From: Vicugna vicugna
Lineage: Eukaryota
NCBI GenBank assembly: GCA_013265495.1
Contig: MU058213.1
Span: 558,001-622,000 of the forward strand
Length of the DNA stretch: 64,000 nt
Reading direction: 5' to 3'
Below are positions 1 through 64,000 of the stretch, piece by piece. Position 1 is the stretch's first letter; the number at the start of each line of letters is the position of its first letter. The position numbers and the translations under genes were made by a program. The notes beneath the pieces were generated by a model that saw only the letters and a program-made list of their open reading frames with translations, did no database searches and was not told where the DNA came from.

Positions 1-2871
1 CGTGTTGTGATATCAGATGTAAAATTTTCCTAGGTAGAAGGGAAGAGACTGGAAATCCTTTTTTTTTTTCCTTAACTGCATATATCTCTTTTTTAGTTTA
101 AGTTGTTACCAGTTTCAAATTGTAAATCAATTATAGGTGATATTTTGTATTCTAAAGCATTATTTCTACTTTCTGCTAAAATCATTTTTAATTTAGCTTA
201 ATTAAATGGTTTATGATGAGTCTCGGGTTAAAAAAATACAATTGTAAAAAAAGTCTAGGAAATCATTATGTAGAATAATGAACATTTTAAGGACCAATCT
301 TTTTTTAAGTGAAAAAGGGACATTGCTGATGTGAGAATTGCTGTTGCACCTCTTGGGCACAAGGCGCTTCAAAACTTCCCTTATTCCACGGCATGTAGAC
401 TTTTCCATGTTTTAAAACACATGAACTTGGCAAGAGTGTGCTTTTTGCTTCATCAAGAAAGCAAATACTTTGCTTTAAAAGTATAGTTATATATAGTTTT
501 TCATTTTAATAATGTGGGCATTATTAAATTTTCATGAACACTCATAGTAAAAGAAAGCATCTGAGTAGGAAAGCTGTTTCCTTCCCTGTGAAATGCACAC
601 AGCCAATTTTCAGATATTTAGGATAAAAGAAAAAAGAAAGCTTTTGTTAGACACATGGAATCAGGGGTAATAAACGGTAGAGACTGCCTGAGAAGCACGC
701 ACACTGGGCATTTAAATTGATGGTTACTGTAAAGGAAGGTGGAGGCTGGCCTGGGTGCAAGGTAAGAGTGAGAAGCTCCCGCGTGCGACGCAGAACTGCC
801 TGAACGGCGCGCAGTCCCCACTCACTACCAGTTTTCCAGCCAGTAAGGAAAACGGCTGTTCTTGGTAGATCTAATTTTTATTATCTTGTTTCATCTTGTA
901 CTTTTTTGTCCGTATTGTATAAAAGTAATTTCTCATAAGTTGTCCTCCTCAAAGTATTCACACCCACAGTTGGACAGTGTACTGTGGTGGGAAGAATGAC
1001 CCCAGAGCCAGGAGTGGGAGCGCTGATGTGGAGCTAATTCACGCGTGCCTCGGGGCGGCCCCTGGAGCAGGAGACCCCTGAGGCACTGCAGCTACAGAGG
1101 ACAGGGGACAAAGCAATCAGCAATTCAGGCCTGGCTGTATCATTTACAGGGAGATTTTTCAAAAGGAGAGAATATCATTTCAGAATAGGAGGAAGATGTG
1201 TTGTTAATTTTTCTAAAACTTCTTGAAATTGAGTTACAACACGTCTGCTCCTTTGGCTTGGGCTGGACAGTTTATCTAATGATCACAGGCAAAAGCTTTC
1301 CTCAGACGAACTGACTGCTTTTTTGAAAAGTAGTATCCAGTGTTTTAAAGGGGCCAAAGATTGACTTGTACTATTCCACTGTTCCCTTTCAGTTACAGGG
1401 TGCTGGGTTTGATTTTTTTCAAGTTAGCAAGTCAGGCTCACGCTGACTCGCTCTCCCTCACTTTTTCATAAACGACTTTGGAAATGTACTCGATTCAGAG
1501 CCAGCACAGCCCCAGCAGGGTGGGGCGTCAGGGACACAAAGCCACGGTTACACTTCCTGCATGGCTGCCTCGCTTGCACTGCCCTGTAAGTCAATAAATT
1601 GTTAAGTATGTTACCCCTTCCTCCCGTAAGTTCTTTTCAAAATACAGGCAGGTGGGACCTCACCTAGAATTGTGTATCATACTTATGGGTAATACCTTTT
1701 TCACTTATTTATCAAAGTATGAAGAAGTTGAGTTTTTTGCTTGTACCATTCCACTTCTGAGCTACAACAGTTCATTATATAATTGAAGAAAAGATTTCTT
1801 AATAAATAACTAAGGGTGAACATTCATCCAACTGAATACAGACAAATCTTTCAAAAACTGTAATTACAAGGGAGAAAACTAGTGTTTACTTTGATCATTA
1901 AAAATCTGGCACCTCCTACCCTTTTAGTAACTTTCAGTATTTCTGTATTGCTCTAAAATTTTATGATAGATGAGGGTTATGAAATACTCTTGATTTTTAA
2001 ACCAAAGATTTTCTAAGATCTTAAATTTTGTAGTCTAACTAATTAGTCTAACTAATATAAACTTACCTGGTTATCTAAGCAAAGAATATTCTTTGCATTT
2101 TTAAATTGCTGTTTTTTTAAAAACCTTTTTTCATTTCCCATTTTATAAAATTTTATACTCATATTTGTCTGATATTCTAATTTTTCCAGTTTGTCTACAT
2201 GAAATTACATATTAAAAGTCAATAATACTGATATTATTAAAATGGGTTTTGGTGCTATCTACTTGTAGCTAAAGGCAGGTAGAAGTCTCAAGTACAGGTG
2301 AAATAAATTTTCTAAGGGTGCCTGTCATTTAAAAGACCAAATAAATATTTTGTGTTTAAAAAAGTTTTAACAGATTGTTAGAGATTTCAAGGGGAATTAC
2401 CTTGGTCATTAAATTGCGAATTCTTATATCTGAATGAAATATCCCAAAATACTTGCTTTGTACAGTAGGGACCCACTGGAAAAGTTACATGTATAGAACT
2501 TTGTAAATTGTTTTCCCATTGACAGTATCTCACTTTTTTTTCATTTAAAAAGGGGATTCCATGGTATAATGAAAATTAAGAGAAAAAAAGTTTTGATAAA
2601 ATGTTAGTCATGGTCTGTTGTACATTATATTTAACCCTTGCTGTCATTAAAATAAGATTAAAAGGTAAGATTAAAAGAGGTTTCATAAAATTAAATTTTT
2701 GGCTCTTTGTTGCCAGGGCTGCCTCATCTTTTCTTTCTAAAATTAGGAATCACACTGCTACCTCCCAGCAGACATGAGGATCATTCTTTTTCTGGCGTCC
2801 ATAGCAATTTCCAGTCTCTGTTTGGTACTGTCCAGTTTTGCTCCATCATTACAATGCCACTTCACTTTTTA

Positions 2872-3305
2872 AAAAAACTTTTTTCTAGTTTTATTGCTGT
2901 AATTGACATACAGCATTGTATTAGTTTAAGGTATACAACATACTGATTTGATAAATGCATATATTGCAAAATGATTAATAAAATAAGTTTAGTTAACATG
3001 TTACCTCACATAGTTTAAAAAAATTTTTTCCCTTGTGATGAGAACTTTTAAGACAGACCTATTCTGTTAGCAACTTTCAAATATGCAATACACTATTATT
3101 AACTGCAGTCACCATGTGCAGTACATCCCCAGGACTTATAAGTGGAAGTTTATAACTTTGGACACCCTTTACCCATTTCACTATTCCCCCACTTCCTGCC
3201 TCTGGCAACCACCAATCTGTTCTGTCTCTATGAATTTAGTATTTTTAGATTCTGATATGAAAGCATACAATATTCGTCTCTCTGACTTATTTCACTTAGC
3301 ATCTT
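2872..3305 (-). mobile_element. L1 3'-end fragment (L1MA-like)
   Basis: T-rich start and typical L1 3' UTR motifs (TGGCAACCACCAATCTGTTCT, TCTGACTTATTTCACTTAGCAT). Confidence 0.75.
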
Positions 3306-4549
3306 GAATAGTATTAACTGAAGACACGGCACCCACAAGAACCAAACACACTGAGTGTGTCACAGCAGCTCCTTCAAGGGGCCTGAGTTCTTCAGTCCGA
3401 ATATCTACAAAGCTGTCATCTCCATCAGTTCTCACTGAGCATTAATGTTTCTAGCTATCTGCCATTATAAGACAGGATTTCTAGCTATTTCTCAATCAAA
3501 GGAACTCTTCACTAATTTTTAAGTTGAGAAAACTATAATAAGCAAAGATTTTTATATTACGTCATTTTAATTTGGTCAGTCTTTCTTATGTCATCTGATT
3601 TTTTTTTCTGCGTTATAATTTAATTCCATAAATCCTTCCCTAAAACACTGAATAAATCAGAGTTTTTTTTTATAAGAAAATATTTGTAACAGTTTGTTAA
3701 TGCCAAACTCTAACTTGCAGTCTGATCATTGAGAGGAGCCAGTCTTGTAAACCATTGCCAAGGATTTTAGAAAGCCTTCACTGCCTTACAGAGAATTTTA
3801 CTTCGGACACCTGCTCTAGTGCTGGATAAGCCACCCACCATGTTTTGTGCAGGGTCGTATGTTTTGAAGACAGTCGGACTCCTCCCCATCTTAGAGTCTA
3901 CATATGTGAAGCATAACTGTCTTTTCTACAATCAGTATATTGTAATTTTTGCAAAGCAATTAAAAGGCCTAAATCTTTCTGTCAGTTACTGTAGTCCATT
4001 CAGAGAGTAAAGTTTATGAACAAATTCTGAGTGCTTTTTGATGGGTACATACAGCCATTTTTAGGAGTTTAAATTTCATCTTAACTCAGAAGTAAAGATG
4101 AGAAAGTCTTTCATTCAGCTGTTTCAACTTTTTGGATTTGTCTACTTAAGAATTGGTTTTTAAAAACTAAAAGCAAAAAAATTGCACATGAATACGCACA
4201 CAGAGTATCAAAACCTTTGTAATTTCAAATAAATGCCCACCTTTTTTTCAGCCTCTTTTAGATGAATTATATTTGGTTTTAGTTATGTTTAAAAGTTTGA
4301 ATATTACCTTTGTAACTGCATCATTCTTTATCACATGAAATTAGGTATTTAAATACTTTTTTTAATGCTAATATCCAAAATGCTATAAAAGCTTTACTTT
4401 TTCAATTTATATAAATATGAAAGCAGTGAATTTTATAATACTTTAAATATTATAAAAGATTATTATTACTATTGGTTCATAATAGTACAGTGAAGTTTCT
4501 TTTGAAAAATATGGACTATAGGCATTTAGAATTTACCACTTGGTATTGG

Positions 4550-4565
4550 AATAAATTTCAATAAA
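4550..4565 (+). terminator. Tandem AATAAA polyadenylation signals, candidate distal TMOD3 poly(A) site
   Basis: AATAAA at 4550-4555 and 4560-4565 at the end of the AT-rich UTR-like block; another AATAAA at 1593-1598. Confidence 0.45.
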
Positions 4566-5034
4566 GTTTATCAAATACCCTATAGACTTGGACTTTTTGG
4601 AAACTACATTCTAAAGTTCAGTCCTTGCACACCTCTTAGGAACAAGCTTACTGATTTCCCTGAGTTGTCCTATCCCACACTATTAAGTTAAACCATATAA
4701 AATAGTCAGTACTTGACCATTTATACCCACAAAAGCAGTAAGTTCATATGGTTCAATATCATACCATCAGTACTTGGTCTGGTCTGTCCGTAAAACTGAA
4801 TTGAGTTGACAAATGTGAAGAAAACGGGGTCCTAGGATACAGTGCAGCCTGGACCCGGTGGGAGCCAATCCTGCTAATAGAGGTTATTTTTGCAGTAAAA
4901 CAAAGGCGTCTCTTATCAGTCACCTGTATCCATCAGCCAAAAGAGAAAGTCAGTGAAATGTGTAATGGGCTTGAGGAAACTTTTAGGGGTAAACATTAGA
5001 TAATTCATTTCTGAAACTTGAGGAATAAAGAAAT

Positions 5035-5135
5035 TCCCCTTGAAGTTTACATCTGTAAAATGAGAACAGCACCCACCCGTCGAGTTGTTCTGAGGATTAG
5101 ACTTGGTAAGGCCTGTACAGCACTTGGCAAAGCCC
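5035..5135 (+). mobile_element. MIR SINE fragment
   Basis: CATCTGTAAAATGAG...GTTGTTCTGAGGATTA core. Confidence 0.55.
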
Positions 5136-5449
5136 TGAGTCTCCAGTGAGCCCTCCCGTGCTGTCCTGCGCTGACAAGGTCACAGGGCGGCGGGGTCAGT
5201 GGCAAGTTAGTGTCCTGCCAACGCAGCACGCAGGGCCCCGAACCCTGCTGGGCAGGCCAGGGAGGACACTGGAGAAGGTGACGCCCGAGCTGAACTTAAC
5301 CCATCTCTGGGCTGGGCCAGGGGGACGGGGTGAGGCAGAGCAGCAAGGATGCACGACACCCAAGACCCAGAGCAAACAGTCATCAAAATAAGCTTCTATT
5401 TGAGAAAAGTGGATTTTCTAAAATCACAAACTTACTTATGAATATTTTT

Positions 5450-5455
5450 TTTAAT
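5450..5455 (-). terminator. ATTAAA poly(A) signal of the LEO1-like paralog
   Basis: Sits at the position homologous to LEO1's AATAAA (TTTTAATTACAA vs TTTTATTACAA on + strand). Confidence 0.6.
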
Positions 5456-5547
5456 TACAACTAGGATTATGCAAAAGCAACTCAAGTCCTCATTTGAATC
5501 AAAACATTTCGTCACTGTCTTTACCATATTTACAGTGAGTGCACGTT

Positions 5548-5610
5548 TTATGCTTCAGTCATCCTCTTCCTCTTCATGCCCTGCTTTCCTCTTTCTGGAG
5601 GGTTCACCTG
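5548..5610 (-). CDS. LEO1-like exon 12' (terminal exon)
   Basis: Acceptor TGTTCAG|CAG|GTGAACC. LEO1 frame reads GEPSRKRKAGHEEEEDD* (TGA 5555-5557); phase-0 frame reads QVNPPERGKQGMKRKRMTEA* (TAA 5548-5550). The frame actually used is uncertain. Confidence 0.55.
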   Translation of the reverse strand, partial: QVNPPERGKQGMKRKRMTEA

Positions 5611-6619
5611 CTGAACAGATACGAGAAAGAAGAGAGACAATTTTCAATACTGAACGTTTGTGGAAATTTAGTCTAAAGCAGTTGGGAGCCAATGTGGGGA
5701 GCCAGCCCTTCGCATGGGCTGACTGGCGACCTTATCCACAGACACTGTGTCTGCGGGTCCGGCAGTGGGAGCCCGGGCTGCCCGGGCAGCGGTCAGGGCC
5801 CAGGGACACTTCTCACTCCATCCTGACTGGGATTCTGCTCATGTTACTTGGAATACATTCCCCTGTTCCTCAGTACTTCACTTTCTCTATGTAAAATTCA
5901 GTATTTTAAAGCCTGTCAACTTTTTTTCTTAAAGGACTGCTTGTGTTTTATGTGCTTTTCTAGTATGCTTTCAGAGTTTAAAATATATTTTTCACATGAA
6001 AAGTGAGTGCCTCCCTTACGCGGTAAGGGACACTGCTCTCACTGCGATGTTGACTCGGCCCTGTAACTCCAGATCCATCGTGCAGCATGCTCAGTGTTCA
6101 GAAAACATGGCATGAATGAATGTGGCACAGTGGCAACATAGTGATTCACCTGTATAATTAAGACTTAAAAAATTTCTTTGGACTCGGAAGTAATTAAAGG
6201 AAAATAATTTTAATAACATGGAAATAAAATAACCCCCCACTGTTATACTCAAACACTAAGGGCACCCAGTGCCCACCATGGACACGAGGCCCCTCTCTCT
6301 ACTGCACTGAACCATTTCAGGTTCTCTAGCCAAGCCCTGCTGTCTCGGGGCCATAGGTCTTTTCTCACTGGCGGGCCCACCCTAACACTCTTCCTTCAAC
6401 ACTGAGCAAGAGGGCACCTTCTCTGGGCAGCCCCCCACCATGCACAGGTGTCAGACCCTCCCCAGGCCAATCATTCCTGGTCCTGTTACTGGATTTATCT
6501 CCCCGGGGTTCAGGGAGCTGTGCGGACGTCTGTGCTCCTGGGCTGAGAGCCTCTTCACTCCAGGAGCTGACTTGTGGGTACAAGGCAACCCCCTTCGAAC
6601 TGAATAAATTTGGTTTTAC

Positions 6620-6717
6620 CTCATCACTGGTGAGTTTCTTTGCTTTGAGTAATCTCTGAGCCTTATCTTCCTCTGGGCCCTCACCACTGTCTGAAGAACA
6701 GATTCTGGCCTGTTCCT
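6620..6717 (-). CDS. LEO1-like exon 11' (98 nt)
   Basis: CTTTCAG|AGG...GAG|GTAAAA; LEO1 frame [32 protein letters not shown]; also stop-free in the shifted frame. Confidence 0.6.
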
Positions 6718-7269
6718 CTGAAAGCAAAGGAACTTTCCATATGGGATTGACCTTCAGAGATGAAGTTCCATGAATTCTCAAATTTTTCTGATGCTGAATA
6801 TTTTAACTTTCCACTCTATCTTTTTCGCTTGAGGGAAACAGTTTTTTAAGTTTTGATGAAGAGGTAGATAATACCTTTCAAACGCGCTTAAATGACTTAG
6901 AGTTGAAAGGTTTTGTCCTCAGATGTCTGATCACTTCTAGATACCCGGGGGGCTTTATGCACATCTTTTTTTAAAACTACGAAGTTTAAACTTTGGGTCC
7001 ATCATCATACAAGCAGGCGAACTGCCTATGAACACATTTTCCTTCATAAGAGCATAAATTATTTAATTGATTTTCTTTATTCTGGGGGTGCCTTATTTAC
7101 CCAGCTAAGCTTTTGTGTGGGAAAGTGGCTCTACAAAAACAAAGACAAAATAAAAGGCCTTTGTACTGTTGTCCCTGTACTGTTGTCCTAAGTGAGTAAG
7201 AGCAGGACGGGTAGTAAGGGCCCACCAGAGCACAGGCGGCCCCGAGACGGTGCAGTGTGACCGGCTCAC

Positions 7270-7434
7270 CTTGGCACGCCCCTCGGGAATGGTTTCTGAT
7301 GGTATCTCAACCTCCTCCTCCCTCTCATCACTGCTGTGGTCCTGGCAGGCGGGGCTTGGCCCCTGCTGGTTCTGCTTCTCCCGCAAATACATTGTCTCCT
7401 GGTGAGCAGAAGCCCTCAAACGTTCTTCTTCTTT
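7270..7434 (-). CDS. LEO1-like exon 10' (165 nt vs 187 nt in LEO1; net -1 frameshift near 7305)
   Basis: TTTACAG|AAAGAAGAAG...[39 protein letters not shown]... Confidence 0.65.
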
Positions 7435-8364
7435 CTGTAAAGAAGCAAATAAACTACTGAACTTAAAAAAAAAACCAAAAAACAACTAGCTTAGTGCCCA
7501 CTTGAAACTATTTCACTACAAAGGAAATGTAAATGCCTAGCCCAGGATAACACCCATTCCCTGTCCTGGATACAGTTCTCTCCATCCGACACCTCTGTTA
7601 ACCAGACACGGGCATCATCTTGTTTGGTTCTAAGGCGTGAAGACAACACAAAGGTGAAGGACAGAGGCTCCCTCACACCAACCGCCCCATCGGAACAGGC
7701 ACAGGTTCGGCCGTGGGCTCAGCCGTGTCCCCTGTGCTGCCCGTCAGAGCCCAGGCAGCCGCCACCCAGCAGGTGCCTGAGGCAGGCGGTTTCTCTTCGC
7801 CCCTGAGACGGACACCTGACTTGCCCAGGCTCCACCAAACTACCGTGGTGCCCAGATATTCCTGTCTGGGCCCCTCAACCCAGAGAGCTCCCCACAGCTC
7901 CTGACGGCAGGATGCAGGACGGGGAGGTGCTGGGGGGGTTCCCTGAGCCCCAAAGTAGAACTTTCGTTCCTGTCCATCAGCCTGGCGGTCCACACGATGG
8001 GGTTCACAAGGCAGGGCTGGTGTTAACCAAGTCAGGAATGTCCTTTGACGTTCCTACATCACTGACTACCTGGAACACAGTTTTATGATACCTGTCAAAG
8101 GTTACACTTTTTAAACCATCAGTTTGCCCTGAAATCTCACAGATTGGAGACAGAGCTCCTGAATGTCTGGAGTGCTCTACCTCACCAGTGGCCATTGGCT
8201 AGGACCAGTAATACAATTAACCACATGCTTGGAAGGTCAAAGCTAGCTCCCTGATAACTATAAGAATAAAATGGCTGTGGCAATAAGGAATGACAGATCA
8301 ATATTCTGGAAAGCACAGCTCTTACTACCCTCAAAAAACCCAGGATAAAGCTCAGGCAACATAC

Positions 8365-8500
8365 CTTAATCATCTCTATGCGTTGGCATTCAGGATCACG
8401 ACCAGCCATTGGTAAGATTCTAATCTTCTGTATCCCCGAGCATCTATTAGCAAGTGGCAGGGTCATCTTTTTATGCGTGGCATAGTCTGTAGAGTGAGGT
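8365..8500 (-). CDS. LEO1-like exon 9' (136 nt)
   Basis: CCGCAG|ACC...[54 protein letters not shown]. Confidence 0.75.
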
Positions 8501-8844
8501 CTGCGGGAAACAAACAAAAAAGTCTCACTGTATAATAAGAACAGTTGTTGGCAATAGTGCCAACAGCAAACAGCTGTGGACAAAGACATGTCCCTTTAAT
8601 GGAGCAGAGTGGCAAGGCCACAGTACTGGTGCTTTAGGGCCTTCCTCCTTCTCTGGCTTCCTAAGCAGTTCCCCCTTTAGCCCTGCCTCCCAGGGAAAGC
8701 TGATGGGGTGAAGTGGGAGTGGAAGGAAGGAGGAGATGGTGGGGTCCAAGGCTTTTATAAAGAAAACCCGCAAGTACAATCACAGAAGAGACGACATGGG
8801 AGATCGTAGTTCCATGAAGGTGGCACAGAGGCCAGAAGGTAGAA

Positions 8845-8936
8845 TTTTTTTTTTTAATGAAGGTACTGGGGATTGAAACCAGGACCTTGTGCATGCTAAG
8901 CACATAATGCACCGCTGAGCTGTACCCACACACCCT
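8845..8936 (-). mobile_element. tRNA-derived SINE (camelid Vic-1-like)
   Basis: Reverse complement has box A/B-like AGCTCAGCGG...GCATGCACAAGGTCCTGGTTTCAATCCCCAGTACC and an A tail. Confidence 0.8.
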
Positions 8937-9619
8937 GAGGCACAACTTAAGTCCCTCCATCTGGATAAAACTTGAAGAAAAATGAAAGCAAGGAGGCGGG
9001 TCTCAGGAGGGGAGCAACATGACAGCCCAGAGGGACAACAACAGCTGGAATAGGAGGCCCTGGTGCAGAAAGCCGCGGATTCCTCACTAATGGAAGGCAC
9101 ATCTTAGGAATGATCCTTAGGGAAATCACAAGGAGAGTGTGGCTGTAAGGAATGAAACTGCACTGGGCAGTCAATATCACCCCCACGTGGAGGAGCTCGG
9201 GGCACAAGAGAGGAAAGCACACTGTGGAACTGGTTGTATGTAGGATGCCGGCCTAGCAGAGATCATTAAGGGCCGGACTGGAGCAGTATTTCTTGTGCAT
9301 GGCATGATATTTTTACGTATTACTTGACTCAGTGGATAGAGCACCCCTCTGAGGGAGATGTTATCTCCATTTTATAAGATAAGGAAACTAAACACTGCTG
9401 AGATTGAGACTTCCTCAAGCTTACACGAGCATTAGTGAAACACAACCCCAGAGCTGTCTGCTGCAGTCTTTGAAACAGCAACATCTTTCTGGAGTATAAT
9501 TTATATACCATAAAACTCACTCATTTTAATAAATAATTAAAGGATTTTTTAATTTATCAAGCTGTGTGATCTGTACCACAACCTGATTTAAAACATTTCC
9601 ATGACCCCAGAAAGGACCC

Positions 9620-10085
9620 TTGCGCGCACCGTGACAGTCTTCTAAGAGCCCCGCTTCTGAAGGGAGGCCGCACAAGGGCCAGTGCGTCCCGCGGAAGGAA
9701 GGCGTGAGCAGGCACGCGAACCGCGAAGAAAAGATGCGCGCGCGGCACTGGGCGCCGGCCGCTCGAGCTCAGTGCGCAGCCGCAGCACCGGCCGGCCGGC
9801 CCTTTCCTCTGGCGCATGCGCACTGCAGGAGCCGGCGCCCCGGGTAACCGCCCGGGACCAGACCGCGGGCCTGGGGGAGCGGCGGCTCGGAATCACGTCA
9901 TCTCGGCCGACTCGGGCTTTTTGCACACCCAGGCTCTCTGCCTTGTTGCTCTTAAACTGCAAGGAGCAATACGTCAGTACGAATAGTTACCTAAAGGTGA
10001 GTTTGGATTTGAAGACGGCTTGTCCCCGCAGACCCGTGTCTTCGCGAATGAACAGGTGGTTGTAATTGCCCAGCAGCGGGGCTTT
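9620..10085. promoter_or_regulatory. CpG island inside the paralog (intron 8' and exon 8') with NRF1 and CRE-like motifs
   Basis: Dense CpG/GC; GCGCATGCGC at 9812-9821; TCACGTCA at 9893-9900; TACGTCA at 9970-9976. Confidence 0.7.
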
Positions 10086-10125
10086 GTAGACATCAAACAC
10101 CTCACTGCCTAAGTGCAGGGACAGG
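9991..10125 (-). CDS. LEO1-like exon 8' (135 nt)
   Basis: TTTCCAG|CCTG...[55 protein letters not shown]. Confidence 0.75.
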
Positions 10126-10703
10126 CTGGAAACGAGAAATCGTCCAGTTATCAGGGTGGGTATCGAGCGAACCCTGCAGCTTCCATTCTACCCCATTAGC
10201 TGTTCTTAAACTGCTGTGGGACTGCAGGGTCCCATCCTCTACTGAACTCCTAAGGAATGCGAAGAATTTACCGTCAACAGCTAAGCTACCTTCTTTCCAA
10301 ATAAAAGGTGGTAAAAATCCATCCTCCTTTCAGCCAGAAATAGAATTTTTTTTATCATTTTCCCACCCTCTACCTCTTTTATTAGTAAAAGAGAAATCTT
10401 TTTTTTTCAAACATACCAATTTCTAATTTCTAATAGTCACATTTGGGAGCTAACATTGGGTTTTCACTTCAGTAAGGTAGATACCATGAGTCTAATCACA
10501 TCTTGGGTCTATTTGTCTCCCTCCAGCACAGCACTGTGCTCTCGACCCTATTTATTCCTATCAGGTGATGCCAGAGGCCTAGATTTTGTTAATTCTTTCA
10601 TGAAAGATGACCTACGGTCCTACACAGAAAACTTCAGTCTTCCCAGGCCCCCCACCACCACCCAACCCCGGAACTTCCATGCTCTCCAGGACTTTATGCT
10701 CAC

Positions 10704-10798
10704 CTCCCATCTGACCACTTGACTATCCGAGCATTGCTTTCTTTAATTTTATTTCCTTCTTTGTCCCGGCGTATCCTCCATCGTAAAGTATTTTCCAC
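10704..10798 (-). CDS. LEO1-like exon 7' (95 nt)
   Basis: AATCAG|GTGGAA...[42 protein letters not shown]. Confidence 0.75.
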
Positions 10799-10835
10799 CT
10801 GATTCAAAACACAAAGGCATTAGAAAATCAGTGTA

Positions 10836-10970
10836 GGGGGGAGGGTATAGCTCAGTGGTAGAGTGTATATGCCTAGCATGCAGGAGGTCCTGGGTTCAAT
10901 CCCCAGGACATTATAAATAAACCTAATTACCCCCCTCAAAAAAAACCCTAAAAATAAATTATTAAAAAAA
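10836..10970 (+). mobile_element. tRNA-derived SINE (Vic-1-like)
   Basis: GGGGAGGGTATAGCTCAGTGGTAGAG...GGTCCTGGGTTCAATCCCCAG...AAACCTAATTACC, A tail. Confidence 0.85.
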
Positions 10971-12049
10971 GATCAGAGATTTATTAGCTGTGAAAGAAGA
11001 AAAGACAGAAAGAAAGAAACAAAGAGACCAGTGTAACTATGTGTTCTTTTTTCCTCAAGTGATTCATACTCATGTGCCAAGGATTCATAGGCAGTGATAG
11101 AATAATCTCACCAAAAAAGAGCTGATTGGGCTCCTCCTGCCACAGATACCTCGAATATTGGTTAAACTCACCAGATGTTCTGTGTAAATCTTCTCTGAGC
11201 TTCAGTTCATGGCAGTGGAAGTGGAAATTTGGGGACCACATGAGGTAGGTAGGCAGTTAAAGCAGGGCCTTCTGCCTACTGCAGCCCCATTTGAAGGGCT
11301 ATGACCCCAATGAAAGAAGGACTAAAAAAGTGCCCATTCGCCTAGTAAAACAGGGAAGCTCTGGGCATTAAATTTTAGAAATGTTTAAAAGAATATACAA
11401 TTAAGTAATTAACAACAAATTAAAACCTGAGGTGTGTGCTTTACCCTACCCATGTGGCAGGGAACTCCAAATCATAAAAATGGAGCCCGCCACTGCTACC
11501 ACGGGGGCCCCGGCAGAAGCTCACAGAAAACCCCCTTAAAGATGACACATGCCTGTGAGAGCAATGGTAGGGCTTTGCCAGCCAGGCCTTCTGGAGAGGA
11601 ACCACCTAACGGCGACGAGGCCTCTTTCTGTGCATAATCTGAATTTCCATAAAGAGCCTGAGATACCCTTATTGTGGGAAGTTGCTCAGACCTCTCCACT
11701 GTAAAACTGGAGGCAGTTTTATACATCTAGCTACATTATTTATCCCGAAGGAAGTAGCTGACAATTTTCAAGAATTTTTATCTGTTCTTCTGTCAAAAAT
11801 TACAACTGCAAAAGAAAGGTTAGAAAAGCGACAATTCTACAGGGATTTTTAAAAAAGGATATGTACCTTCTCCCCTAGAAATATTCTGAAAAGACACTTA
11901 ATTCCTTGTTCTAAACAGTTATTTGTTGATTCAAGAGTAAACATAAAAGACCATTTCATAAGCTCAAGTCTCAAATTGTTATCCTTGTGTTTTACTTTAT
12001 AAAAAGAAAAACGTTACAACAACAACAACCAGGAATCAAGTATTGGTAC

Positions 12050-12134
12050 CTTTAATTTTATCCTGGTTCTATCTTCCTCGTCAAGCATTTTCTCATCTTC
12101 AAATTCATCTTCATAATACTGAGGATCAAAAGGC
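12050..12134 (-). CDS. LEO1-like exon 6' (85 nt)
   Basis: TTTTAG|GCCT...[37 protein letters not shown]. Confidence 0.75.
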
Positions 12135-12819
12135 CTAAAAATTGTTTTTAATGTAGTATTAGCCATTTGTAGTATTGAATATAATACTATCAAATAATAA
12201 TCTTTACATCTTTAGCATACATTAAAAAAATCACAGTAGACAAACTTCATGTAAAACTTCAAAGTATGCAAATTATTATCACTTCTTGAAATTTGATTTC
12301 AAAACATATTACCAAATGTGACGACTGATTCAAAGTTTTTAAATTTTTTTTTGTTCGGTGAAATGTATCTTCTATTTTTTCATATTTTTAAAGAAAAGTG
12401 TCATGTTTAATTGCATAAGAGCTTATACTCATGCATCTTCATGAATAATACCAACCAATACTATTTTATTGTCCAAAATCATTGTCTTTTCTAGATTCAC
12501 AATGGCTTTTGCATTTAACACTAGTGATTTCTCTAGCAAACTTTCTACGCTTATTTTACAATTTTTCCAGCTTTATCAGCTATGTCTGTTCGTTTATAAG
12601 GAAGTGCCAAAATGCTAGCAGAATTATCAGCATTAAAACTTTTCCCACAGTAATTCATCATTTTTCTACTATAGCACATCCTAAATTTATTTTTTTTAAA
12701 GCCACATGAGAAACCTCCCATCTTGCCGATTAGCCAACTCATTATAAGAAAACATTTACGTTCCACATATTTTTTACTCAATATCTTGGGGGGGGGGAAA
12801 CTTTTATCAGTCCTCTTAC

Positions 12820-12965
12820 TTGGGTTCTATGCTGAGAAATCTGGGTAGTTTAACAAAGTACAATACATTTCCTAAATCAGAGTAGATACTGGGAATTTCT
12901 ACTTCTATTTTGGTTTCAGAAATCGGCTCTTCCTCCTGCTGGTCCTGCGGCACTCCACGTCCATC
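12820..12965 (-). CDS. LEO1-like exon 5' (146 nt)
   Basis: CTTAG|GATGGA...[59 protein letters not shown]. Confidence 0.75.
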
Positions 12966-13600
12966 CTAAGAGAGGAATCAGAGGAATCAGAACGTGAGAG
13001 CTTGAGCTGACGTGAGAAATGCTCTGGCTCCCCTTCTGCACTGTGCAGATGCAGGTTTGACAGAAGTCAGTTTAGACACCACTTCAGAAACAGAGCAGTC
13101 AGCAACCAACCCCTCCAGGCCTCTCCTTAAAATTTCATCCTTTCCTCCCCTCCTCCCCCCAAACCACCATGCAAAACAAGATCTGGTAGCCTGCATTACC
13201 AGAAAAAAGTCTCGACACATCTAGCTTGCATAAGATGTTTAACAACAGAAGTGTGAAATTATGCAACCCCTCAATACAAGGTAACTATTTACATCACAGA
13301 AGAATGTCCAGAAACACACACTCCTTGGCACAGGTTTGAGTAAGAAAAACTTAAAGGTTTTCAAATGAGTTCTCACAGTCTAGTCCCTAAAGTTTGGTAT
13401 GAGACTCATTCTGAGCAGTTCCTTCCATTCCCTTTAATATCCAGAAATTCCCAACATAGTTAAGTCACCTGTTCATCAGATATTTCAGACTGCTACTCAT
13501 TATCCATGTCCTCTCTGTTCAAGAGTTGGATCCATCAGCCTCTGAAACCTTTTCTTAGCTTTGAACAATGGGACCAGTTGAGATTAGTGACTGTACTTAC

Positions 13601-13695
13601 AACAGGCTGTCCTGGAATAGGTGGTTGATTGTCCCCATCACTCTCAGAAGAAATGTCATCTATGTCTCCGAACAGGTCCATGGTCCCACTATAAT
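13601..13695 (-). CDS. LEO1-like exon 4' (95 nt), containing the candidate start ATG at 13681-13679
   Basis: TTGAAG|ATTATAGTGGGACCATGG...GTT|GTAAGT; (D)[31 protein letters not shown]; Kozak ACCATGG. Confidence 0.7.
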
Positions 13696-13901
13696 CTTCA
13701 ATGTTGGGAGAAAATGCCCAGTATTAATTTCTCTGACTGAAACCCTTAACACAGTTCTCAGCCCATCACCTCAACATATTCCCAAGATTCATAAACCAAC
13801 CGCAAACTGGCTTGGCTCCCTGAGTCTGGCCGTCAGAAGCCTGACAAGAGCATCTGTGGAGAAGGAAGGTGGCAAAGTTGGTTGGTGGAAGGCAAAGTAG
13901 C

Positions 13902-14360
13902 TGTGACAGCCAGCTTTCAAGAAGGGGACGGTGACTCCTGCCTCTGGTATTCTTGCCCGTGTGCAGTCCCCTCCAACACTGTGTCGTGGTTGGTCTATGT
14001 GGGCAATAGAATACAGCCTCGCTTCCAAGGCTGGGCATGACATCGTGGCTTTTCTGCCTCACTTTTTCCCTGGGGTCACTTACTCTAGAGGAAGCCAGCT
14101 GCCATGATGGGAAGATACTCAAACTGCTCTGGAGAGGTTCCTGTGGTGAGAAACTGAGGCCTCCTGCCAAGAGCCATGGGAGTGAGCCATCTTGGAAACA
14201 GACCCTTCAGCCCCAGACCAGCCTTTACATAACACAGCCTCAGCCAATATCTTAATTGCAGTCTTGTGAGAGACCCTGAGCCAGAACCACCCTGCTAAAC
14301 CATTCCTGACCCTCAGAAACCATGAGATATATTAATGTTGTTTTAAGCTGGCTCTCTTAG
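13902..14360 (+). mobile_element. MaLR solo LTR (MLT1F-like)
   Basis: TGTGACAGCCAGC..., GAGGAAGCCAGCTGCCATG, GAAACTGAGGCCTCCTGCCAA, GAGACCCTGAGCCAGAACCAC, TGTTTTAAGC. Confidence 0.7.
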
Positions 14361-14489
14361 GGTATGGAGTTGGAGAAACTGAGGGGTGGTATGTAGGTCA
14401 CACAAGATATATCTGCTCTAACACACCTATCTCCCTAAGTCTTCGGATTCCCACAAATTGACTAAAACGTGGGCAGAACACCTGGATGG

Positions 14490-15440
14490 GCTTTTTTCCC
14501 AAAGAACATGCAGAAGGCTAACAGGCACATGAAAAGATGCTCAACATCACTAATCATCAGAGAAACGCAAATCAAAACCACAGTGAGATATCACCTCACA
14601 CCTGTTAGAATAGCTATCATCAAAAAGTCTACAAATAGCAGGTGTTAGCGAGGCTGTGAAGAAAAGGGAACCCTTGTACACTGTTGGTGGGAATGTAAAT
14701 TGATGCAGCCACAATGAAAAACAGTATGAAGTTTCCTGAAAAAAACCTAAAAAATTCCTACCATATAATCCAGCAATTCCACTCCTAGGTATATATCTGG
14801 AGAAAAAAAAAAAAAGACCAAAAACACTAATTCAAAAATATATATGTACCATAATGTTCATAGCAGCATTGTTTATAATTGCTGAGATATGGAAGCAACC
14901 TAAGTGTCCATCAACAGATAAATGGATAAAAAGAGATGTGGTATATATGTACAATGAAGTTTTACTCAGCTATAAAAATGAAATTCTATTTGCAACAACA
15001 TGAATGGACCTAAAGGGTATGAGTAAAATAAGCCAGAGAAAGACAAATACTGTACAGTATCACTTATATGTGGAATCTAAAAAATAAATCAGTGAAGATA
15101 ACCGAACAAACAGACTCCCAGTTATAGAGAACAAACTACTGGTTACCAGTGGGGAGAGGGGGTGGGGGTGGGGGTAAAATAGGAGTAGGGGATTAAGAGG
15201 TACAAACTACTGTGTATAAAATGAATAAGGTACAGTGATGTCCTGAACAGCACAGGGAAGATAGCCAATATTTTGTAACTTTACATGAAGTATAATCTGT
15301 AATTATAAATATTTGAGTCACTATGCTGTACTCTTAAAACTAATATAATATTGTAAATCAACACTACATCAATTATAAAAAAGTTACACAACATTGTAAA
15401 ATGATTATAAATCAATAAAAAATGTTAAAAAAAAAAAAAG
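14490..15440 (+). mobile_element. L1 3' fragment (ORF2 end and 3' UTR), ending in a short younger L1 tail
   Basis: CACATGAAAAGATGCTCAACATCACTAATCATCAG, CAATTCCACTCCTAGGTATATA, poly(A). Confidence 0.85.
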
Positions 15441-16227
15441 TTCCCTCAGAGAGGCAAACTGTTTCCCACAGGCAAGGGAGGCTCAGAGGAACTAGGAAAT
15501 TTGTTTCTCAGCTTCCTCTGAGTCCAAACAGATACCCCCACCCCTAGTTTCTTTCTCAATCAGTGCCCTTTCACGTGAGAGACTTGAAGAGGCTGTGAAG
15601 TCAACGATGCTGCAGTTCTGCAACCACACAAAAATATGTTTGATTTTCAGCTACCTCAGTGTTCTGACTACAGAATAAGAGATTTCTTCAGCGCTGTCAT
15701 GAATCCTCCCTGGTTCTCTGACCATGACTTAAGCTGAAGTTTAAAGATCGAGGCTTGTAAACTCTCTGTAAGTGTTCCAGGGCGCTGGGAAGCATCCATC
15801 CCACAGCGCGGCCCTGACCGTCGTCAGGACTGCCTAACAAGCGCAGCAGCCTCTTGAGCCTGCAACCATAGGGACAGCGAGACCCGTCACGGGGCCAGGG
15901 CGCACCCTGGGTCACCAGCATCCTGCTTCCCACTGGTGAGGAGCTCAGACCTGCATTCAAACCCAAATCGATCTACACGTCTCACCTTCAGGAATTTGTT
16001 TCCTGGACTATCCAGACAGGCCCTAGTTGGGCAACAGGAAACATACCAGTTATCTATACAGATAGAATTTAATATTTTTTAAAATTGTAATTAGCTTTAA
16101 CGTTGTTCATTAGGTAACAAAAAGTATAGAAAGCACAGAAGGAGCAAATTCAGAGAGCAGCTTCCACCCCTACAGATGAGGGAACAAAGGGAAGAGGTAG
16201 AATTATTATTACACTTAAAAAACTTTT

Positions 16228-16360
16228 GGGGGTGGGGGGAGGGTACAACTCAGGGGTAGGGTGGGTATTTAGCATGCATGAGGACCTGGGTTCAATCCCC
16301 AGGACCTCCATTATATAAACAAACCTAATCACCTGCCCCCCCCACGAAAAATTCAAAACA
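16228..16360 (+). mobile_element. tRNA-derived SINE (Vic-1-like)
   Basis: TTAGCATGCATGAGGACCTGGGTTCAATCCCCAGGACCTCC...AAACCTAATCACC. Confidence 0.8.
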
Positions 16361-16764
16361 ACAATTTATACACAGGGTCCTTGGAGCTGGAACTCATACC
16401 TGAGGAGAAGTGTCCAGTTAGTTCTGATGTCTCTCAGGCTCTTCAAGTCTTGGTAAAGCTGCACACTGGACTGAGCTGCTGCAGGAAGAAACTGCCTCTG
16501 CTGGGGTGAAGTGTTGGTGGGCCCCCTGAGAAAAACTGCAAGTAAACAGGAAGCCCCTAGAAAGTTCCACAAACAAACAGGAAGGAGCAATCTCTGCTGT
16601 TATCCAGGTTTCCAGTCTTCCTTCTCTAGCGCCCCTAACAGGCAGCACCTGGCAAAGCTGAAATAAGGTTGCAGAGTCTTGCCCTTTATCTCTCAGCCTG
16701 GCAGCCTGGTATGGAGGGCTGGTTTGGAGATGAGAGACAAGAGCTTAGTCACTGACACAAGTGA

Positions 16765-16849
16765 AAGGAAGAAAGGAAGGAAGGAAGGAAGAAAATAAAT
16801 AAAATAAAAAATGAAATGAAATACAATAAAACAAAACAAAACAAAACAA
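16765..16849 (+). repeat. Compound A-rich simple repeat (GGAA/AAAT/AAAAC)
   Basis: Direct reading. Confidence 0.8.
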
Positions 16850-16902
16850 TGTTGCCTTAGAAGGGACAGAGTCAGAATGACGGCTCTTAAAAGCCAGACA
16901 TA

Positions 16903-17032
16903 GGGAGAGGGTATAGCTCAAGTGGTAGAGCACACGTTTGGGATGCACAAGGTCCTGGGTTCAATCCCCAGTACCTCCTCCAAATAGAAATAAATAAACC
17001 TAATTACCTCCCCCTCATAAAACAAACAAATG
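16903..17032 (+). mobile_element. tRNA-derived SINE (Vic-1-like) with target-site duplication
   Basis: SINE body flanked by AAAGCCAG(A/G)CATAGG at ~16890-16904 and 17033-17047. Confidence 0.88.
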
Positions 17033-17289
17033 AAAGCCAGGCATAGGAGTTTCAACTTAGTAAGCCGAAAAATAGCAAGGGACGGAAGGCTTCTTAGGAA
17101 TGTGACACAGTGGTGACTTAGGACCGTCTCTTTCCATGTCACTTTTCTTTATAACCAGGCTTCAGGGAAAGCCTCCCACGGCCACAACTGCTAGATTGTA
17201 TTAACAGCACTAGATCGAGTCCGTTCATAAGGGAAAGATTAGTGTGTGTAGACCACCACCATAGAAAAGAAAAATATTTATCTTAAATA

Positions 17290-17834
17290 TGGATTTAAAA
17301 CATACCTAATTCTTTGCCATTGCTACCATCAAGGAGTCAGAATTTCCCTCCCTTTGAATATGGGCTCACATTAGTGACTCACTTCTAATGAACAGAATGT
17401 GTTAGATTCTGATGTGATTTCCAATACTAGTCATAAAAGGTAATACCAAAAATGGGCAGTACAGCTCTCACTCGGTCTGCTCTCTTGGGGTGCTCACCTT
17501 CGGAACCCAGCCTTTGCAGATGTAATTAGTTAAGATGAGGTCACACTGATTTTGGCTGGCCCTAAACCCATTGATTGGTGTCCTTATAAAAAGAGGGAGA
17601 TCTGGAGACACACTGAGGCACAGAGCAGACACACAGGGAAACGATCCACGTTAAGACAGAGGCAGAGATTAGAGTTATGCTGCCATAAACCAAGGATCAC
17701 TGGGAGCCACAGAAGCTAAGACACGCAAAGAAGGTGACACCTGATCCAGGCTCCAAACTGTATGGAGTACATTTCTATGGTTTTAAGCCACGCAGTTTGT
17801 GGTACTGTTACAGCAGCCCTTGCAAACGAATACA
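17290..17834 (+). mobile_element. MaLR LTR remnants (older MLT1 piece followed by MLT1B/C-like piece)
   Basis: TTTGCAGATGTAATTAGTTAAGATGAGGTCA...GGTGTCCTTATAA...TTTAAGCCAC.CAGTTTGTGGTACT.GTTACAGCAGCC...AATACA. Confidence 0.7.
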
Positions 17835-18042
17835 ATTATGGAGGCTTTCTTTGTGCTCTTTTTCAAAACTCTGTGCCTGAGAAGGACGCCTCACTCACCT
17901 GACCTTGTCCTGGCCAGGAAGCTTCTTTGTGGGGCCTGGAAGAATTCACTGAAACTTGCGACTCAGTGTAAAGCATTAACGAAGTCAACCTGCTTTGGGA
18001 GGAGTCAATTTCTTAAACAGAGACTTGCTTTTTAAATTTTTT

Positions 18043-18048
18043 TTTATT
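18043..18048 (-). terminator. LEO1: LEO1 AATAAA poly(A) signal
   Basis: TTTATT on + strand, ~115 nt after the stop codon. Confidence 0.75.
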
Positions 18049-18163
18049 ACAATTAAAATTACACAAGAGCAAATCAATGTATTTCAATCAAAATAACTCA
18101 TGTTTACATCATATTTATAAAACAAACTGTACAATAAAATATATAGTTTTCACATTTTGCACT

Positions 18164-50934
<32,771 letters not shown>

Positions 50935-51389
50935 TGCCGCGCACGTCCGGGGCTATCTTGCCTAGAGGCGGCTCCGCGACTGTCTTTACGGCACTGAACC
51001 AACGAATCGCGACAGTGTCGCAAAGATTCGCTGAACGTCTAATTTCCTCCTGTAAAACTAGTGTTCGCGTGCCTCGTGGACCTATACTTGTCGACTCTTA
51101 CATGTCCACAAATTACGTCCTTTCGTCAGTATCTATTCTTATTATCGAGGATTTTTACCCGAGTGCACCCAATCTGGGTGTCAGTGGAGCGGGCGGCGCT
51201 TGGGAGCTCCTGGTGTTAAACCTGCCAGGAGTCAGGCCTGGAGTTCTTTGTTTCATATCGATGAGCTGTTCTCAAATTGTTGCGAACTCCAAAGCGCTTT
51301 TGTTCATGTGGGTTATATGCCATTTACCGTATTAGTAATTAAGGCAGAAATTTTTTAAATTCTTTTTGAAATAATAAGTTCACTAGTAG

Positions 51390-51657
51390 CATTTGAAAAA
51401 TTTAAGTGACTATTTTCTGAAACAAAAATTGAAGAGTGGAATTGTTCTACAGTTTTGAAAATACCTGTAATATTTAAAAGGCTTAAAAGAAAACAGCTGA
51501 ATTTTCATACCTGCTTCTACATTCAGTCTGTTGATAAAGGTTTTGGTTGAAGCAGATAAAGAAAATCTGGCCTCACACATGTAAGTGATTGGGAAAGGGA
51601 GGACCTCCCATACCCCTAAAAGGGTCTTCCTCGGGCCACTGTTTTGACAACCACGGC
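51390..51657. mobile_element. hAT-Charlie-like DNA transposon remnant
   Basis: GAAGAGTGGAATTGTT, ACAGCTGAATTTTCATACCTGCTTCTACATTCAGTCTGTTG resemble Charlie1-family sequence as recalled. Confidence 0.5.
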
Positions 51658-54600
51658 TTTAAAGCAGTGTATCGCAAACATCAAAAATGTTCCATCCTAA
51701 CCCAGTACACACTCTTATGTACAACATGGAAATAAATATTTCGCAAAACAATACTTACCTACTAAGATGCAGCCTGAGATTTCCTGTTCTCTTTTATTTT
51801 GTTCTATTTCAGCTCGATTTGTTTTTAATACTGACAGGTGGTACATCTACTAAATTGATTCCAGGATTTACTAATGGATTGCAACCTGAATCTAGAAAAA
51901 CAGTATTCAGAGGGGTCGATTGGCTTTATTTTTTTCGGGAAAAAGTTTGATTTTGCTAGGAAATGTGGCTACAATTTTACATTATAAAATCAGGCAGTAA
52001 TAGAATTTTCATAATAGGTCAGTGTCAGGTAACCCCTCTTGCTTTACAGAAGCTCAAAGAAATGAACTGACTTGCACATGTTAAACAACTAGGTCGTTTT
52101 TAGGAAGCTTAAATTTTTAGTTTTCAAGAATGTACATCCTGTATTAAAGTATTACTTGCTTAGATCAATATGAGAGGTTTGATCTTGGACAAGCAACAGT
52201 GGGTATTTAGTTTGGAGATTATGAGATATATTTTTGTTGCAAAAAGGAGTACCTGACAGGGTTTAAATGGGCAAGAAATGGGACTGAGTATGTTATCCTA
52301 GAGCTATTGTGTATAAAGTCGATGATATAAGACTAGGTAGATGGAATCACTTCAAAACTTCCTGAAATACTGGAAAAACAAGTATTCTATTTGTGCTTCA
52401 GTTCCGTTTTCATTTAGAATACTATCCTTGAAAAATGTATTGATTAAATCTTAACAAATTGAATTACAGTGAGGGCCACTGAATCATCCTGCCCGTATTC
52501 TTAACTAGCAGAATTAATGTGTTTATTCCATATGAACAGGGCAAAATAAATAACTTCTGGTTCTTTGATTTGTTTTTGTTTTTGCTACATTTTATGCTGA
52601 TCATTGTCTTCTATTCAAGTTGCCTTTCTTCAGACAGGATATGATACATTCAATTAGATTTCAGCTAAATCAATCACATTTTCCGGTACTGCTTACCTCA
52701 AGTTATACCCAGATCACTATCACTGATTTTAGAGTGCTAAAATTGCCTTTTCACTTACTACCAGAGACGAGAAGTTCATTCAATTGGGTTTGTGTTTCAC
52801 TAATTTAACTTTGGGTATTAAGATAATCTCTTTGCTCCCAGGGATGGAGAATTTCATCTATTAGCTGTTGAATTGGACAGAACTGCTAACATCTTTTTTC
52901 CCAGTTTTTGAGAGTTTGTCTTTCTCCCATGTTCTGCCTTTATAAGATCCTCAAAAGGTGACCAATATCCGCAAGTCAAGGAACAAAGATTCAACTAGGT
53001 TGACCGATAAAATAAACATAACACGATTAGTGTATCATTATAAATGTTTTAAGAGAGTAACTACATACCTTTAAAATTTATAAAATCTATACTTACATCA
53101 AGTTGCAAAACAGGGATATGTGTTTTGAAATTTGACTTGTGTACCATCTTAAAGACTTAGAGGGAAAACAACAGCTTGATTAAACAATATGTTAAAAATG
53201 TACTGAAAATTCACTGAAAATTCACTCAATTTATGGTAAACTGCCACTCCATGGCGGATCATGTGGCTTATTTCTGAGTACTTTGTGGAAGGAGCTAGCC
53301 TTTAGAGGGCACAGATTGATCTGAACTAAAGAGAGGAAGAGGGAAGTCCTGAGGTTTCTATCGCAGTAAGTGAACAGACACAAAGCTTCACTTACCGTCT
53401 GCCGTTATTAGTTCCTTACTAAACAGTCCCTGCTGTAGGGATATAAAAATAATAACAAACATGCTTGCTTCATATACATAGGAGAGCTTAGGGGGAAATG
53501 AAACAAGTCTTCTAAAACATCTGAAGAATTTAAGTTTTAGAGATACATTATAAACTATAATCAGGTGCTGAAGACTGGGAAGCCAGAACATGATTAATAT
53601 GGTTGGGAGTTAGGAAAGGTGCCAAAAAGAGGGCTAAACCAAGGAAGAGAAAAGCCTTAGAGGCAGAAAACCCAAGACTGGACAGAGGCAAAGGGAATGG
53701 GTAGGATGTATGGTGGGCCTTCAGGCCCAGAGCGATGCTGGTCCAGCCTGGAGCAAGAAGACAGAAGGCTCTGTGAGAGAACAGACTGAGAATACCTGAT
53801 ACATTCACTCACCCAGTAAGGGTGTAAGTGCCTTCTCTGTGCCAGAAACTATTCCAGGCACTAAAGATACAACAGAGAACAAAACAGACAAAGTATCTAT
53901 TCTCAGAAACTTGCATTTTGGTGGAAGATGAGGCATAAAGGAATATACTAATAAATTTAGAAATGCAGGCCTTTTCCATTTTATATATTCATATCTGATG
54001 TATCTGAATATTTTAAATAGGTATTTCTCAGTAACTAGTATATAAAAAATTTGTAACTGACACATTAAAACTAAGCAAGCAGAAAACCAAGGCAATCATT
54101 AACTCTAAGAAAAACAAAATGAGTGTACATGCAGTAAGTATACTGCACGTGGCTCTGCTGGTAATAGTAATAACATAATATATAATACCTTGTGCCAGGC
54201 ACTGTTTTAAGTGCTTTTTATATACAGGTCCACAGTCCTTTATCTGAAACCCTTGGAGATAAAGGGTTTAAAATTCAGGTATTTAAAATTCAGTGCATAG
54301 TCTCTTTATTACGTAACACATTCAGCTGGGTCTGAGCAGTATCCTATAATCAAAATTAAATTTCTATGGTAAAATGAACTCAAATCCAAATTAAGAGGGA
54401 TAAACAAAACTTTAAATAGCTTTAGGTCAGTTCCAGGAAGCCACCAAATGAGTTGTGAAAGAATTTTTCATTTCAGAATTGTGGATAAGGGCTTGTGGGC
54501 CAGAACTAACTTATTCAAACCTCACAACAACCTAAGATAGATCCTGTCATATTCCTATTTTATATGTCAAGAACCTGAAGGAAACACACAGAAGCTCCGT

Positions 54601-55567
54601 GGCTTTGCCCTAAGTCACATAGCTAATAAGACTTGCTTAGTCATAGTAATGTAAACTCAAGACTATTTTAAGTATGGTAGTGCTTTGACTTTTAAAATGT
54701 CACACACACATACTCATAATTTTAGTGAGGAATATTTTTATGTTATATGGCAGGATCCAAGATACATGAATAAGGAGGGAAAAAAAACCATTCTGAATAG
54801 TGTGGATATAAAGCTACCATTAAAATTTCAATGGGTGTGTGTGTAACATGTAAACGGATAGGCTATCTCTGGAAGACTGCAATAGAACCTGGAAACAGGA
54901 GTTGCCTCCAAGGAGAGGAACTAGGGAACTGGAGGAGCAGGAGAGAAACTTCACTCTGTGTACCTTTTTGTACCATTTGCGTTTTGTATCAAGTGACTGA
55001 TTAAATTTAAAAGATAGATATCAAAGTATCAGTACTGCTTCATTAACTCTAGACGCTGAGTGAGCTTTTATTGTATCTGTTCTTTTCTGTGCTGTCTAAA
55101 TTTTCTACAATGAATATGTATCTGCTTTAGAATAAGTGGGGGGAAAACTAGAGAGTACATTCTTCATTCAACGATATTTTTCCTACTAATTTGGTATCTA
55201 GGATTCTATGTCTATGAAAGTCTTCAGATTCTGAAGAATGAGTAAATGTGGCGTTCTTGGACTAACAAATCAAAGTTATCCTTATCCTCATAATCCACGG
55301 TGGGCCTCCAATGCCTTTTTTTTTATAGGAAGGAGCTTTGTTTAGTCAGTTGGAGTTATAAAAGCTATTTGAATGTAAAGCCGATTACCTCATGGAAGTT
55401 TTCAGGCTATCAAGAAAAGACAGGAATATACATCTCATAATACAGCTTGAGCTGTTTTCCAAAATGACAGCAAGCCCTTTTGCCAAATCTTTTTCTTCTC
55501 AGTTTTATAAGATTCAAATGTCAACTCTAAAGAACATAAATAATTGTTCCTTATGCAAACAAGAGTT

Positions 55568-55715
55568 TGGAGGGGGAAATATGAGCTTGGATCAAGTGGT
55601 AGAGCACATGCTTAGCATTCACGAGGTCCTGGGTTCAACACCCCAGTACCTCCTCTGAAAATAAACAAACCAAATTACCTCCCTTCCGTCCCCCCCCCCG
55701 CAAAAGAAAACAAAG
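55568..55715 (+). mobile_element. tRNA-derived SINE (Vic-1-like)
   Basis: CAAGTGGTAGAGCACATGCTTAGCATTCACGAGGTCCTGGGTTCAACACCCCAGTACCTCC. Confidence 0.8.
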
Positions 55716-58700
55716 TATTTAAAATATATCCATGAGTTTGGAAAATGAGTACATTTCCTATGATAATTTGCACTTACATTGAGGAAAAAGAACAGAAGAA
55801 AGGTAATGAGTCAGAAACTATTTCTCAGGACTGAAGTGCAGTTGGTCGTCTTGAAACCATTTCTCTTGAATCTAAGGTTAGGTTCAGGGACTAACTTCTT
55901 TGAATAGGCAGGATTTAGGTTCCTCCCTGAAGCTTATTAAGGGTTACCAGGAAGCCGTGTCCTTAAAAGACCTAAGCAGCAGACCAGATGAGGTCGGTGA
56001 GCTCCACTCTGGAAAAGCCAGAACATCCGTTCCGGGTGGGGTGGTTGGGGTGGGGTGGCGAGGGGTGTGGAATTAGAAGGAACAAAGAAACGAGGACACA
56101 AACAGGGGGGGCGGGGGCGCTGTGGGCGTGGATGTTAGCTCAGGCAGCTGAGTAAGTACCAGTGACGTGCAGCAAGGAGAGCAAACAAATTGAAAATGAG
56201 AAGTATGAGGAAGGAGGGAAAAGAGGAAAATATATTAAAGAGACAAAGGGAAAGGGAGAACCATCTACAAGAGAAGAGGATGAAGAAAAAAATTATAAAG
56301 AGCATAAAAATGTAGCACTAAGCTGGGAATACTGAAACAAAAATGAGAAAACTCTCCAACAGTTTAACCAAAGAGACAGACAAAAATGGAGATTTTCAGA
56401 CTCCCATGCCAGTCAGTATTTTTATAAATCAGATGGAATCACTAAAACAGATTAGGCAAACACAAAAGGTAGCTGAGAATTTCACTTTACAGTAAAACTA
56501 CTCATTGCATCTTTTCACTAGATTTCCTTATTCAACTGGTTGTTTTAACATCGTGTGAGAACACAACATAAATGAAGGGATATCGTCTCACCATCAGATG
56601 GGAACCCTGCATGCAGGCATTTTCTGGCCCTCAGCGTACTTCATCTAATCCAGAAAGGATTACCAAAAGGAGATACACTATATTTCATGCTTGCAATTGC
56701 AAAAAAGCATTACTGCATTAAAACCCTTAACAGTAATATGGCAAAAGGCCACAAGATGGTGACGGTATACCCTGAAGAGACCTCGTTCTTCTGCAAGATA
56801 AAACACACTCTCTTTCTCTCTCTCTCTTTCTCTCACTAGTTTTTCCTTAGCAAAAAATTGACGGTGGGGGGCTCTGCTGTGAAGGAGAGAAGAGATTTGA
56901 AAACCACTTAACTTTCTTTTCTTTTTTTTTAAAACACCTTTATTGTGGTATGGTTCCTGTACAGTAAACTACACATATTTCAGATGTACACTTTGATGAC
57001 TTTTGATAGATGTATACACCAATGAAACCACTACCACAATCAAGATAGCTAACATTTCCATCATTCCCCAGAGAGGTGCAATTTTTGAATTTCCAGTTTA
57101 TCCTTTCCCACCCCCTGTAACAACTAGTGACCATAAATTTGTTCGCTATGTCTGTGAGTCTTTTTCTAGAAAAACATTAACTTTAGATAGTAATCAAAAC
57201 ACTTTTTATAACAAAATTTAGAAATATTTATCCATTTGGTTTCTCTTTTTTCCCATTTTAGAAAAAACAAGCAGTGCTTATAAGACTGGCAAACATTAAG
57301 GAAATATTTTTCAGCTATAGGCACTGATTTTTGCATATCTACTGATACAGTGATACACTTAAATACAGTAACTGTTATCTTTTCAGGAAATTTAAATTTT
57401 TTTCTTGGGCTCCATAGAATGAAATTTCCTTAAAGAGTCCAGTGAAGATTTCATTTCTTTGACTGCAGTTTATTTCCTTACTCATTAAGGAAATGACAGG
57501 CAGGGTTAATCCCATACCTTAAATGGGTGTGACTCTGTAGGTTAATAATGAGTCATATTGATGGATGGATACATTTAACTTTACAACATGTAAACACACA
57601 CACACACGCACACACGTATGTACTTTTAATCTGCTACTTAAAACAGAAACAAAATTTGGGTGGGAGAATAGGGTAGAATCCTGGACCTAAAAATCCCAAA
57701 GAAGTAACTAAAGGGTAAATAGCCTGAAGGTTATTTGAGAGCCTGTGTTTGCATTTTTTACAACAAAATTGCACCACCACTGTTATAATTCACAAAGCAA
57801 ATGAATAAAAATGCCAATTTGAAAAAACAAAGATTTTTAAAAGAATATGTAAATACATGGGAGGTTACTTATGACACGTCAAGTCAAAATTGTATGTCAC
57901 AAAAAAGTATCTTGTATTATCTCAATTTCTTTTAAAAAATATGCGTGTACATTCCTTTGCACAGGAAAATGTCTGAAAGGAGATATGCCAAAATGTACAT
58001 GGTAGTTATAGCTGAGTGATGGAATTCTGATTTTATTTTTTGTTTTATTTTTCAACATTTTCCATGTTTTCTATAAAAGCTTTTGTAGTTGTATAATGCT
58101 TTTATAATCAGAAAAGATATCAGTATCTGTGAAATACTTAACCCTGCTATCACTGCTTAGAAAGCAACTTCTTCCCTTTGGGATTGCTATTACTACAATC
58201 AGAGCATATGGCTCACTTAAAACGTGGATAAATGGAATCTTTCATCTTTTTCCCCCTCAACACTAAAAGGATGAATTCGTTTTTATTTATGTGGCCCGGG
58301 ATCTGGAAATATACATACATATTTCCTAACCCTTAAAAGAAAAATTCCCCAGTCTCTTAGTTTATCAGTTACTGCCATAGACTTTATTTTTTTGCCCAGA
58401 TTATTGTAACAGCCTGCTCTCTCTCTCTCTCTCTCTTTGTTTCCATTTCTCCCCTCAGTACAGTCCACGCTGTAATTAGAATGGATTAGGGAGATCTAGA
58501 TGCATGTTGCCAAAAGATTAGTCATCTTAAAATATGGTTTTCTTTTTCATTTTGCTCAAAAGTCTTTAATGGCAGGTGGCAAAAGAATATTTACAGCATG
58601 ATTCCATTTCTGTAATAATTATATAAACAATATTACCATAGGTACAGAAAAAATCTGGAAGAATGTATTTCAAGTTGTTAGCAACGCTTTTCTCTGGGGG

Positions 58701-59336
58701 TAGTGAAATTATAGGGGAATTTTACATTCTAATTTTTATGTCTCTGAAGTATTTTAAGAAAAGCATAGATTACAGATTTTATACTGCAAAGAGAAGTAAC
58801 AGTGAAGGCAGAATTCTTTATTGAATGCCCAATCCCCAGCAAATGAAATCTGAACTCCTCACCTTTTTTCCAAATGCCTGCCTTCAAAATCTGCCTGGTC
58901 AATAAAACCCAGTCAAATCCATATCCCTCACAGAGCACTCGCTTTTCTGAATTTCTGCAGCTCTTCCTGTCCTTGGTATTTATCTTTGTACTTTATCACA
59001 TGTTAGGTCATAACATTATGTAAACTCTTTCTTAATTAATTTATAGATATGTAAGGATGGAGTTTATGTTTATTCTTTATGTCCCCTCAAAGTCAGTAAA
59101 CAATACTAGAAGCACAGCAGATGGTCCCTAAATGTTTATTAAATTGTTTTGAGACCCAACATCTAAGTCATTGAAAAGGATATGAAAAGTTGTTTTCTTA
59201 GAGACAGACACCCACAGGGAAAAATCTATTAGGAAGAAAAGAAAGAATACAATCGGAGTTGAAAGTATATACATATGTAGGCTAAAGCCAGGGAGCAGTG
59301 AAAAGAAAGTATAGAAACATTTGAGATGGAAGATGC

Positions 59337-59808
59337 TGTATTAGTTTCCTGTGGCTGCTGTAGCAAATTATCATGAAGTTTAATGGTTTAAAACAACAGA
59401 AATGTATACTTTCACATTACTGGAGGCCAGAAGTTTATCAGTTTCACTGGGTTGAATAAAAGTGTCAGCAAGGCTGTGTTCCCTCCAGAGACAATAGGAC
59501 AATCTGTTTCTTGCTTCTTTCAGCTTCTAGTGGCTGCCGGTTCTCCTTGGCTTGTGTCCACACCACTCCAATCTCTGCCTCCATAGTCATATCGCCTTCT
59601 CTTCTGTGTGTCAAATCTTCTGTCTTCCTATTCTAAGGATGCATGTGATTACATTTAGGTCCTGCTCAGATAATCCAGAATAATCTCCCTATCTTAAAAT
59701 CCTTAATCACACCAGCAAAGTCCTCTTTTGTCATACAAGATAACATCCACAGAGTCCAGGGATTGGGACATAGACATCTTTTGGGGGACCTCAACTCAGC
59801 TTACCACA
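59337..59808 (-). mobile_element. MaLR solo LTR (MLT1B/C-like)
   Basis: TGTATTAGTTTCCTGTGGCTGCTGTA...AAACAACAGAAAT...CTGGAGGCCAGAAG...CCTTAATCACA. Confidence 0.8.
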
Positions 59809-61549
59809 GATACCTGTCAGAAGGAGTTCTATTACTTAACAGGAAAGCTCTTCTTGGTCCCTAACCTTTCTTTCTCTACTCAGTTCTTTCAATTTCAAGG
59901 CATGACATAGAGAGAGAAGCTTAAAATTCTTTAAACTCCCAACTCTTAAAACTTGGTGCAATAGCTACCTGGCCTCTAGGGATAAATAGAGGTCTAAAAG
60001 CAGTAAGATCAAGCAGTAGAAGAAGAACATTAAAAGTCCGTGTTTTTTGACTCCTGAACACAGCAAGCTTAGCAGTGACAGCCTAGGGAAGAGGAACGCT
60101 CTAAGACTAATTTGGTGAAGTCATTCATTGCACATCTATAGTGTGCTATTATCGCCTGCAAAAGAAGGATACAAAAGACTTGGAAGACACCTCTGAGGCA
60201 AAGAGTTTACAATCTAATGACTGCCCTTGCAATAAAGAGTTAAATGGAGGAAAAAAATATGACAAAGCAGCCCAGATTTTTGATAATGCCCTACTTTAGA
60301 ACAGATTATGAGAATCCAAGCTAAGACCAACACAAAAGAAGCAGGTCGGTCTCCTACTGGAGTTACATAATTCCTGTGGGGAGTGAGGAATTGGGGCCAT
60401 CTCTCTGCAGGGGAAAATATGATTTTATTCACTATGCAAAGCAATGCATATGTTCCAGAGACAATGTCAATATTTAATAACTTCAAAAGCCAGAATGGTG
60501 TACCATTTGGGCAGGATAAAAATATAGGCCTGAATAGGCAAATATGAATTTGCTTTGAGATTAGATTGTAGGTCCTGGTATACTAATACAACCTATTGCA
60601 TCATGTTGAGAAAAAGGTAAACACATTCACTTTCTTGTCCTTTAGATAATAAAAGTAAACATCTTTCTCTTCAATGAGGGAGAATATTTCGGTCTCATGC
60701 CAGAAAAAACTACTAGGAATTTTGTTTTGAAGAATACACTAATTTAAAGGAAAAATTAATAATATTAATGTAAAAAAATAATATTAATGTAAAGTATATA
60801 AACCTTTATTATCTTTCAACTCAACAGACATCTGTAGAGTCTCTATTATTTGCAAGACCTCCCGGGAGAAAAGAAATGAAAAAGAAATGGTATCTATAAC
60901 CAGGGAACTAATTTCCCATCTCCTAGCCATGATAATTATAATATGTCAGAACAGGATATATGTTGTGGATGTTCTATGGGGGTCCAGGATTGGGGATATT
61001 TGCAAAGACTTTGGTGGGAGGTAGCACGTGATGTGTACTTTGCAGGATGTAGGGCTTTGGTCTTTGGAGGAGCAATGAGAAGATAGTCCAGGCAGAAGCT
61101 CCAGCGTGAATAAAGGCACACAGATAGAACAGCTTGGGGCATATTTGAAGAGAAGGGAATAATCCATTCCTACTGGAATCTGGGATCTAAATAGCTTTAG
61201 GACCTTTGAAGTAGCTTCCTATGGAAAAGAGTCTAGCAGAAAGTTAGAAGCAACTAAGGATCTATTTAAACTAACCTAGCAAAATTCACAGAGTTCTGAT
61301 AGGAAGAGAGAAAAAGGAAACAGGGAAGAGAAATTAGAAGTCTTGAAGCAAGCTACCCTTTTCTCAAATATGCAGGCCCATATTTATATTATCCTGAAAA
61401 CCCCACTGAGAAGAATGGTGAGAGGGGAATTTTCAGTTGAGCAGCCCGTTGTGTATTGAACTATATGGTTCTAGTGGAGGAGACAGTGGCCCTCACAGAT
61501 AGGGAACAGGCTGAGCAGGCAGGCTTGGCTCTCTCAGCAAATATGAGTT

Positions 61550-63110
61550 TAACAGACATGATGACAGAAATAAAGCTACTCTGGGTAAGAGGCCAGCCTG
61601 GTTCAGGTGTCAGAGCCCAAGACAGGTGAGAAGGGCATCTGCGTGGAGGGTGGCCTGACTGGGATGAGGAGCATGTCTCCACAAGGAGGGGGATACCAGT
61701 GTGGTACCCTGAGCAGAGTGAGGCCCTGCAGAAGGGCAGCCTGGTGCCAGGTGTTGGAACCCAACAGGGGTTAAGATAACTATCCATATGAGGCAGGGGC
61801 AGGGAGAGGAGGCCTAGAGTGGTGCAGAGATGAAGCTCAGTGAAGAGGGCATACAAGGAAGGCTATCTGGCACAGGTGTCAGAGTCAGATCAGGGTGAGG
61901 CGGGTGACTGTGGTCCAGCTCCGGGCACTGGAGCCCAGGCAAGATAAAGAAGGTATCTGGGCAGAACAGCGGCCCAGTGCAGGGTGAAGAGTTGTCCACA
62001 CTGAGGGGAAGGGGCAATCATAAGAGATTGTTTATACACAGAAGCACTGATGAAATAAATAGTCATATTAAGGATAATGGAAGTTAGATTTCTCACTGGT
62101 AGAGATGGTAGTTACAATATATGAAGAGTGAGAAACTAGCATGAAGTAGTTGGTGTTGGACTGGAGTTGGAGGTATCGGCGTGAACTCATGATTCTGAAT
62201 ATATAGAGATACAGAAATAAATAGAGATGTAAAATGTGTTTGTGTAAATATATATGTAAATTTATATACATAAATACACATATACACATACAGACATGTA
62301 TTTCATATAGTCCCTAGATCTGTCCACGGAAAGGACCTAAAAACAGTGACACTTTAATAGCAATGAGCACACCTAATGCTGAGATCTTAGTTTCTGAATG
62401 CCATTCTCCACCAAAAGGAACCAGAGCTCCTTGGAGAAATGGCTGATTCCAGAGCTGAGGCAGGAAAAGTATAAAATCAGCTTGGACCGTCTTGTGCAGC
62501 AAGAGAAGTGTAAAAGGATGATGGAGATATGTTAAAAGGATAAAGAAGCCAACTTGAAAGGGATTCCACTGACCAAATGTGGAACAGTTTGAGTGTCAAA
62601 ATAATGACAATAATGGATCATGGTCCATTGAATAAAATAGGAATTCCTTGGCCAGTATGGATATAAATAGGAAGTTTGATGAAGAATGGGATATTTACAT
62701 AGCCTCAAAGTACTTCCATACAAAATACTTAATTACAAAAGGAAAAAAGAGTAACCTGACAGTAGCAAAGCCTGGCAGATGCAACTTTAATCAAGTTAGC
62801 ATTACCACTGACAGGACAGATTGAAGTCAAGGGCCACCTGATGAAGAATGTCAAGGTCATGAAAGCAAAGGCTAGTGAACCATTCAAGATTGAAGAAGAC
62901 TGAAGAGACAATTAAATACAACACATAATTTCTGGGCAGGATCCTTTTACTGTAAGAAGGACATTATTGGGACCATTGACTAAATTAGAATTAGCGTCTG
63001 AAAATTAGATAGTAACATATCAGTGTTAAATTCCTGATTTTATTATAGCAGTGGGGTTATCTAGATGAGTGTTCATTCGTTAAAAATATATACTAAAGCA
63101 TTTGGGATAA
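61550..63110 (+). mobile_element. L1MC-like 3' UTR with degenerate internal repeats
   Basis: Recurrent GGTGTCAGAGCCC...GGTGAG units, then TAGCAATGAGCACACCTA...CCATTCTCC...AAATGGCTGATTCCAG. Confidence 0.65.
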
Positions 63111-63124
63111 TGAGCATTTTCACA

Positions 63125-64000
63125 CTGTAGGCTCTGCAGGAAGAAGACTGAGTCAGAGTTTAGTGTCCAGGATGTTTACCAGGAAGTGCCTTTGGGATCA
63201 ACACCTGTGGAAGGGAAGAGACGGAAGCAGGCTTAGACGGAAGGAAAAGCAAGCTGCGTATAAGGAAGGCTCAGTAGCCTGAACTGACCCCACGAGGAAC
63301 TCTGGAGCTGCAATGGCTCTTCAGTGCTGTCCCAAACCAGGGTGGAATGGCTGGGCTTTAAAACCATGCTTTGATCAGCTAATGGATGTGGGCTGTCCTC
63401 AACGGGCCGTGAAATGTGATTAAGCAGCTCTCTGGTAGCTGGGACGAGAAGTTCTTCTGCAAAGAGACATCTTAGTGGCTCATCTCCATGTTCATTCCCT
63501 GTGCTACTCTCAGATGCATTTCTTCATATATGCTGAGGGGTAGCTTCTTCAGGTTTCTGATGAGCCTCTCCTCCTGGGGAAATTTAGAAGAGAAATGTTT
63601 GTAGGACAAACTACAGCCCTCTCTGCTGCAGCTGGTCTTGGTGCTACAATCGAAACTAACAGCCCCTCTTCTCAACTATCCTTTCTAAATTCCTCTCCTT
63701 CTCAGCCGCCATTTATCTTGGCCTCAGTGACTTCTCTGGGGCATAATGTAGATTCGAATCCCAGAGAGGGCTGTGTTCCTGGTCACTGTGTCTCCCCTGC
63801 ATTATCCATTTACTATTGCCACTGGGCAAGAGAATAAAAAGAAGCATCCAAGTAGATCATCTGGGTGCTAAAACATTTTTCCCTACCCTTATTGTATAAC
63901 AACAGACCTAAGTCCTTCTGATGATGAGGGTTAATTCCCCTGCTAAGGTGGTTCCTCTATTTCCACTCTACTTATCCCTGATACTAGGAGCCTAAAGTGC
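63125..64000 (-). mobile_element. ERVL-class element: LTR16-like LTR (~63125-63640) with adjoining internal sequence carrying a dUTPase remnant
   Basis: GGGATCAACACCTGTGGAAGG...GGAAGCAGG LTR16-like motif; minus strand encodes HFRLL...TLAG/INPHHQKDLGLLLYN. Confidence 0.65.

Follow-up and report, generated by a model that had tools for sequence, protein, structure and literature searches.

A shortened tandem copy of LEO1 in the Vicugna genome, probably the camelid orthologue of a placental LEO1-like gene

Directly downstream of LEO1 in Vicugna vicugna lies a second, shortened copy of the gene. Our analysis makes it quite probable that this copy is the camelid orthologue of the placental LEO1-like gene (LEO1L; LOC666190 in mouse), an ancient partial duplicate that would be spliced, translated and kept under weak purifying selection, and whose product would most likely bind PAF1. 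The locus is not new, and is already annotated as LEO1-like. Whether automated annotation lists it was left open in the preliminary description of the window, by which we mean the whole 64,000-nucleotide stretch analyzed (contig MU058213.1, positions 558,001 to 622,000); such entries exist in many mammals, Vicugna included, with an NP_ record for mouse. A single-copy LEO1, the earlier premise, does not fit the placental genomes sampled, which have a second, shortened and conserved copy recorded only as an automatic "LEO1-like" or LOC entry. Full-text searches of the open literature found no paper on a mammalian LEO1 paralog, LEO1 being treated as one gene, and nobody seems to have studied the function of LEO1L.

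The parental LEO1 occupies positions 18164 to 50934 on the minus strand and encodes 666 amino acids in 12 exons (e1, 50934-50877; e2, 42065-41310; e3, 39307-39203; e4, 36004-35910; e5, 34674-34529; e6, 33773-33689; e7, 30731-30637; e8, 30110-29976; e9, 28816-28681; e10, 26785-26599; e11, 24130-24033; e12, 18268-18164), with a promoter CpG island at 50501-51250. Exons 4-12 are duplicated 3′ of it, on the same strand, at 5450-13695, as had been described. Exons 4′ (13601-13695, 95 nt), 5′ (12820-12965, 146 nt), 6′ (12050-12134, 85 nt), 7′ (10704-10798, 95 nt), 8′ (9991-10125, 135 nt) and 9′ (8365-8500, 136 nt) all have the lengths of the parental exons 4-9 (36004-35910 through 28816-28681), and the 12 splice sites, AG acceptors and GT donors, are kept in all six. 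Identity to the parent is 116/146 nt in exon 5′, 74/85 in exon 6′, 89/95 in exon 7′ and 110/135 in exon 8′, the last of which carries the diagnostic residues N156, E164, D165 and S176. From the ATG at 13681-13679, in an ACCATGG context within exon 4′, 226 stop-free codons follow without an indel relative to LEO1, with 184/226 amino acids and 585/692 nt identical; our recomputation returned the codon and amino acid counts given before. The poly(A) signal had likewise been rightly seen to survive at the homologous position, as ATTAAA (5455-5450) against the parental AATAAA (18048-18043). The reported absence of a homologue of exons 1-3 holds by both searches of window positions 1-18300: tblastn at E≤10 gave a single 7-residue match (E=8.8), and blastn returned nothing beyond fragments of repeats or of intron 3.

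The proposal of an intron-containing paralog with a Leo1 domain, devoid of the acidic N-terminus, agrees well with the profile and structure comparisons. The Vicugna model P0102, identical to the window protein at 279/281 residues, scores 171 bits against the Pfam Leo1 profile (PF04004; cut-off 27) over profile positions 1-164 of 165, and window exon 8′ alone scores 31.1 bits; the domain ends in exon 9′. Against the LEO1 chain of 6TED (666 residues), the LEO1L protein aligns to residues 312-583, its start Met falling on residue 312. LEO1L resembles LEO1 (6TED chain U, 4M6T) in its complete Leo1 domain, in its 81% amino acid identity across the 226 residues, and in the structure and phases of exons 4-9. 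It differs by the loss of the first 311 residues, the acidic Ser/Asp/Glu-rich part encoded by exons 1-3, by another tail, and by far faster evolution, with 72-89% identity between orders. The placental LEO1 records compared do not differ from one another (100% identity), and their identity to the fish and reptile records is 91-98%; the window LEO1 equals the beaver record at 100% across the 226-residue region compared.

The C-terminal third of LEO1L is unstable, and the tails vary among orders. Exon 10′ (7270-7434), used in frame in camelid models, measures 165 nt as compared with 187 nt in the parent; beyond its first 27 nt it is strongly diverged, and in the alignment the net change of -22 nt alters the exit phase. 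Exon 11′ (6620-6751) has alternative acceptors: the homologous one at 6717 gives 98 nt and a frameshifted tail, whereas the upstream one at 6751 gives 132 nt and keeps the ancestral frame, an extended form also present in a Camelus dromedarius model. The products predicted from this choice include proteins of 315 and 345 amino acids. The coding part of exon 12′, aligned to parental exon 12, lies at 5548-5610, with the acceptor displaced by 1 nt and a 48-nt in-frame deletion. Read in the -1 frame, it yields a basic tail ending at TAA 5550-5548, and the ancestral-frame stop, TGA 5557-5555, is also retained. Despite the net loss in exon 10′, each of the three splice routes tried runs without a stop until the last exon. 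The preliminary description was silent on the frame-shifting length of exon 10′ and on the acceptor shift and deletion in exon 12′.

The same gene is found across the placental orders. The window protein (exons 4′-10′) equals the Vicugna pacos 'RNA polymerase-associated protein LEO1-like' isoforms X1 and X2 at 279/281 residues, with nothing essential in the two differences, and the Camelus models at 272-273/281. The translation of exon 8′ is 96% identical to Camelus models, 93% to chimpanzee LEO1-like and 80% to LEO1. As a query it returned 77 of 79 candidates at E≤0.001, mostly 'LEO1-like' models of 170-400 amino acids, from camelids, primates, carnivores, bats, whales, ruminants, rodents and tenrecs. 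The P0102 query added lemurs, loris, colugo, tree shrew, squirrels, lagomorphs, pangolin and mouse, so that models were found in Afrotheria, Laurasiatheria and Euarchontoglires. The NCBI models XP_031528634 (Vicugna pacos), XP_014408910 (Camelus ferus), XP_054523519 (Pan troglodytes) and XP_006243476 (Rattus), together with Mus musculus NP_001360927.1 ('uncharacterized protein LOC666190'), represent this gene; the database LEO1-like records have no functional annotation besides the name. Among the matches listed (the best 120 of 498, and 15 of 21 members of the ape cluster), there was no human, marsupial or monotreme LEO1-like protein. Sixteen of the 66 LEO1L-type rows span fewer than 200 of the 226 columns, and some of these models begin at an internal Met; decay of the gene in some lineages, or poor assembly, could account for such short models. 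Because pseudogenes give no protein record, the sample is skewed to intact copies. In the window LEO1L is directly 3′ of LEO1 on the same strand, and predicted read-through models in a bat and in chimpanzee would imply adjacency there. Three equid Logan proteins of 298-299 amino acids carry all 12 diagnostic residues described below; their contigs (1084-1196 nt) are intron-less, with exons 4′-9′ uninterrupted, and point to spliced RNA.

We placed the copy in a tree (quick IQ-TREE search; 66 rows, 226 columns) with 50 near-full LEO1L rows and LEO1 sequences. The LEO1L rows are all united in a single clade (SH-aLRT 100, stem 0.15) inside amniote LEO1, beside placental LEO1, and the branching within it tracks the orders and the species tree. 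The window copy clusters together with the models from Vicugna and Camelus (SH-aLRT 99). Across the 50 rows, 64 of the 226 columns are invariant and 122 are at least 90% conserved, and 12 diagnostic sites hold one residue in LEO1L and another in vertebrate LEO1. At 11 of these 12 sites the window copy agrees with LEO1L, the exception being V at site 61 (consensus E in LEO1L, D in LEO1). Of its 42 amino acid differences from LEO1, 24 are common to at least 50% of the non-camelid LEO1L sequences. The most conserved part is LEO1L 53-151, aligned to the PAF1-LEO1 heterodimer (4M6T), with 37/99 columns invariant as against 10/52 and 17/75 in the flanks. Across placental orders the reading frame is conserved. 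The clade that follows the species tree, the diagnostic and invariant columns and the intron-less equid contigs together indicate that LEO1L is a constrained gene, far less constrained than LEO1.

The evidence within the Vicugna genome is weak by itself, and the case rests on the comparative data. Although the open frame and the 81% identity had been reported with correct values, they are not decisive alone, since the neutral chance of a stop-free frame is 0.07-0.16. Between the copy and LEO1, dN is 0.10-0.11 and dS 0.33-0.51, for a pairwise omega of 0.20-0.31. When all dN is assigned to the copy, the omega of its lineage is about 0.4-0.6, not far from relaxed evolution, in favor of the rival reading of an unprocessed pseudogene whose exons resemble LEO1 only through repeated gene conversion. 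Such conversion has occurred at the locus: a tract that takes in the 3′ portion of intron 9 and runs 27 nt into exon 10 (7408-8009 on the minus strand in the copy, 26759-27358 in the parent) is 95.2% identical over 604 columns, its 577-nt intronic portion at 95.0%, and the frame of exon 10′ is shifted relative to the parent. This tract is the exception to the strong intron divergence noted earlier, which is borne out elsewhere: the alignable intron parts are 61-70% identical, introns 7 and 8 give no HSP, and the high identity ends within about 10-25 nt of the ends of exons 7′ and 9′. Conversion by LEO1 would moreover wipe out paralog-specific residues, so the diagnostic sites fixed across 50 species in one clade with a stem of 0.15 speak against it. 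A genuine processed LEO1 pseudogene in the same genome, at similar divergence (81-84%), has two stops and five gaps over about 530 nt, with frameshifts, and flat codon-position differences (26/22/28), whereas the copy has 28/21/58 over 690 nt that lack any indel or stop (Fisher p=0.024). With no disabling mutation in exons 4′-9′ and unequal change among codon positions, we regard the pseudogene reading as very unlikely.

Another possibility would be that the copy has no protein of its own, and that its exons are used mainly in LEO1 transcripts, as an alternative 3′ block or a read-through extension, giving isoforms with a swapped C-terminal half. The chimpanzee UniProt entries P0005 and P0093 and a Sturnira 'LEO1 isoform X2' (P0048) follow the parent at diagnostic sites 1-8 and LEO1L from exon 8′ on, a Rhinolophus sinicus 'isoform X1' (919 aa) joins LEO1 exon 11 to LEO1L exon 4′, and we recognized no promoter or CpG island upstream of exon 4′ in the window. 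These chimeric models, however, are predictions. The exon-4′ Met is the start in 44 of 65 orthologous models and in the protein encoded by the cDNA-like equid contigs, and in certain orders the gene has a short 5′ coding exon of its own or a lengthened exon 4′. Exclusive use of exons 8′-12′ would leave exons 4′-7′ unconserved, yet these hold 42 invariant columns, and we consider this reading unlikely. A gene functional in many placentals yet in decay among camelids, with the window copy a transcribed relic, would accord with the camelid-specific changes, namely the 22-nt net shortening of exon 10′, the lost diagnostic residue at site 61, and eight of the 42 differences from LEO1 that fewer than 10% of the other LEO1L sequences have. 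On the other hand, exons 4′-9′ are intact and equal to Camelus ferus at 220/226 residues, the camelid branches are short, and both splice routes of the window still reach the basic tail known from other orders, so that decay has little probability.

The preferred reading, a camelid LEO1L gene, would start with a partial tandem duplication of LEO1, from intron 3 to the 3′ end, predating the divergence of the placental orders. Splicing would use the inherited GT-AG sites, and translation would begin at the Met that corresponds to LEO1 residue 312. The product, of about 301-345 amino acids, would have the whole Leo1 domain between a short acidic leader and a variable linker, followed by a short C-terminal tail, for which exon 12′ would be read in a frame unlike that of LEO1. 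Purifying selection would act on it, much more weakly than on LEO1. By function, Leo1 proteins are PAF1 complex subunits that heterodimerize with PAF1 and copurify with CTR9 and CDC73. As the LEO1 segment that pairs with PAF1 in the solved heterodimer corresponds to the best-conserved part of LEO1L, the protein most likely binds PAF1, and may form a variant PAF1 complex or compete with LEO1, probably in a restricted cell type.

Among systems already described, the nearest analogue is tPAF, a testis-specific complex of PAF1 paralogs in Drosophila composed of Paf1L, Leo1L/leo1t, Ctr9L and Cdc73L (Vilstrup et al. 2024, PMC11535153; PMC12324932). According to these reports, fly Leo1L and Paf1L are close partners, and both male fertility and transcription termination at testis genes depend on Leo1L (PMC11535153; PMC12324932). 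Both systems retain a LEO1 paralog beside the canonical gene, and tPAF offers a precedent for a cell-type-specific PAF1 complex. The origins appear independent, the mammalian clade branching inside amniote LEO1 in our tree, which holds no fly sequence. In the fly, all core subunits have paralogs and function was shown by genetics, whereas mammalian LEO1L is known from sequence. A bolder proposal, which we offer as a tentative and rather doubtful one, is that LEO1L acts throughout the placentals as a variant PAF1 complex subunit, probably germline-restricted, that kept the PAF1-pairing core and shed the 311-residue acidic N-terminus, an independent counterpart of the Drosophila testis complex. 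Its last exon would be read in two frames depending on inclusion of exon 11′, giving an acidic or a basic KRK-rich tail, and it may swap exons with LEO1 via chimeric transcripts.

If LEO1L does pair with PAF1, the PAF1 complexes of some cell types would be without the long acidic arm of LEO1, which could bear on the reading of LEO1 knock-outs, antibodies and proteomics. The fly complex shows that variant PAF1 complexes can be essential for fertility (PMC11535153), and mouse LOC666190 offers a direct test of the role of LEO1L. A further feature of the locus is a CpG island at the start of intron 8′ (9600-10000), absent from parental intron 8 (no HSP) and present once in the 2.03-Gb assembly. 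With a GC content of 0.62-0.75, a CpG o/e of 0.94-1.10 and the motif GCGCATGCGC at 9821-9812, it is a candidate internal promoter that could face either way.

The shortened LEO1 paralog, which we call LEO1L, lies on the minus strand at window positions 5450–13695, downstream of its parent and on the same strand. LEO1 itself runs on the minus strand from ATG 50934 to the stop codon at 18164, in 12 exons encoding a 666-aa product, with a CpG-island promoter at 50501–51250. A BLAST comparison of positions 5000–14500 with the rest of the window returned collinear matches to LEO1 exons 4–12 and to some intron segments. Exons 4′–9′, named after their LEO1 homologues, have exactly the parental lengths announced in the preliminary description (95, 146, 85, 95, 135 and 136 nt), and all of their AG acceptors and GT donors are present. 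The frame of 226 open codons from ATG 13681 was confirmed, with 184/226 amino acids identical to LEO1 and no indel; at the nucleotide level, 585 of the 692 positions in these six exons are identical. The introns are indeed diverged, with 61–70% identity where they can be aligned, and introns 7 and 8 gave no HSP between the copy and LEO1. The surviving poly(A) signal is an ATTAAA at 5455–5450, opposite the parental AATAAA, and exons 1–3, described as missing, have no homologue in window positions 1–18300. All numbers of that description proved correct on re-checking.

The 3′ portion of LEO1L has changed more. Exon 10′ measures 165 nt vs 187 nt in the parent, a net loss of 22 nt that alters its exit phase, and it is very diverged beyond its first 27 nt. 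A tract at 7408–8009, matching 26759–27358 in LEO1 with 95.2% identity over 604 columns, spans the 3′ portion of intron 9 together with these first 27 nt of exon 10, and looks like a recent gene-conversion event. In exon 12′, the acceptor is displaced by one base and a 48-nt in-frame deletion lies inside the exon. Three splice routes are possible in the window, each staying open as far as the last-exon stop: exon 10′ joined directly to exon 12′ (301 aa), exon 10′ joined to exon 12′ through an upstream exon 11′ acceptor at 6751 (345 aa), and a route via the homologous exon 11′ acceptor at 6717 (315 aa, with a frameshifted tail).

The preliminary description had left it undecided whether automated annotation already lists a LEO1-like locus here. 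It does, Vicugna models included. When the 45-aa translation of exon 8′ was compared with longer proteins, 77 of 79 candidates matched at E ≤ 0.001, most of them NCBI models named 'RNA polymerase-associated protein LEO1-like' of 170–400 aa. The best matches came from Camelus (96%) and chimpanzee (93%), with others from the meerkat, two tenrecs, marmoset, cats, mustelids, seals, whales, bats, ruminants and rodents; identity to exon 8 of LEO1 itself is 80%, below those LEO1-like matches. The spliced protein of the window is identical at 279/281 residues to the Vicugna pacos LEO1-like models X1 and X2, and at 272–273/281 to Camelus models. Among the 120 of 498 matches listed, a search with the Vicugna model adds lemurs, loris, colugo, tree shrew, squirrels, rabbit, hare, pikas, pangolin and Mus musculus, the mouse orthologue being recorded as NP_001360927.1, 'uncharacterized protein LOC666190', of 357 aa. 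Among the matches listed (120 of 498, and 15 of the 21 members of the ape cluster), none is a LEO1-like protein from human, a marsupial or a monotreme, which is weak evidence of absence. Since the locus stands in public annotation, this genus included, LEO1L is known as a feature. Our search of the open full-text literature turned up no paper dealing with a LEO1 paralog in mammals. The literature name 'Leo1-like' was considered and rejected as a designation of the paralog, as in the available passages and reference lists it refers to RDL. We take RDL to be an old alias of LEO1 itself.

Within this genome, comparison of the copy with its parent by four methods gave dN of 0.10–0.11, dS of 0.33–0.51 and a pairwise omega of 0.20–0.31. 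Because the LEO1 protein is unchanged, nearly all of the dN falls on the copy lineage, whose omega would therefore be about 0.4–0.6. The open frame alone proves little, since simulated neutral decay over 55–85 substitutions left a stop-free frame in 7–16% of runs, and we rejected this probability (0.07–0.16) as decisive single-genome evidence. A search of the whole assembly yielded 13 matches, comprising seven copy exons, five parental exons and one sequence on another contig, where a processed, intron-less LEO1 pseudogene fragment extends from exon 8 to exon 12 (contig positions ~1483–2422). This fragment, at 81–84% nucleotide identity, is interrupted by two in-frame stops; of its five gaps, two shift the frame, and it also carries an insertion of ~380 nt. 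It served as a within-genome neutral control. Its differences are distributed evenly over the three codon positions (26/22/28), as opposed to 28/21/58 in LEO1L (Fisher p = 0.024), and LEO1L, at 84.5% identity, has neither gap nor stop.

For the comparison across placentals, we sampled one representative per listed species together with LEO1 outgroups, giving 91 rows, and kept the 66 with at least 200 of the 226 columns; the 25 dropped rows include 16 partial LEO1L-type models. In a quick-search tree, the 50 LEO1L rows group without exception as a single clade (SH-aLRT 100) on a stem of 0.15 changes per column, and this clade adjoins placental LEO1, inside amniote LEO1. Groupings of the species tree are recovered within it: carnivores, bats, cetartiodactyls with camelids, primates, rodents and lagomorphs. 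Partial tenrec models bear the LEO1L residues of exon 8′, so the duplication is older than the split between Afrotheria and the other placentals. Over a total branch length of 4.57 amino-acid changes per column inside the clade, 64/226 columns are invariant and 122/226 are at least 90% conserved. Neutral sequence over such a placental tree is expected to retain essentially no invariant column; the invariant columns of LEO1L appear to exceed this expectation, which derives from general knowledge of neutral divergence and not from a computed test. Two LEO1L proteins share, for instance, 192/226 residues when the window copy is paired with chimpanzee and 160/225 when chimpanzee is paired with mouse; set against neutral distances from the same general knowledge, such values suggest an omega of very roughly 0.2–0.5. 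The parent is extremely conserved: exon 8 is 100% identical in all 120 matches listed, from sharks to mammals, and the compared LEO1 records of placentals show 100% identity across the 226-aa region. Judged from these sequence comparisons, our analysis shows the identity, age, conservation and domain content of LEO1L.

Could the copy be a pseudogene whose exons were refreshed by gene conversion from LEO1? The monophyly of the LEO1L clade and the fixation of paralog-specific residues contradict this reading. At 12 sites, LEO1L holds one residue and vertebrate LEO1 another; the window copy carries 11 of these 12 diagnostic residues, and of the 42 residues that set it apart from LEO1, it shares 24 with half or more of the LEO1L rows from outside the camelids. 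A decay of LEO1L specific to camelids is possible but not indicated, as the camelid branches are short. Chimeric public models suggest another alternative, namely that LEO1L is solely an alternative 3′ block of LEO1: in chimpanzee (UniProt) and the bat Sturnira (NCBI), LEO1 exons 1–7 run on into LEO1L exon 8′ and the exons after it, and in a 919-aa model of a second bat, Rhinolophus, LEO1 exon 11 continues into LEO1L exon 4′. Going by these models, read-through or chimeric LEO1–LEO1L transcripts may exist; however, an exclusive role as a 3′ block leaves unexplained both the conservation of exons 4′–7′ and the conserved start.

As for LEO1L as a protein of its own, the start lies at the exon-4′ Met in 44/65 models, and in a few models a short leader precedes it, supplied either by an upstream exon or by an extension of exon 4′. 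The tree shrew, rabbit and pika models have in common a 12-residue leader, MDS(C/S)SSSDYSGT, before this Met, so that in these lineages LEO1L would have a short 5′ coding exon of its own; a counterpart was sought at 13696–18200 in the window and not found. In an alignment to the LEO1 chain of PDB entry 6TED (666 residues), Met 1 of LEO1L falls at residue 312, and the match ends at about residue 583. The complete Pfam Leo1 profile occupies LEO1L residues 63–224, and the best-conserved part, residues 53–151, aligns to the PAF1–LEO1 heterodimer of entry 4M6T. Past exon 9′, the sequence is variable, and two tail types recur across orders. Models with exon 11′ read exon 12′ in the −1 frame and end in a basic, KRK-rich tail (...PPERGKQGxKRKxMTEA), while those joining exon 10′ straight to exon 12′ keep the ancestral frame and end in an acidic tail (GEPSRKRK...EEEEDD) resembling that of LEO1. 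The models thus predict two reading frames for exon 12′ (5548–5610), set by the inclusion of exon 11′. In camelids, the basic tail is reached by both routes because of the 22-nt loss in exon 10′.

Short assembled contigs from Logan bear on expression. Three Logan-derived proteins in the equid LEO1L cluster (298–299 aa, on contigs of 1084–1196 nt) carry 12/12 diagnostic residues and cover exons 4′–9′ uninterrupted, the simplest reading being that these contigs are assembled spliced cDNA. Comparable proteins on short contigs came from the rat cluster (one) and a further source (one). For the present species, three RNA-Seq runs labelled as reproductive-system samples contain a fraction of 0.15–0.18 of the words sampled from positions 5300–14000, a figure that we do not count as evidence of expression or of tissue.

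We propose that LEO1L would pair with PAF1 via its conserved core and might either form a PAF1 complex devoid of the acidic N-terminal arm of LEO1 or titrate PAF1 from LEO1, presumably with expression restricted to certain cell types. Two reports describe a testis PAF1 paralog complex in Drosophila, in which Leo1L is closely associated with Paf1L and is required both for fertility and for terminating transcription at testis genes (PMC11535153, PMC12324932). By analogy with this fly precedent, a variant PAF1 complex is plausible. If LEO1L does belong to the complex, its interest would be that of a truncated subunit, shared across placentals and so far unstudied, in a much-studied assembly.

A CpG island immediately follows exon 8′ and opens intron 8′ (9600–10000, more widely 9501–10250), with a GC content of 0.62–0.75 and a CpG observed/expected ratio of 0.94–1.10, and contains the palindrome GCGCATGCGC at 9821–9812. 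Parental intron 8 offers no equivalent, and the 2.03-Gb assembly contains the island only once. The island has no ORF with obvious identity and no Rfam family, and could be a promoter, either internal or antisense. In the adjoining exon 8′, changes relative to the parent are W>S in 14 cases and S>W in seven. By eye, no convincing ORF for TMOD3 exons was seen in window positions 1–5400. SINE insertions in introns 6′ and 8′ are unmatched at the homologous LEO1 positions, and the sole Rfam match in positions 1–20000 is a tRNA-like SINE head. Copies of the tRNA-derived SINE lie at 16907–16979, 10836–10962, 8845–8927, 16234–16369, 48936–48990 and 55595–55684, and one copy scores as a tRNA in Rfam, at 38.9 bits.

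What the first reader, a model, noticed from the sequence alone, without database searches (positions are those of the whole stretch)
7408..8009. ~600-bp near-identical tract shared with LEO1 intron 9 (26759-27358): gene-conversion signature
Seen: this tract is almost all intronic and differs from the LEO1 copy at only about 30 positions (~95% identity, hand count). Identity drops abruptly on both sides. It falls inside exon 10 after the codons for KEEERLRAS, where the coding sequence itself is far more diverged. An intron more similar than its adjacent exon does not fit simple divergence. Inference: recent non-allelic gene conversion between the paralog and an essential gene, across a splice acceptor.
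Basis: partly seen in the sequence, partly recalled or inferred. Interest (0 to 1): 0.7.

Follow-up and report, generated by a model that had tools for sequence, protein, structure and literature searches.

The report
Repeatedly copied intron patch beside LEO1
An essential transcription gene (LEO1) and its old, much-diverged neighbouring copy share a 600-base intron patch kept nearly identical by DNA copying, a known process that here seems to have struck the same spot in camel relatives, bats and pangolins.

Summary
The tract is real: 95.2% over 604 columns, against 62-77% for other intron-containing LEO1/paralog matches. The paralog is an old boreoeutherian LEO1-like gene, so divergence alone cannot explain this. 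Non-allelic gene conversion is supported, but probably as repeated events. Mismatches are layered (19/313 near the exon, 4/285 distally, p=0.04), and the distal part is GC-richer than all 81 comparison windows. No outgroup DNA was obtained, but gene models that translate this intron gave a test. In Myotis davidii one 45-residue piece precedes both paralog exon 10 and LEO1 exon 10, identical in both; it matches the tract but differs from both camelid copies. Copies therefore group by lineage, with a caveat about that assembly. Pangolin paralogs switch to LEO1-type at intron 9 (5 of 140 proteins). Correction: the drop after KEEERLRAS is an old protein-conservation border, not camelid-specific evidence. 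Direction is unresolved. It works like BMP8A/B, DDX19A/B and TUBG1/2 but fails their two-exon filter. The scan noted a similar case on other DNA (PCDH8), not this tract.

The parts
7408..8009 (-). Homogenised tract, paralog copy: 3' 575 nt of intron 9, splice acceptor and first 27 nt of exon 10
26759..27358 (-). Homogenised tract, LEO1 copy, 19.35 kb away in the same orientation
7725..8009 (-). Younger distal stratum: 4 mismatches in 285 sites, GC 64% (paralog) and 62% (LEO1)
7435..7724 (-). Older exon-proximal stratum: 19 mismatches in 286 intronic sites, GC 34-57%
7408..7434 (-). Nine codons KEEERLRAS (human LEO1 538-546), identical in both genes and conserved in most mammalian paralogs
7270..7407 (-). 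Diverged remainder of paralog exon 10; exon is 165 nt vs 187 nt in LEO1, so the frame is shifted; same end sequence in Camelus proteins
7682..7855 (-). Part of the tract matched by translated intron pieces in Myotis davidii and M. brandtii gene models
8010..8364 (-). Paralog-specific rest of intron 9 (355 nt); matched by sheep, mouse-lemur and unnamed mammalian pieces; collinear with the tract in P0321/P0324
27359..28680 (-). LEO1-specific rest of intron 9 (1322 nt); no clear homology to the paralog except near the donor; likely barrier at the tract edge
5548..13695 (-). LEO1-like paralog, exons 4-12 in LEO1 numbering (e4 13695-13601, e5 12965-12820, e6 12134-12050, e7 10798-10704, e8 10125-9991, e9 8500-8365, e10 7434-7270, e11 6717-6620, e12 from 5610); dN/dS about 0.19 against LEO1
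18165..36004 (-). LEO1 exons 4-12 (e9 28816-28681, e10 26785-26599, e11 24130-24033); exons 2-3 lie further up at about 39200-42060

Best explanation
The tract is a gene-conversion island in an old tandem pair. LEO1 and a partial duplicate (exons 4-12), present across Boreoeutheria, have diverged except for the 3' part of intron 9 plus nine codons. There, germline break repair uses the other copy 19 kb away as template (inferred). Each event restores identity and keeps the patch eligible for the next, and GC-biased repair raises its GC (inferred). The intronic edge is held by a non-homologous block (0.36 vs 1.3 kb, shown). The exonic edge is held by selection: up to KEEERLRAS copying in either direction leaves both proteins unchanged, and beyond it would alter an almost invariant LEO1 or the diverged paralog tail (inferred). 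At least two rounds occurred on the camelid line, and separate rounds in Myotis bats; a larger exchange with a switch in intron 9 occurred in pangolins.
For: Identity step of 95-96% vs 62-77% for other intron-containing matches. Old duplication: LEO1-like proteins in primates, treeshrew, colugo, rodents, lagomorphs, carnivores, bats, perissodactyls and cetartiodactyls, and the 4 LEO1 rows form their own clade apart from 24 paralog rows. Two strata, 19/313 vs 4/285, permutation p=0.04. Distal 450 nt at GC 60-61%, reached by 0 of 61 LEO1 and 0 of 20 paralog-side windows; the youngest stratum is the GC-richest. M. davidii model P0053 holds the same 45-residue intron piece before paralog-type exon 10 and before LEO1 exon 10 (45/45). 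The M. brandtii paralog piece matches 32 of the first 33 residues, then shifts frame, while the best block shared with camelids is 14-15 of 17 and 21 of 28. All three bat pieces are 6 codons longer than both camelid copies between two anchors, and P0321/P0322 are 8 codons longer. Unnamed mammalian ORFs match the camelid frame at 54-62% overall and 19-29 of 35 in the best block, vs 34 of 35 between camelid copies. Pangolins: paralog-type exons 4-9, LEO1-type exon 10 (48-52 of 54 residues vs at most 29 in the other 135 proteins) in two species.
Against: No outgroup DNA and no reads were seen. The bat evidence is from two automatic gene models. P0053 has an abnormal order (LEO1 exon 9, piece, paralog exon 10, piece, LEO1 exon 10), and the same paralog exon 10 also occurs in the normal paralog model P0184, which suggests a mis-join or collapse; the two pieces may be one sequence placed twice. 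P0320 has the camelid spacing, so the length difference is not camelid-specific. The strata test is modest (p=0.04, best split searched). A single copy from a donor that was already GC-rich would also give high GC, and the outgroup ORFs suggest the patch is GC-rich elsewhere. A run test on silent exon sites was not significant (p=0.17-0.22; chi-square p=0.09). Only pangolins show protein-level exchange among 140 paralog-type proteins.
Confidence: 0.68

Rival explanations
1. One (or one cluster of) conversion event on the camelid line only; the bat model is an assembly artefact that says nothing about LEO1's own intron, and the pangolin chimera is unrelated.
For: Overall K2P 0.040 fits one event; the stratification is only p=0.04; P0053 has an abnormal exon order; about 600 nt is within the range of detected human tracts (mean 880 bp detected, 250 bp estimated; bioRxiv 10.1101/135152).
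Against: A mis-join that places a paralog-identical piece next to LEO1 exon 10 itself needs near-identical sequence in both bat introns (inference). The piece next to LEO1 exon 10 in M. davidii matches the paralog piece of an independent M. brandtii assembly at 32 of 33 residues. GC is higher than anywhere else in either gene.
Confidence: 0.17
2. Homogenisation by two unequal crossovers (duplication to a three-gene array with a paralog/LEO1 chimera, then contraction) rather than by non-crossover conversion.
For: Pangolin proteins are the expected chimera (paralog 5', LEO1 3' through exon 12), and M. pentadactyla has two such models on one contig. The end product is indistinguishable from conversion in one genome.
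Against: Needs two rare events per lineage with breakpoints 600 nt apart. No extra copy lies in this window. Flanks on both sides remain fully diverged.
Confidence: 0.08
3. A constrained intronic element (regulatory or RNA) conserved in both copies since the duplication.
For: One block of about 100 nt is fairly well kept in other mammals (24-29 of 35 translated residues in three of four unnamed ORFs), so mild constraint on a core is possible.
Against: Other mammals differ from camelids far more than the camelid copies differ from each other, with indels; 54-62% translated identity corresponds to roughly 20-25% nucleotide difference in simulation. No Rfam match at E up to 1 and RNA fold z = -0.2. 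The tract is more alike than any exon (80-94%).
Confidence: 0.04
4. Mis-assembly or chimeric consensus in this genome.
For: No reads could be laid on the region.
Against: The copies differ at 29 columns spread along the tract, whereas a collapse would give identical copies. Outgroup pieces side with LEO1 at 5 sites and with the paralog at 2, so each copy has its own history. P0321/P0324 run from the paralog flank into the tract in another mammal. The exon-10 protein agrees with several camelid annotations.
Confidence: 0.02

Closest known systems
Long-lasting concerted evolution in mammalian gene pairs BMP8A/B, DDX19A/B, TUBG1/2 (Carson and Scherer 2009, PMC2720389; passages and Discussion read)
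   Same: Old two-gene pair under 1 Mb apart; mosaic of homogenised and diverged parts; raised GC in the homogenised intron; boundaries apparently kept between lineages.
   Different: Here the island is about 600 nt, almost all intron with nine codons, and at 96% it fails their filter (over 97% across two exons and the intron between). The partner is a partial duplicate. Cross-species support is from translated pieces in one bat genus, not full DNA trees. LEO1 has 0 occurrences in that paper's main text.
Primate red/green opsin conversion (as reviewed in PMC3924837; passages read)
   Same: Introns kept alike by conversion next to an exon kept different by selection; genes about 20-24 kb apart; large indels stop conversion.
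   Different: The opsin duplication is far younger and mostly homogenised with a peak of divergence; here most of the pair has escaped and one island remains.
Non-allelic gene conversion in human duplicates (bioRxiv 10.1101/135152; passages read)
   Same: Tract size of hundreds of bases; GC bias (converted regions 48.9% vs 39.6% GC).
   Different: That work finds conversion fading as copies diverge; this patch seems to have stayed eligible while its flanks fell to 62-77%. LEO1 has 0 occurrences in its main text.
Drosophila testis PAF1-complex paralogs, including Leo1L/leo1t (PMC11535153, PMC12324932; passages read)
   Same: A diverged second LEO1 gene; the mammalian paralog may also be germline-expressed (not shown here).
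   Different: Described as drosophilid paralogs of the whole complex; no mammalian LEO1 paralog or conversion is mentioned in the passages seen.

Membership tests
Non-allelic gene conversion tract | Local identity between paralogs far above the pair's background, with sharp edges | tested here: met
   95.2% vs 62-77%; binomial 3e-31
Non-allelic gene conversion tract | Duplication older than the tract's divergence | tested here: met
   Paralog across Boreoeutheria; exon dS about 0.5 vs tract K 0.04
Non-allelic gene conversion tract | Copies group by species, not by locus | tested here: inconclusive
   Favourable: bat pieces 45/45 and 32/33 to each other, lower to camelids. But protein-level only, and one model sits in a suspect assembly
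Non-allelic gene conversion tract | Non-reciprocal transfer without change of copy number | not testable with these tools
   Needs population or pedigree data; direction unresolved
Non-allelic gene conversion tract | Both copies real in reads | not tested
   No sequencing run was listed; sequence arguments only
Carson-Scherer long-lasting concerted pairs (BMP8A/B, DDX19A/B, TUBG1/2) | Pair under 1 Mb apart, duplicated before the human-mouse split | tested here: met
   19.35 kb; paralog in primates, rodents and laurasiatherians
Carson-Scherer long-lasting concerted pairs (BMP8A/B, DDX19A/B, TUBG1/2) | Over 97% identity across two consecutive exons and the intron between | tested here: not met
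   96% over part of one intron plus 27 nt of exon; exon 9 is 88%. Not filed as a member; it works like one
Carson-Scherer long-lasting concerted pairs (BMP8A/B, DDX19A/B, TUBG1/2) | Raised GC in the homogenised intron | tested here: met
   60-61% vs 0 of 81 comparison windows reaching it
Carson-Scherer long-lasting concerted pairs (BMP8A/B, DDX19A/B, TUBG1/2) | Homogenised in every mammal examined, with two copies throughout | tested here: inconclusive
   Both copies seen only in this camelid and one bat; Manis pentadactyla has two LEO1-like models on one contig
Conserved non-coding or RNA element | Equal high conservation across species, or a known or stable RNA structure | tested here: not met
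   54-62% translated identity with indels; no Rfam match; fold z -0.2

The most novel reading that the evidence does not exclude
LEO1 intron 9 is a recombination island that has kept an essential gene and a germline-expressed duplicate in contact through the whole boreoeutherian radiation. An almost purely intronic patch, homogenised separately in many orders, repeatedly rewrites the splice acceptor of LEO1 exon 10 and occasionally seeds a crossover that makes a new chimeric gene (pangolins). The paralog's activity in Prdm9-stage spermatocytes, or a shared element in the GC-rich core, would be what keeps the patch active.
Probability: 0.3. Interest if true: 0.68.

Novelty: new member of a known kind. 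Interest (0 to 1): 0.46.

Why it matters
The process is textbook, but cases that persist across mammalian orders are few, and the one screen I read required two exons plus an intron, so intron-only islands like this would be missed. If confirmed in good assemblies, it gives a clean site for asking why conversion survives in one patch after the rest of a pair has escaped: local break rate and feedback, or selection on a shared element. It can be tested with existing genomes. It also flags a spot where short reads mis-map or assemblies mis-join inside an essential gene, and draws attention to a conserved, little-described short LEO1 paralog.

Tried and rejected
No whole genome is held for the window. 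A degenerate pattern scan of metagenome contigs gave 4 matches, none with LEO1 context or similarity to the window. The sequencing-run search restricted to PacBio libraries listed none; that is not evidence, and it left read-level and Camelus DNA checks open. Other conversion patches in exons 7, 9 and 11 (low silent divergence): run and chi-square tests not significant; the significant grouping (p=0.004) was post hoc; the intron-9 donor similarity also shows in a seal paralog read-through, so it may be ancestral. Paired-column identities of 71-80% for other introns are inflated, since a shuffled control gave 71%; BLAST values are used instead. My first idea that the CpG differences show paralog-to-LEO1 direction was dropped: two of the four distal differences (7787, 7845) look like changes in the paralog. 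An RNA gene or stable fold: none. A young mobile element or internal repeats: no third copy in the window and only short chance repeats; no repeat library was available. A weak hare match to the tract (E 0.098) was not counted. Papers on this pair or tract: none found in searches; no supplements were read, and gene lists in supplements of conversion screens could hold LEO1. The identity of mouse Gm7972 with the paralog (LOC666190) is recalled; searches did not confirm it.

Full report
Observation. Self-BLAST finds 7408-8009 matching 26759-27358 on the same strand at 95.2% over 604 columns, with 23 mismatches and 2 gaps. That is 29 differing columns, 15 transitions, 8 transversions and K2P 0.040. 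Both genes are on the minus strand. The tract covers the last 575 nt of intron 9, the acceptor and 27 identical exon bases encoding KEEERLRAS, which is human LEO1 538-546 by alignment to PDB 6ted_U. Other long intron-containing matches between the genes are 62-77%, and equal-length exons are 80-94%. The rest of exon 10 is about 61% over paired columns. The rest of intron 9 (355 vs 1322 nt) shows no local match beyond the donor end and at most a faint global signal.

The genes. The upstream gene is LEO1. The downstream one is a partial duplicate of exons 4-12 with the Leo1 domain (Pfam PF04004) and dN/dS about 0.19 against LEO1. Its exons 5, 7, 8 and 9 translate exactly as in Vicugna pacos LEO1-like proteins; exons 5, 7 and 8 differ from Camelus, and exon 10 differs from alpaca by one residue. 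The window is therefore a South American camelid. LEO1-like proteins were returned from primates, colugo, treeshrew, rodents, lagomorphs, carnivores, pangolins, bats, horses and rhinoceros, pigs, ruminants, hippo and whales (best 120 shown of 208, 449 and 563). No afrotherian or marsupial paralog was among those shown, which is weak evidence. In a 28-row tree the four LEO1 rows (tenrec to falcon) form a clade at 100/100, apart from 24 paralog rows. The duplication is thus far older than a 4% intron difference.

Internal structure. Mismatches are uneven: 19 of 313 sites on the exon side and 4 of 285 distally (best split, 2000 permutations, p=0.04). GC rises from 34% near the acceptor to 56% and then 62-64% in the youngest part. 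The distal 450 nt (60-61% GC) exceed all 61 LEO1 and 20 paralog-side 450-nt windows. Raised GC in converted introns is reported in PMC2720389 and bioRxiv 10.1101/135152 (passages). For dating, distances of 0.063 and 0.014 give about 6 and 1.4 My at 5e-9 per year (2.5e-8 per five-year generation, PMC8605555 passage), or 21 and 5 My at my assumed slow bound of 1.5e-9. The split of the two camel tribes is put at 11-25 My (PMC1939714 abstract), so the distal layer is probably younger than that split (inference).

Cross-species test. No outgroup DNA or reads could be had. Instead, tblastn of all 319 stored proteins against the tract found two bat gene models that translate part of this intron. Myotis brandtii P0191 has a 45-residue piece between paralog exons 9 and 10, matching window 7682-7765 at 21 of 28 residues (E 3e-10). 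Myotis davidii P0053 reads LEO1 exons 1-9, a 45-residue piece, paralog exon 10, the same piece with 23 more residues in front, then LEO1 exons 10-12. The two pieces are identical (45/45) and match the M. brandtii piece at 32 of the first 33 residues before a frame shift. All three bat pieces are 6 codons longer than both camelid copies between two anchors. So the copies are alike within bats and within camelids and less alike between them. The caveat is real: the order in P0053 is abnormal, and its paralog exon 10 is also in the ordinary paralog model P0184, so a mis-join or collapse is likely. My inference is that such an error needs near-identical sequence in both bat introns, and that the M. 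brandtii comparison needs only that the second piece really lies before LEO1 exon 10.

Further outgroups. A phmmer search with an open frame of the tract returned 4 unnamed ORFs at 54-62%, and three more came as cluster members. In the best 35-residue block they match the camelid copies at 19-29 positions, against 34 between the camelid copies. Simulation equates 55-63% translated identity with 20-25% nucleotide difference; these ORFs were selected for similarity. P0321/P0324 begin in the paralog-specific flank (8187-7999, E 1e-7, no comparable LEO1 hit) and run on into the tract, so the tract is native to the paralog and its edge there is old. P0321 and P0322 are 8 codons longer than both camelid copies; P0320 has the camelid spacing. 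Of the 10 camelid differences above position 7660, outgroups side with LEO1 at 5, with the paralog at 2, and 3 are undecided. Both copies have changed since the last copying, and direction is unresolved.

Exon edge and pangolins. KEEERLRAS is matched at 7-9 of 9 residues in 14 of 14 non-pangolin paralogs tabulated, while the rest of exon 10 is matched at 8-26 of 54; the motif is degraded in mouse-like rodents and horseshoe bats. The sharp drop inside exon 10 is thus an old border in the protein, which fits selection stopping tracts there but is not by itself a camelid breakpoint. Of 140 paralog-type proteins among 288 stored, only the five pangolin ones (two species) have LEO1-type exon 10 (48-52 of 54 vs at most 29; about ten models lack the exon), although their exons 4-9 keep 15-16 of 22 paralog-diagnostic residues. 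Four of the five are LEO1-type through exon 12. The switch lies between exons 9 and 10. An unequal crossover in intron 9 explains this most simply (inference from proteins only).

Mechanism. Shown: identity step, edges, strata, GC, age of the pair, and grouping in bat translations. Inferred: break repair from the other copy, feedback of identity on eligibility, an indel barrier on one side (PMC3924837 passage on large indels ending conversion), selection on the other side, and GC-biased repair. One lead for a germline setting: mouse Gm7972 is listed among genes co-expressed with Prdm9 in testis single-cell data (bioRxiv 10.1101/2021.06.08.447603, one methods passage). That Gm7972 is this paralog is my recollection and was not confirmed. 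The modelled LEO1 extension near upstream DNA is residues 503-529 (PMC7111264 passage), in exon 9 and outside the tract.

Against and unresolved. Silent-site tests for further patches in exons 7, 9 and 11 were not significant. No RNA family or unusual fold lies in the tract. A mild constraint on the GC-rich core is not excluded. One event from a GC-rich donor cannot be ruled out without DNA trees.

Verdict. A real conversion tract (about 0.9 for homogenisation by non-allelic recombination of any kind), probably recurrent across lineages (0.68). It works like BMP8A/B, DDX19A/B and TUBG1/2 but fails that study's two-exon filter, so it is not filed under that set. No paper on this pair or tract appeared in six searches; supplements were not read. 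New member of a known kind; interest 0.46.

Noticed in passing
window 5548-7434 (minus): Paralog exon 10 is 22 nt shorter than LEO1's, shifting the frame. Most annotated camelid proteins shown skip exon 11 and reach the conserved exon-12 ending, yet exon 11 is still 90% identical to LEO1.
   Followed up: partly
window 9600-10000: CpG island (GC 62-69%, CpG observed/expected about 1) inside paralog intron 8, with one GCGCATGCGC palindrome at 9812-9821 (NRF1-like, label recalled; 12 of 100 shuffles had a match). Possible internal or antisense promoter.
   Followed up: partly
P0198, P0268-P0271 (pangolins): Chimeric genes with paralog-type exons 4-9 and LEO1-type exon 10 onward; two such models on one Manis pentadactyla contig.
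   Followed up: partly
P0053 (Myotis davidii): Gene model with a paralog exon 10 inside LEO1 intron 9, flanked by two identical tract pieces: a mis-join or a real insertion.
   Followed up: partly
P0055, P0064, P0062, P0153: Models that join LEO1 to the paralog (LEO1 exon 11 into paralog exon 4; LEO1 exons 1-7 to paralog exons 8-12), suggesting read-through splicing or annotation merges.
   Followed up: no
window 10696-10750, 8347-8431, 6587-6733: Low silent divergence in the 3' half of exon 7, the 3' half of exon 9 with its donor, and exon 11 with its donor flank; possible older conversion patches, not significant in a run test.
   Followed up: partly
window 5548-13695: Paralog third codon positions are GC-richer than LEO1's (44% vs 36% over 259 codons).
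   Followed up: no
window 8845-8930, 10836-10960, 16234-16370, 16903-17025, 48920-49030, 55592-55684: Copies of a tRNA-derived short repeat; one reaches the Rfam tRNA threshold at 16907-16979.
   Followed up: no
P0065, P0066 (Acomys russatus): A separate, diverged near-full-length LEO1 duplicate in spiny mouse, besides the ordinary paralog P0234.
   Followed up: no
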